Assembly: GCA_963708075.1 (NCBI GenBank)
Contig: OY970194.1
Location: forward strand, 4,832,001-4,896,000
DNA length: 64,000 nucleotides
Reading direction: 5' to 3'
From: Sedimentisphaerales bacterium
Lineage (GTDB): Bacteria; Planctomycetota; Phycisphaerae; Sedimentisphaerales; Anaerobacaceae
In this document: in pieces, positions 1-64,000 of the stretch
How the letters are laid out: each line of letters opens with the position of its first letter
How positions within the stretch are numbered: position 1 is the first letter of the stretch
Program-made: the position numbers and the translations under genes
Notes under the pieces: generated by a model
Seen by the model: only the letters and a program-made list of their open reading frames with translations
The model's database searches: none
What the model was told of the DNA's origin: nothing

Positions 1-1224
1 GCTCCATGCCCACAGGGAGTTGTCGTCGGAATTCGTGGCGCCGACTGTCACGACATTCTTGGCCACGGCCGTGGAGAAGACTGTGCCCCATTTGCCCTCG
101 TTGCCCACCGCCCACACCATGGAGATGGGCTTGCCCAACTCGCCGCGGACAATCCCGTCAAGGACCGCATCATACTCTTTGTAGGCATTCCACTCGACCT
201 TGCCCCAGGAGTTGTTGGCAATGTCGATTCCGTACTTACTGATCGCCCGGCGGTACTGATCGCGCAGCTCCGTGATATCGTCCCAGTCTTTGCAGGACAC
301 GATCGTGGCCGCGGTAGCCACACCCCGGTACAGGCGGTTCGCCAGCAGCGTCCCGTCGCCGATCATCGTGCCCGCCACCTGTGTCGCATGGTCGTCCACC
401 GGCCTGCCGTCGTCGATATTCACCACCCGCCCCGCCATATCCGCATGCGCGGCATCGGGATGTCCCGGCTCCCATTGTCCCAGGATTACTCCGGCCCCCG
501 TCAAGTTGTACGGGGCCTCCTGGACCGGATTGGCGCCAATCGCTGCGCGTACGCCGTCGTTCAGGTTGACCGACTCGTAGTGCTGGTCGACCCACTTGAC
601 GCAGTCGCGAGCCGCCAGTGCGTTCACCGCCCCAATGGGCAGATAGCAGATCAGGCAATTCTGCTCCGAATCCCGCTTGATCACCCGACCGCCAAGGTCC
701 TCGACCGCCACCTCGCCCGTCCCGAGGATCACGTCTTCAAATAAGAGCGTCACCAGCCTCGCCTCACCCGCGGCATTTCGCGAATAAGCGTTGATGCCCT
801 GCTCTCGAATGGCTGGGGACAGCTTGTCCTCCGGAAGAATCCCCGTGACCGCCCGGACGCCGGGCAAGCTCGCGACATCCGCCAGTCTGTCGGCCTTCAC
901 CACGGCCAGCCAGGAGCGGTTCGGGATGTACGACAGTAGTTGGACCCCGGCGTTGATCAACTCGATCCGCCGCTCGACCGTCGGGACATCCTCCAACTGG
1001 ACAATGACGTGCAAATTGCCGGACGTTGCCTGCGCGCGAATCCCACCCGCTGCCGGCACTTGGTTGCGCAGGGAGCTATCTAATCCTGCTGCCGGCACGA
1101 AGCGACGGGACTTGAGAATCACCTCATCGTCCCCGGCCGCAAGGCCCACCAGCAGCAGAATCGCCGCCAGACCGATAAGAACGCCCTCCTTGCCCATCGC
1201 TGTCTTACCCGTGTGTGACCTCAC
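1..1224 (-). CDS. S8 (subtilisin-like) serine peptidase, secreted; 3' end runs off the window
   Basis: Not in the ORF track (no stop inside the window). Manual translation from GTG 1224 or ATG 1197 gives a signal peptide (MGKEGVLIGLAAILLLVGLAAG), a prodomain, then LTGAGVILGQWEPG, DDHATQVAGTMIG, NNSWG, WAVGNEG and AKNVVTVGA. Confidence 0.85.
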   Translation of the reverse strand, partial: MRSHTGKTAMGKEGVLIGLAAILLLVGLAAGDDEVILKSRRFVPAAGLDSSLRNQVPAAGGIRAQATSGNLHVIVQLEDVPTVERRIELINAGVQLLSYIPNRSWLAVVKADRLADVASLPGVRAVTGILPEDKLSPAIREQGINAYSRNAAGEARLVTLLFEDVILGTGEVAVEDLGGRVIKRDSEQNCLICYLPIGAVNALAARDCVKWVDQHYESVNLNDGVRAAIGANPVQEAPYNLTGAGVILGQWEPGHPDAAHADMAGRVVNIDDGRPVDDHATQVAGTMIGDGTLLANRLYRGVATAATIVSCKDWDDITELRDQYRRAISKYGIDIANNSWGKVEWNAYKEYDAVLDGIVRGELGKPISMVWAVGNEGKWGTVFSTAVAKNVVTVGATNSDDNSLWAWS

Positions 1225-1473
1225 ACGAATTCATACCTCGCCATTTTTCCACAGCACCCCCATCACTCAGCTTATGGGCCACCCCTTGCTTTGCGCATGC
1301 GCACAGCACTAGCCATCTCCGCCTTCACCCTATCGCATCCCCCATTTTACCATATTCCCCCGCCCATTGCCAAGCTAAATTGCCCCGGATAGGGACAATT
1401 CCGACCCCTGGAGACATTCTGAAATACGCGCAATTATGAATCCTGGGACCGCTTATGTATTCATTTCAGGCCG

Positions 1474-2067
1474 ATGGGCCGTCCTTATATATGGACGATG
1501 GATGCGCATGACTGGATTACTGATAAGGCTTTGATCGAGGCGGTTCAGCGGGGCGACCGCGACGCCGCGGCGTGCCTGTACCACCGGCACATCGACCGCG
1601 TGCATCGTATCTGCCACCGGATCGTGCTGGACCCTTCGCAGACGCTCGATTGCGTGCAGGAGGTCTGGCTCAAGGTGTTTCGCAGCCTCGGCCGGTTCCG
1701 ATGCCGCAGCTCGTTCGCCGCCTGGCTGAACTCCGTCGCTGCCAACACGGCCATCGATCATTACCGTCAGTCCAGACGCCGGGGCAATCACGTCGATATC
1801 GAGGATCCGGAGGTGGAATCCCTGGCGGCGGATGAGCCGGCGGGCGAACTGCAACTGGACGACCACCTTGTTCGCCGGCGAATCCAGGAGGCATTGGAGG
1901 AGATCAGCGTGAGCCAGCGGACCGCGTTCGTGCTGCGGTACTACGAGGACATGCCCCTGCCGGAGATCGCGCGGATTCTCGGCTGCCGGGAGGGCACGGT
2001 CCGCACCCATATCCGCCGCTGCCTGTTGGCCCTGCGTGCAAAACTGATGGCGGAACTCAATCAATAG
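1474..2067 (+). CDS. ECF RNA polymerase sigma-70 family factor
   Basis: Region 2 (DCVQEVWLKVFRSL...FAAWLNSVAANTAID) and region 4 (LRYYEDMPLPEIARILGCREGTVRTHIRR). The true start may be 1498. Confidence 0.92.
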   Translation: MGRPYIWTMDAHDWITDKALIEAVQRGDRDAAACLYHRHIDRVHRICHRIVLDPSQTLDCVQEVWLKVFRSLGRFRCRSSFAAWLNSVAANTAIDHYRQSRRRGNHVDIEDPEVESLAADEPAGELQLDDHLVRRRIQEALEEISVSQRTAFVLRYYEDMPLPEIARILGCREGTVRTHIRRCLLALRAKLMAELNQ

Positions 2068-2079
2068 AGGTTCAGGCAT

Positions 2080-2601
2080 ATGGACAATCCACGTTTTTCC
2101 TTCGAGGAGTTCAAGGCGCTTCTTCCGGACCGGTTCGAGTCGCAGGACAGGCTGCTAAGCGAATACCATTCCTTTTTGGCGCTGCTCGAGCAGTTGGACC
2201 GGGTGCCCGTGCCGGAGTTGTCGGCCGGGGAGAAAGCAGAGATCTTCCGGCGGTCATGGCAGGGACAGGCGCGAGGCAGGACGTGGGCCTGGCAGTGGCT
2301 CGGCTTGCTCCGACAGCCGGCCGTGACGTTTGCAGCAGGCATCGTTCTCGGGTGTGCGCTGATGTTCGTCACCGTCAAGGGCCGGGCGGCCGCACCCCAG
2401 CCTGCCTCGCCGCAGCCATCGTTAGCCGTTGAGCGTACCGGTTACGCGCAAATCTATACGGGCAGAATCGTGAAGGACCTGTACCCGCAAATCGAGAACC
2501 CGAAGATCGTGGTTGAGAGGCCGCAGAAATCCTCCGCGCCACAACGCGTCCTCTACGGGACGCTCGATGAGGGTGAAACCTATGTCGTCTGGAATCTGTG
2601 A
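2080..2601 (+). CDS. Putative single-pass membrane anti-sigma factor
   Basis: Directly follows the ECF gene; short helical N-terminus, one TM segment (VTFAAGIVLGCALMFV) and a small extracytoplasmic part. Confidence 0.6.
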   Translation: MDNPRFSFEEFKALLPDRFESQDRLLSEYHSFLALLEQLDRVPVPELSAGEKAEIFRRSWQGQARGRTWAWQWLGLLRQPAVTFAAGIVLGCALMFVTVKGRAAAPQPASPQPSLAVERTGYAQIYTGRIVKDLYPQIENPKIVVERPQKSSAPQRVLYGTLDEGETYVVWNL

Positions 2602-2620
2602 CCCCAAAGGAGATTGAACT

Positions 2621-3634
2621 ATGAAGATGCAGGATCTGTTTGTCGTGACCTTCGCCATCCTCTTGGCCGCCGGCGTTGCACTGTCCCAGCAGCCTTCCCA
2701 ATCAGCCTACGAATCGCCGGCGAATTCCCCGGACGGTGATTTGCGAACGATCATCGTCAGCCTCAAGTATTACCCGGTCAATGACCTGGGGAGTCTCCTG
2801 GCCACTCTTTCCGAAGATCAGGTCAGGATTGCCATCGATCAGCACTCAAATCGCCTGATCCTCACAGGGCCGCAGAAGCGAATCGACCAAACGCTGCGCC
2901 TGATCTCGGAGCTGGACGTGCCCCGTGAGGAAGCGCAGCAGAGCCAGTATCTGACGTGCCGCGTGTACATGTTTGAACTGCCTTCCAAGGACCAGAATCT
3001 CAAGCCTTTCTCTGTGCTGCTGGAAAGATCGTCGCAGTGGCCGACGGAGTGGTTGCTCGATGCGGCCAGGGACGCGAACGTGCAGATTAGCACGTTGCTT
3101 CAGAGAATGGAGGACGACAAGTGGGAGCTGGTCATCGAGGGCCGGGCCGCCTCGAGCGACGCTCTCAAGCCGGTCCTGACCAAGATCACGGATGCTCAGG
3201 TCAAGCAATTGAAATGGGACGATGAAACGTTCACCGCAGCCATCCCCGCCGCGCAGGTCTCCCAGTTGCCCGCGCCACTGCGGGAGCATCTCCGCAAGTT
3301 CCTCGGCGACCAGGTGCAAACGGTCGGCTACTGGTTCGGCAACCTGTCGGTCCCCGGTAATCTCAACGCGCCCATCGGACCCTGGCGATTGGACATGAAG
3401 ACCCAGTCCGAACAGGGGACTGATCTCATCCTGGAGGTCCGCGTCACCCGGGAATCGTCCGTCCCGTTCGTCAACGAGACCCAACTCCTTGCCAACACCA
3501 TCCAGGGCAAGGCAGGCAGGCCCATCCTCATCGGCTACAATCGCGAGTCCTACGGCACGAGAGTCACGGGCGCCATGGTGATCCTCCTGGAACGCGACAC
3601 GACCGCTCCGACGACCGAAGCGAAGACGCAGTGA
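2621..3634 (+). CDS. Secreted protein with a secretin N-terminal (NolW-like) domain
   Basis: Signal peptide plus IIVSLKYYPVNDLGSLL...IAIDQHSNRLILTGPQKRIDQTLRLISELD, which fits a Secretin_N repeat. No secretin barrel recognised. RBS aaggag. Confidence 0.7.
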   Translation: MKMQDLFVVTFAILLAAGVALSQQPSQSAYESPANSPDGDLRTIIVSLKYYPVNDLGSLLATLSEDQVRIAIDQHSNRLILTGPQKRIDQTLRLISELDVPREEAQQSQYLTCRVYMFELPSKDQNLKPFSVLLERSSQWPTEWLLDAARDANVQISTLLQRMEDDKWELVIEGRAASSDALKPVLTKITDAQVKQLKWDDETFTAAIPAAQVSQLPAPLREHLRKFLGDQVQTVGYWFGNLSVPGNLNAPIGPWRLDMKTQSEQGTDLILEVRVTRESSVPFVNETQLLANTIQGKAGRPILIGYNRESYGTRVTGAMVILLERDTTAPTTEAKTQ

Positions 3635-3684
3635 GAACCGTCATCAGAAGCATCGCAGCACGGAAGCTATATCTCGCTACATTT

Positions 3685-3777
3685 GGGTGGCAGCGGCAAA
3701 CGCAGTTTGCCGATGGCTCGCACGTACCGTCCGACGCCATCGGCAAGCTCCGAAGACTCCGCTTGCCGCTGCCACCC
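3685..3777. repeat. Palindromic REP-like element, GGGTGGCAGCG family
   Basis: gggtggcagcggcaa...ttgccgctgccaccc; related copies at 11372, 15390, 38783 and 51560. Confidence 0.8.
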
Positions 3778-3806
3778 GTCACTGACTCTTGTTCTTCGGG
3801 AAGTTG

Positions 3807-4256
3807 TCAGAACAGCCGGCTGCTGTCGAGCAGGAAGGTTACGGGGCCGTCGTTGAGGCTGGTGACTTGCATGTAGGCTCCGAATGAGCCTTTGGCCACC
3901 GGCACGTCGCCGGCGGCGATCAGGGCGGCCACCTTCTCATAAAGCGGCTCCGCAAGCGCCGGCTCGGCAGCGGCATCGAATCCCGGCCGGCGGCCCTTGC
4001 GGCAGTCACCGTACAGCGTGAACTGACTGACCAACAGAATCCCGCCACCGATGTCGATGACGCTGCGATTCATCTTGCCTGCCTCGTCGGCGAAGATGCG
4101 CAGGTTCACGAGCTTGTCGGCCATGAACTCCGCGTCCTTTTCCGTATCGCCCTGGCCGACGCCGAGATAGACGAGCAAGCCGGGACCGATCTGCCCGATG
4201 GTGCTGCCTTCAACCTCGACCTTCGCGTATGACACTCGTTGAATCACTGCCCGCAT
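3807..4256 (-). CDS. dtd: D-aminoacyl-tRNA deacylase
   Basis: [18 protein letters not shown] and NDGPVT motifs. Confidence 0.97.
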
Positions 4257-4313
4257 GGTTCGCTGCCCTCAATCACTCAAGTCAGGCCGATCTCTCCAAC
4301 TTCTATCCTCTAA

Positions 4314-4568
4314 GTGGAGTTTTGCAAAATGGAAGTTGGGCTTATTATTCAAGGAAATCCGCTTTGGGATTTCCTTGAATCGACAACTGGTTCGTGCGTG
4401 TTGCGCACCCCCGCGCAGGTCTGTCTTGCCGCGTGTAGCAAGGCATTCTCCGGTCGCTTCCCGGGGTACGTATCATGCACCCTTGGCGTCTGTCGGTGGC
4501 GAAGGAAAAATGAAAAGCCCATTTTTCCTTCCCCAAGTAAGCCCAACTTCCATTTTGCAAAACTCCAC
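4314..4568. mobile_element. MITE-like element, 255 bp, perfect 31 bp terminal inverted repeats
   Basis: 4314-4344 gtggagttttgcaaaatggaagttgggctta is the exact reverse complement of 4538-4568. Flanks are ctctaa and ctctag. No transposase. Confidence 0.8.
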
Positions 4569-4570
4569 CT

Positions 4571-5302
4571 CTAGCCAAACCACGGCGCCGCGGCGGCCCG
4601 GCGGATGTGCAGCTCATCGACCACGGCGTTGCCCTTCTGTGTCACGAGGTACAGGACCAGCTCCGCAATCTCCTCGGGCTGGATCAAGTCCTCCTTTTTG
4701 ATGTCCGGCCGCACATTGCCCACCATGCCGGTATCGACTGCCCCCGGGCAGATCACGTGCACGCGGATGTTCGTGCCCCGGAGTTCCTCGGCCAGCGAAA
4801 TGCTCATTCCACGCACCGCGTGTTTGGAGGCGGTGTAGGCGCTTTGCAGCGGATAGCCCTTGACCCCGACGACGGAGGAGATGTTGACGATGTATCCCGC
4901 CTCCGCCTGCCTCAACAGCGGCAGCGCCTCGCGGCACAGGATGAACGGCGCCCTCGCGTTGATCGCCCAGCAGCGGTCCAGGTCCTCCGTCTCCGTCTCC
5001 TCGAACTTCGCCGAGTGCGTAATGCCGGCGTTGTTGACGAGAATATCCAGCCGGCCGAACTTGTCTTCCACAACCCGGACAAGATCCCTGATCGACTCCT
5101 CGCTCGCAAGCTCCGTCACAACAGGTTCCGCCCTGCCGCCGGCCGCATGCACAAGCTGCGTCGCCTCCACGAGCGTCTGGACCGACCGCGCCGCCAGTAC
5201 GACGATCGCTCCCTCCCGCGCCAGCGCCAGACTGATCGCCCGACCGATCCCGCGACTGCCGCCCGTGACAATCGCCACCTTCCGATCCAAACGTCCTGCC
5301 AT
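4571..5302 (-). CDS. SDR family NAD(P)-dependent oxidoreductase
   Basis: TGGSRGIG, NNAG, YTASK (YxxxK) and ICPG motifs. Confidence 0.95.
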   Translation of the reverse strand: MAGRLDRKVAIVTGGSRGIGRAISLALAREGAIVVLAARSVQTLVEATQLVHAAGGRAEPVVTELASEESIRDLVRVVEDKFGRLDILVNNAGITHSAKFEETETEDLDRCWAINARAPFILCREALPLLRQAEAGYIVNISSVVGVKGYPLQSAYTASKHAVRGMSISLAEELRGTNIRVHVICPGAVDTGMVGNVRPDIKKEDLIQPEEIAELVLYLVTQKGNAVVDELHIRRAAAAPWFG

Positions 5303-5425
5303 AACAGTCTCCGATATAGAAACAGTCCCAGAATTATACCCCCGCCCGCTTCGCAACAGAACCTCGAATCGGCAGATCAGATGCCAGGGGCGCGCGATAA
5401 AAAAGTGGCAGGTGAGACAAGAGGA

Positions 5426-5520
5426 ATGTCATTGCGAGGAGGCCGCAGGCCGACGAAGCAATCTCGGATTGCCAAGGGTTGAGATTGCCGCGCCAGCCGC
5501 TGGCTGGCTCGCAATGACAT
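5426..5520. repeat. REP-like palindrome, GTCATTGCGAG family
   Basis: atgtcattgcgag...gaagcaatctc...gagattgcc...ctcgcaatgacat; 13 bp terminal inverted repeat. Confidence 0.8.
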
Positions 5521-5634
5521 GCCGGGCGTTTGCCACACGTTTGTCGTACACCCGACGCCAGGTGCGGGAGGTTGCATCGGCTAATGTGAGAGCCTATAAT
5601 GGTCGAAGAAAAGGGTCGAGTAGGAGTTCCCGGA

Positions 5635-6981
5635 ATGACTATGCGCGATGTGGCGTATCAAAAATGTATCAATCCCGGCTGTGCTGCCGAGTTCGACTGT
5701 CAGCAGTCGATGTTCAAGTGCCCCAACTGCGGCGACCTGCTCGACATCCGGTACAACTGGGAGAAAGTCGCCGTGCCGAAGAAGCTCAGCGACTTCGCCA
5801 AACGCTGGGCCACGCGGGATAAGCCTCTGGATTTCTCGGGCGTCTGGCGGTTCCGCAACCTGCTGGATTTCTGCCCCGATAGAAACAAGGTAACGATCGG
5901 CGAGGGCCAGACGATCCTCCAGCAGAACCGTGCCATCGCTGAACACCTGGGAATGAAGCCCGACTGCCTGTTCCTGCAGTACGAAGGGCTCAACCCCTCC
6001 GGCTCATTCAAGGACAACGGAATGGCGGCGGCGTTCAGCCACGCCGTGATGGTCGGGGCAACGTCCTGTGCCTGCGCCTCCACCGGCAACACGTCCGCGT
6101 CGGTCGCGCTCTACGCACACAGTTGCGGCCTCAAGTGCACCGTCTTTATCGGCTCCGGCCGGATCGCCTTCGGCAAGCTCAGCCAGGCGATGGACTACGG
6201 CGCCCAGACCATCCAGATCATGGGCGACTTCGACGACTGCATGCGCCAGGTCCAGGCGGTCTGCACCAAACTGGGCCTGTACCTGCTCAACTCGCTCAAC
6301 CCCTTCCGCCTCGAAGGCCAGAAGACGATCATGTACCGGATCATCGAGGCCTTAGGCTGGCAGGTGCCCGACTGGATCGTCGTGCCGGGCGGCAATCTCG
6401 GCAACTCCAGCGCGTTCGGCAAGGCATTCCTTGAACTCAAGCAGCTCGGCCTGATCGACCGCATCCCGCGGATGGCCATCATCAACGCCACCGGCGCCAA
6501 TACGCTCACCGACCTCGTCAACAACAAGAAGCTCGCCTGGAACAACGGCCAGGTCAACCAGAAGATCATCGACGATTATTACGCGGACCTGACCGCGAGG
6601 CATTTCTCGCCGCACACCTGCGCCTCGGCAATCGAGATCTCCCGCCCGGTGAATCTGAAGAAATGCCTGCGGGCCATCGACGCGTGCAAGGGTGTCGTGC
6701 GAGCCGTCACCGACCAGGAGATTTGTGACGCCAAGGCCCTGATCGGCAAGCACGGCTTAGGCTGCGAGCCCGCCTCCGCCGCCACTATCGCCGGACTCAA
6801 GAACCTGCTCGCCGAGGGCGTCATCGCCAAAGATGAGCGGATCGCCTGCGTCCTGACCGGCCACACCCTCAAGGACCCCAACGTCACCGTGGACTACCAC
6901 AAGGAACGTCAGGGCCCCTTCAGCAACCCCCCCATCGAGGTCCCCAATGACCTCGAAGAGATCGTAAAGCTGATCCGCTAA
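5635..6981 (+). CDS. thrC: Threonine synthase
   Basis: N-terminal Zn-ribbon Cys pairs, NPSGSFKD (PLP lysine), [16 protein letters not shown] and LTGH; RBS aggag. Confidence 0.93.
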
Positions 6982-9660
6982 CGCGACGTCGCCGGCGCGA
7001 ACTTCTGAATCCGGTGGTTGTGGCTGTCGCTGACATAGACGTTGTTTTCTTTGTCCACGGCGATGCCGAGCGGCACGTTGAACCGGCCCGGAGTTTCTCC
7101 GAACTCGCCCCACTTGGTCAGGAATCTGCCTTCGGCCGTGAATTTCTGAACGCGGTGGTTGTCGCTGTCGGCGATAAAGACATTGCCTTCCTTGTCAACA
7201 GCCACGGCCGCCGGGAAGTGGAACTCTCCGTCTCCGCTGCCCTCTTTGCCCCACTTGGCGAGGAATCTGCCGTCGGAGTCAAATTTCTGGATGCGGCTGT
7301 TCTGGCGGTCACAGACATAGACGTGGCCCGACCCATCCACTGTAATCCCCTCGGGGGTGTCGAACTGGCTGTCCCCCGTGCCCTTGCTGCCCCAGCTCTT
7401 GATGTATTTGCCCTGGGCGTCGAGCTTGTGAATGCAGTGGCTGGTCTGGTCGGTAATGTACATGTTGCCCGAGCTGCCCACCGTGATCATCGCCGGATAC
7501 TTGAATCTGCCTTTGGCCTCTTCAGGCACGTCCCATAGAGTGATGAATCGGCCATTCGGGTCGAATTGCTTGATCGAAGGGATGCCCCAGTCCACGTCGA
7601 CGCTGTCTACAGCATACACCTTGCCGGAGGGGTCTACTGCCACACCCCCGAGTATGCTGAAGCGGCCGTCGCGTGGAGCTTTGACTCGGAACTGCGCCAC
7701 GGGTCTTCCTTCGGACGAGAACCTTCATTACCCATAAGCCACTGTCGTGCGAGGCGTACATGTTTCCGGCGTCGTCCACGGTGATCGGACCGCCTGAGAG
7801 TTCCTCCTTTCCCTCTGCGCTCTCCACAGTCCACCTGCTCACCAATTTGCCCTCGGCGTCAAATTTCCTGATCGAACCGCCGGCACTGACAGAGGAGACA
7901 CACGGGTCCGCAGGACCTGTGACATAGACACAGCCACCCCTGTCGACGCACACGGCCCAGATCCTCCCAAGCCCGGCCTTGGAGAATTCCTCCTGGCCGT
8001 AAGCGCTGATCAGGTCACCCTGGGCGTTGTATTTCTCGATTCGACTCTCAAACGGATAGTAGCTGTTCCCGGAAGGATCGATGGCCACTGCCCCCCTGGT
8101 GATGGTCGGACGCGGGCACATGATCTTCTTCACCCACGCCGTCAGGAACTTGCCGCTCGCATCGAATTTCTGCATGCGATGCGTCCCGCCGTCGAGTTGG
8201 TCCCCAACCCACACATTGCCGGAACCATCTGCTGCTATGAAGAACGGGCCACTGAACTGGCCATCTCCTGTCCCTTCCGTTCCCCATTTCGCCAGGAGTT
8301 TCCCGTCGCCGGTGAACTTCTGCACGCGGGAATTGCCACTGTCCGCCGCATAGACATTGCCCGAGGGATCGACCGCGATAGCCGAGACAAACTGAAACTG
8401 ACCGTCGCCACTGCCGCTGCCTCCCCATCGGCCGATGAGTTTTCCATCGCGATTGTACTTTTGCACCTCGTCCGCATCCGCACAGTAGAGGTTCCCGGAT
8501 GTATCTGTCGTCAAACCCCTGACTTCCGCCCAAGTCTCCCCTCCCCATTGGGAGACAAATCGGCCTTCGGAAGTGAATCTCAGGATGCGGCCATTCCAGA
8601 CATCCGCGACAACGAGCCGGCCTGCGGGATCGATCGCAATGCTGCCCGGCACTGCGGACAGGCCGTCTCCGGTACCCGCGCATCCCCATTGCGATATCAC
8701 GTTTCCATTCGGATCGAGTTTAGTCACCGCGTGTGAGTTCTCATGGGTCACATAGAGGTTGGAGTGAGAGTCCACGGCAAGGCGACGCGCCATTTGACCC
8801 TTTGTCTTCCATCGAGCACGGAATTCCCCTGTCGGCGTGAACTTCTGAACGGAATTGACATCTAGGACATAGAGATCTCCCGTTCTGTCTATGGCTATAC
8901 TGCGAGCACCGCCGCGGAAGCGCCCGTCGCCCTCGCCCAGGACTGCCCATGAGGTTCCCCATTTTGTGAGAAACTTCCCGGAAGAGTCGAACTTCTGAAC
9001 GCGGCCGTTAGCTATCTCAGTGATATAGACGTTGCCTTCCGCATCAACTGCGAGCGCGTTGGGTTTCTGCAACTGCCCGTCGCCGCTTCCGGCCTCGGCA
9101 CCCCATTGCGAAATGAACTCTCCGCTCGGCGAGTATTTCTCGATCCGGACAGTGTAGGTCCGGTTGGTGTCCGGTCTGTAATCGACCGCAAGCACAAGGA
9201 TGTTCCCCTCGTTGTCTGTAGCCAGATCGATAGGCAACTTGACTGTGTCTGCGTCCGGTGTCTTCCTCTCCAGTTTCCCAACGAACTGCCCATAGGGAGT
9301 GAACTTCTGGATCCGATTGTATTGCCCCTTGGGAGAATCCGTGTCGAAGACATAGACGATCCCCGAGCCGTCCACCTTGACACTGGCTATCGTATTGAAT
9401 TGCCCGTCTCCCTGGCCGGGGCTTCCCCATTGGGTGATGAGCCTGCCTTCGGCGTCGAATTTCTTGACGTGGTAATTGCCGCTGTCGCCCACATAGACGT
9501 TCCCTGCCTTGTCCACGGCGACGCCACTGGGTTTGAAGAAGTGCCATCCTTGCGGCGCCTCCGGCCAGACTTTGACGAGGCGGTACCCTTCTTCCGCCTG
9601 GAGGATGCCTGAAAACATTCCGAGCGCGACTGTCACAATGAGTAGTCTTATCGTACGCAT
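6978..9660 (-). CDS. Large secreted NHL-repeat (multi beta-propeller) protein, split by a 1-nt frameshift near 7722
   Basis: Signal peptide and many P.G.AVD..GNVYV.D..N.RIQKFD..G.F...WG..G.GDGQF repeats in ORFs 7522-9660 and 6978-7700. Removing one C at 7722/7723 joins them ([16 protein letters not shown]). Confidence 0.85.
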
Positions 9661-9698
9661 CTTTCTATCTCCTGTTTGCTCTTCAAGTCCATGGGTAT

Positions 9699-10274
9699 TC
9701 AGAGGTTGCTTTGTCTCTCAGGGCGTTCATATGCGTGAACCGGAACGGAGGCCCGCTGCGACGGAGAGACACGATTGACGCGCCCTTCCAACTCGGCCAT
9801 GCGGAAGTAGAGCGCGGAAATGGCCTTCTGTTGCCGCTCCTGGGATTCGGCCAGCTCTGCCTGCTCGTGGATGGCCGTCACCTGCTGTTCGGCGGCCCCG
9901 AGCCTGAGCCGCAGGTCCTTTGCCGTCCTGCCTAAGACGAAACACGTTATCAGTAACGAGCCGATCACCAGGACAGCGGCCCAGCGCCCCAGCCTGCCCA
10001 ATCGGAGAAATCCTGACTTGTCCTTCGCGCATGACACTGTGGGGGTATCTTGGTCGGCTTTGATGCTGTCGAGTACCTTCTGTCTTGCAGCAGGCGGCAG
10101 GCTCGGCATAGACGCAGACGCCAAAGTCCGCCGGATGCCGACCAGCTCCAGACAGAACGCTCGGCACTCCGGGCAGTCCTGAAGATGACCCGCCGCAAGC
10201 CGAAGGTCCTCGTCCTTAGCCTCGTTGTCAAAGAGGGCCACAATGCCCGCCTGATATTTGTCACACGATGTCAT
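9699..10274 (-). CDS. Zinc-binding (ZAS/zf-HC2) membrane anti-sigma factor
   Basis: N-terminal Cys plus HLQDCPEC (HxxxCxxC), a TM helix and a coiled coil; downstream of the ECF gene. Confidence 0.85.
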   Translation of the reverse strand: MTSCDKYQAGIVALFDNEAKDEDLRLAAGHLQDCPECRAFCLELVGIRRTLASASMPSLPPAARQKVLDSIKADQDTPTVSCAKDKSGFLRLGRLGRWAAVLVIGSLLITCFVLGRTAKDLRLRLGAAEQQVTAIHEQAELAESQERQQKAISALYFRMAELEGRVNRVSPSQRASVPVHAYERPERQSNL

Positions 10275-10309
10275 GGTTTCACCTCGCGCTTGTTCCTGTG
10301 CTCGTGTCT

Positions 10310-10933
10310 CTACCGTTCTCCATCACCGAGAAGCTCGTCCCTCAAGGGTTGCAGCAACTCGCGGAGCCTCCGGACGGCCTCAACTTTCCGCGAGCTGACC
10401 GTCCCCACGGGACAATCGAGCACCTCGGCGGCCTGTTTGTACGACATTCCCTCTTGTTCGGTCAGCACGTAGACCAGCCGCTGCGTCTCGGGGAGCCGGG
10501 CCACCGCCTCAGCCACCGCGGCCTGAAGCTCGCCGGCGAGCATCGGGCCGTGAGCGGTGTCCACAGCAGCCGGCTCATCGGCCGCCCCGGCCGGATTCTC
10601 CGCGGACGGTTGCTGCGAATCTATCCGGCGGTGCTGTTTCTGCCGCTCGTGGAGAAAATGATTCTTGGCGATCTGAAACAGGTACGTGGAGAACTTGCCG
10701 GTAGGCTCGTAACGTACGCGAGCCTTCCACAGCCTCAGAAAGGTCTCCTGGGTCCCGTCTTCCGCCTCCTGCCGGTTTGCGCAGAGCCGCCAGAGGAAGG
10801 CGAAGACCCGCTGTTCATAACGCCGGAACAACTCCTCAAAGGCAGAGATGTCCCGCTTCTGCACCAGACTCATCAGTTCCTCGTCTGTGCAGGTTCCCGT
10901 GGAGCAACCGGTTCTTACATTTCGCAGGGCCAT
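10310..10933 (-). CDS. ECF RNA polymerase sigma factor
   Basis: EAEDGTQETFLRLW...FSTYLFQIAKN and EGMSYKQAAEVLDCPVGTVSSR. Confidence 0.92.
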   Translation of the reverse strand: MALRNVRTGCSTGTCTDEELMSLVQKRDISAFEELFRRYEQRVFAFLWRLCANRQEAEDGTQETFLRLWKARVRYEPTGKFSTYLFQIAKNHFLHERQKQHRRIDSQQPSAENPAGAADEPAAVDTAHGPMLAGELQAAVAEAVARLPETQRLVYVLTEQEGMSYKQAAEVLDCPVGTVSSRKVEAVRRLRELLQPLRDELLGDGER

Positions 10934-11044
10934 CTACAAAGGTATAACCCTGCCGGACGTGGAAAACTCACCGATTTTGGGAATTTCGTGATATGGGCGG
11001 CCCGCGATGAGGATGCCAGGTCTCCAACATGCGGCCAGAGATGG

Positions 11045-11275
11045 TCAACGAGATCGGCGAAGCTTCGCAAACCAGCGTTGCTGCTCGACGAGGCCGGACG
11101 TGGCGGGTGCGCGCCAGTGCCGCCTCGCCGATTCGAAGGCGTCGGAGAGCTGTTCGATGGCCGCCGCGGTGTCGGTGTTGCGGATCGCTTCATTGCGCAG
11201 GCGTTCGAGCACGGGTTGTGTCGCTTCCCAGTTGCGGATCCACTGGCGGACACGTTCTCTCTCTCGTTCGTCCAT
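11045..11275 (-). CDS. Small helical hypothetical protein (76 aa), possibly an orphan antitoxin-like protein
   Basis: Clean ORF with host-like codon use ending in SGLVEQQRWFAKLR. The resemblance to small partners of nucleotidyltransferase genes is from recall only. Confidence 0.55.
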   Translation of the reverse strand: MDERERERVRQWIRNWEATQPVLERLRNEAIRNTDTAAAIEQLSDAFESARRHWRAPATSGLVEQQRWFAKLRRSR

Positions 11276-11371
11276 AGCCGTATTCTACGGCAAGCATCCT
11301 TTTAGGGGTAGCGCAATGCGCGTTGAGCGCGGGTGCGCAACAGAATTGTGCCAAGGCAAACCTGTTGCTAC

Positions 11372-11460
11372 GGGTGGCAGCGTCAAGCGCAGCTTGGCGA
11401 TGGTCTTGTCAGGATGCGGTGCAGCCATCGCCAAGGCCTTCGGCCTTGACGCTGCCACCC
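11372..11460. repeat. REP-like element, GGGTGGCAGCG family
   Basis: gggtggcagcgtcaag...cttgacgctgccaccc; 16 bp inverted repeat. Confidence 0.8.
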
Positions 11461-11492
11461 ACATAACTGGCTGCGTTGTCGCGGGGACAACG

Positions 11493-12428
11493 TCAGCCGA
11501 CGAGGCCGGGCAGGAGCAGGCCGGCGGCCAGGGCCAGGCTGCCGACGTTGTGCAGGAGGATCGTGAGCTGGTTGGCACGATAGAGGCCGGGCTTGGCCAG
11601 GTCCTGCTGGTTGGCCGAGCGCATGGCGAAGATGGCCAGGGGCAGCGTCAGGAGGTAGAACATGCCGCCGAAGAACGTTGCAGAGTGGGCGAGCATCAAC
11701 ATGGCGATGATGTAGCTGGCCGCCAGTGTCGCGCGGTAGACCGCGATACTGATCGGCACATCGAAGACGACGATCATCGTCCTCTTGTTCACCTGCCGGT
11801 CCGCCGGCAGGTCGGGGAACTCGTTGATGAGAATCACCAGGAAGATCAGGATGGCGACAATCAGCGCCGGCAGCAGCGGCAGGATATCAATCGACCGGGC
11901 CTGAAGGTAGTACGACCCGAAGACGGGAAGGATGCCGAAGAGAAAGCCGATCACGACCTCGCCGATGCCGCGATAGCCCAACTGGATCGGTGCGGCGGTA
12001 TAGAAGAATGCGCCGAGCACGCCGGCCAGGCCGATGCCGAGGACGAACGCGCTTCGCGTCAGGAGCACGATGATCAGGCCGATCACCGAGCCGATGGCCA
12101 GGTAGGCCAGACCCGCCAGCAGCGTAGCCTTGGGCGAGAGCCGGCCGTTCTGAATGAAGCGGCTGCCGCCGGAGAAAGGCGTCGGGTTCTTGTTGACCCA
12201 GTCGTTCTGCGACACGTGGTCGAAGTAGTCGTTGACGACATTCGCCCCCGCGTGCAGGGCCATGATGGCCAGGGTCGCCAGCACGAACAGACCTATGCTG
12301 AAGCTGCCGGTCGTCGCATACCCGAGCGCCGAGCCGACCAGGACCGGGGCCACGCTCGCTCCCAGGTACTGCGGCCGAGCCGCCAAGAGCAACGTGCCAA
12401 GCCCGGCCGGCAAAGCCTGAATTCTCAT
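11493..12428 (-). CDS. menA: 1,4-dihydroxy-2-naphthoate polyprenyltransferase (UbiA family)
   Basis: ARP start, NDYFD...D, GGSR, YTAAP and NEFPDLPAD..VNKRT motifs; multiple TM helices. Confidence 0.88.
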   Translation of the reverse strand: MRIQALPAGLGTLLLAARPQYLGASVAPVLVGSALGYATTGSFSIGLFVLATLAIMALHAGANVVNDYFDHVSQNDWVNKNPTPFSGGSRFIQNGRLSPKATLLAGLAYLAIGSVIGLIIVLLTRSAFVLGIGLAGVLGAFFYTAAPIQLGYRGIGEVVIGFLFGILPVFGSYYLQARSIDILPLLPALIVAILIFLVILINEFPDLPADRQVNKRTMIVVFDVPISIAVYRATLAASYIIAMLMLAHSATFFGGMFYLLTLPLAIFAMRSANQQDLAKPGLYRANQLTILLHNVGSLALAAGLLLPGLVG

Positions 12429-12470
12429 GCTCGTCCTTCCAAACCGAACCGCCTCCCCCGTGCAAGAAGG

Positions 12471-12498
12471 ATTCTACCCGCCCTCACCCCCCTGTCAA
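12471..12498 (-). promoter_or_regulatory. Putative sigma70 promoter of menA
   Basis: TTGACA-16 nt-TAGAAT on the minus strand. Confidence 0.5.
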
Positions 12499-12645
12499 GC
12501 GAGCCGCGAGAGGCAGGCCTGTACTGCCAGCGTGGCAGGGCACGAGGGGCTGCCTGCAATTTTGCCAGACGCTGACACAGGGGTGCCTCGGATGTAAGTA
12601 TTTGCAATTCAAGCAGTTACGAACCGTTCGGCAAAAGCCTCCCTG

Positions 12646-12662
12646 TTGGCACGGCATTTGCA
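12646..12662 (+). promoter_or_regulatory. sigma54 (-24/-12) promoter
   Basis: TTGGCACG-gcat-TTGCA matches the consensus TGGCACG-N4-TTGC. An IHF-like site (attcaagcagtta) lies at about 12607-12619. Confidence 0.8.
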
Positions 12663-12686
12663 CGGGAAGAGTGGGATGGTATTGTT

Positions 12687-13103
12687 ATGGTTGCACAGTG
12701 GACAAAACTGGATGACGTGAACGTGCTGGCCAGTGCGGCGGACTGGGCTTGGCCGCAGGCGCTGCGCGACATTTTTCAGCCGCGAGGCGTCAATCTGCTC
12801 GTAGCGCAGGACGCCGGCGAGTTCGTCCACATCATCGCCAACCGGCGGATTCACACGACGATCGTGGACATGGAGTCCGGCCGGTCCGGCGGGCTGACGA
12901 CGATCAAGCTCATCCGCATGGATTATCCGCTCGTGCCCTGCATCCTGCTGACCAGCAAGGTGGATGCGGATGTCCTGGGCAAGGCGCTGCAACTCGATGT
13001 CTTCGGCGTCGTCGGCAAGCCGGTGAACCTGGACATCCTGCAGGAGTTATTGCACCGGCTGTTTCTCAAGAGGTACAACAGCGACCTGTTCGCACTGCGA
13101 TGA
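12687..13103 (+). CDS. Stand-alone response regulator receiver domain (atypical)
   Basis: IVDM (phospho-Asp), LLTS and KP motifs present; the N-terminal acidic pair is missing. Confidence 0.75.
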   Translation: MVAQWTKLDDVNVLASAADWAWPQALRDIFQPRGVNLLVAQDAGEFVHIIANRRIHTTIVDMESGRSGGLTTIKLIRMDYPLVPCILLTSKVDADVLGKALQLDVFGVVGKPVNLDILQELLHRLFLKRYNSDLFALR

Positions 13104-13214
13104 GCGTTCGATCCGCCGGTCAGAGGCAACACGCGGCGAGGCGGTGATTACGATTAGAAACGAAAGAGTACGGTACTCAAACTCATGGATCTTAACGGAA
13201 AGGAGCAAAGACCA

Positions 13215-13505
13215 ATGAAGATTCGACCATTGTCGGATAAAGTCCTGGTGGAGCGCGTCGAGGCGGAGGCGAAGACGGCCGGCGGGATCGTCCTGCCCGA
13301 TACAGCCAAGGAGAAACCCCAAAAGGGCAAGATCGTCGCCGTCGGCGAAGGCAAGCTGCTCGAGGACGGCACCCGCAAAGCCGTCCAGGTCAAGAAGGGC
13401 GATCTCGTGCTCTTCACAAGCTACGCCGGCACGGAAATCAAGGTGGACGGCAAAGAGTACCTGATCATGGACGAGACAGATATCATGGCGGTGATCGAGA
13501 AGTGA
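13215..13505 (+). CDS. groES: Co-chaperonin GroES
   Basis: [28 protein letters not shown] and YAGTEIK; RBS aggag. Confidence 0.98.
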
Positions 13506-13543
13506 GCGGGAAGTTTGAAGTGTGATGTTTGATGGCTGATTTC

Positions 13544-13576
13544 TTAAATCACAAATCAAAAATCACAAATCAACAA
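13544..13576. repeat. Heptamer tandem repeats (AAATCAC/AAATCAA)n
   Basis: aaatcac aaatcaa aaatcac aaatcaa between groES and groEL. Similar arrays at about 15250, 21631, 29333, 31410, 32322, 32960, 48538, 48961 and 61862. Confidence 0.75.
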
Positions 13577-13617
13577 TGCTCCCAGACTTCAAACTAGAAA
13601 GAAGGAGTTGAAAGAAC

Positions 13618-15243
13618 ATGGCAGCTAAGAAAATAGCTTTTGGAACTGAGGCACGCAGGGCCATTCGCGACGGCGTCAGGAAACTGGCGGCCGCCGTGAA
13701 AGTCACGCTGGGGCCCGCCGGTCGAGTGGTGATTCTCGAGAAGTCGTACGGGGCGCCGACCGTGACCAAGGACGGCGTGACTGTGGCCAAGGAAATCGAG
13801 CTCGAAGACGCCTATGAAAACATGGGCGCCCAGATGGTCAAGGAAGTGGCGTCGAAGACCTCCACGGTCGCCGGCGACGGGACCACCACCGCAACCATCC
13901 TGGCCGAAGCCATCTTTGAGGAGGGGCTCAAGAACATTACCGCCGGCGCGAACGCGACGCAGGTCAAGCGGGGCATCGACCTGGCCGTGGAAGCCATCGT
14001 CGAGGGACTTCGCAACATGAGCATCACCGTCGAGTCCGGCAAGCAGATCGAGCAGGTGGCCACGTGCTCGGCCAACCAGGACGTCGAGATCGGCAAGAAA
14101 CTCGCCGAGGCGATGAACCGGGTCGGAAAAGACGGCGTGATCACGGTCGAGGAGGGACAATCCCTGGAAACCACGGTCGATCTGCTCGAAGGCATGCAGT
14201 TCGACAAGGGGTATCTGAGCCCGCACTTCGTCAACAATCTCGAGAACATGTCCGTCGTTCTCGACAAGCCCTACATCCTGATCCATGAGAAGAAGATCAG
14301 CTCCGTCAAATCGCTGGTCCCGCTGCTCGAGAAGGTGGCGAAACAGGGCAAGCCCCTGCTGATCATCGCCGAGGACGTCGAGGGCGAGGCGCTGGCGACG
14401 CTGGTGGTGAACAAGCTTCGCGGCGTGCTCCAGGTCGCGGCGGTCAAGGCCCCCGGCTTCGGCGACCGGCGCAAGGCCCTGCTCAGCGATATCGCCGTGC
14501 TGACCGGCGGCGAGCCGATTTTCGAGGACCTCGGCCTGCAACTGGAGAACATCGAGCTGCGTCAGCTCGGCCGGGCCAAGCAGATCACCATCGACAAGGA
14601 CACCACCACGATCATCGAGGGCGGTGGAAGCACCGAGGCGATCAAGGGCCGCATCGAGCAGATCAAGGCTGAGATCGACAAATCGACCAGCGATTACGAT
14701 ATCGAGAAGCTCCAGGAGCGGCTGGCCAAGCTCGCCGGCGGTGTCGCCCAGATCAACGTTGGGGCCGCCACCGAGGCGGAAATGAAGGAGAAGAAGGCCC
14801 GCGTGGAAGACGCGCTGCATGCCTGCCGGGCCGCAGTCGAGGAAGGCATCCTGCCCGGCGGCGGCGTAGCAATGCTCCGGACCATATCCGTACTGGATAA
14901 GATCAAGGGCAAGGGCGATGAGCAGATCGGCGTCGATATCATTCGCAGGGCTATTTTCGCCCCGATCAAGCAGATCGCCCAGAACGCCGGGCTCGACGGC
15001 TCCATCGTCGCCCAGAAGGTGATCGAGAGCGACGCGAAGAATTTCGGCTACGATGTGCTTCGCCGCGAGTACGGCGACATGATCAAGTTCGGCGTGATCG
15101 TCCCGACCAAGGTCGAGCGGACCGCCCTGCAGAACGGGGCCTCCATCGCCTCGCTCCTGCTGACCACCGACGCCATCGTCAGCGAGATCCCCGAAAAGAA
15201 GGAAAAGGCCCCCGCCATGCCTCCCGGCGGCGGAATGTATTAA
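13618..15243 (+). CDS. groEL: Chaperonin GroEL
   Basis: [34 protein letters not shown] and a GGGMY tail. Confidence 0.98.
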
Positions 15244-15317
15244 GACAGTGAGAAGTCTGAAGTGTGAAGTTTGAAGGAACTACGAAAGCCCTTCAACTGA
15301 CCACTGACGTAGATCAG

Positions 15318-15351
15318 CAGGCGGGTCCCCGAACGGGACCCGCTTGTTTTT
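15318..15351 (+). terminator. Intrinsic terminator after groEL
   Basis: caggcgggtccc-cgaac-gggacccgcttg followed by ttttt. Confidence 0.8.
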
Positions 15352-15453
15352 CGTAGTATGGTTTTGTAGAGTGCGCTTGAATCTTGGTTGGGTGGCAGCG
15401 TCAAGCGCAGCTTGGCGATGGCTTGATTGTGAGCACAACTGGGAGCTCGGCAA

Positions 15454-15744
15454 ATGCCTTTTCGATTCTATTCGAATATGTTATCTCAAGCCTCGCGGAC
15501 GCTGGCGGCGAGCATTCTGATGGTCGGCCTGCTGCTGATCGGCTTCGGCATGCTGATCATGGCCCTGCCGGAGCTCTTCGCCTTTTTAGCCGCGGCTGTC
15601 TTCTTCCTCGCCGGCGTCGCCTGCGCGATCACCGCCCTCAAAATCTTCTGGGCCCAGCGCCGCTTCAACAAACGAATCTCCCACGAGCCCGACGCCTACC
15701 GCGAAAACGTAGTCATCCACCGGGACGACTTTCGCAACCTGTGA
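15454..15744 (+). CDS. Small membrane protein (2 TM)
   Basis: Two hydrophobic segments and a charged tail; host-like codon use. Confidence 0.7.
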   Translation: MPFRFYSNMLSQASRTLAASILMVGLLLIGFGMLIMALPELFAFLAAAVFFLAGVACAITALKIFWAQRRFNKRISHEPDAYRENVVIHRDDFRNL

Positions 15745-15820
15745 TCCACCGCCTCGCCCCGCCGCCTTAACGGGCGACCATCACCAACAACAATACATAA
15801 TTCCTAATTGCAGACCTGAC

Positions 15821-16063
15821 CCTCAGACTCCACGCGTATTCCCCACCCTCTACTTCATCAAAGGGGCCCTGGCGCTGGACGCCCTGCGGACACAGCTCGG
15901 CGACGAGCAGTCCTTCGCCGGTTTCAGGAAGGTCTTCGCCGTAGGCACCACCGAGCCGGTCACGCTCGACTACTTCCGCCAATGCTTCGAATCCATCCAC
16001 GGCGCCTCCCTGGCCGATTTCTTCCACCGCTGGTACAACGCCCCCGGCCTGCCCAACAACTGA
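15821..16063 (+). pseudogene. C-terminal fragment of an M1-family aminopeptidase
   Basis: No start codon. The frame reads LYFIKGALALDALRTQLGDEQSFAGFRKVF...VTLDYFRQCFESIHGASLADFFHRWYNAPGLP*, the M1 pattern KGA..L..LR..LGDE...FF..W...PG.P. Confidence 0.7.
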
Positions 16064-16115
16064 CCGTGATGCACTTGACATGTCGATGCGTCCTTCCATA
16101 CTACTACCCGCATTC

Positions 16116-16526
16116 TTATCCGTTTGTGGGTTTCTTCCAGAGCTTCACCAACTCTATGATACCACCATGTATGAGCACCAACGGAATCCAAATCCATGCG
16201 AAAGGGCGTGAGAGCCACCATGTCCATTTCCGCACAATGAGAATCATGGTCGAATCCTTACAGGCATCGCACCTCTCGACTATGACCATGCGCTGCACAG
16301 TGTACGCTCCACTTTCCCGATAGCACTCAGCAACCTCGTAAGGTCTACTGAGCCCACATCCAGGGCACCTCCAAAAGAACCGGTGCAGGTGGGCACAGAA
16401 ATGGCACCACCCAAGAAGGCCGAGGAGGATAACGATCAGTACCACAATCAATAGGATATCAGACAGGTGCGGAATGACAGCACTCTGATTGAGTAGTATC
16501 ACCGCTGTCTTCACATAAACACACAT
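16116..16526 (-). CDS. Hypothetical membrane protein with two CxxC pairs
   Basis: TM, then CPGC...CDAC, then TM; low-GC region; co-oriented with the upstream lipoprotein gene. Confidence 0.5.
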   Translation of the reverse strand: MCVYVKTAVILLNQSAVIPHLSDILLIVVLIVILLGLLGWCHFCAHLHRFFWRCPGCGLSRPYEVAECYRESGAYTVQRMVIVERCDACKDSTMILIVRKWTWWLSRPFAWIWIPLVLIHGGIIELVKLWKKPTNG

Positions 16527-16532
16527 ATCGGC

Positions 16533-17246
16533 TCACTGCTCCCAAATGAGCAGTGTGATTATCGGCAGCCCGATGGAATCGGTCGGCAATTCCATCGCAA
16601 GAACTGCTATGATATCGTTACGTACCCAGGTCACTCTATCACTCGATCTGGACTCCGGGTCTCCCCACGTCTTGCTTGAGGCACCTGCAATGCTCTCAAA
16701 CCTGCGGTTCGCCTCTTCCACAGTCTCGTAGAATCCTCCAAAGACATCCTTTGTCTGTATTAACCTGCCGTCTTTGAAGAACAGGGCTACTTCCGACTGG
16801 CCCTCCTCTCCGGCTACATCCCTGTCAACATAGTACCGATAATAGGTTTTTGTCGGTACTCTCTCAAACAATGGAGGGCCCTCTTTTGTCCTCTGGATAT
16901 TTGGTATCTTGTTCAGATACCCCGCTACGTCGGCAAGACTACACCCCATCGGAATCCCATCATACGAGATTTCCAGGTCTTGACCGTAATCATCCCGTCC
17001 GAGACGAGCAGACTGACCACTCACAACTTCAGATGCTGGGTCACGCCTGGACTCTGGCGATTGTGAAAGGTTAGGCATTGCTTCCCCCAAGTGCGCTTCA
17101 GGCCCAGTCGCCGTTGTAAGCATGGGAAGCTGCGGCTCTGCTGTTTGGGCTGACTGACTCTCTGTTGTATCTTGTTCGCGACAACCACTGAGCCCAATCA
17201 AGATAGTACAAAAGCAAAGCGGAACAAGGCACTTACCCATTTCCAT
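16533..17246 (-). CDS. Hypothetical lipoprotein
   Basis: Lipobox LSGC after a hydrophobic leader; 237 aa ORF in a low-GC insert; RBS gggag. Confidence 0.65.
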   Translation of the reverse strand: MEMGKCLVPLCFCTILIGLSGCREQDTTESQSAQTAEPQLPMLTTATGPEAHLGEAMPNLSQSPESRRDPASEVVSGQSARLGRDDYGQDLEISYDGIPMGCSLADVAGYLNKIPNIQRTKEGPPLFERVPTKTYYRYYVDRDVAGEEGQSEVALFFKDGRLIQTKDVFGGFYETVEEANRRFESIAGASSKTWGDPESRSSDRVTWVRNDIIAVLAMELPTDSIGLPIITLLIWEQ

Positions 17247-17518
17247 TGTCTCCCAGAAAACCGATGATGTCAGGAACTACTGATGTCAGGTATATTCCTC
17301 GAAACCATCTCTTGGTCACCAAAGCCGCCAGAGTTGACCCCCGAGATTATGCACCCAAGCAAACGCTGGTGCAAGATAGAAACCGGAAGGGCGAAGGACA
17401 TTCTGCCCTTCAACGATGCACAGACAGAGACGCGTCGTAGGATTCTGGGGGGAATGCCTCGCCTACTATCTCGCGAGTAGAATTGGGTACGGTCTGGCCG
17501 GATTCAACTGCCCGCGGT

Positions 17519-17788
17519 CTACGGTTCCTTCACGATTCCGCGGTCATCGAGGAATTCGACGGGGTCTTTGGTCTTGCCGTGCTCCCACATGAGAGAATAG
17601 AACCAGATGCCGCTCTCGCCGATCCAGAAATCGGCGGGCGTGAATCGCATCTTCGAGCCGGGAGGTTTCTTGCGGCTCTGGGGCGTGTACTCTGCCTGCC
17701 AGCCGAATATCTCGCCCTGCCAATGCCTGCCGACAGTATGGAGATGGTTGGCGAAGGCTTTGACTTCACTCAGGTCCGGGATGACCAC
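17519..17788 (-). CDS. Small Trp-rich hypothetical protein
   Basis: Host-like codon use from about GTG 17788 (IPDLSEVKAFANHL...WQGEIFGW...FWIGESGIWFYSLMWE); start uncertain. Confidence 0.55.
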   Translation of the reverse strand: MVIPDLSEVKAFANHLHTVGRHWQGEIFGWQAEYTPQSRKKPPGSKMRFTPADFWIGESGIWFYSLMWEHGKTKDPVEFLDDRGIVKEP

Positions 17789-18008
17789 GGGCAGAACCGA
17801 CGAAGAGTCAGTTCCTCGCGGGATTCTTGCTTTAACCGTTAGCACGCTTACTTTGCTCCATACCCCTTGACGCGCAAGATGACAGGCATACGACTCCTTC
17901 CCAGCAACCGATTCTCCTTTGCCTGCTGCTAGAATCATAGCACGCCACGCCAATTGACGCAAGGAAATCAACGAGACTAGAAGATGGCCGGCCACAGACC
18001 ACCCCGCG

Positions 18009-18035
18009 GCTGGATTCCCGCCTTCGCGGGAACGA
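18009..18035. repeat. REP-like half element (CTGGATTCCCGCCTTCGCGGGAA)
   Basis: Same core as 24077-24104. Confidence 0.7.
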
Positions 18036-18049
18036 CATGCGCGGGTAGG

Positions 18050-19189
18050 CTATCGTAGCTTGATGGTGGCCAGGGCCAGGGCGGCGAAGGCGGCGGCCAT
18101 CAGCCAGAAGCGCACAACTACCTGTGGCTCGCTCCAGCCGGCTAGGTGGAAGTGGTGATGCAGCGGGGCGCAGCGGAAGAGACGCTTGCCGCCGGTGTAT
18201 TTGAAGTAGCCCACCTGGAGCACGACACTCATCAGCTCGATGACGAAGACGCCGCCGATGATCAGCAGGAGGATTTCGTTGCGTGTGACGAGAGCGCCGT
18301 AGCCCATCGCGGCGCCGAGCGGCAGCGAACCGGTGTCGCCCATGAAGGTCTGGGCCGGGTAGCAGTTGAACCAGAGGAAACCCAGGACCGCGCCAAGAAT
18401 GGATGCGTAGAAGATGCTCAGCTCGCCGGCCTCGGGGATGTGCGGCAGCAGCAGGTAGCTCGACCACGTCACCGGCGTCGTCCGCGACATCAGCTCGGCG
18501 GCCACGTAGCACAGGATCACCAGGACCAGACTGACCATAGCGAGGCACCCGCCGGCAAGCCCATCCATGCCGTCAGCGAGGTTCACCGCGTTGCTCGTCG
18601 CCGAGATATAGAAGATCGCGATCAGGATGAACGTCCAGTTGGCCAGGGGCAGGCCGTTCTTGTAAAAGGGCACCCAGAGCAGCTTGCCGTCCTCGATGGC
18701 ATGGAAATCGAGGAACAGGAACGACGCGATGAGCACAGCCCCGGCGATCTGGAAGATCAGCTTCTCCCAGGCGAGCAGGCCGTTGCGCCCGCGCTGTCGG
18801 GATGCGGCGGTGAGCTTGAGCCAGTCGTCCACGCCGCCGAGGACCCCGAACCACAGCAGGACGAAAAGAGCCTTCTGGACGAACGGGTTGCTGAGCCGGG
18901 CCCACAGCAGGGTCGTCAGGATGGCCGAGGAGAGGATGATCAAGCCGCCCATTGTCGGCGTGTTGGCCTTCTCCTTCGTCAGCTCGTTGAGGGCCGCATG
19001 ATGAAACTCGGGCCGGTCCCCGATCTTCATGCGCATGAGCCAGCGGATGATCCGCGGCCCGATCAGCAGGGCGATGGCCAGACTCGTCAGGACCGCCACG
19101 ACGGCGCGAAACAGGACATGCTGATACGCATAGAAGTGCAGCGTATCGGCGAAGAAACTGCTGAAATGCTGGACCAGTGCGTAAATCAT
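18050..19189 (-). CDS. mraY: Phospho-N-acetylmuramoyl-pentapeptide transferase
   Basis: TPTMGG, DDWLK, NAVNLADGMDGLA, FMGDTGS and APLHHHF. Start MIYALV at 19189 overlaps the murF stop. Confidence 0.96.
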   Translation of the reverse strand: MIYALVQHFSSFFADTLHFYAYQHVLFRAVVAVLTSLAIALLIGPRIIRWLMRMKIGDRPEFHHAALNELTKEKANTPTMGGLIILSSAILTTLLWARLSNPFVQKALFVLLWFGVLGGVDDWLKLTAASRQRGRNGLLAWEKLIFQIAGAVLIASFLFLDFHAIEDGKLLWVPFYKNGLPLANWTFILIAIFYISATSNAVNLADGMDGLAGGCLAMVSLVLVILCYVAAELMSRTTPVTWSSYLLLPHIPEAGELSIFYASILGAVLGFLWFNCYPAQTFMGDTGSLPLGAAMGYGALVTRNEILLLIIGGVFVIELMSVVLQVGYFKYTGGKRLFRCAPLHHHFHLAGWSEPQVVVRFWLMAAAFAALALATIKLR

Positions 19190-20766
19190 CCTGTTCCTCG
19201 TGCGGCAGCGTGCGCCTCGCATGACGAGAAGAGTTCCCGCAGCCTGTCCACCACTCGCTCCAAGCGGGCCATTCGTGAGCCTTTGACCAGGATGATGTCG
19301 TTTTCCTGAATCAACTCCCGCAGGCGGTCGCAGGCGGCTGCGGCATCGTCGAAGCACTGGACTTGGAGACTCTGTCGCGCCGCTTCCTGGGCAGAGCGCG
19401 CCGTGACTCGCGGCGGCTCGCCGATGGTGACGAGCAGGTCCACGCCCGTTTCGGCGACCGTCGCACCCAGCTCGGCGTGCAGAGCTTTCGTCTGCGGCCC
19501 CAATTCGGCCATCTCGCCGCAGACAAAGACCAGTCGGCGGCTCCGTTTCGCGCTGGCAGGCGAGCGAAGATTGCCCAGCATGGCCAGAGCGTTCTTCATC
19601 GACGCCGGGTTGGCGTTGTAGCAATCGTTCAGGACGGTGAGCGTCCCGATCTGCACGGGCTCGGCCCGCATGGCCACGCCTTGCAGGCTCGCCACCGCCT
19701 CGGCGAAGTCCTCAGCGCTCAAGCCAAGCTGATCGCACACCGCCCACGCGGCCAGGGCGTTCTCTACGTTGCCGGGCCCGGGCAATGGCAGGCGGACCTG
19801 CGTGCCGCGGATGGCGAACGTGCTGTGCAGGGCCTCGCAGACGATGCGCTCCGCCCGGTAGGTCGCGTCGGCAGACTTGCCGAACATGCAAAAACGCCGC
19901 CCCTTCGTGGCGAGGGCATCTTGCCCTTGTTCTTTCGTGGCGACGGTGTCCCGCCCTCGAATCGCCGGCAGGATGCCGGCGGGACGCAAGGGCGAGACGC
20001 CCTCGCCACGCATCATCGCCAAGCTCCCCGCGGCCGCGACCAAAGGCTCGATATCAGCATTGATAATGAAGGTTCCATCGCTCGCGAGCCCTTCGGCAAT
20101 CGAAAGTTTCTCACGAATGATCGTGGCGAGGTCCCCGAAACCCTCCAAGTGGGCCGGGTGAGCGTTGGTCACCACGGCGATATTCGGCTGAGCGATCCCC
20201 GTCAAGTAGGCGATCTCGCCCGGATGATTGGCCCCGAGCTCCGCGACGATGATCTCGTCCTGCGGCTCGGCGCTCAGCAAAGTCAGGGGAAGTCCGATAT
20301 TATTGTTGAAACTCTTCCTGGCCTGATGGGTGCGGAACCGCTGACTGAGGACATGGTGGATGATCTGCCGGGTCGTGGTCTTGCCCACCGAGCCGGTGAT
20401 GGCGACGACGGTGAACGGATGTGTCCGCCGGTACTCGCGGGCGAGGTCGCCGAGCGCCCGGATCGTGTCCGGGACCCTGAGGACCGGCCCCGGGATCGGC
20501 TCGCCGTTGACCGTCCGGCAGACGACGGCACAAGCCGCCCCCTTGCGAAAGACCTCCGCCACGTAGCTATGCCCGTCGAAGTTATCGCCGGCAATGGCAA
20601 AGAAACAGTCGCCGGGGTTGATCGTGCGCGAGTCGGTGCTGACGCCGGTGATGCACGGCCCGGCGGTTTCCGTGCCGTCGGGCGCTGCCCGACGCGTGAC
20701 CGCCGCCCCCAGGATCCTTGCCAGCGCCTCTATCGAAATCGGATGCGTTGTATCCGTACTTACCAC
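19186..20766 (-). CDS. murF: UDP-MurNAc-tripeptide--D-Ala-D-Ala ligase with a 35-aa repeat-derived insert
   Basis: TDSR, FDGH, ITGSVGKTTT, NNNIGLP, AHLEGF, DCYNANPASM, GEMAELG and VKGSR. Confidence 0.95.
   Translation of the reverse strand: MVSTDTTHPISIEALARILGAAVTRRAAPDGTETAGPCITGVSTDSRTINPGDCFFAIAGDNFDGHSYVAEVFRKGAACAVVCRTVNGEPIPGPVLRVPDTIRALGDLAREYRRTHPFTVVAITGSVGKTTTRQIIHHVLSQRFRTHQARKSFNNNIGLPLTLLSAEPQDEIIVAELGANHPGEIAYLTGIAQPNIAVVTNAHPAHLEGFGDLATIIREKLSIAEGLASDGTFIINADIEPLVAAAGSLAMMRGEGVSPLRPAGILPAIRGRDTVATKEQGQDALATKGRRFCMFGKSADATYRAERIVCEALHSTFAIRGTQVRLPLPGPGNVENALAAWAVCDQLGLSAEDFAEAVASLQGVAMRAEPVQIGTLTVLNDCYNANPASMKNALAMLGNLRSPASAKRSRRLVFVCGEMAELGPQTKALHAELGATVAETGVDLLVTIGEPPRVTARSAQEAARQSLQVQCFDDAAAACDRLRELIQENDIILVKGSRMARLERVVDRLRELFSSCEAHAAARGTG
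19906..20010. repeat. 105 bp palindromic element inserted in frame in murF
   Basis: cgtggcgagggcatcttgccctt ... aagggcgagacgccctcgccacg (23 bp inverted repeat, 2 mismatches), with the internal hairpin gccggcaggatgccggc. Confidence 0.85.
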
Positions 20767-20997
20767 CTGCGATCTTCACTTCGGCGTCCCGGTCGCCTCA
20801 GACATCGCGGCGCGCCCGAAACGCCCCCGGACTAGTTCTTCATGCTCTGTCTTCGGCAAACCGCGTATCAATACTGCAAAAACAGATAAGAGCCACGCCA
20901 CCAAGTGAGAAGAATATACATAGGTCCCTCCCGGGAATCAAGGCCGATGCCGCCGTCCTGCTTGTCCCGGAAGGTGGAATGTGCCAAAATTCGATCA

Positions 20998-21183
20998 ATG
21001 AAGGTGAGAGAAGTCATTAAGATGATTGAGGCGGATGGTTAGTTCATTGTGCGAAGAAAGGGCAGTCATCGGCAATTCAAGCACGAAACCAAGCCCGGCC
21101 TTGTTACAATAGCGGGAAAGCCGGGCGATGAGCTTGCTCCGGGTACTCTGAACAGCGTACTTAAACAGGCGGGTCTGAAATGA
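20998..21183 (+). pseudogene. hicA: HicA-family toxin with an in-frame TAG at codon 15
   Basis: MKVREVIKMIEADG*FIVRRKGSHRQFKHETKPGLVTIAGKPGDELAPGTLNSVLKQAGLK; TAG at 21040-21042; the stop overlaps the hicB ATG (ATGA). Confidence 0.88.
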
Positions 21184-21392
21184 GGTATTTGGTCATCATC
21201 GAGAAGACGAAGACAGGCTTTTCCGCTTATTCCCCGGATTTGCCGGGCTGCGTTGCCACCGGCGCCACGAGAGAGGAGACGGAGGAGAACATGCGGGATG
21301 CCATTGCCTTTCACCTGGAAGGCATGCGTCAGGAAGGACTTGAGTCCCTGCAACCGCAGAGCATCTCAACTTATCTGGACGTTCCCGTCTAG
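21180..21392 (+). CDS. hicB: HicB-family antitoxin (short form)
   Basis: YLVIIEK...FSAYSPDLPGCVATGATREE...AIAFHLEG. Confidence 0.92.
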   Translation: MRYLVIIEKTKTGFSAYSPDLPGCVATGATREETEENMRDAIAFHLEGMRQEGLESLQPQSISTYLDVPV

Positions 21393-21990
21393 TAAGTTTT
21401 GACGAGCAAGACTGGTAATCAAGCCCCGCGAAGGGCCTTTTTTCCGTGGTTCTCGGTGCCCTCCGTGGTTCAAAATTCCTCCCTCTCATTACCACGACGA
21501 ACGCGGAGACAGCAGAAATCATCCCGGCCAGTCTTCTTGGCGTTCCCCGCCTGTGCGAGGGCAAGCTTTGCGTTCTTGGCGAAAGGAAGGTTTGGTTGCG
21601 GCTGAGCGACGCGAAGCCATGCTGGGCTCGTTTCGGATTTCGATATTCGCATTTCGAATTTGACCCACGGTATGCCTTCTCCTGAATCTCGGCCTGCCTG
21701 AGCAATTCCCTGTGCAAGATAGCCTCTTGCCCATTGATCGGGCTACCCTCTTCTGGCCCAATCGGAGCATCTCAAGGAGAAGCCGGATTTCTATCGAGGA
21801 AAGGAGACGCACACAAAGCCCGCCAGGTGGGCCAAATCGTTTTATCCTCCATGTGAATAGTCCGTAATTCCTCGTGGAGGAGAAGTACACATTTCAGGTT
21901 GATGTGCGGAGGTAATGCCATGTGAAGACATGTCTTGTAATTGCGCGATTTGGATCAAGAGGGCACCAACATATTTTGGGGGGCACAGAG

Positions 21991-23859
21991 ATGAGGAACG
22001 TAATGATAGTGTTGGTCTTGAGTGTGGTGTTCGTATGCGCTCATGCTAGTCATGGCGCGCTAACGGATGGGCTGATTGGATACTGGACCCTTGACGAAGG
22101 CACCGGAACAGTTGCCCACGATTCAGTTGGTGGAAATGATGGAACCCTGGCGGGATTTACTGGCACCCCAGAGTCCGGTTGGACGGGCGGCAAGTTCGAG
22201 GGAGGACTTGCCTTTCATGCGATCGGAGACCATGTTCTAACTCCACTGCAGCCCCCGGCTGGCGCTAACCCAAGGACAATTGCATATTGGGCGAAAACGA
22301 CGAGATCAACATCGACCAACCCGGATACTATGACAACCGTTGGCTACGGCGCAACTTTGTACCATGGCGCAGTATTCACGACAGGTTTCAATTATCATGG
22401 TGAGGGGGTGACTATTGACGTCTGGTATGGAGCAGTGACCTATTCCGCGAGCGTGGGTGATGGTAACTGGCACTTCTATACATGGGTTGTTCCAGAGGGT
22501 ACGCGCATTGTCGCGGACGTCAAAGTATACATGGATGGGGTTCGCTTAACGGCAGTCCGTTCATCGTATTCGCCCTGGCAGACACTGAACACAGCTTCAG
22601 TTGGCCCGCTGGACATAGGAACGAACTCGTTTGACGGCGCTCTGGATGAAGTGCGTGTCTACAATCGCGCGCTCTCCGACGCTGAAATCGTTGAACTCTA
22701 CGCCTATTCGCCGCATGCCAATTCTGCTCCTGCTGCAAACGCAGGTCCGGATCAGATGGTGGAGCAAGCCGGCCCTGGGGGGACACAAGTGCAGTTGAAT
22801 GGCTCAGGCTCTTCCGACCCAGACGGGGACAGCCTGACGTACACTTGGATCTGGGCGAGCCAGACGGCTTCAGGCGTAGCACCTACTGTGATTCTTCCGC
22901 CGGGATTGACAATGATTACTCTGATGGTCTCTGATGGGGAACTGACTGCCACTGACGCGGTCAATATCACCGTACAGGACACTGTGCCACCAGCCACAGT
23001 CATTAGTTTAAGCGGAACGTCGGGAAACAATGGCTGGTACAAATCTGATGTTGATGCGACGATAACAGCAGACCCCGGACGTGGTTCGCCTATCAAAGAA
23101 GTCCACTATATTCTCAATGGCACTGAAAGCATTGTTGCGGGTGCAGCGGCTCAGTTCACGATCATAACCGAGGGCACAAGCAATCTGGAGTACTGGGGCA
23201 TTGATAATGCAGGCAATGCGGAAAACCACAAGACGACCACCGTGAAGATCGACAAGACAGGGCCGGCCATTGGATGTGCTCTGCCGGACACAGGTCAAGG
23301 CTGTGGCATGTACTTCCTGAACGAAACCGCGCCCGAGGCATCGTGGTCAGCCGCCGACCCCCATTCGGGAGTGGTTCCGCCTGACACGGGCGCGCTGGCG
23401 ATTGATACGAGCGCGGTGGGAGCGGGCAAGGTTCTGCCGGTGCCTGCAGGTCTGGCCATGGATAACGCCGGGAATGCATCCGAGGCAACGACTGCGACCT
23501 ATGCGGTCCGCTACCGGTACGATGGAGTCCTGCAGCCGATCAATACGGATGGGTCCAGCATTTTCAAGCTCAAGAGCACAGTGCCTGTGAAGTTCCGGCT
23601 GGCAGATGCGGCGAGCAATGCGGTCAGCACGGCGGTGGCCAGGATCGTCATCACCAAGATAGACAATGGTATTCTCGGCGACGAGATGGAAGCCGTTTCG
23701 ACATTGGCGGCCACGGGCGGGAATCTTTTCCGTTATGATCCCGTTGAAGGGCTGTACATCTTCAACCTGTCGACAAAGAATCTGTCTACTGGAACCTGGC
23801 AGATCAAGATCGTTCTTGATGATGGGACGAGCCAGTCTGTGATCATAGGGCTCAGGTAG
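21991..23859 (+). CDS. Secreted LamG + PKD/Ig-like + PxKF-domain protein
   Basis: Signal peptide; LIGYWTLDEGTG...FDGALDEVRVYNRALS (LamG); ANAGPDQ..GSGSSDPDGD (PKD); C-terminal STVPVKF. Lower GC than the host. Confidence 0.85.
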   Translation: MRNVMIVLVLSVVFVCAHASHGALTDGLIGYWTLDEGTGTVAHDSVGGNDGTLAGFTGTPESGWTGGKFEGGLAFHAIGDHVLTPLQPPAGANPRTIAYWAKTTRSTSTNPDTMTTVGYGATLYHGAVFTTGFNYHGEGVTIDVWYGAVTYSASVGDGNWHFYTWVVPEGTRIVADVKVYMDGVRLTAVRSSYSPWQTLNTASVGPLDIGTNSFDGALDEVRVYNRALSDAEIVELYAYSPHANSAPAANAGPDQMVEQAGPGGTQVQLNGSGSSDPDGDSLTYTWIWASQTASGVAPTVILPPGLTMITLMVSDGELTATDAVNITVQDTVPPATVISLSGTSGNNGWYKSDVDATITADPGRGSPIKEVHYILNGTESIVAGAAAQFTIITEGTSNLEYWGIDNAGNAENHKTTTVKIDKTGPAIGCALPDTGQGCGMYFLNETAPEASWSAADPHSGVVPPDTGALAIDTSAVGAGKVLPVPAGLAMDNAGNASEATTATYAVRYRYDGVLQPINTDGSSIFKLKSTVPVKFRLADAASNAVSTAVARIVITKIDNGILGDEMEAVSTLAATGGNLFRYDPVEGLYIFNLSTKNLSTGTWQIKIVLDDGTSQSVIIGLR

Positions 23860-23985
23860 TCCGCAGCGCGGCCTTTGGCCGCAATCAGATGATCTCGCGC
23901 AGACGCTGAGGCGCAGACAACAGCAGGGTGGAATCGCATTTTCAACTCCGCGTCCCTGCGTCTCTGCTCGCTACATAGATCGTCG

Positions 23986-24107
23986 CGTGGGTCAAGGACC
24001 CACCCTACGAGCTAACCGAATTAGCCTTACTATGTCGCCCCCGCGCAGGCGGGGGTCCAGGACGATTCGATGCGCGACTGGATTCCCGCCTTCGCGGGAA
24101 TGACATA
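23986..24107. repeat. REP cluster: GTAG-type REP plus a GTCATTCCCGCGAAGGCGGGAATCCAG-type element
   Basis: cgtgggtcaaggacccaccctac (near-identical at 30476-30498); tatgtcgcccccgcgcaggcggggg...attcccgccttcgcgggaatgacata. Confidence 0.8.
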
Positions 24108-24145
24108 CGCGCTGTCTTGGCGCGTTCCTATTATGTTGGAGGCTC

Positions 24146-25603
24146 TTATCGTGATTGGCTGCAGCGCAGGGTTTGCAGACATTGGCGGGCGATGTCTTTG
24201 TCGCTGAAGTCGTGTTTGGTGGTGCCGATGATCTGGTAGGTCTCGTGGCCTTTGCCGGCGAGCAGGACAATATCGCTGGGCGCGGCGGTCTCGATGGCCA
24301 GCTCGATGGCCTTTCTCCGGTCCGCCTCGACGGTGATTCTTTCCGAGTCCGGATCCTCGAACCCGGCCACGATATCCTTGATAATGGCCTGCGGCTGCTC
24401 CGTTCTCGGGTTGTCGCTGGTGACGACGATCCTGTCGGCCCACTGCTCGACAACGCGGGCCATTCGCGGCCGCTTGGTCTTGTCGCGGTCTCCGCCGCAG
24501 CCGAAGAGCACGATCAGCCGGCCCCGGCACAGGGGTTTGAGCGTCGTCAGGACGTTTTGCAGGGCATCGTCGGTGTGGGCGTAATCAACGATGACCGCTG
24601 ATCCGTCACCATCGACCTTCTCCAGTCGCCCGGGCACTCCCTTGAGAGCGGAAAGGCCTTTGGCCACGGTGCCGAGGTCCAGCCCGGCCCCCAGGCACAG
24701 CCCGGCGGCGGCCAGGTGATTCGCCACGTTGTATCGCCCGACCAGCGGCGTCTTTACCCGCTCCCTTCGGCCCTGGTATTCGAGCACGAAGTTCGTGCCG
24801 TTTACGGTCATCGACTCGATGCGAGCGACCAGGTCGGCCGATTCGTCTATCGCATACCAGCAAACGCGGGCCTTCGTCGCCCGGGCAATCGACTGCGATT
24901 CCGGGGCGTGCTGATTCAGTACGGCGGTCGCTTCCGGGGCCAGGGCCGTGAACAGCCGGGTCTTGGCCGCCAGGTAGTTCTCTTTGGTCTTATGGTAGTC
25001 CAGGTGGTCGCCGGTGAGGTTTGTGAATGCCGCCGCTTTGAAATCGACGCCGGCAAGCCGGTCCTGGGACAGGGCGTGGCTGCTGGCCTCGATCACCATG
25101 TACTCGGCCCCCCCATCGATCATCCGGCGCTGGGCCTCGGCGATCGTGAGGCAGTCGGGAGTTGTCAGGCTCGAAGACGTAATGCCCGAGCCGGTGTCAT
25201 AAACGACTGTTCCCATGAGCCCGCACTTGTGGCCGGCAGTCTCGACACAGGAGCGAACCAGGAATGTGGTGGTCGTCTTGCCATTCGTGCCGGTAACAGC
25301 CAGGTTCGTCAATCGAGTGCCGGGATTGCCTCGTTTAGCCTGGGCGAGCAGTCCCGCCGCCTTGGCCGGACTCTCCACGGGAATCAGCAGAGCGTCCTTT
25401 GTATCCCACGGCACCGCATGATCCTGGGCATGAACGACGTACCTGGCGCCGTTGGCGAGGGCCTGGCCGATAAAGTCATGGCCGTCGCAAGTCGCCCCCG
25501 GAATCGCGACGAAGACATCGCCCTTACGCACGCGCCGCGAGTCGATCCGGACCTCCGCAGGCGCACCCGAAGAAATCAGTCCCAGGAATTCATTCCATGT
25601 CAT
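24146..25603 (-). CDS. murE: UDP-MurNAc-L-Ala-D-Glu--diaminopimelate ligase
   Basis: VTGTNGKTTT, LTTPD, EASSHAL, DHLDYH, VDYAHT, GCGGDRD, SDNPR (DAP specificity motif) and AGKGHE. Confidence 0.96.
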   Translation of the reverse strand: MTWNEFLGLISSGAPAEVRIDSRRVRKGDVFVAIPGATCDGHDFIGQALANGARYVVHAQDHAVPWDTKDALLIPVESPAKAAGLLAQAKRGNPGTRLTNLAVTGTNGKTTTTFLVRSCVETAGHKCGLMGTVVYDTGSGITSSSLTTPDCLTIAEAQRRMIDGGAEYMVIEASSHALSQDRLAGVDFKAAAFTNLTGDHLDYHKTKENYLAAKTRLFTALAPEATAVLNQHAPESQSIARATKARVCWYAIDESADLVARIESMTVNGTNFVLEYQGRRERVKTPLVGRYNVANHLAAAGLCLGAGLDLGTVAKGLSALKGVPGRLEKVDGDGSAVIVDYAHTDDALQNVLTTLKPLCRGRLIVLFGCGGDRDKTKRPRMARVVEQWADRIVVTSDNPRTEQPQAIIKDIVAGFEDPDSERITVEADRRKAIELAIETAAPSDIVLLAGKGHETYQIIGTTKHDFSDKDIARQCLQTLRCSQSR

Positions 25604-25843
25604 AATGTTCGCATCCCACGCGTCTAACCAGGCAGACGAGTCTAGCCATGAACAGCGCATTATTCTATGCCGTGAGCAACGCCCATGCAACCCTAGGACT
25701 ATCGGCGAGGGGGGCGATTTCAGATGAAAAACGGGAGGACGACTTCTATAATGTACGGACCGTTAGACGACCCGGCTCAGGGAGCCTTGAAGAGCGAATG
25801 GGATAACAGGAGCTTTGCATCGCGTATTTCGGAAGGAATCATC

Positions 25844-27340
25844 ATGACTGGACGACGAGCTTTGATTGGTCTGTGGCTGCTTCTGGCTGTTGCGTGCCCT
25901 GCCCTGGCGCAGGAGGAAACGGAGTATTACGCCCTGCTCATGGAGGGCAAGAAGGTCGGCTATGCGATCCATACGCGCGCCGTGCAGGACGGCAAGGTCG
26001 CTACTACCGATGACGTGAGCGTCACGATCAGCCGTCTGAGCATTCCTGTGACAGTGTCCATGACGGAAACATGCACCGAGACGCCCCAGGGCAAACCCTT
26101 GAGCTTCAAATCCGTCCAGCAGCTCGGGGCCATGACCATGAAGGTCGAAGGCGTGGTCAATCCGGACGGCACGATCGATCTGACGAGCTCGTCCATGGGA
26201 GCGGTGGAAAAGAGCAAGATGGACTGGCCCAAAGGGGCAATGATGGCCGAAGGGCTCCGGCTCCTGACCCTCAAGGGCGGCCTCAAGCCCGGCGCCGAGT
26301 ACGAGGCGGATATCTTCAGTCCGAGCATCATGCAGGTGATCAATACGAAGTGGACGATTGGCGAGAAGAAAGAGGTGGACCTGTTCGGGCGCGTCGTGAA
26401 GCTGTCGGAGATGATCACCATCGTGAACATGCCGGACACCGGGCCGATAACGACTACCAGCTATGTGGACGACGACCTGCGGGCCCTGAAGAACCAGATC
26501 CCCATCGCCGGGATGGTAGTCGAGATGATCGCCTGCACAAAGGAGGTCGCGATGGGCGGGAACGAGGTCCTCGAGATGATCGATAAGATGTTCATCAAGG
26601 CCCCGGAGCCGATCCGGGACGTCCACGAGACCGCGTCGATCACGTACACGCTGAGCCCCGTCGCGGGCGCCACGCTCAGGATTCCATCGACCGACAATCA
26701 GAAGGCCGAGCGCCTGCCGGAGGGTCGAATCCGCCTGGCCATCGAGCCTGTAAAGGCATCGGGCGGGACATTCCCGTACCAGGGAGACGACCCGGCACTG
26801 CTTGAGGCGGTCAAACCGACGCGGTTTCTACAGAGCGATCGCAAGGAGATCGTGGCCCTGGCCCGTAAGGCAGTCGGCGGCACGAAGGATTCGGCCGAGG
26901 CGGTTCAGCGAATCGAGGCGTTCGTCGCTCAGTACATCGAGAACAGAAGCCTGTCCGTCGGATACGCGTCCGCGGCCGAGGTAGCCGAGAGCCGCAAGGG
27001 CGACTGCTCCGAGTTCGCCGTCCTGACGACAGCTCTCTGCCGGGCCGTGGGCATCCCCGCCCAAGTCTGTGTCGGCGTCGCCTATGTGGACGATTTCGGC
27101 GGCATGCAGGGCTTCGGCGGCCACGCTTGGGCTCAAGCCTACGTTGGCGGCGATAAGCAGGGCAAGGGCGGCAAGTGGGTCGGCCTCGATGCGGCATTCA
27201 AGAGCAGCGGCCGGGGCGGCTACGACGCCGGGCACATCGCCCTGGCCGTCGGCAGCGGCGATCCCGGCGACTTCTTCGGCATGGCCAGCAGCCTCGGTCA
27301 ATTCAAAGTCGAAAAGGTCGAAATCCGAAGAGGCAAATAG
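25844..27340 (+). CDS. Secreted transglutaminase-like (Cys-His-Asp) protein
   Basis: Signal peptide; GDCSEFA, GHAWAQ and WVGLD. Confidence 0.88.
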   Translation: MTGRRALIGLWLLLAVACPALAQEETEYYALLMEGKKVGYAIHTRAVQDGKVATTDDVSVTISRLSIPVTVSMTETCTETPQGKPLSFKSVQQLGAMTMKVEGVVNPDGTIDLTSSSMGAVEKSKMDWPKGAMMAEGLRLLTLKGGLKPGAEYEADIFSPSIMQVINTKWTIGEKKEVDLFGRVVKLSEMITIVNMPDTGPITTTSYVDDDLRALKNQIPIAGMVVEMIACTKEVAMGGNEVLEMIDKMFIKAPEPIRDVHETASITYTLSPVAGATLRIPSTDNQKAERLPEGRIRLAIEPVKASGGTFPYQGDDPALLEAVKPTRFLQSDRKEIVALARKAVGGTKDSAEAVQRIEAFVAQYIENRSLSVGYASAAEVAESRKGDCSEFAVLTTALCRAVGIPAQVCVGVAYVDDFGGMQGFGGHAWAQAYVGGDKQGKGGKWVGLDAAFKSSGRGGYDAGHIALAVGSGDPGDFFGMASSLGQFKVEKVEIRRGK

Positions 27341-27376
27341 GTCCTATCCGTCCTATTGGTCCCATCCGTCCTATTC
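27341..27376. repeat. 9-bp tandem repeat x4 between convergent genes
   Basis: gtcctatcc gtcctattg gtcccatcc gtcctattc. Confidence 0.7.
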
Positions 27377-29122
27377 GAACTGAATGTCGCTTGTGATGAA
27401 CTCGACGCTCGTGTTGCCGTTGTAGCGGTTGAGCTGGGCCTCGAAGGCAATATTGAAGAACTCATTGTCGAGCAGCTTCTTCTCAAGAGCGCCCATGTTG
27501 AAGCCGACGCAGCGAATCGTGCCGGTGTTGTCGGTAATGGTGAACTGCAGATGATCGCCCTTGGCGCCGACGCGTCGCGGGGCCGAAAGCAGTCGGACGC
27601 CCATCGTTGCGAACACGGGTTTCGGGTTCCCCGCTCCGAAGGGGCCGAGCATTTCGAGCTGATTGACTGCATCGCGGGTGAACTGCCGCAGGGGCAGGAC
27701 CGCATCGATATCCAATCTCGCAACGACGTCCTCCTCTCTGAGGTTCTCGCGCGCATAGGCCTCGAAGTCTGCGGCGAATGGCTCAATCTTCTCCGGGTGG
27801 ATCGTCAGCCCCGCCGCCATTTTGTGGCCACCGAAAGTCGCCAGATGCGATGAGCACGCCTGAATCGCGCTGAGCAGGCAGAATCCCGGCACGGACCGGC
27901 CGGAGCCCTGGGCCGCCCCGCTCTCGCCGGGCGAGGCGTTGATCATGATCGCCGGACGGTAGAACTTATCGACCAGCCGCGACGCGACGATGCCGAGCAC
28001 GCCGGCATGCCACCCCTCGGCCGCCAGCACGATGCTCCGGCGATCCGGGTGGTTCCAGCCGCGCTCGATCACGATCTCGCACGCGTGCTTGAACATCTTG
28101 CGTTCGCACTGCTGCCGCTGGACGTTCTGGTCCTTGAGGTAGTCGGCGATCTGCCTGGCCTTGGTCTCACTCGTGCTGGTCAGCAGCTCCACCGCCAGCC
28201 GCGCGTGGCCCATCCGCCCGGCCGCGTTGAGCACCGGGGCCATGCGAAAACCGATCGCGTAGCTGTCCACGCCCTGCCCCTTCAGCCCCGCCGACTCGAT
28301 CAGCGCCTGCAAGCCGACGAGCTTGCTGTCGGCCACCGCCTGCAGGCCGAAGCTCGTCAGCACTCGGTTCTCGCCTCGCAGGTCCACGATATCGGCCACG
28401 GTCCCGATGGCGGCCAGGCTCGTGGCGTTGAGCATGAACTGGCGCAGCTCCGGCTCCAGCTTGGGCCCGTGGCTGAACTCCTCGGCCAGCGCCCAGGCCA
28501 GCTTATAGGCGACCATCGCCCCGGCCGAGTCCTGATTGGCATAGGACTCCTGCAAAGCCGGATGCACGATCGCCACGGCGGTGGGCAGCACCGCCCCCGG
28601 TTGATGGTGATCGGTGATGATCAGGTGCATGCCCAGCTTGCCGGCCAGGTTCGCCGCGTCATGACCGCCGATGCCGCAATCGACGGTGACGAGAACCTTC
28701 GTCCCCGCCTCGGCGAGCGTGCGAACCGCCTCCACGTTCAGGCCGTAGCCTTCCTCGATTCGATGCGGGATATAGAAATCGACCTGCGCGTCGAGCAGGG
28801 TCAGCAGTTCCCAGAGGATGGAGACGCCGGTGATGCCATCGACGTCGTAGTCGCCGTAGATGGTGATTTTCTCTTTTTTCTCGACGGCCTCGCGCAACCT
28901 CGCCACGGCCGGCTCGATCCCCGGCATATGGCACGGCCGGATCAGCTCCGTCAGCCTCGGCTGCAGGAACACGTTGCCCTCGCCGACCTCCGTGATCCCC
29001 CGATTGAGCAATACCTGCGCCACCAGCGGCGAGATCTTCAGAGACTTGGCAAGCCCCTCCGCCCGAGCATCGGCCGGCCGGATGTGCCACTCGTTCTTCT
29101 GCGTCCTTGCCGTACTCGGCAT
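27371..29122 (-). CDS. recJ: Single-stranded-DNA exonuclease RecJ
   Basis: YGDYDVDG, EGYGL, TVDCG, TDHH, GTVAD, NAAGR, GSGRS and GGHKMAAG. Confidence 0.97.
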   Translation of the reverse strand: MPSTARTQKNEWHIRPADARAEGLAKSLKISPLVAQVLLNRGITEVGEGNVFLQPRLTELIRPCHMPGIEPAVARLREAVEKKEKITIYGDYDVDGITGVSILWELLTLLDAQVDFYIPHRIEEGYGLNVEAVRTLAEAGTKVLVTVDCGIGGHDAANLAGKLGMHLIITDHHQPGAVLPTAVAIVHPALQESYANQDSAGAMVAYKLAWALAEEFSHGPKLEPELRQFMLNATSLAAIGTVADIVDLRGENRVLTSFGLQAVADSKLVGLQALIESAGLKGQGVDSYAIGFRMAPVLNAAGRMGHARLAVELLTSTSETKARQIADYLKDQNVQRQQCERKMFKHACEIVIERGWNHPDRRSIVLAAEGWHAGVLGIVASRLVDKFYRPAIMINASPGESGAAQGSGRSVPGFCLLSAIQACSSHLATFGGHKMAAGLTIHPEKIEPFAADFEAYARENLREEDVVARLDIDAVLPLRQFTRDAVNQLEMLGPFGAGNPKPVFATMGVRLLSAPRRVGAKGDHLQFTITDNTGTIRCVGFNMGALEKKLLDNEFFNIAFEAQLNRYNGNTSVEFITSDIQFE

Positions 29123-29531
29123 CGTCTACCTGCGTCCTATCTTTGTTGCCTTGAACCCACTCTACGAACTCCCGCCACAATAGGTGCGTGCAGAAGCCCG
29201 CTTTGAGACAATCCCCGCGAACCCTGCCTCGACCGCGATTGGGGAGCCCGAATCCAGCCGCGTCCGGTGTGCACCGCACACCACCTACCTCTTATATCAA
29301 ACCCCCGCCCTCCGCCGCAAGGCTTCTGTCGACGAAACCCGAAACTCGAAACAAGCTCGAATGAGTGAAGTCCGAAGCAAGTGCGCGTCAGGGTTAACCT
29401 CCGCCATCCCAGAAGTCGGCTGCGAATTTCCTGTCGTTGATGCACAGCGACGGAATTAGGTAGTGGGTCAGTTTGAATCTTGATATGGTGATTGGATAAC
29501 CAGCGTAGCAGTGTCAGACATTCACGGCAGG

Positions 29532-29969
29532 TTACTCTGAATCGTTGTTGGCTGGAAAGTCAACCATGTTAGTCGAAATCAAACCAGTCATAGCGGCCAC
29601 CATTAAGTTCTTGTCCTTTGGGTTGCTCTCGGCCACGCTAACAGTGAATTGATAGAGGTCAGCCATATCTACTTGCAGCCATTTACCGTTCTTATAGAGC
29701 AGGATGAAGAGAGTAGTTATGGCAATCCTTTTGTTGCCGTTCTGGAAAGGATGGTCTTTGACCATTAAGTAGAACAAGATGCTTGCTTTCGTGGCAAGCG
29801 TTGGGTAGGGGTCCTGCCCGAAGAACTGCTGGAACGGTACAGCTATACAGCCTTCGAGGGTGCCTGGGAATCTGGATGAGAAGTCTGGAATTCGCTCATC
29901 GAACTCCATGTGCTTTCTTGCCAATTCAAAGGCCAATTCCTCAACTTCCACTATCGTAAGACGTTCCAT
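29532..29969 (-). CDS. Fic/Doc family toxin
   Basis: HPFQNGNKR Doc-type motif; low GC. Confidence 0.9.
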   Translation of the reverse strand: MERLTIVEVEELAFELARKHMEFDERIPDFSSRFPGTLEGCIAVPFQQFFGQDPYPTLATKASILFYLMVKDHPFQNGNKRIAITTLFILLYKNGKWLQVDMADLYQFTVSVAESNPKDKNLMVAAMTGLISTNMVDFPANNDSE

Positions 29970-30244
29970 TACTCGTGGCTGAGCTTCTTTAGTACCGAGC
30001 CATACTCCTTCACAACACGACCTACAGCGTAATGTATCCGCGTCCGTTGCTCATCTGTCAAAGACCGGCCCAGTGCAACATTGGCATCCTCAGCTTTGAT
30101 GACATACTGTGCGCCGACCTTATGTGCGGGTATCTTTCCTGATCTTACTTTGTGCCATACAGAAACACGGCTCACGCCAAGTTCACGCGCAAGCTGCGGT
30201 ACAGTCATATCGTGTTGAACCAACATCTGCTCTCTCCTGTCCAA
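29969..30244 (-). CDS. Excisionase-like HTH protein, putative Doc antitoxin
   Basis: MTVPQLARELGVSRVSVWHKVRSGKIPAHKVG.QYVI HTH plus a C-terminal helix VVKEYGSVLKKL; its stop overlaps the doc start. Confidence 0.8.
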   Translation of the reverse strand: MDRREQMLVQHDMTVPQLARELGVSRVSVWHKVRSGKIPAHKVGAQYVIKAEDANVALGRSLTDEQRTRIHYAVGRVVKEYGSVLKKLSHE

Positions 30245-30255
30245 GCCCCGAAACC

Positions 30256-30326
30256 GTTAACTCTAACACTCAGTTAACTTCGGTTAACCACCCCATATAC
30301 CTTAACATTTATACCCAATTAGTCAA
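30256..30326 (-). promoter_or_regulatory. Promoter/operator of the HTH-doc operon with three GTTAAC palindromes
   Basis: GTTAAC at 30256, 30273 and 30283; TTGACT...TGtTAAGGT on the minus strand. Confidence 0.55.
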
Positions 30327-30564
30327 GGCTGATGTTCAATGTATTTGTGTCTTCGAGCTACTTTTTTTGCTCTGAAGTCCGAGAATAGGGTAAGGTTGCG
30401 TAGTCTATGTTACCACCGAATGCTTCCTCTACTGCATTCAGGTACCGGTTGTCCCCGCAACCGTGCGGGAGACCGCGTGGGTCAAGGGCCCACCCTGCGA
30501 CGACTGTCAGGTGGCGACAACTGACAACCCGGAACAAGCAACGGATTCGCGGCGTCCACCGCTA

Positions 30565-31113
30565 TTATCGCGGTATTGATTCGGCGTCGTGTATCGGCGG
30601 GGGCTCGTCCGTGGGAGGCCCGACGTAACGGTATTGGCAGGACACGTGGATCCCATTGCGGTCGTCGTATTCCCGTGTCATGGACCGGCCATCTTTGGCA
30701 ACGGAGTACTGGACCCGGTAGTTGGTCTTCGTTTCCATCACGTATTCCGCCATCTCCACGCACCTGCCGGAGCGATCCTCCGACGTAATCTTGAACAAGA
30801 CCTCCGCCATGCCGCGGCCGCGATCGGCCATGTAGAAGCCGGTCGCACCTTTGTTTGCCGTGGGGGCGACGTAGCAAAGGCGCTGGAACATCGGATCGTC
30901 GATGCTCTCCCAGTCTCCGACGAGACGGTACCCAGGCGGCCGCCCAAAGCCTGTCAACTGCATGGCCATGCTCTTGACGGGCTCCGTCAGGCCGGCCACA
31001 TGGGCCACGCCCAAACCCACGAGGGCCACAAGCACGATAGGGACCCACGGCGTCGTCCTCTTACGCGGTGGACGCGGGGGCTCTGAATACCCGCTGATAT
31101 CTTCTCGGAACAT
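30565..31113 (-). CDS. Hypothetical single-TM protein
   Basis: Basic N-terminus, TM (WVPIVLVALVGLGVAHV) and a beta-rich domain; host-like codon use. Confidence 0.6.
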   Translation of the reverse strand: MFREDISGYSEPPRPPRKRTTPWVPIVLVALVGLGVAHVAGLTEPVKSMAMQLTGFGRPPGYRLVGDWESIDDPMFQRLCYVAPTANKGATGFYMADRGRGMAEVLFKITSEDRSGRCVEMAEYVMETKTNYRVQYSVAKDGRSMTREYDDRNGIHVSCQYRYVGPPTDEPPPIHDAESIPR

Positions 31114-31303
31114 TTTCGGTCCTTTCGCAATCCTGGATAAATCACGACAGGAGTCTGCGCGCGCAGATCACTCCGCATTTCCTGCTCCTGTATCGGCTAT
31201 TCATCGCCGGCACTTCAGTCCGGTGAATTCCGGAACACCCAATTTGTCTCCGTGATCGATTCAACGCGGCGTTCCACGCCATGCAAGTTGTCTGAGATTT
31301 GTG

Positions 31304-31332
31304 TTGACACTTAACAAGCCCTCGTGTAATAT
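31304..31332 (+). promoter_or_regulatory. Putative sigma70 promoter of the HNH-AP2 gene
   Basis: TTGACA-17 nt-TAATAT. Confidence 0.6.
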
Positions 31333-31490
31333 GTCGGGCACGTCGAATCCAGTGACGTGTTTCGGGCCGGGGCAGTGCGGCCGGCCTGAAGGGCAATGAG
31401 CAGAGAGCAGTGTGAAGTGTCAAGCAGGGCGGGCCCTCTGACTTCACACTTGAAACTTGGCACTTCAAATTTCGTTGGAAGGGAGAAGCC

Positions 31491-32474
31491 ATGGCCGGAC
31501 AGTGCTGTGACAATTGCATGTACTCGATCTTCGATCCTGAGGTCTGGCGTCGAGCCTTGTGGATGCGTGAGCCGCTCCTGCCGCGATGCGCCAATCACCC
31601 CTTCTGGCCGGGGCGGTTGCACGACGTTCCCGGCGTCGCCTGCCGCAACTACCGCGCCAAGTCCGTCCCGCCCCAGGGCGACGGCGTCCGCCTGATCCCA
31701 CTCGGCGACGGCTTCTACGCCTACGTCGACGCCGCCGACTACGACTGGCTCAGTCGGTATAACTGGCGTTTGCGGGACGGATACGCCTACCGGCGAGAAG
31801 GGGGCAGAGGGATTCTCATGCATCGCCAGATCGTGCAGGTACCTGAAAGCGTGCCTGTGGACCATATGGACGGCAACAGGGCGAACAACTGCCGGCTTAA
31901 TATACGCCCCTGCACACCCGGGGAGAACCTGCACAATGCACGGAAGCATTGCGACTCGCGGTCTCGCTTCAAAGGAGTCACTCACCACAAGTCTGGCAAG
32001 TGGTGTGCACGATGCCAGCTCGCAGGAACGATGTACTATCTCGGCCTCTTCGACGATGAGGTCGAGGCGGCCCGCGCCTACGACCGCAAAGCGGTCGAAT
32101 TGTTCGGCGAGTTCGCCCGCCTGAATTTCCCCAAAGAATGGCCGCCCGAGCGCCGGGCGGAGGTCTACGCCCAGCGCGACGCTGCCAAGACTGAAGGCAA
32201 GAGGGTGAGAAGGAAAGAAGGTAAGACAGTGAGGGCCGGAAAACCGCGAGCGATGGGGACGAAGGACGAACCCAAGCCAACTCGCAGGAAAACAAAAGGG
32301 CGCAAACGCGAACACTCCACCAAAATCATCAATCGTAAATCATCAATAATCAATCCCAAGGGGCCGCCGGGACGCAGGGATCGCAGACGTACGACGAAGC
32401 GATCACCCCAGAAGGCCCAGAGCAAGGCGCGACTCAGGAGCCGAAAAGGGATAAGGACGGGGCGACAGCGGTAG
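31491..32474 (+). CDS. HNH endonuclease-AP2 domain protein
   Basis: MHRQI...[17 protein letters not shown] (HNH_3) and SRFKGV...[31 protein letters not shown] (AP2). Confidence 0.92.
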
Positions 32475-32485
32475 AGTGGGCTCCG

Positions 32486-32786
32486 CCCTGGTTGTTCTAC
32501 ATATCTCGGGATGGTAGAGCCGCGATTCTGATGAGAAATGCCATGTTTCGGCCGCAAAGCAAGCCCGCAGGGCGAAAGATCATAGCCCAGCGATTGATCG
32601 CTGGGGACAGGGGTCGCACACAAAACGAGTCCCGTCCGGGACGAAAGAACGCTCTCGGCCGGCGCTTTTCTTTCGCCCCTGCGGGGCTTGGTATGATTCC
32701 GGACTCTCGTACCCACCGTTGAAACGGTGGGCTATCATCACCCGTCCCTGCGGGACTATCTTGACACATGTGTAGAACAACCAGGG
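32486..32786. mobile_element. MITE-like element, 301 bp, 16 bp terminal inverted repeats, 5 bp target duplication
   Basis: ccctggttgttctaca (32486-32501) and tgtagaacaaccaggg (32771-32786); ctccg duplicated at 32481-32485 and 32787-32791. Confidence 0.8.
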
Positions 32787-32981
32787 CTCCGCCCACCGCT
32801 CTTCTGAATAAAAGGAATCATGTTGCACGCGGAGACGCAGGGACGCGGAGTCGGAAATACATCTCCAGCCGGTTTCTTTCTCTGCGTCTCAGCGTCTCTG
32901 CGTGAGATGGTTTTTGCTTACGGCCGAAGGCCGCGATGCGTCTTGGGGCCTCTTGCCTCTGGCTTATCACCTATCCCTTGT

Positions 32982-33104
32982 CACCTATCGCTTATGATCG
33001 CTTATCGCGTCCCGCGATTCCCCTTGCCCGAACCCCAACTCCCGGCTAAGCCGAGCGCGACGGCTTTGGAGGCCGAAAAGTGATTTCGAAAGATGCGCCT
33101 GACA
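32982..33104 (+). repeat. Direct repeat, copy 1 (123 bp)
   Basis: cacctatcgcttatgatcgcttatcgc...cttgcccgaaccccaa...ggctaagccgagcgcgacggctttggaggccga...tgatttcgaa...ctgaca; copy 2 is at 33942-34079. Confidence 0.88.
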
Positions 33105-33134
33105 TTTCATGTCCTCCCGCGTTGCCGATTCCCG

Positions 33135-33184
33135 TTGACAGAAGATGCGGTCCGCTGTACCATGTATGTGTATGTATGTGTATG
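33135..33184 (+). promoter_or_regulatory. vapBC promoter with a tandem ATGTATGTGT operator-like repeat
   Basis: TTGACA-17 nt-TACCAT followed by atgtatgtgtatgtatgtgtatg. Confidence 0.65.
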
Positions 33185-33199
33185 CTAAAGGAGGATCCC

Positions 33200-33427
33200 A
33201 TGGCAACCAAGACAATCAGTATCGACACAGAGGCATATGACCGGCTCAAGGCGGTTCAACAAGAGGCCGAGTCGTTCAGCCAGGTCATCAAGCGGGTGGT
33301 TCGAGAGCCGCTGGACGTGAGACGATTCGTCAAGCGGATTGGTGAACAGCCGATCAGCGACGAGGCCGCCGCCGCCATTGAATCGCAGATCAGAAACCGG
33401 CGACAGCCCTCCGGCAGGAGGCGCTAA
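33200..33427 (+). CDS. vapB: VapB-type antitoxin (RHH-like)
   Basis: MATKTISIDTEAYDRLK....ESFSQVIKR; RBS aaggagg; coupled to the PIN gene. Confidence 0.85.
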   Translation: MATKTISIDTEAYDRLKAVQQEAESFSQVIKRVVREPLDVRRFVKRIGEQPISDEAAAAIESQIRNRRQPSGRRR

Positions 33428-33834
33428 TGGCTTGCCTCGATACCACGATCCTGATCGATCTGGCCGGCAGGAACTCTCAGCGGAAACAGCAGGCAACCCG
33501 CAAGATTGAGGAACTGGCCAGAAACGCGCAGACCCTCGCGACGACCCGTTTCAACATCGCCGAGCTCTATGTGGGCGTAGCGCGATCCAGACGACCCGAA
33601 GAGGATGAGAGAGCCGTCGCCACTTTGCTGAGCGAATTCGAGGTTCTGGAGTTCAACGATGCGGCGGCCCGCGTCTTCGGAGCCATTACCGGGTTTCTCC
33701 AGCAGATCGGCCGGCCTGCCGGCGATATGGACGTCCTGATCGCCGCCACGGCCATGACATACGGCCACTCCCTGGTCACCCGCAATCCCCAGCACTTCAG
33801 GCACATCCCCACCCTGATCGTGGAAGACTACTGA
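33427..33834 (+). CDS. vapC: VapC PIN-domain toxin
   Basis: LDTTILID, AELYVG, DVLIAATA and LVTRN..HF. Confidence 0.93.
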   Translation: MACLDTTILIDLAGRNSQRKQQATRKIEELARNAQTLATTRFNIAELYVGVARSRRPEEDERAVATLLSEFEVLEFNDAAARVFGAITGFLQQIGRPAGDMDVLIAATAMTYGHSLVTRNPQHFRHIPTLIVEDY

Positions 33835-33941
33835 GCACGCAGGATGGGCTTCAGCCCATGCGGCAGATTCTTCTCTCCGCGTCTCAGCGGCTCCGCGCGA
33901 GAACATTTTGCCCACAACCGTAGGCCATGACGCAATCTTGG

Positions 33942-34079
33942 CACCTATCGCTTATGATCGCTTATCGCTTCCTGCGATTCCACTTGCCCGAACCCCAAAT
34001 CCCGGCTACAGTACTCTTGGCTAAGCCGAGCGCGACGGCTTTGGAGGCCGAGAAATGATTTCGAAGAATGTAGCTGACA
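33942..34079 (+). repeat. Direct repeat, copy 2 (138 bp, with a 15 bp insertion)
   Basis: Matches 32982-33104 with an extra cagtactcttggcta; ends in aatgtagctgaca, followed by cctttg. Confidence 0.88.
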
Positions 34080-34164
34080 CCTTTGGTTCCACTTGGCATG
34101 GAGTCGGCTGCGGGCCTGTTCATGGTGGACGGACAGCTACGGTGTTCCGCCGAGGGTAAGGCAC

Positions 34165-34983
34165 ATGGCGTGGACTTCAAAACATCTGAAATGGCTCGTT
34201 GATACAGGCAAACGGCTGTCGACGGCCGACGGCAAGCAAGTAGGAGTCTGGGAGTTCCGGCACGAGAAGGATGAGAGTATTCTCTCTGTTTGGGCAAAGC
34301 ATTTTCGGAATCACTACTGCCTTGATTGCGACATTGATGATCTCAGAAGAGGCTACGGATATTCGCGTGCTGAATACTTGACTCAGATCAAGTTTCCCGA
34401 TGCGTCTGCTGCTCCCGGCCCAAGTATTCGCGCTGGGGACTTCGCCGAAATCCTCGTGGCTGATTATCTGGAGTTCATTCTGAAGTATTGGGTTCCTCGG
34501 AGTCGCTATGCTGACAAGACCGTACGCAATGAATCCACCAAAGGATGCGATGTGTTAGGATTCACGATAATCAAGGATGGGGAAGACTCCGCTGACGACA
34601 CGCTTGCCATGTTTGAGGCGAAGGCTCAGTTCTCGGGCAATGGACGCAAAGTACGGCTCCAAGACGCGATAGATGGATCAAGCAAGGACCAGGTGAGAAG
34701 AGGGGAGTCGTTGAACGCAGTCAAGCAGAGACTACGCGACAGGCAGCACCCTGAAGACGCGAAGCGAATAGAGAGGTTCCAGAATCCTGAGGACCGGCCC
34801 TACAGAGAACTGTATGGCGCCGCAGGCTTGTTTTCGACGCCCTTGTTCGACCCTGATTCGGTCGGCTTGACAAGCGCGAATGGCCACCCGAATGCAGAGA
34901 ACCTAATCTTACTTGTGATTCACGGTGACCAAATGATGAACCTTGTCCACGACCTGTACAGGAGAGCAGCGGATGAGGCCTGA
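34165..34983 (+). CDS. hamA: Hachiman antiphage nuclease HamA (DUF1837-like)
   Basis: GDFAEILV...KGCDVLG...FEAK (PD-(D/E)xK-type motifs); overlaps a Ski2-like helicase gene; low GC. Confidence 0.82.
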   Translation: MAWTSKHLKWLVDTGKRLSTADGKQVGVWEFRHEKDESILSVWAKHFRNHYCLDCDIDDLRRGYGYSRAEYLTQIKFPDASAAPGPSIRAGDFAEILVADYLEFILKYWVPRSRYADKTVRNESTKGCDVLGFTIIKDGEDSADDTLAMFEAKAQFSGNGRKVRLQDAIDGSSKDQVRRGESLNAVKQRLRDRQHPEDAKRIERFQNPEDRPYRELYGAAGLFSTPLFDPDSVGLTSANGHPNAENLILLVIHGDQMMNLVHDLYRRAADEA

Positions 34984-37900
34984 AAGAAAGTCACAGGTTC
35001 TTTTGGGCATTACCCGTGCAAAGGCGAAAATGTTCGAGTACGGTGTTCCCGAGGAGCACCACATTCAAATCCCGCGGGACCCGGCCAAGCTGTTCCCTTT
35101 GGCCATAGGTCTATTAGGTGACCTTGCCGCAACAAGTTGTGACGCTGACTCCGCTGAGGATTTCTTGGGCGAGTTGCGTAAGAATCTTCATTTCTCCTCG
35201 CGATTCTTCGATGCCTACCATCAAGCCCAACTGAACGACTCACTTGACCCGTATCTCCTTTTACTGGGAGCTGCGGCGTATTACCTTTGCGACTTGCCGG
35301 GCAGTTCACTTGTTCTGGCGAGACACCTTGGCGAAGGCTGTCCCGACCTGGGTGGGTGGGGATTAGAGCACTTGCTGGTATGGCTGCTTCACGGCGATTG
35401 GTCCACTTATACCGATGAATCAGATGGTCCCTATGGCAAGGACATCGATGCGATTTCACAGGCGATGGTGCGGTTTTTTGCAGGTGGCAGTGAGAGCGAG
35501 AGCCTCTTTAAGAAAGCCATGGGTCTGCGGAAGGCCGTCTACGCCAATGGTACTCCTCGACAACTACTTTTCGCAGATCTCATTTCCGCGGTGGTCAAGA
35601 AACGGTTTGAGAATTCTACATGGTGCTGTCTGCCCGAGTACACGGGGCTTCCTGTACAACTGTGGCAACCGGTTCTCCAGAAGAAGAGCTTCATGCGTGA
35701 ACTGTGGCCCGCGCAACGCCTTCTTGGTAAGCACGGTATCTTCCGGGGAGAATCCGCAGTTGTGCAGATGCCCACAAGTGCGGGAAAGACCAAAGCGACG
35801 CAGATCATCATACGGAGTGCCTTTCTTGCTCATCGCACGTCTCTTGCCGTAGTTGTCGCTCCATTCAGGGCACTATGCCAGGAGATTAGGAACAGCCTCA
35901 TCGAGGTCTTCCGCGATGAACAGATAGGCGTCGATGAGCTCACGGATGTGTTGCAGGCGGACTTTGAAGTGACGGAGCTTCTACAGACAACGTGTGTTCT
36001 CGTAGCGACCCCTGAGAAACTCATCTATGTATTGCGTCATGCTCCGGAACTTGCAGAAAAGATCGGGCTGCTAATCTACGATGAGGGCCACCAATTTGAT
36101 AGGGGGGAGCGGGGGATTACGTATGAGCTTCTCCTCACGTCGCTGAAATCAATGGTTCCTAAAGGGGCCCAGACGATTCTGCTCTCAGCCGTAATAAGCA
36201 ACGCCAAGGCCGTTGGAGACTGGCTCAATGGAAGCGCTTCCCAGGTAGTCTCCGGCACCAGCCTCATCCCGACATATCGGAGCGTTGCCTTTGCGAGTTG
36301 GTTGGACAACCAGGGCCGGAAGTTATCTGTCGGCTGGTTAAGGTTTGGCGATCCGAACCGCAAGGACGATTATGAGTTCTTCGTGCCACGAATCATCGAG
36401 CAGCAACAACTCAAGAGGAGAAAAGAGGGATTTCCCTCAATGAAAGCGGATGATCGAGGCAAAGAGACGTCACTATACCTTGGCCTAAGACTTTCGCACC
36501 GTGGGAGCGTGGCGATCTTCTGTGGTAGAAAGGACACGGCGTCTGGTTTATGCGAGACAGTCTTAGAAGCGTACAACAAGGGCCTCACTATTCCCTGTCC
36601 AAGGACCTACTCATCTGAGGAAGAAATAGGGCGTCTCCATTTTCTCCACGCGTGCAACCTTGGCAATGATGCGACGATGACCCAGTGTGCTGCTCTTGGC
36701 ATCTTTGCTCATCATCGTAATACCCCTCACGGTATTCGCCTTGCGATAGAGCACGCCTTGAAGAAGCGCCAGGCGAGTTTTGTCATCTGCACATCCACTT
36801 TGGCCCAAGGGGTAAATCTTCCGATCCGCTACTTGATTGTGACCAGCGTGTATCAGGGATCAGAGCCGATGATGGTGAGGGATTTCCATAATCTAATTGG
36901 ACGTGCTGGTCGCGCCGGAATACATACTGAGGGGAGTATCCTGTTCGCAGATCCCTCTGTCTACGACAAACGCACGTCCCCCACAGAAAACTGGAGATGG
37001 AAACAAGTCAAGGAAATGCTGGAGCCAAGCAATTCCGAACCGTGCGCGAGCGCACTGTTGTCACTCTTTGAGCCTCTGCACAGTGATGACCGCAAGTACG
37101 AGATCCCGATGGCCCCATTAGATTTCGTTCGTGCGTACATAGAGGGCGCGACAGCAATGGCATCACTCCTCCGAGGAATTGCCTCCCAACATGCAGATAA
37201 GGGTTTCAGCATAGGTGGGCTTGAACAGCAAGTAAGCCACAAAACGGGCATTATATCGTCTATCGAAAGCTACTTGATGTCCAACTGGGAAGAGGTTGAT
37301 TCTGCGGTGCGTGAAGAAGATACCATTGGACTTGCGAAAGGGACGCTCGCTTACTTTTTGGCTGCCAGCGAAGAACTGAGGGCGCAGGTTGTAGAGTTGT
37401 TCCAGCTACTGGGACAGAACATACTGCGTAATGTCCCAGACCCTTCAAAGAGGAGGGTCTACGGCAGGACCCTATACGGGGTCCGGGCCGCAATCGACAT
37501 CGAGAATTGGGTGAATGAGAATATCCGTGAGCTTTCCTCCTCCGACAGCCACGACGATCTCCTTGCGGCTCTATGGTCAATCATGGCAAAGAACATTGAG
37601 AACAACACCTTCAAGAAATGTGATCACCCTGAGGTGCTGAAGGACGTTGCTCTCAGATGGATCAAAGGAAAGTCATTTCACGACTTGCTTGCAATCCTGG
37701 TGGCAGCCGACGCAAAACTGATCTGGGGCCAAAAGCGTCGCGAGTTCAAAACGGACCACATTGTTGACGTTTGTGAGAATGGCTTGGCATATGACGGCAC
37801 TCTTGTGGTTGGCGCCGTGATTGAACTCGTAGCACTACTCTACCCGGAAGATAGCGAAGACCTCATAGCCATGCTACAAGGACTGCAGAAGAGGCTGAAA

Positions 37901-38109
37901 TATGGTCTACCATCCTCTTCGGCGGTGATTCTGTACGAACTGGGTTTTGCTGACCGCGTCGTGTCCATCCATTTGAGTGAGGTTCTTGCGCAGTACCGGC
38001 GCAGAAATGGAGAATTCTGCGTAGAATCAGGAGGCACGAAGCCGAAATGCGGAAGGTGCTGAGCCAGTATCCGTCATACTTCAACGAAAGGTTAGAGGAC
38101 CTGCTGTAG
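34973..38109 (+). CDS. hamB: Hachiman SF2 (Ski2-like) helicase HamB; 1-nt frameshift near 37988
   Basis: PTSAGKT, ATPEK, DEGH, LSA, TSTLAQGVNLP and GRAGRAG. The alternative frame gives a more natural end: ...RKVLSQYPSYFNERLEDLL* at 38109. Confidence 0.85.
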
Positions 38110-38220
38110 CCAAATCCGCGTGGAATTCCGGGGTGGAATTCCGGGGACGCCTTACTTATTTCAGTTTTGTTTTAGTATGGTGTGCCCAGACATGCGATAC
38201 AATCTGACGAGGTAACTATA

Positions 38221-38673
38221 GTGGATGATTCTCAGGAATACGTGACGCCGGAACCTGCACAACTCGATCGTAAGCGTAAATCGCTGCAAGGACGCATTCG
38301 CAAGGACCTCATTACGTTCGTGCAACTTGGCGACCCAAGCCGGAGTTTCGCGAGGTACGAGCGATTGGCGAAGGCGTTCAAGCTTCGGTACAGGACTGAC
38401 GCCGAGCGCCGGTATCTGGACGACATGCTTGGCGATATTTGCCGGCACGAGCACGAGCACGGCCGGGCTATGCTATCGGTTGTTGTGGTCAATGATGAAC
38501 TCAAGCCGCAGCCGGGGTTCTTTGCGTTGGCAAGAGAGCTTGGGAGGCAGAAACCGGGAGAGGGTGACGATGAATTCGTCTCACGGGAGAGGGCGGAACT
38601 CTTCGAATACTGGGGATCTCATAAAGACCCCATACGCAAGGAAAGAAGAGAATCCCGATCCCGGGGGAAATGA
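38221..38673 (+). CDS. Hypothetical soluble protein (possible winged helix) downstream of hamB
   Basis: GTG start with a gagg RBS; pattern YERLA...LGDICRHEHEHGRAMLSVVVV...PGFFALARELG...F...E...W. Confidence 0.7.
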   Translation: MDDSQEYVTPEPAQLDRKRKSLQGRIRKDLITFVQLGDPSRSFARYERLAKAFKLRYRTDAERRYLDDMLGDICRHEHEHGRAMLSVVVVNDELKPQPGFFALARELGRQKPGEGDDEFVSRERAELFEYWGSHKDPIRKERRESRSRGK

Positions 38674-38782
38674 TGCGGTTGCAGAAGGGGGGCGGGGGCC
38701 GAGTCTCAATTATCAACTATTCGCCACTGGAATGGGGTCGGGGGTCCACATTTCACAAACGGTTCCTGGCTTGCTCACAGGC

Positions 38783-38824
38783 ATGGGCAGACCCTCGGCA
38801 AGCCGGCGTTTGCCGCTGCCACCC
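38783..38824. repeat. Half REP-like element, GGGTGGCAGCG family
   Basis: atgggcagacc..ggcaagccggcgtttgccgctgccaccc, similar to 51604-51645. Confidence 0.7.
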
Positions 38825-38904
38825 GGAATTGAGTTCTTGCTGTTTTGACGCCAAATCCCGCGGGCGCAGACAGTCCGAGGGCTGTTTGGCAGGCACAGCC
38901 GGGC

Positions 38905-43872
<4,968 letters not shown>

Positions 43873-44501
43873 GGTTCATCCCTGAGGAGGCAATCGCATC
43901 GACACACCTGCGATTGGGAGCAACAGCAAAGGCGCAGCCGGTTTCACGGCGTCCGGCTGTTATGCAAGCCCGACAACCTTGTCTGCCTGGGTAGTATCAG
44001 AGCGCAGCAACGAACCCGCGCGGGATTCCTTGCGGCCTTAGCCCCCAAACTGACGACTGCCACGGTACCCCGGGCCAACAAATGCCCGGAATGCCACTAA
44101 GCCACCCCAATTCAGATGTAAATGTGGTGATGCCTGCTGTTCCGGCCATGTTGCCAACAAAGGAACACCGGCGCCACTTGCCCCCCAAGAGTCCAATTCG
44201 TGTGCTTATACCAACAGCCAAGGTGATTTGCAACCGCTCGGCCGATAATTCTTTTTCGGCCGGCGGCCGGCTTTGCGACTACATTTCGTGGCGGAACAGC
44301 CCCCATTCGTCATGCTGAACGAAGTGAAGTACTTGGGCAACGAGTGCAATCAACCCTGGACTTCCCAGATAACACGCGCAGCGCCATCTACGTCTTTTGA
44401 GGTGGCAGGCTTGTTGCGGCAAATGGGAGCCGCTGTATGATGGCCGCCACTGGCCCGGCGACGCAGTTGGGTAAGGCTATCCTGGAAATCGAGGTTAAGA
44501 G

Positions 44502-46322
44502 ATGATCCATGCAGCGCGAGTCATTTGTTTCACGTTACTGTCAATGGCGTTTTCTTCTCGCGCTGCGGCGGAGGATTTCACCGATGCCATCCGCGCGTAC
44601 CTGCAACAGCGTGTCGAGGCTGAAAGGCGGGACGTCGGCATCGTGGTCGGTATTGTGGACGAGCATGGCAACCGCACTGTCAGTTGCGGCAAACTGGATA
44701 ACGGCACCGATCAGGAGGTCACCGGCAACACACTGTTCGAGATCGGCTCGATCACGAAGACGTTTACGACGCTGTTGCTGCAAGACATGATTGATCGCGG
44801 CCAGATGAAGCTGGATGATCCCGTGGCAAAATACTTGCCCGAATCGGTCAAGGTGCCGACCCGCAACGGCAAGGAAATCACCTTGCTCCAACTGGCCACG
44901 CACACCTCCGGGCTTCCGAAGATCCCCGACAACCTCGACCCCAAACGTGCCGACAACCCCTATGCTGACTATACCGTCGAGCAAATGTATGCCTTCCTGT
45001 CCGGCTACAAATTGGCTCGCGATCCGGGAACGCAGTGGGAATACTCCAACCTGGGAATGGGATTATTGGGTCAGGCAATCGCGCTGAAAGCTGGAATGAG
45101 CTACGAATCGCTGGTGGTGGACCGGGTGTGTCAGCCATTGAAGATGGACAGCACGGGGATCACGCTGACGCCCGAACTGAAATCCCGCTTCGCCACCGGA
45201 CACAATGAATTCGGCTACGCCGTGTCAGCTTGGGATACTCCGACTTTGTCCGGCGCCGGCGCGTTGCGCTCGACGGCCAATGACATGCTGAAATATGTGT
45301 CGGCCAACCTCGGCCTGACGCCGTCCAGCCTGACACCGCTCATGGAAAAGACGCACGACATTCATTTTGACCAGACGAACGGACCTCACATTGGCTTGGC
45401 CTGGTTTACCACGTCCAGCATGCCAGGAGCAAAAATCATACTGCACGACGGAGGCACGGGCGGTCACCGCGCGTTCGCGGGTTTTGATAAGGCGCAGCGT
45501 CGCGGCGTGGTGATCCTGTCGAATTCGAGCGGTGTCATTGACATTCGCAACCTGGGCTGCTTCCTGCTCACAAGCGAATGGCAATCGAGCCGACGGCCGA
45601 CGGAAACGGCCACAAGCAGCCAACTTCTTGGTTCGTACGTGGGCCAATACCGGCTGAAATCCGATGCAGCGCCGCGCAGGTTCAAGCTCTGGCCATTTTC
45701 CCGCCACAAAGATGGCGCCGCTTCCCAATCCAAGATCGGTATCCGCTGTGAAGGGGATCGGCTCTTCGCCCAAGTCATGGGATCAAGATCATGGCCGGCG
45801 GATGCATTCCTGCCGCCCGGCCATGGTGAATTGCTGGCACAATCGGAGACCCGCTTTTTTGAAAGGCTGAGCGGCACAGCGCTGACGTTTTCTCGAAATG
45901 CCCGGGGCAAGGTGACTGGCTGGACAATCGACTACCAAGGCAAAACGCTTTCTTATGAAAGAACTTCCGATCAGCCGCCGAAAGCTCCCGAACCGGTCAA
46001 GCCGCGTGTCGCCATCAGGCTGGACCCAGAACTTCTCGATGCCGTCGTTGGCGAGTACGAGATTCCGCCGAAAGAGCCGTTTCCTGCTGGAGGCAAAGTC
46101 AGGATCTGGCGAGAAGGAGATCAGTTGGCCGGACAAGTCTGGGGCGAAAATGCCGCCCGGGGCGTTTTCGAGATTTATGCCGAATCGGAAACGAATTTCT
46201 TCCTCAAACTCAATGGTGCGCAATTGACCTTCATCAAGAATGGCAAAGGACAAGTGATGACCGTCATCCACCATTCCTCTCACGCGGGAGTTCCGGACAG
46301 TGTGGGAAAGAAAGTCAAATGA
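44502..46322 (+). CDS. Serine hydrolase (class C beta-lactamase/PBP-like) with C-terminal DUF3471-like repeats
   Basis: FEIGSITK (SxxK), THTSGL, YSN and HDGGTGG; signal peptide. Confidence 0.9.
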   Translation: MIHAARVICFTLLSMAFSSRAAAEDFTDAIRAYLQQRVEAERRDVGIVVGIVDEHGNRTVSCGKLDNGTDQEVTGNTLFEIGSITKTFTTLLLQDMIDRGQMKLDDPVAKYLPESVKVPTRNGKEITLLQLATHTSGLPKIPDNLDPKRADNPYADYTVEQMYAFLSGYKLARDPGTQWEYSNLGMGLLGQAIALKAGMSYESLVVDRVCQPLKMDSTGITLTPELKSRFATGHNEFGYAVSAWDTPTLSGAGALRSTANDMLKYVSANLGLTPSSLTPLMEKTHDIHFDQTNGPHIGLAWFTTSSMPGAKIILHDGGTGGHRAFAGFDKAQRRGVVILSNSSGVIDIRNLGCFLLTSEWQSSRRPTETATSSQLLGSYVGQYRLKSDAAPRRFKLWPFSRHKDGAASQSKIGIRCEGDRLFAQVMGSRSWPADAFLPPGHGELLAQSETRFFERLSGTALTFSRNARGKVTGWTIDYQGKTLSYERTSDQPPKAPEPVKPRVAIRLDPELLDAVVGEYEIPPKEPFPAGGKVRIWREGDQLAGQVWGENAARGVFEIYAESETNFFLKLNGAQLTFIKNGKGQVMTVIHHSSHAGVPDSVGKKVK

Positions 46323-46430
46323 TCGCTCCCATCCGCATCATTTGTCTCGCGATCCCATGATCGGTGTTTTCCCGGCGCACTGCGGCGAGGCATGAGGTTA
46401 GTCATACGCACAGCCGGCCATGGGCGGCCT

Positions 46431-47352
46431 CTAGTTGCGGTACTTGTCGATGGGTTGGGGGACCTTGTCCGTCGGGTCGCGCAGGTTGATGTACTTCACG
46501 CCCGCGCTGAGCGAGCCATACTGCATATAGTAGGTGTAGAGCTTGGCGAGCTTCTGCTCATCCTTGGCCTCAAGATGCTTGGCCCATTCGTCGATCTCCG
46601 CGCCCCAGATGATTTGCGTGTCGTCCTTGGTGTGAAGGATGATGTGAGGGTTCTCGCGAGCGCCGTCGGCCCTTGTAGTTGCCAACGTCGATGCTGGCGA
46701 TCTGCTCCAGCAGAGGGGTTTGCGGCGCGTATTCCGCGTCCGCGCGATGCAGAAGGCTGATCAGGGTCACGGCCGCCTCCAGGTCGTCGCGGTCGTACCG
46801 CTCTCCCGGCGTCGGGGGCAGCCCGGCCGCCAGGCCTTTGACTTCAACAATCGGCAGTTGCGGCATCGGCATTTGGTCCAGCACAACGAGGTCCGAATCC
46901 ACATAGTATTGCCATGAGCCCCTCTGGATCATGGCCACGGGCTTGCGCCAGCGGGCCTTCACACGCACTGCGTCATGGGTGATCTGGACGCGGACGTCGG
47001 CCAGCCAGACCATCGGCTCAAGATTGCGTGCAACGACGGCCGCTGTATCATCCTTGATCGGGAACCAGTTGCCGCCCGCCATGGCGGCGACCCTCGCCTT
47101 CAGATCATGGTTCGCCCAGTTCGGGACCTCCACCAGGATCAGCGACCCTTCCGCGCCGGCATTTGCCCCTCGTACGATTCCCTCCGCGTAGCGCAGGCCG
47201 AAGCCTGCTGCCACCAGCAGGCCAATGACGATCGCCAGTTTCAGCATGACGACCCAATTCCACCGCCGGCTCGCAGTCCGACTCTTGCTCCTCGTATTGC
47301 GCCAGGAGAGAAACCTCTCCTTGATGCTCACTCTTTTCTTCTTATCTCCCAC
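46431..47352 (-). CDS. ftsQ: FtsQ/DivIB-like cell division protein; 1-nt frameshift near 46649
   Basis: Follows ddl; basic N-terminus, TM, POTRA-like WLADVRV...WRKPVA...YVDSDLVVL and a C-terminal YINLR. Removing one G at 46648-46650 joins the two ORFs. Confidence 0.7.
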
Positions 47353-47425
47353 GTGCAGCCTCACCTCGTCTGTCTTATGAACTGGAGTCTTGCAAGACTC
47401 TACCAATCGCAAACCGACTCAACAA

Positions 47426-47504
47426 GGGCGCCATGTCTACGCTTGCGTAAACATGTTCCACTCGATGGGCAAGACATGCTTACGCGAGCGTAAGCATGGC
47501 ACCC
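47426..47504. repeat. REP-like element (CATGCTTACGCGAGCGTAAGCATGGCACCC family)
   Basis: The 30 bp core is identical to 51662-51691. Confidence 0.8.
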
Positions 47505-47589
47505 AAGCCCTAACACATCCTGTTTCTTCCGACACCCGCCGCAAAGCGGCGCAGCGACTTAAGAGTTCACCGCCCTCCAGGACGGCAGT

Positions 47590-48588
47590 CTACGGTTTGA
47601 CCCGACAATTCCTCCGTGCGTGGACCCTTCGCACGATCTGCGTGCACAGGTCCTTCATGGGCAACCCAATCTTCGCCGCCGCCTTGGGAAGCAGCGAGTG
47701 GCTGGTAAAGCCGGGAATCGTATTCGCCTCCAGGGCATAGGGTGTGCCGTCATCGGTCAGGATGAAGTCCATCCTGGCGAAATCCCGGCAGCCCAGTGCG
47801 TCGAAGCACGCGAGCGCCGCCCTGCCGATCCGCGTGCGTATGCCTTCATCCTCGATCGTGTCGAAGAGGTACTGCGTCTGATCGCTGACATACTTGGCGT
47901 GGTAATCATAGAAATCCGTTTTGCTGCGGATCTCGATGATGGGGAGCGTCTGGCGTCCGAGAACGCCGACAGTCAGCTCGCGTCCGCGGACAAACGACTC
48001 GATCATGCAGTCGCCGAACTCCGCGTGCACCTGCCGGGCGGCCTCGATGGCCGCTTGCTGCGTCCCCACGATGTGCACGCCGACGCTGCTGCCCTGCCGG
48101 ATGGGCTTGACCACGAGCCGCCCGCCGGGGGTCTGGATTCGCCGTTCGAGCTCCTGCACGTCCATGTCCGGGCGGAATTCCACGACCGCCGGCACGCTCA
48201 CGCCCGCCTCGGCGAACAATCGCTTGCTCGCCATCTTGTCGAACGCCAGCCGGCTCGCCCGCGGGCCGCAACCGGTATACGTCAGGCCCCGATCTTCGAG
48301 GACTTGTTGAAGCTGCCCGTCCTCGCCGAATTCGCCGTGCAACGCCAGAAAGAAGACGTCGACGTCTTTTCTGTCCAGAACCTGCATGTCGTCGGGTCGA
48401 ATATCCGAGACAATTACATCGAATCCGCCTTCGCGAAGGGCCTCGGCGACATACCGGCCGCTCTCGAGGCTTACTTCACGCTCACGCCCCACCCCGCCCC
48501 GCAGGACGGCGACTTTGACCGGATCCTGGTGATCCGAAGTTTGATGTTTGATATTTGATTGTTGATTTGGCGAGAGTTGCTCTATCAT
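47590..48588 (-). CDS. ddl: D-alanine--D-alanine ligase
   Basis: EREVSLESG, LHGEFGEDG, GSSVG, FYDYHAKY and LEANTIPGFTSHSLLP. Confidence 0.96.
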   Translation of the reverse strand: MIEQLSPNQQSNIKHQTSDHQDPVKVAVLRGGVGREREVSLESGRYVAEALREGGFDVIVSDIRPDDMQVLDRKDVDVFFLALHGEFGEDGQLQQVLEDRGLTYTGCGPRASRLAFDKMASKRLFAEAGVSVPAVVEFRPDMDVQELERRIQTPGGRLVVKPIRQGSSVGVHIVGTQQAAIEAARQVHAEFGDCMIESFVRGRELTVGVLGRQTLPIIEIRSKTDFYDYHAKYVSDQTQYLFDTIEDEGIRTRIGRAALACFDALGCRDFARMDFILTDDGTPYALEANTIPGFTSHSLLPKAAAKIGLPMKDLCTQIVRRVHARRNCRVKP

Positions 48589-48947
48589 TGCCGATCTCTT
48601 CCGAGTTTCGAAGTTCTTACGCCCGATGTAAAAATGGCCGTTAGCGCGTCGGACTCTGCCAGGAGGGCAGCCACTCGTTTTTCCGGCAGAAGCCCGCCTT
48701 CAGTCACCAGTTCGAGCCAGAAGCAGGTTTCGTCTGCTTCCTCTGCAACTGTGCCGAGTTTCGCCGCAAACTCCGCCTTGGACCGCGCGCGGCAAGCCGC
48801 CCGGTAATTCGCCCCGACCGAAGTCCCGCTGCGCACCAATTGCCCTCCGATCGCCCTCCCGACTGTAGTTCTCGGCAGTGCTCCGACCAGCTTTATTGTC
48901 CGCAGGGCGAACTGCTTCGTCCTGGCTTTCAGTTCGGCGATGTTCAT
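48585..48947 (-). CDS. Four helix bundle protein (23S rRNA IVP family)
   Basis: RTKQFA, QLVRSGTSVGANYRAACRARSKAEF and EEADET.FWLEL; flanked by heptamer repeats. Confidence 0.92.
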   Translation of the reverse strand: MNIAELKARTKQFALRTIKLVGALPRTTVGRAIGGQLVRSGTSVGANYRAACRARSKAEFAAKLGTVAEEADETCFWLELVTEGGLLPEKRVAALLAESDALTAIFTSGVRTSKLGRDRQ

Positions 48948-49000
48948 CCGGCGCGCTCTTAAAAATCAAACATCAACCATCAAAAATCATACTTCAGTGG

Positions 49001-49882
49001 CTACTGCCACACTTCAAGCTCAAGCTGCAACTCGACGTCGAATCGCTCGCGGACTTTCTGCCGGATCGTATCGATCAACTGCATCACATCGCGACTGGTG
49101 CACCCTTCTCTCGCCACGATGAAATTCGCGTGCTTTTCGCTGACCACCGCCCCGCCAACTTCAAAGCCCTTGAGGCCGGCCCGGTCGATCAAGGCCCCGG
49201 CCGCCCCTTCCGGCGGGTTCTTGAAGACGCACCCGCAGTTCCTCGTATTGAGTGGCTGGGTATTCTTCTTGTAGATCCAGCTCTCCTTCACCGTCCGCAG
49301 GATCTGCTCCGGGTCCGCGGGCGTCAGTTTCATCTGTGCGTTCAGAATGAATCTGGCCCGGATGTTCACCGAGCGGTAGTCGAAGATCAACTCCGGCTTT
49401 TTTTTCTCGAAAACGACGCCCTGAGCATCCATCAGCGTGACCGTGTCGATGACCGAGCCGATGTCTCCGAATCGGCCGCCGGCGTTCATCCGGACGGCCC
49501 CGCCGATCGAGCCGGGAATCCCCGTGAGCGTCTCAATCCCGGAAAGGCCCTTCTCGACACAATCGAGGACGAGCTTGCTCAGCTCGGCCCCGGCCCACGC
49601 CGTGACCTGCTCTTTCTTGAGCTCGGTGCGGCCGAACTCCTCGCCTTCCAGCCGAATCACCGCCCCGCGAACGCCTTCATCACTGACCAGAAGGTTCGAG
49701 CCGCGGCCCATCACGTACATGGGGATATGGTTCTCGTTGCAGCGGCGGACCACTTCCTTGAGCTCCTTCGTGGTCCTCGGCCGAATGAAATAGTCGGCCG
49801 GACCGCCTAAGCGGTACCACGTGTGCGGCGCCAGGACGTGGTTCTGTTCAACGATTTCGTCCAAGCCGGTGAATATACTCAT
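49001..49882 (-). CDS. murB: UDP-N-acetylenolpyruvoylglucosamine reductase
   Basis: GGPA, GSNLLV, GIPGSIGGAVRMNAG, YR, QP..GCVFKNP and HANF. Confidence 0.96.
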   Translation of the reverse strand: MSIFTGLDEIVEQNHVLAPHTWYRLGGPADYFIRPRTTKELKEVVRRCNENHIPMYVMGRGSNLLVSDEGVRGAVIRLEGEEFGRTELKKEQVTAWAGAELSKLVLDCVEKGLSGIETLTGIPGSIGGAVRMNAGGRFGDIGSVIDTVTLMDAQGVVFEKKKPELIFDYRSVNIRARFILNAQMKLTPADPEQILRTVKESWIYKKNTQPLNTRNCGCVFKNPPEGAAGALIDRAGLKGFEVGGAVVSEKHANFIVAREGCTSRDVMQLIDTIRQKVRERFDVELQLELEVWQ

Positions 49883-51248
49883 CTGCCACCTTCCAGACAT
49901 CGCCGGCGCCCATGGTCACCACGAGATCACCGCTGCGGACGTGCTGTTCGAGATAGTCGCACACCGCGTCAAAGCCTCCGATATGTTCTGCGTCCGTTCC
50001 ATGCTCCCGGATTCGCCCGGCCAGGATTTCCGCGTTGACCTCTTTGCGCGTGGCCTCCGAATCGCGCACGAAGTAGATCTCCGGGAGGATCGTCGTATCC
50101 GCCTGGGTGAAACTGCCGGCGAATTCGTCCAGGAGGGACTTGGTGCGGCTGTACTGGTGGGCCTGGAAGACGCACCAGAGCCGCTGCGGCCGGTATCGCT
50201 CGCGAATGGCCTTGAGACTGGCCCGGATCTCGGTTGGATGATGGGCGTAGTCGTCGAGCACGGTGACGCCGTTGAACTGTCCCTTGAGCATCAGCCGGCG
50301 GTCCATGCCGTGGAAGCCGTCGAGGACTGGGAGGATGCGTTCCGGCTCGATGCCGATGCACGCGGCCGTGGCAATCACCGCCATGGCGTTGAGCACGTTG
50401 TGGCGGCCCGGCAGGGAGATCCTGGCCGACCCCAGACAGATTCCCTCTCGGAAAACGTCGAACTGATAGAATCCGTCCTTCTCGCGGATGTTGCCCGCGG
50501 AGAAGTCATACTGCCCATCCAGCCCAAACGTCAGGACTGTGCGTTCGTCGCCAAGACGCCTGATGAGCTCGGCCGTATTGGGGTCCCCGCCATTGGCCAC
50601 AATCAATCCGCCCGGCTTGGTCCCCAGGGCGAACTGGTAAAACGCGTCAATGATGTCCTGCTCATCCCGGTAACAGTCGAGATGGTCCCGCTCGATATTC
50701 AGGATGGTGGCGACTTGCGGCTGGTAATTCTGAAAGCTGCGGTCGTACTCGCAGGCCTCGATGACGAAGTAGTCGCTGCGTCCGCCGCCGGAGGAGCCGC
50801 CCAATTGGGTGATCTCCGCCCCGACGACGAAGTTGACGTCGACGCCGATCTGCTTGAGGCACCAGGTCAGCCAGCCGGTGGTCGTGCTCTTGCCGTGCGT
50901 GCCGCTGATGGCGATCCCGTCGAACTGGTTGAACAGGTCGCCGAGCATCTGGGCGTACTTGACGACGCGACAGCCCTTGCGCCGGGCGACCTCCAGCTCG
51001 GGATTGCTCTCCCGAACCGCCGCGGAGATCACGACGGTATCCGTGTCCGGCGGCAGATTGCCCGCGCTGTGGCCGATGTGGATATCCGCCCCCAGCCCGG
51101 TCAACCGTGAAGTCACGGCGCTGGCCGTCTGGTCGGAGCCGCTGACAACCGCCTGGTTCTCCAGCAGCAGCCGCGCCAGGCCGCTCATGCCCACGCCCCC
51201 GGCCCCGATGAAATGATACTTCCTGCCTGCTACCTCTGGACGACTCAT
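49848..51248 (-). CDS. murC: UDP-N-acetylmuramate--L-alanine ligase
   Basis: HFIGAGGVGMSGLA, GTHGKSTTT, EACEYD, DHLD, DDYAHHPTE and MGAGD. Confidence 0.96.
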   Translation of the reverse strand: MSRPEVAGRKYHFIGAGGVGMSGLARLLLENQAVVSGSDQTASAVTSRLTGLGADIHIGHSAGNLPPDTDTVVISAAVRESNPELEVARRKGCRVVKYAQMLGDLFNQFDGIAISGTHGKSTTTGWLTWCLKQIGVDVNFVVGAEITQLGGSSGGGRSDYFVIEACEYDRSFQNYQPQVATILNIERDHLDCYRDEQDIIDAFYQFALGTKPGGLIVANGGDPNTAELIRRLGDERTVLTFGLDGQYDFSAGNIREKDGFYQFDVFREGICLGSARISLPGRHNVLNAMAVIATAACIGIEPERILPVLDGFHGMDRRLMLKGQFNGVTVLDDYAHHPTEIRASLKAIRERYRPQRLWCVFQAHQYSRTKSLLDEFAGSFTQADTTILPEIYFVRDSEATRKEVNAEILAGRIREHGTDAEHIGGFDAVCDYLEQHVRSGDLVVTMGAGDVWKVADEYIHRLGRNR

Positions 51249-51559
51249 GACCTCGACCACCTCATACCGGTGGGCGGCCTTGACCGTCACCGTCCGGGTT
51301 CTCAATCTCCGGGTAACTCATTGCATCCCTTCTTTCAACTTAGGCCTCCCTGCCCAAAAACATCGGCACAGTATAGTGAAAACCCTCAGCAAAAAAAAGC
51401 ACGAAACGCGAAATTCGACCTGCGATCTGCGGCGTGCAGCCATCTCGCCGCGTCACGTGAGAACGAACACACAATTTGCGCAACGCGCGAGCACATCAGG
51501 CATGGTCATGCTATGGATGCAGGTACGTGTTGCCATAGGGAATGTCGAAGGTACCGGAC

Positions 51560-51691
51560 GGGTGGCAGCGGCAAGCGCAGCCTGCGGAGCTTGCCGATGG
51601 CGAATGGGCAGACCATCAGCAAGCTGGCGCTTGCCGCTGCCACCCGACGCCCTATTCGAGGCATGCTTACGCGAGCGTAAGCATGGCACCC
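51560..51691. repeat. Tandem REP-like elements of two families
   Basis: gggtggcagcggcaagc...gcttgccgctgccaccc followed by catgcttacgcgagcgtaagcatggcaccc. Confidence 0.8.
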
Positions 51692-51750
51692 TGCGACTGA
51701 TCAGAGTTGTCCGTCAAGGCTGATTAGGAGATCGCAGACTAGCAGGCGGC

Positions 51751-52200
51751 TCACCGTCGCGTCGCTTTGGAGCGGCGTGTGCCCACCTCGTCCCTGCTTT
51801 CCTTGTTGTGGTCTTCCAGCAGCTTCATCGCCTTCTTGACATCGGAGACTTTGAGGACCCCGGTCGTGCGTCCGCCACTGGCCCCGGCGGTGCAGTAGGC
51901 ATAGGAGATGTTGATGTGTCCCTTGGCCAGCTTCTCGGCCACGATGGCGAGGGCCCCGGCCTTGTTGGCCAGGTTCACACACAGGACCTCCGTCTCGTTG
52001 TAGGGCATGTTCAGCTTTGAGAGGATCTCCCGGGCCTTGTTCGGGTCTTCGAACACCACGCGCATGACGCCATGCTCGGCAGAGTCCATCATGGTGATCG
52101 CCGTGATGTTGATTTTGGCGTTCGCGAACTCCCCCAGGACCTTGGCCAGCACGCCGGGCTTATTGACCATGAATACCGAAAACTGCGGTGCAACGTACAT
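51751..52200 (-). CDS. Tandem ACT-domain protein
   Basis: QFSVFMVNKPGVLA...INI and NKAGALA...INISYAY. Confidence 0.9.
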   Translation of the reverse strand: MYVAPQFSVFMVNKPGVLAKVLGEFANAKINITAITMMDSAEHGVMRVVFEDPNKAREILSKLNMPYNETEVLCVNLANKAGALAIVAEKLAKGHINISYAYCTAGASGGRTTGVLKVSDVKKAMKLLEDHNKESRDEVGTRRSKATRR

Positions 52201-52419
52201 TCCTTTGTCCTTCCACGATTTGCCATGTCCAATCTGCGCTTCTGTCAGCCAATTGCTGTCGTCCCACCCATTCCGGCCTGGTTCGCCAGTTCAGGCATGC
52301 TGCGATTATCGCATACGCAACCCTGTTCTTCAACCAGAATCTTGCCGGCCCCCGGCCCGGGGGTGCGGTCGGCATACGGTGGCGGATTCGGATTCCACCC
52401 GACACAAGAGCGCAGCCCA

Positions 52420-52710
52420 GTCTTCTTTCGCCCCTGCGGGGCTTTGGGATAGGATTGGCTATGGGTACCCACCGTTGAAACGGTGGGCTATTGTCGATCG
52501 CCCCTGTGGGGCGGATGGGCCGACGCAAGAGGACTGGGGCGAAGTCCAGGCTCGAAGGGCGATAGAGAATAGCCTTCAATTTGACAGGACCACAAAGCTC
52601 AGCCATGGCGCAGTCCAAGCCCGCAGGGCGATAGAGAATAGCCCAGCGATTGATCGCTGGGGAACCGGGGCCGAGGACAAAAGCCAGTCCCGTAAGGGAC
52701 GAAAGAGGCG
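52420..52710. repeat. Long hairpin repeat cluster (CCCACCGTTGAAACGGTGGG / CCCAGCGATTGATCGCTGGG)
   Basis: The same modules occur at 32560-32760; they resemble hairpins seen with IS200/IS605-type Y1 transposases. Confidence 0.75.
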
Positions 52711-52958
52711 CAGTCCGCACACGGCGGCTACACGCCGCCACCGAATTCCGACCACACCCCCGGCCCGGCAGCAGCAAAAAATGAGGCGACGGACCTTGCC
52801 CGCAACAGCCCGTAATCCGGTGGGCGTCCCTTGGCACGGTCCGGGAAAACCGGCCAAACAGGGCTTTCTGGGCCGCAAACGCCCTTTGTAAGGGCTTGTG
52901 TCGCGACCATGTCGAGACAAAAAAATGCGGAAAAATGTGAAAATTGCGAATACCGCCC

Positions 52959-52987
52959 TTGACCGGAGGGCGTCCGTGGTGTAATAT
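52959..52987 (+). promoter_or_regulatory. sigma70 promoter of the candidate sRNA
   Basis: TTGACC-17 nt-TAATAT with an A-rich upstream region. Confidence 0.65.
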
Positions 52988-52992
52988 AAGTA

Positions 52993-53066
52993 TAAATACG
53001 TATAGCAATGCAAGCCCCTGGGTAGTCTCGCTTCCTCTCCCTCCGTTTGCTCAGGGGCTTTTTTTT
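52993..53066 (+). ncRNA. Candidate small RNA with a CU-rich anti-SD loop and intrinsic terminator
   Basis: AU-rich 5' end, a 13 bp stem aagcccctgggta/tgctcaggggctt (2 G-U pairs), a 23 nt loop gtctcgcttcctctccctccgtt and a T8 run; no credible ORF. Confidence 0.6.
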
Positions 53067-53273
53067 CTTCCTTGGGCCAGTGTACCGCTACCCTGGCCCA
53101 TCTGAGCCCGGCCGCACCGCATGAATCAGCAACGTTTCGGGGTCTACCATCCTTCTTTTCGTTCGCCTGGGCGCAGAGTGAAGTGCAACACGCCGGAAAT
53201 GTCACTTACGGCTGCAAAATACGTAGTTTCACGTATGGTACGGAGTCGGAAAACCTCTCGCGTGGTGCCGGTT

Positions 53274-53367
53274 TTGTCATCCTGACGCAAAGCCGAAGGA
53301 TCTGGCCACCGAATATGAGGGTCCTCTCGCTCGCGGCCCAGATCCTTCGCTGCGCTCAGGATGACAA
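53274..53367. repeat. REP-like palindrome (GTCATCCTGAGCGCAGCGAAGGATCT family)
   Basis: ttgtcatcctga...gaaggatctgg...ccagatccttcgctgcgctcaggatgacaa. Confidence 0.8.
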
Positions 53368-53509
53368 GCAGGGCGCACGAAGTAATCACAATTCATATGA
53401 CAGGGCGTCTTTCGCAAACCAATGACCGGTAAAGGCAGGCGCGTTATGCGTCTCGCCGCCCGCTTCGGTCGTCGGCCGTTGTCAATCGGGATTTGGCTTG
53501 TCGGCGCAG

Positions 53510-56500
53510 CTACTTGGGCTCGTACGTGATCTTCAGATGAGCCGCCTTGTCGGGGGCGCCTTCATAGGCCCAGAATCGGCGGTCTTCCTCGAAGTCGGAA
53601 CTGGTATAGAGGATCACAATGGCGTTGCCGGCCGACCAGCCGGGTCTGTTGACCACCTCCTGGAGGACTTGGGCGATGTCGGGGCTCTCGTACCAGGTAT
53701 TCGGGTTCCAGGCAACTTCCCAGTCCCAAGCCCGCGAAGCGGTTGTCCCCTTCACATTCGAGAGGCGTTTGACCGTGAAGTCGACGGGGTTGTCGGCCGC
53801 CTCGGCCTGGAGCTTGGCCATAATCCGGCCGGTCAGGCCAAACGTGTACGAGCAGATGCCCAGCGTGGCGCTCTTGATCGCAGCCCCCTGCGGGATCTGA
53901 ACGCCCTGGAATCGCATGGCAGCCAGAGACTCGCCGACGATCAGCACGTTGTTACTGAGTTCCTGGTAGGAGCCGTACTTCATGCCGTGTACGTCATCCG
54001 CCCCGGCTGACACCCGGTATTCCACCGTGACTTCCCGCTGGACCGAGATGCGCGCGGTGGCTGGTTTCGATTTTCCTCCGAATGGGGCTGTGCCGCCGTC
54101 ATCGGCCAGGAACGTGAAGCTGTCCTGTCCCACCCAGCCGGCGTCGGGTCGATAGACAACCTGGTTGGCCGGCAGCGTCGAGGGGACCTGATTGATGGGC
54201 GTGCCCCCGGCGACACTCTCCAGCCGGCCATGTCCCGGCAGCGACGCAATAGCGTACGTGATCTTGCCCGGCGGCTCCGGCGAGCCATCGTCCGTAGCCT
54301 GGAGGGTCACGACCGCGGGCGTATGGATTGCCGCGATCACATCAACGTCCTGGGCGACCGGGGGAGCCGCCTGGGTCGAGCGCAGGGTGGCTGTCCCCGC
54401 TCCCGAGACTCGCTTGACTGCCAGCAGGACGGGCATATCCGACGGGGCCACATAGCTCAAAGACTCGTCGAGGTCCATGGCTGCATTTGTGCTTGAGGCA
54501 AGAATCACCGGCGTGCCGGTTCGGCCTGGAGTCATGCTGTACAGGTAGAGGTCGAAATCCGCCTCAGCCGGGTTGTCGAGGGACAGGCTGACGCCGCGCC
54601 CGGCCGTCAGGTGCACGGTCCGTGCCCAGACGCGTTTGTCCGTGGCCTTGCCGCCCAAGCTGACGCTCGCATCGGTACCGGGTGCATAGCTCTGGCTGAT
54701 ACCCTCAACCGCTGCATCGGGGTTGATCATCCCGTATCCTTCGTAAGAGTCTTTCGAGATGGGCCAGTTATTGGGCCCGCTACTGTCACGCTGCAGGGTC
54801 GGATTGTCGTTGCCTGACTCCCGCTTGGCGTTCGTCTCCGACGCCGTGGCGCACAGAAGCATCTTCACGTAGCGGGGCAGGTCACTGGAGTTGAAATCCC
54901 AAAGGGCGCCCTGGTGCCCCAGAGCTTCAATCACCAGGGCCGCAGAACCCGCAACGAATGGTGCGGCCAAGGAAGTTCCCATCGCCGGCGTATAGTCGTT
55001 GGCCATCTGATCCTTGTCGTTTCCATCCGCGGTGCCGCTGTCCACAGACATCACGGACGTGTACCGCGGGGAGCCACCCGGGGCAAGGACGTCCGGCTTG
55101 TAATCCTCGTTTTCGCACGGGTCCAGGAACCCACGTGATGAGTAGCTGGTGAGGACATTCTCATCATTTGCCGCACCAACTGTGAGGGCCATCGCGGCTC
55201 GTGGCGGGTCCGCCATGTTCCGCTCGGCCGATGTCTTCGCATCGCCGCTATTGCCGGCGGCCGACACCACAACGATCCCGTTATTGACGACGGTATTAAC
55301 CTTGTCGCGCAGCGGCACACTCTCCAGAGGCAGGTCATTGTCGTCAGAAAGCCCATAACTGAGACTGATGACCTTGATCTTCGTTTGTGCCCGGCGAACA
55401 ACCAGATCGTCCAACGCCACCGAGAAGTCATTGTCATCGACCACCCCATCGCGCGTCTCAACCTTGACCGCCGCCCATCGGCAGCCCGGTGCGACGCCGC
55501 CGAATTTGTTGAAGCCATCGCCAACGCCGGGATAGGAATTGATGGTAGTCATGATGACAGCGTCTTCCAGCATGGAGGTCTCATAGCTGGCAATCAGAAC
55601 CGTGGAGAAAAGCGAATCGGGCGTGCCTGTCAGGACGGCGTTCATCGATGCCACCCCCTCCCCTATGTCGCCTCCTGTCGTTCCAGTCCAATCGAAGTCG
55701 CTGAGGAGGGTCCCTCTGGTCCAACGCACATGGATCAGGGCGGCAAGATTACCGCCATCCCAGTGTGCCGCGGAGTACACGTTCGAAAGGCCGATAGGGA
55801 GGCTTATAGGATCCACCAGATGAATCGAATCGGATGAGGGTGCCACATAAGTGTAGCGAAGCTTCTCGTTCGCCGCGCCGCCGGACTTGCCTGTCCCGAG
55901 GGCCACGCCGGCACAGAGGCTGCCGTGGCCGGCATAGTCCACGGGGCTCGGCTCGTTGTCGTCGGTGAAGTCGCGCCAATAGACGCATCGGCCGGCCAAA
56001 TCGGGGTGTGTGCCGTCCACACCGGTGTCGATGAATGCGATGGTCGTGTTCGGATCGCCGTGGAAGCCGGTGGGAGTTCCGGCAAATCCGGGCTGCCAGA
56101 TCGGTCGTACCCGACCGGTCCGCGAGGACAGGTCCATGTACGCGACGAGCCGCCGAATGGGCTCCACCTGCACGAGGCTTGGCCCCATCACGGCGGGCAG
56201 AAACGCGACCTGCTCACGCGGGATTCGTCCATTCCAGCCATAGGAGATCGCCTGGAACAGGTATGTGATCTCGCCGCCCATGGCGACGAAATCATCGATC
56301 TGCTGCTGTGTCACGGGCGCATTGAAGACCAGTTCCACCGTGATCATGCGACCATCACCGACTTGCCCCTGAGGTGTCGCGACGGAGATATCCTTCCGGC
56401 GAATCACCCTGCTTTCCAGGTCATCATTGATGCGGTTGCCGTTCAGGTCGGCCGGATACACCTCGCTGATCACCGGAGCCACCTGCAGCGGTGCGGGTGG

Positions 56501-56668
56501 ACGCAAAGTCCCGGCCCCGATCAGCCCCGGCGACAACAGCAGGCAAGCCAAAACCACCAGAAACAAAGGCGTCCGGATCACGTTCTTCCGACCTGCCCAG
56601 TTCTCTCCTGCAAAGGATTTCGGGGATGTCTTGGCATGACGCGATGCGCACGGCGACAGTGGATTCAT
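53510..56668 (-). CDS. Secreted S8 serine peptidase with PPC-like, Ig-like and C-terminal beta-sandwich domains
   Basis: Catalytic triad IDTG, GHGSLCAG and GTSLAAP; AAGN, KPDVLAPG, GYGMIN, DFDLYLY and GQDSFTF; RBS aggagg. Confidence 0.92.
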   Translation of the reverse strand: MNPLSPCASRHAKTSPKSFAGENWAGRKNVIRTPLFLVVLACLLLSPGLIGAGTLRPPAPLQVAPVISEVYPADLNGNRINDDLESRVIRRKDISVATPQGQVGDGRMITVELVFNAPVTQQQIDDFVAMGGEITYLFQAISYGWNGRIPREQVAFLPAVMGPSLVQVEPIRRLVAYMDLSSRTGRVRPIWQPGFAGTPTGFHGDPNTTIAFIDTGVDGTHPDLAGRCVYWRDFTDDNEPSPVDYAGHGSLCAGVALGTGKSGGAANEKLRYTYVAPSSDSIHLVDPISLPIGLSNVYSAAHWDGGNLAALIHVRWTRGTLLSDFDWTGTTGGDIGEGVASMNAVLTGTPDSLFSTVLIASYETSMLEDAVIMTTINSYPGVGDGFNKFGGVAPGCRWAAVKVETRDGVVDDNDFSVALDDLVVRRAQTKIKVISLSYGLSDDNDLPLESVPLRDKVNTVVNNGIVVVSAAGNSGDAKTSAERNMADPPRAAMALTVGAANDENVLTSYSSRGFLDPCENEDYKPDVLAPGGSPRYTSVMSVDSGTADGNDKDQMANDYTPAMGTSLAAPFVAGSAALVIEALGHQGALWDFNSSDLPRYVKMLLCATASETNAKRESGNDNPTLQRDSSGPNNWPISKDSYEGYGMINPDAAVEGISQSYAPGTDASVSLGGKATDKRVWARTVHLTAGRGVSLSLDNPAEADFDLYLYSMTPGRTGTPVILASSTNAAMDLDESLSYVAPSDMPVLLAVKRVSGAGTATLRSTQAAPPVAQDVDVIAAIHTPAVVTLQATDDGSPEPPGKITYAIASLPGHGRLESVAGGTPINQVPSTLPANQVVYRPDAGWVGQDSFTFLADDGGTAPFGGKSKPATARISVQREVTVEYRVSAGADDVHGMKYGSYQELSNNVLIVGESLAAMRFQGVQIPQGAAIKSATLGICSYTFGLTGRIMAKLQAEAADNPVDFTVKRLSNVKGTTASRAWDWEVAWNPNTWYESPDIAQVLQEVVNRPGWSAGNAIVILYTSSDFEEDRRFWAYEGAPDKAAHLKITYEPK

Positions 56669-56934
56669 TCTCTCCTCCTTTTTACTAGAACGCAGGAGAT
56701 CGCGGATTCAACCGTTCAGAACCCAGGCCTCCCAACCCAAGGACGCATGCGAAGCGAAAGACGATATCTCGCCGCAGTCCAACGCCCGCCCGGCGTGCCT
56801 CCACAGGCGTCACCCAGGGAGCTGCATTCATGGTACACCTTTCCTCCGCGCCGCGTCAAGAAAAAAGGACTTCCATGCAGCAGAAACCCGGCGTTGGAGG
56901 ATGCAGAGGGGGCATGGGTGTCGTGACATCGCCA

Positions 56935-56963
56935 TTGACCCGGAAGGCGCCGGCGGGTATAAT
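56935..56963 (+). promoter_or_regulatory. sigma70 promoter
   Basis: TTGACC-17 nt-TATAAT, followed by RBS aaggagg and ATG 57004. Confidence 0.75.
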
Positions 56964-57003
56964 GAGCAGATTGTGGGCATGATGGAAAAGGAGGACTTCA
57001 CCA

Positions 57004-58034
57004 ATGGGCACCCAGCGTCGCCCGACAATTCGTCAATCACACGTTGGCAGCATCGAACGAACATCTTTGTTGCTCCTTCTTGTCGTGTATCTTGGACTGG
57101 GCGATGCGCGGGCGGAGGACAACGTGCCGACCGATCCGAATAATGTCATTGCGCAGGCGGAGTTGATCGCCCGGGTAACCGCGGAGAGCCAGGCGAGCAA
57201 GGCTGAGGCGGTTCAGTGGGCACAGGCATACGGGTATCCGACCCGCTATGAGGACGGACAGCGTGTCTTCGAGCTGATGGCGGTCTGGAAGGACCGGCCC
57301 GTGTACTATGCGACAGATAACGTCAACGCCGCCATTTCTACCGCCGCCGACCGCGAATCTGTGGCAGTTCGATGAGGGCAGTGGAGAGACCTGCGCACGA
57401 TTTGGCAGGGAACCGGCATGGGACGATCCGCGGCGCTCGATGGGCCGCCGGGCGGGTGGGCGAAGCCCTGGCCTTCGACGGCGTCGATGACTATGTGGCA
57501 CTGCCGGCCAATGATCCGGTCTGGCTGCCGCGGTATGATTTCACGGTCGCCTTCTGGGTCTACTTCGATAGGGGGGACGCCTCCAAGGCAATGGAGGTGA
57601 TCTTTGACCTCAATTGCGCCAAGAGCTCCTGGCCGACCAACGAGCATGGCGCCTATATCTTTAGGCGCTCGGGCAAAATTGGGTTCCAGATGATCGCGAT
57701 GGGCAGATCGCGCGAGGATCTCTACACCAACACGGTGTTCGACGAGGGGAAATGGTATCACGTCGCCGCCGTCCGGAGCGGCACGCGCCAGCAGATCTAC
57801 GTGAACGGAGAGTTGGACAACAGCCGCGGTTGCTCGTCGTCGCCCATCGACTACACCGGGGCTTGGGACGACGATACGGTCAGTCTTGGATCCTACAGTA
57901 ACCCCCGCCTAACCATAGGTAACCTCATCGTATGGCAGCGAACGTACTATCTCAAGGGCAAGCTCGACGAAGTCGCCCTCTTCTACAGGGCACTGTCCGC
58001 CGCGGAGGTTCGACAGCTATACGAGAAACAATAG
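57004..58034 (+). pseudogene. Signal peptide + S8-type prodomain joined out of frame to a LamG domain
   Basis: The first ORF ends ELMAVWKDRPVYYATDNVNAAISTAADR. Other frames continue NLWQFDEGSGET / AHDLAGNRHGTI...KGKLDEVALFYRALS. Two frame changes at about 57355 and 57390. Confidence 0.6.
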
Positions 58035-58323
58035 CCGGGCCTGCACCATCTGTCAGATGGGCGAGCAAAAAATCGTCGCGACGATCGATCAGTCTCGGTG
58101 ATTACCCGTGAGAGGCCTTGGGCATTGTCTCTGCGCTGCCGGTAACCAATGCAGTGATCGCGGTGACGCGTCGAGTCCCTTATGCCCCCGGACGCGTGCC
58201 CTGACGACCGGCGAAAATTGTTTGGAAAAACTGCGTTGCGCAGAGGACGGCAGGCGGCACTAATAGGTGTTTGTGACATGGACGGGTGGACGCGTTCGAC
58301 CCGATACTCATGGCTACGTGCCT

Positions 58324-58385
58324 GTGGGGGCGACCCTCCGGGGTTGCCCCGAACGATCCAGGCAAGCCCGGAGGCCTGCCCTACT
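58324..58385. repeat. Degenerate GTAG-type REP doublet
   Basis: gtgggggcgaccctccggggttgccc...ggcaagcccggaggcctgccctac. Confidence 0.55.
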
Positions 58386-58667
58386 CGCCGAGGACCGCGG
58401 CGGCCAGCCGCATCCAAGATCCGGGGGGCGTGCCAGGCCGGCAGGATGCTGCCTGCGAATAGATAATCGTGACAGATTCTCCGAACTGCCCGTAGTGACC
58501 AAGGCTGCGAGAGGACCACGCTCGCGGCCTTTGGTCTATTCAGGCTCACTTCGGTCGTTCCCAGCGGTGTCAGGAGCCTCACGTTCTTTCATTCCCCAGG
58601 TGCGCGGGGTACAGTGGTGCATCTCTATAGGTGAAGAGGCACGCAATGTCTCGGGCTGACTTGGAGA

Positions 58668-59204
58668 ATGTCTTTGGGACAGCAGCAGGACAAGGTACTG
58701 GAATTGCTGGACACGCACGGGCGGCGGCTGCACCGGCTTCTCGGCCGGCTGACCCGCAGCGAGGATGCGACCAGCGATCTGATGCAGGAGTTGTTCCTGC
58801 GACTGAGCCGCTCAAAAGGGCTGGAGCGGGCCCGCGACCCGTATGCCTATGCGTGGAGGGCGGCGGCGAATCTGGCATTCGAGTGGCGAAGGCAGCGGAA
58901 GATCAGGCTGCAACCGCTGGAGGAAGACATTCGCGAGGATGAGCCAGAGGACCAACCGGTGGGCAAGGTGATTCAGGACGAGCAGGTCCAGCGGGTCCTG
59001 GAGGCGACCTCCCGACTGGATGAGCTTGCCCGCAATGTCATCGTGATGCGGTTCGTCGAGCAGGAGCCCTACGAGGAGATAGCCGCGAGATTGGGCAGAG
59101 ATGCGGCCTATCTGCGGTCGCTGTGTTCGAAGACCCTGGTCCGGCTGCGACAGATGTGCGGCGACTACGAAGCGGGCCGCACAGATAAAGGGGGTGCATC
59201 ATGA
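58668..59204 (+). CDS. ECF RNA polymerase sigma factor
   Basis: DLMQELFLRL...YAWRAAANLA and RFVEQEPYEEIAARLG; RBS ggag. Confidence 0.9.
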   Translation: MSLGQQQDKVLELLDTHGRRLHRLLGRLTRSEDATSDLMQELFLRLSRSKGLERARDPYAYAWRAAANLAFEWRRQRKIRLQPLEEDIREDEPEDQPVGKVIQDEQVQRVLEATSRLDELARNVIVMRFVEQEPYEEIAARLGRDAAYLRSLCSKTLVRLRQMCGDYEAGRTDKGGAS

Positions 59205-60949
59205 CGCAGAGGCATGAGCAGGAAATCATCAGCGCCCTGGAGAAGGCCGGGCAGTTCGAGTTGCCGAAAGCGGCGGTCGAGCGCGACTTGGAGCGAGTGC
59301 GCCAACTGCTGGCCGGCGAACGCCGCAAGCGAAACATCTGGCGGACAATTGTGCAAAGCCGGTGGGCAAGACTCACTTCTGTGGCCGCTGTTCTGGTGAT
59401 CGCTCTTCTGGCACTTACGCTTTTCATGGAGCCGACCCCTGCCGCGGCGAAACTGCTCGCCCAGGTCGCCCGCAATATGGAGAAGCTGGCGTGGGCCAAG
59501 ACGATTACAGAGAGCTATGCCCCAGGCAAGGATGAGCCCGTCAGCGTCGATGCTACCTGGACGGACGTGAGGGGCAAGCGCGTCTTTGCGATCTATGGCC
59601 ATAAGTACATCCACCTGATGGATTACCCGCGACGACAGTGGACTGTATATCAGCCGGAGACAAACGACATGATCGTCAAGCCGCTGGAGGGCGAATGGGT
59701 CTCCCCCGCGGAATCCGTTCAGGAGTACGCTCGTAAACTCCGGAACGAGGGAATCGAGGTCACTCCATCTGAAGAGGCGCGTGAGGGCAGGGATGTGATT
59801 GTCCTGCAATTTGACGAATCGCTGAATTACCTGCAGGGCAGCGGGCCGGCCACGAACATGATGATGAACGGCAGGCATGTAAAGACCATGCGTCATAAAC
59901 TCGTCATTGACAAGCAGGATCACCTGCTGGGTGCGTCCGAAATCACGTACCTGGACCCGGAGGGCAATGTGATCGTCACTCAGAAATCAACATCTGAGCC
60001 TGTCCAGACGGGACCCGCGGACGTCTACGAGCTCGGCGTACCTCGGGATGCGAAGATCGTCAATAAGGTACCGGAGGAGCGCATGCAACAGGTCCGCCAG
60101 GACATTACCGCGCACCGGAGCCGCTTCCTCGACACGTATATCGCCGTGATCACGGAAGCCCTGACAAAGAACGGACAAGAGCAAATCATCGAGGGCATGG
60201 TGGTCTTCCGACGGGCCAAGGAGCTGCGCGTGGACGTCTACCGACGGCTCTACAGTCAGCCGGACCACATCACACCGCTCTACCACAGCGAGCTCAATGC
60301 TTCGCTGACGCGTCTGAAGACGTATTGGCCCGAAGAGGAAAACTGGGGCATCCAGTCGATGCGTTTGTACGACGGGCTGTGGCAATACGTGCTTGAAGTG
60401 CAGGACGACAAACTGGTCGCATGGGACAAGCAGCGCCGGCCGGATGGGGATGCATATTCGGACGACGATCTCGATGATTTCGGCTGGCGGACCTTGTGGT
60501 GGCTCAACGAGCCGGAGCACATGTTCGAGGACGACTACTCTCGCACGCACGCGCTGATCGCTATGGAGCTGACCGCACAGTGGCAAGGATACCGGCCGCC
60601 GAAACGGCAAGTGGCATACGTCGATCCGCAAAAGGACTACATCTGCCGGCGATTCATCGACGAGGAGCTCTTCGACGCTCCTTGGCAGGAGGACAAGAAC
60701 TGGATCGACAAGGTGCAGGACAAACAGCGTCTGAGGGAGAGACGCAGGGTGCGCGATGTGACGGAGTACGGCCGGACCTCGGCGGGACAATGGTACCCGA
60801 AGGTGATTACCGAGACAGGACACGAGCTACCCTACGGCCGGTCGAGAGAGGACGTGGCCAGGGTCATCCGCATTCACCTGCTTGCCGAGCACCCGGAGTT
60901 CCCCGAGGGCATTTTCGATCCCCAGAAGCTGCCGCAACCCACGAACTGA
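59201..60949 (+). CDS. Putative membrane anti-sigma factor/sensor with a large extracytoplasmic domain
   Basis: ATGA overlap with the ECF gene, a short cytoplasmic domain (IWRTIVQSRW), a TM helix and a beta-rich LolA-like region (fold call tentative). Confidence 0.65.
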   Translation: MTQRHEQEIISALEKAGQFELPKAAVERDLERVRQLLAGERRKRNIWRTIVQSRWARLTSVAAVLVIALLALTLFMEPTPAAAKLLAQVARNMEKLAWAKTITESYAPGKDEPVSVDATWTDVRGKRVFAIYGHKYIHLMDYPRRQWTVYQPETNDMIVKPLEGEWVSPAESVQEYARKLRNEGIEVTPSEEAREGRDVIVLQFDESLNYLQGSGPATNMMMNGRHVKTMRHKLVIDKQDHLLGASEITYLDPEGNVIVTQKSTSEPVQTGPADVYELGVPRDAKIVNKVPEERMQQVRQDITAHRSRFLDTYIAVITEALTKNGQEQIIEGMVVFRRAKELRVDVYRRLYSQPDHITPLYHSELNASLTRLKTYWPEEENWGIQSMRLYDGLWQYVLEVQDDKLVAWDKQRRPDGDAYSDDDLDDFGWRTLWWLNEPEHMFEDDYSRTHALIAMELTAQWQGYRPPKRQVAYVDPQKDYICRRFIDEELFDAPWQEDKNWIDKVQDKQRLRERRRVRDVTEYGRTSAGQWYPKVITETGHELPYGRSREDVARVIRIHLLAEHPEFPEGIFDPQKLPQPTN

Positions 60950-60954
60950 TGATG

Positions 60955-61860
60955 TCACGGCCTCGTGAGGAACCCGGCGGTGGAGGAGAGGACTCGCTGG
61001 CGGAAATGGGTGTGCTGCTCGTTGGTCTGCTGTTCGCGGAGGTCCTTGAAACTGGCCCGGCAGAAGTGGCAGCCCATCGTCGCCAGGTGGAAGTCGACGT
61101 AGTCGAACCATTCGGGGGACAGGGTTTCGAGCAGGAACGCGCCGAGGGTGTTGCGCTTGGGGCAGCTCAGCCGCTGTGATTCCCAGATGTCCGTCAGGAG
61201 TTCGTCGGAGTAGGCGATGGAGATGTCCTTGAGGGAATCATCCTCGATCACCTCGCGGCGGATGCGCTTGAGGCAGCGGTGCTTCATGACCCTGACGGCG
61301 CCTTCATCGAGCTTGAGCAGCCGGGCCACATCGACGTTGGAGAGGTGACAATAGAACACCAGGTCGGCGATTTTCAGATCGCGGAATCGCCTGCCCTCCT
61401 GATACCTCTTGACCATCCGCCGCATAATTCCCGTCAGGGCCTGCCGCAGCAACTGGAACTGCTCGTCGTGGCTGACGCACCAGCTCACGCTCGGATCGGC
61501 CGAGGCCACCCACGCAAACGAATCGGCGGGCCCGTCGTCCGTGCCCGTGTGACAGACATCCTGGATCAGGCACACCGTCCTCGCCCATCGCGTCCGGAAG
61601 CGGTTGGCGATCTCGTTACGCAGAATGGTGAACAGGTAAGTCTCGAGGGTGGTCTCGATCTTGAGGTTGCCCACGATCTTGACGAAGGAGGTGAACGTTT
61701 CCTGGACGATATCTTCGGCGTCGGCGCTCTGGGGAACGCGCGTCATGGCGAAGCGCAGGAGCCGGCCCTGGTACTCATCGACCAGCCGGGCCCACGCCGC
61801 CGTGTCCCCTTGCCGGATCGCCTCCAGCAGGCTCTTGTCATTTGGATGAGGATCGCCCAT
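60955..61860 (-). CDS. ECF sigma factor with a C-terminal Cys/His extension
   Basis: DAEDIVQETF and SNVDVARLLKLDEGAV; extension SCPKRNTLGAFLL...FHLATMGCHFC. Confidence 0.85.
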   Translation of the reverse strand: MGDPHPNDKSLLEAIRQGDTAAWARLVDEYQGRLLRFAMTRVPQSADAEDIVQETFTSFVKIVGNLKIETTLETYLFTILRNEIANRFRTRWARTVCLIQDVCHTGTDDGPADSFAWVASADPSVSWCVSHDEQFQLLRQALTGIMRRMVKRYQEGRRFRDLKIADLVFYCHLSNVDVARLLKLDEGAVRVMKHRCLKRIRREVIEDDSLKDISIAYSDELLTDIWESQRLSCPKRNTLGAFLLETLSPEWFDYVDFHLATMGCHFCRASFKDLREQQTNEQHTHFRQRVLSSTAGFLTRP

Positions 61861-61946
61861 ACGATTGATTATGGATGATGGATAATTGATGATTGATTAT
61901 TCAGCCCACCCGTTGGCGGCATTCCGCTCCAATCATCAATCGTCCA

Positions 61947-64000
61947 TCACTCTTTATCCATTCTATCGACCGGGCCCAGGTACTGGTCCAACCATTTCAC
62001 GATTTCGTCATAGTACTCTTTGTGATATTCCGAGGGGATGCCGTGCCCGCCGGGGAAGAGGACATGCCTTTTCTGCGATTCGGGCGTCCCCAGCAGGTCG
62101 AAAAGCGGCTTCTGGGCCATCTCGTACGGAAACAGCGAGTCCTGTCTCCCGTTGATCATCAGGATGGGGATTTTGACCCGCGGGGCGAAGTTTGCCGGGT
62201 CGGAGGCAGGGTGCCTCTGGCAGGCGCAGATGCCCCCAAGCAGCAAAACCCCGGCCTTGAAGCGGCTTTCGACGGCGATCATCAGTGGGCCCACCTGGCC
62301 GCCCCAACTGATGCCGACAAAAGCGAGCCTGCCGGTGTCGATGTCCTGCCGGGTCTCAAGGTAATCGATGGTCCTTCGCAGGTCCTGCGATTCCTGGACG
62401 TACAGGTTCCTGCTGAGAATGCTGTCGGGCGGATACAGGGGCCTGTCGAGCCGGCGTTCGTAGGTTCCCTTGTAGAACGGGACAATCACGGCCCTGCCGC
62501 TTTCGAGGAGAGCGGTCATCTCGTGCTTGTGCGCCCGCTCGTCCCAGGCACTGTCGCGGGCTTCGCCGCCGGGGTACCAGATGACGGCCTGGTACGGCGG
62601 CTTGACCCCGTTGGGCAGGTACAGATAGGCAATGACGCGCTCGTTCGGGTAGGCCGCATCGAACGTGATTCTTTCCCGCTTGCAGGAATTGCGATCGCGA
62701 TCGATGGACTCGACCTGTGCGTTCAACTCGGTGCGGTCGTACTTGTACCACGTATTGATGTAGGAATCGAAGACGTCATCGGTGACGGGCGTGAAACTCT
62801 GCCAGTCCCGGTGCTTACGCTGCACGGGACTGAAGGCCGGGCCGGGCACGGCCTGCTTGCCGTCGGGGTACAAGGCGCATCGCAGGCCGTTGGCGGCGTC
62901 CCTGTCCCACGGCGAGCGGACCTCGCCGGCGACGAAGATGTACTCATTGTCCCCGTACGCGCCGCCCAGGATGCCGCGGGCGTCATTCTCGCCTTCGATG
63001 GCGTTGTAGCACCATTCCCGGACGTTGCCGGCGGCGTCGTACAGGCCGAACCGGCCCGTGCCGGGATACTGGCCGACAGGGGCGGCGGCGCCCTCGAAGT
63101 TGCTGTGGCACGCGACCCGGTACGGAGAATCATCCACCCCGGCGGCGAAGAGCCAGTGAAAGATCGTCGGCAGGTCCTTGCCGCGGAAGCGCGCGTAGGC
63201 GGCGGCCTCGTACCAGCTCACGCCGCCAACCGGATAGTCGCCCTGCCCCAACGGATACGTGCTGTTCTTCCAGCCCGCCGGACCGGGATTGCCGCTCTTA
63301 TCGCGGAACAGCTCCATCGCCTGCGGCCAGGGGAGAACCTGCCCGTTCTTGACAAACGCCTCCTGCCAGAACTCTTCTCTCTTATAGCCGCCGATATCGA
63401 CGAACTGTTTGTACTGCCGATTCGTCACTTCATGCTTGTCGATCAGGAAGGCCGGGGCCGAGGGAATACATCGCTCGCCGTGAAAGATGCCGCATTGCTT
63501 GAGCTCCGCCGAGGGAATCCAGACCATGTCCGCCGGGAGGCTGCCTTTGCGGTGCAGGGTAAACCCCAGGCGTCCCTTTGTAAGGGTGGCAGGGTCCATC
63601 CAGACCGAAGGCAGATCGTTGGATCGGACCACGTCGAGCGATGAGAACCCCGCCTTTTCGATCCGCCAGCGGTACGTGCCGTAGGGGATCCGGGCACGCT
63701 CGATGGGCGAGCGGCCGAGATACTTCCACCGGGGACTCTTGTCGGGATACTCGCCGATGTACACCCTGGCGCCGAGCGGCGTCGTGATGATCGTGCATTC
63801 GCGCGCCAATCGGGGCCATCGGGCGATCAGCAACGGATCGTCGTGAATCAGGCGTTGGGCCTTTTCCGCCAGCGTGAAGGCCTGGAAGTACTCCTTTGCC
63901 GCCAGGAACCGGTCGATCTCCGCCATCGCATGCTGCTGGGCCCACTGCATGGTGTAATGCCTCCACGTGATCGTGACGGCGAACGCCGTGGCCACGACCA
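61947..64000 (-). CDS. Membrane-anchored PEGA-like + FGE-sulfatase (SUMF1) + alpha/beta-hydrolase protein; 5' end outside the window
   Basis: IDKHEVTN.QY, PVGGVSWYEAAAY, GLYDAAGNVREW and GLRC; hydrolase GISWGG, GRQD and GGH. An N-terminal kinase is common in this architecture but is not visible here. Confidence 0.88.
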   Translation of the reverse strand, partial: VVATAFAVTITWRHYTMQWAQQHAMAEIDRFLAAKEYFQAFTLAEKAQRLIHDDPLLIARWPRLARECTIITTPLGARVYIGEYPDKSPRWKYLGRSPIERARIPYGTYRWRIEKAGFSSLDVVRSNDLPSVWMDPATLTKGRLGFTLHRKGSLPADMVWIPSAELKQCGIFHGERCIPSAPAFLIDKHEVTNRQYKQFVDIGGYKREEFWQEAFVKNGQVLPWPQAMELFRDKSGNPGPAGWKNSTYPLGQGDYPVGGVSWYEAAAYARFRGKDLPTIFHWLFAAGVDDSPYRVACHSNFEGAAAPVGQYPGTGRFGLYDAAGNVREWCYNAIEGENDARGILGGAYGDNEYIFVAGEVRSPWDRDAANGLRCALYPDGKQAVPGPAFSPVQRKHRDWQSFTPVTDDVFDSYINTWYKYDRTELNAQVESIDRDRNSCKRERITFDAAYPNERVIAYLYLPNGVKPPYQAVIWYPGGEARDSAWDERAHKHEMTALLESGRAVIVPFYKGTYERRLDRPLYPPDSILSRNLYVQESQDLRRTIDYLETRQDIDTGRLAFVGISWGGQVGPLMIAVESRFKAGVLLLGGICACQRHPASDPANFAPRVKIPILMINGRQDSLFPYEMAQKPLFDLLGTPESQKRHVLFPGGHGIPSEYHKEYYDEIVKWLDQYLGPVDRMDKE

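Follow-up and report, generated by a model that had tools for sequence, protein, structure and literature searches.

We describe a family of small RNAs, uncatalogued and absent from Rfam 15, one member of which is encoded on the plus strand at positions 52959-53066 of the window, a 64,000-nt stretch of DNA from a Sedimentisphaerales bacterium. Sequence comparison strongly supports a conserved, free-standing transcription unit with its own promoter and terminator, whose paralogue groups differ in promoter type; the predicted RNA, about 73 nt long here, would comprise little beyond a single terminator hairpin. The stem of this hairpin is kept as structure and its loop is kept as sequence. The reading that we put first, with a probability of roughly 0.55, is that of an Hfq-independent sRNA, similar in action to RepG and LhrC, whose terminator loop would pair with purine-rich leaders. 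As judged from genome and metagenome searches, the RNA appears to be limited to a single large family of anaerobic planctomycetes and to the phages of that family, apart from some scattered contigs.

Promoter, hairpin and genomic setting

The element opens with a sigma70-type promoter, with a -35 box (TTGACC) at 52959..52964 and a -10 box (TAATAT) at 52982..52987 separated by a 17-nt spacer. The initial annotation had called this promoter good; it is indeed present and conserved in all 44 orthologues of the set described below, but with 9 of the 12 sigma70 consensus positions matched it is, taken alone, middling. Transcription would start about 7 nt past the -10 box. The 18-nt AU-rich 5' leader (52994..53011) is conserved neither in sequence nor in length, the distance from -10 box to hairpin varying between 17 and 36 nt among orthologues. 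The terminator-type hairpin (53012-53060; 5' arm 53012..53025, 3' arm 53047..53060) is folded by ViennaRNA into 14 pairs around a 21-nt pyrimidine loop (53026..53046); the 13-bp stem and 23-nt loop proposed earlier correspond to the same hairpin with its closing G-U pair omitted. Within the loop, the family core (53026-53043) consists of two modules with a U-run between them that differs in length from member to member; the 3' end of the core carries an anti-SD-like CCUCC. A U8 tract (53059..53066), which overlaps the last two stem pairs, completes the intrinsic terminator, and 40 of the 44 orthologues have 7 to 9 T per 10 nt in this tract. The folding z-score of the hairpin on the plus strand is -3.2 to -3.9, none of 200 shuffles being equally stable, against -1.3 to -1.6 for the element on the minus strand, where a U-run was looked for and is absent. 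The hairpin also lies some 450 nt from the stop of the neighbouring S8 peptidase gene, and the possibility, raised initially, that it merely terminates minus-strand transcription of that gene finds no backing. Promoter, leader, hairpin and U8 tract all lie where they had first been placed.

The unit occupies a gap bounded by the start (52200) of a divergent, minus-strand gene encoding a pair of ACT domains (51751..52200; Pfam ACT_8), used here as a synteny marker only, and by the stop (53510) of the convergent, minus-strand S8 gene (53510-56668). In this gap, initially described as gene-free and about 1.3 kb long, five scanned long ORFs overlapping it gave no Pfam match. The ACT gene is found upstream in 10 of 19 orthologous loci and the S8 gene adjoins 4 of the 19, several loci being too short to reveal either. 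The gap also contains repeats, including two matches to the Rfam family Acido-Lenti-1. At window positions 52352-52768 and 32562-32757, nested inverted repeats carry Acido-Lenti-1 matches in inverted pairs; pieces similar to repeats of this type occur on many contigs from other organisms, and they resemble dispersed repeats of the REP type more than they do sRNA genes. A second palindromic repeat (53272-53381) was matched by numerous unrelated contigs in all four sequencing runs that we compared. Beyond the gap, a sigma70 promoter match of 11/12 at 56935-56963 is divergent from the S8 gene and similar in its spacer to the sRNA promoter.

The full 49-nt hairpin is identical at 19 distinct loci, and a TTGACN-17/18-TANNNT promoter precedes it in all 18 for which upstream sequence was available, while spacer and leader diverge. 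An independent metagenome set of 57 loci, reduced by 8 duplicates and 5 short loci to 44 usable ones, carries TTGACN-17-TANNNT in 44 of 44 cases, the spacer being always 17 nt; among the controls, downstream sequence gave no match, the reverse strand gave 5 and 4400 shuffles gave 73. Sigma70-type promoters also precede 25 of the 45 members of a second paralogue group. Two further groups show the arrangement GAAC-N16/18-CGTA/GTAT in 12 of 25 and 18 of 35 members (controls, 0-1), a pattern that was defined by eye on those same sequences, among which kin are not independent, and which we take to be an ECF-like promoter. Among 115 loci, the downstream gene has the same orientation as the element in 60 and the opposite one in 48, and is lacking in 7; the neighbours are unrelated, which, together with their occurrence in either orientation, argues against an attenuator. 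Four of 12 sequencing runs were compared, two of which (X2 and X3) are of unrecorded kind. In the metatranscriptome run X1, one 154-nt contig of depth 2, derived from a relative, matches 53004-53065 exactly and continues into unlike sequence at both ends; run X9 gave zero cover at 53004-53065.

Conservation, distribution and likeness to known RNAs

Compensatory changes in the stem were evident in two sets of sequences. Both sides had changed in 7 of 12 pairs of the first alignment, and its covariation score (0.339 vs. 0.132) was reached by none of 500 shuffles, relatedness being ignored; a second set of 46 further matches fitted to the model showed compensatory changes at 11 of 11 pairs (covariation term, -3.96). 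The two main stem types have almost no sequence in common. The loop core has 18 invariant columns across 23 cellular and viral members, which were picked by that motif, its two fixed modules being joined by 1 to 5 U, and near-absolute invariance of the loop extends over about 80 genera plus phages. The least biased figure comes from viral matches picked by the loop alone, 19 of 24 of which lie inside a hairpin. When arms were swapped among viral members, a 9-bp helix formed in 19 of 306 pairs as against 15 of 18 native ones, in a member set that was filtered for folding and includes a few non-members. Each unit contains one hairpin, apart from a tandem pair in loci L020/L456. Promoter conservation, covariation, loop invariance and the unrelated neighbours strongly support the initial proposal of a new sRNA gene with an exposed pyrimidine loop.

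These features also make it very improbable that the element is a mere terminator, a repeat or the remnant of an attachment site, without function as an RNA. Such an origin would fit its terminator anatomy, the dispersed repeats in the same gap and the integrases found nearby in phages. However, the element has a promoter of its own in 44 of 44 orthologues, and an invariant loop on replaced stems is the reverse of what terminators or repeats display; the minus strand lacks a U-run, phage copies are whole hairpins with stems of their own, and none of the 8 copies in the bacterium's own genome has an integrase among its called neighbours.

This genome (G000; 7.5 Mb, 92.8% complete) contains 8 strong copies, whose loops are the same and whose stems differ, and the loop pattern is present in 23 of 23 genomes of the same genus, at 1 to 7 copies each. 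A covariance model built from 26 copies gave matches at E<=0.01 in 126 of 140 genomes of the same family; since this threshold also admits plain terminators, only genomes whose best match reached E<=1e-5 were counted, which leaves 115 of 140. Two weaker matches proved on inspection to be true divergent members. Matches number 1 to 16 per genome, and small genomes of 1.4-2 Mb still retain a copy. Among 92 genomes from other families of the order, the best match had an E-value of 1.3e-5 and the five best matches were short-loop terminators; matches outside the family at E<=0.01 were 40-60 nt long, and the five inspected were plain terminators. Pattern searches gave results near control level both in the class (4 of 245, vs. 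4 control matches) and in the phylum (13 of 300, with 0 of 15 matches lying within a family hairpin). A stricter class pattern was insensitive, detecting 2 of 20 within the family, and did not enter the range estimate. A scan of named genomes found at least 80 records; among the matches listed, 58 are labelled Planctomycetota, many of them Sedimentisphaerales or Phycisphaerae, and the other 22 include eight full members, whose labels or bins may be wrong. Cultured phages and plasmids gave no significant match. The Rfam/Infernal search suggested initially gave no match on the element in Rfam 15 (best permissive score 21.3 bits, cut-off 54). In the literature covered, which excludes most subscription journals, we found no description of a regulatory small RNA family in Planctomycetes or Sedimentisphaerales.

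Several loci depart from the common form. In L303 (G600:C5:1-16000) four copies, of which one has an enlarged loop, are found within 16 kb at a contig end. GC content there is about 50%, against about 36% elsewhere on the contig, and the contig carries archaeal GatD/GatE genes; either the assembly is chimeric or an archaeon has acquired the sequence horizontally. A short, archaeal-labelled contig, L305 (G595:C60:3094-3767), bears two hairpins with the loop and a third long-loop hairpin. In L205 (G504:C318) three copies lie within 1.2 kb, two of whose loops are rearranged into repeated CUCUC/CCUC units. Paralogues of the L167 type (L002, L011, L026, L031, L033, L038) specify a two-hairpin RNA, since a further hairpin lies 5' of the family hairpin, behind the ECF-like promoter. 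On the minus strand at G000:C1:6217385-6217420, about 290 nt upstream of a gene that we take to be purF-like, lies a loop-like pyrimidine stretch with no strong stem.

Three groups of known RNAs offer the closest comparisons. RepG of Helicobacter pylori likewise bears a C/U-rich loop on its terminator hairpin; in the account cited, RepG pairs through this conserved loop, and its terminator hairpin suffices on its own for repression (PMC8295292). That account describes RepG as a single Helicobacter RNA of two stem-loops with a defined G-repeat target (PMC8295292), whereas the planctomycete family has a single hairpin, 1-16 matches per genome, a different loop and copies on phages; with no Rfam match and a distribution that is not that of Helicobacter, homology to RepG is not indicated. 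LhrC1-5 of Listeria monocytogenes are described as multicopy, Hfq-independent siblings with UCCC in the terminator loop that block translation (PMC4132741), traits to which the 8 copies of our bacterium's own genome and the UCCC within the loop core correspond. The LhrC RNAs, however, have three CU-rich sites and two hairpins in 111-114 nt (PMC4132741), as against one site in about 73 nt here, with paralogues of unrelated stems and differing promoter types. The Cuckoo, RSs0680 and alpha-r14 RNAs of Alphaproteobacteria, as portrayed in the source, combine an invariant anti-SD-like loop with freely varying stems and paralogous copies (PMC4615179), as does the present family. They differ in having 2-4 adjacent hairpins with CCUCCUCCC, RSs0680a being reported to bind Hfq (PMC4615179); in ours a single hairpin doubles as terminator, the two-module loop is longer and lacks CCUCCUCCC, and the host genome gave no match to Hfq. 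On the best reading, the family is RepG/LhrC-like in action and a member of neither group, a new RNA distinguished by having a single hairpin, by the variety of its promoters and by its capture in phages.

Copies carried by phages

Members were found on 19 distinct viral contigs (17 after merging two identical pairs, plus 2 from a second scan), all as complete hairpins with their own stems, with no isolated 3' halves. Neither promoter pattern was found within about 100 nt of any of 18 viral members, and the viral copies therefore seem to lie inside longer transcripts. In 8 of 17 viral loci scanned, the element is followed by a same-strand tyrosine integrase gene no more than 1.8 kb away. The same holds for two bin contigs, L306 and L456, of which L456 comes from a genome of the same genus and also carries a tail gene; in L329 the integrase is upstream of the element. 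Nine of these integrases fall into five groups, with 21-36% identity between groups. In L282 and L294, whose integrases are unrelated, a common structured non-coding region with no Rfam match lies about 230 nt upstream of the element behind a sigma70-type promoter.

Downstream of 9 of 18 viral members, on the same strand, lies a tRNA gene of Met/fMet type, which in L279 and L291 starts directly after the U tract. Among loci with at least 1400 nt of flank, a downstream CAU tRNA accompanies 6 of the 14 viral members as compared with 1 of the 148 cellular ones, and the lone cellular locus carries an integrase. Rfam scanning of 18 viral or prophage loci gave tRNA matches only. The association would suit an aid to translation initiation peculiar to this lineage, or a decoy in the conflict between phage and host; the RNA would imitate the 16S tail at the 30S subunit or soak up a pyrimidine-specific ribonuclease, and phages would carry it along with a spare initiator tRNA. 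Retention of a copy in small genomes would agree with this. We consider it unlikely, as the tRNA link is its sole basis. Phage tRNAs are often found in non-coding clusters close to integrases, and the phages are related by descent. Moreover, no match longer than 8 nt to 50 tRNA/tmRNA genes or the rRNA operon exists, and the RNA was not found in the sister families and is thus no general housekeeping factor.

Six loci (L020/L456, L105/L306, L282, L287, L293 and L294) have, just downstream of the element, a conserved hairpin whose ANGGA loop makes it a candidate for a CsrA-binding RNA carried by phages. ANGGAX presented on a stem is described as a high-affinity CsrA site (PMC4005645). The phage form of this hairpin was not found in the bacterium's own genome, and a scan of viral sequences for it returned 6 matches, 2 already known and 4 unrelated. 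By raw count, 8 of 12 loci have a match to a 12-mer of the host rRNA leader, presumably boxA, on the downstream side of the element, mostly right before the integrase, one further match within integrase codons having been dropped. Boxes of this rRNA-leader type occur in L282, L294, L298, L291, L297, L293, L301, L306 and L456, mostly ahead of the integrase promoter, and it is possible that phages thereby use host antitermination.

An antitoxin RNA of type I was rejected, as the two cases of an antisense SD-ATG seen in phages, in L285 and L298, by eye give unrelated peptides, and as no perfect complement longer than 14 nt exists outside the copies. Complementary sites in five phage records did not exceed control, and no cis target was found near the element in 18 loci. 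The literature that we covered on phages and anti-SD sequences, which again leaves aside most subscription journals, contained nothing on such an RNA.

A bolder and rather doubtful extension would have, in a planctomycete family lacking Hfq, a one-hairpin RNA, in up to a dozen copies under different sigma factors, exert general control of translation initiation, and temperate phages capture it as a takeover kit. Phages with at least five unrelated integrase lineages would have acquired it, in a non-coding cassette with a CsrA-type hairpin, an initiator-type tRNA and a host rRNA-leader box, and this RNA-only cassette would seize post-transcriptional control of the host.

Possible partners of the loop

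The host initiates translation in the canonical SD manner, its 16S tail containing CCUCCUUU and GGAG occurring upstream of starts 1050 times vs. 325. Its genome, which is incomplete, gave no match to Hfq or ProQ and contains one CsrA gene and three RRM genes. Start regions were taken from our own gene caller (5302 genes, some with misplaced starts). Complements of the loop are not enriched in them: 7-mers numbered 262 against a mean of 289 in composition-matched shuffles, and 9-mers 5 against a mean of 21.9, the latter count being equalled or exceeded in 199 of 200 shuffles; here the count meant is the 5 observed. Six of 88 perfect complements of at least 11 nt fall in start regions. The loop has no complement of AAGGAG, the commonest SD word of the genome. 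In a comparison for avoidance of the loop by mRNAs, 9-mers numbered 17 observed vs. 47.6, 34.7 and 25.5 expected at Markov orders 3-5, and 10- and 11-mers showed no deficit at order 5.

Individual candidates were tried and rejected. The ribosome-binding site of the S8 gene (GGAGGAGAG, minus strand) does lie at 56670-56678, and its proposed role as pairing target is not supported, its site ranking 1134th of 5302 start regions (-15.3 kcal/mol; mean -12.0, sd 4.2) and the gene being seen beside just 4 of 19 loci, several of them short. The site in a vorA-like gene is absent as a conserved feature among 27 relatives. Secreted proteins make up 41% of the top 200 predicted targets against 29% in the background and 25-38% in 12 shuffles; the 16S tail itself gives 45.5%, so that the excess reflects strong SD sites. 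Mimicry of, or pairing with, tRNA or rRNA was set aside, since similarity to 50 tRNA/tmRNA genes and the rRNA operon, in the same or complementary sense, does not exceed 8 nt. No convincing purine-rich sponge RNA was found in the bacterium's own genome; a purine stretch near the rRNA operon is located upstream of the operon promoter.

As target enrichment is absent, a protein-binding RNA stays a serious rival, which we hold possible though clearly less likely than pairing. The two invariant modules with their variable U spacer would form a site for a protein that binds single-stranded RNA, be it an RRM protein, ribosomal protein S1 or a cold-shock protein, which the copies would titrate or deliver, as CsrB does for CsrA, the phage copies being decoys. 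This would accommodate a loop near-absolutely invariant over some 80 genera and phages with no target signal, the two fixed modules on either side of a U-run of 1-5, the host's three RRM genes and one CsrA, and the resemblance of the phage-cassette neighbours to protein-loading sites (the ANGGA hairpin at six loci and the host rRNA-leader 12-mer). Yet no RNA-binding protein gene recurs among 95 scanned neighbour proteins. Titrating RNAs generally repeat their binding site within a molecule, whereas here there is one loop per RNA and tandem cases are few. The known invariant C/U-loop RNAs, so far as the sources consulted describe them, work by pairing.

We put pairing first because the loops of RepG and LhrC pair with leaders and because the Cuckoo RNAs share the combination of fixed loop and free stems. 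The open 21-nt loop would pair, without Hfq or ProQ, with the purine-rich ribosome-binding regions of many mRNAs, and short imperfect helices would lower translation of the mRNAs paired; we infer that the loop may thus act as an anti-SD repressor. A multitude of weak targets would keep the loop frozen and would explain why it is so in the absence of any single long match. Paralogues would each bring the same loop under another sigma factor, and temperate phages would have taken up the RNA in a non-coding cassette that precedes the integrase, presumably with the effect of tuning translation in host or phage.

The family is short, sharply defined, near-universal across about 90 sampled genera and easily testable. 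Its loop has stayed fixed amid change in a host with no match to Hfq or ProQ, and the partner of that loop would reveal post-transcriptional regulation in Planctomycetota. The phage versions, which lie beside integrases and tRNAs of initiator type, would clearly exemplify the adoption of a host small RNA family by viruses, and they make the partner of the loop approachable from the host and the virus sides alike.
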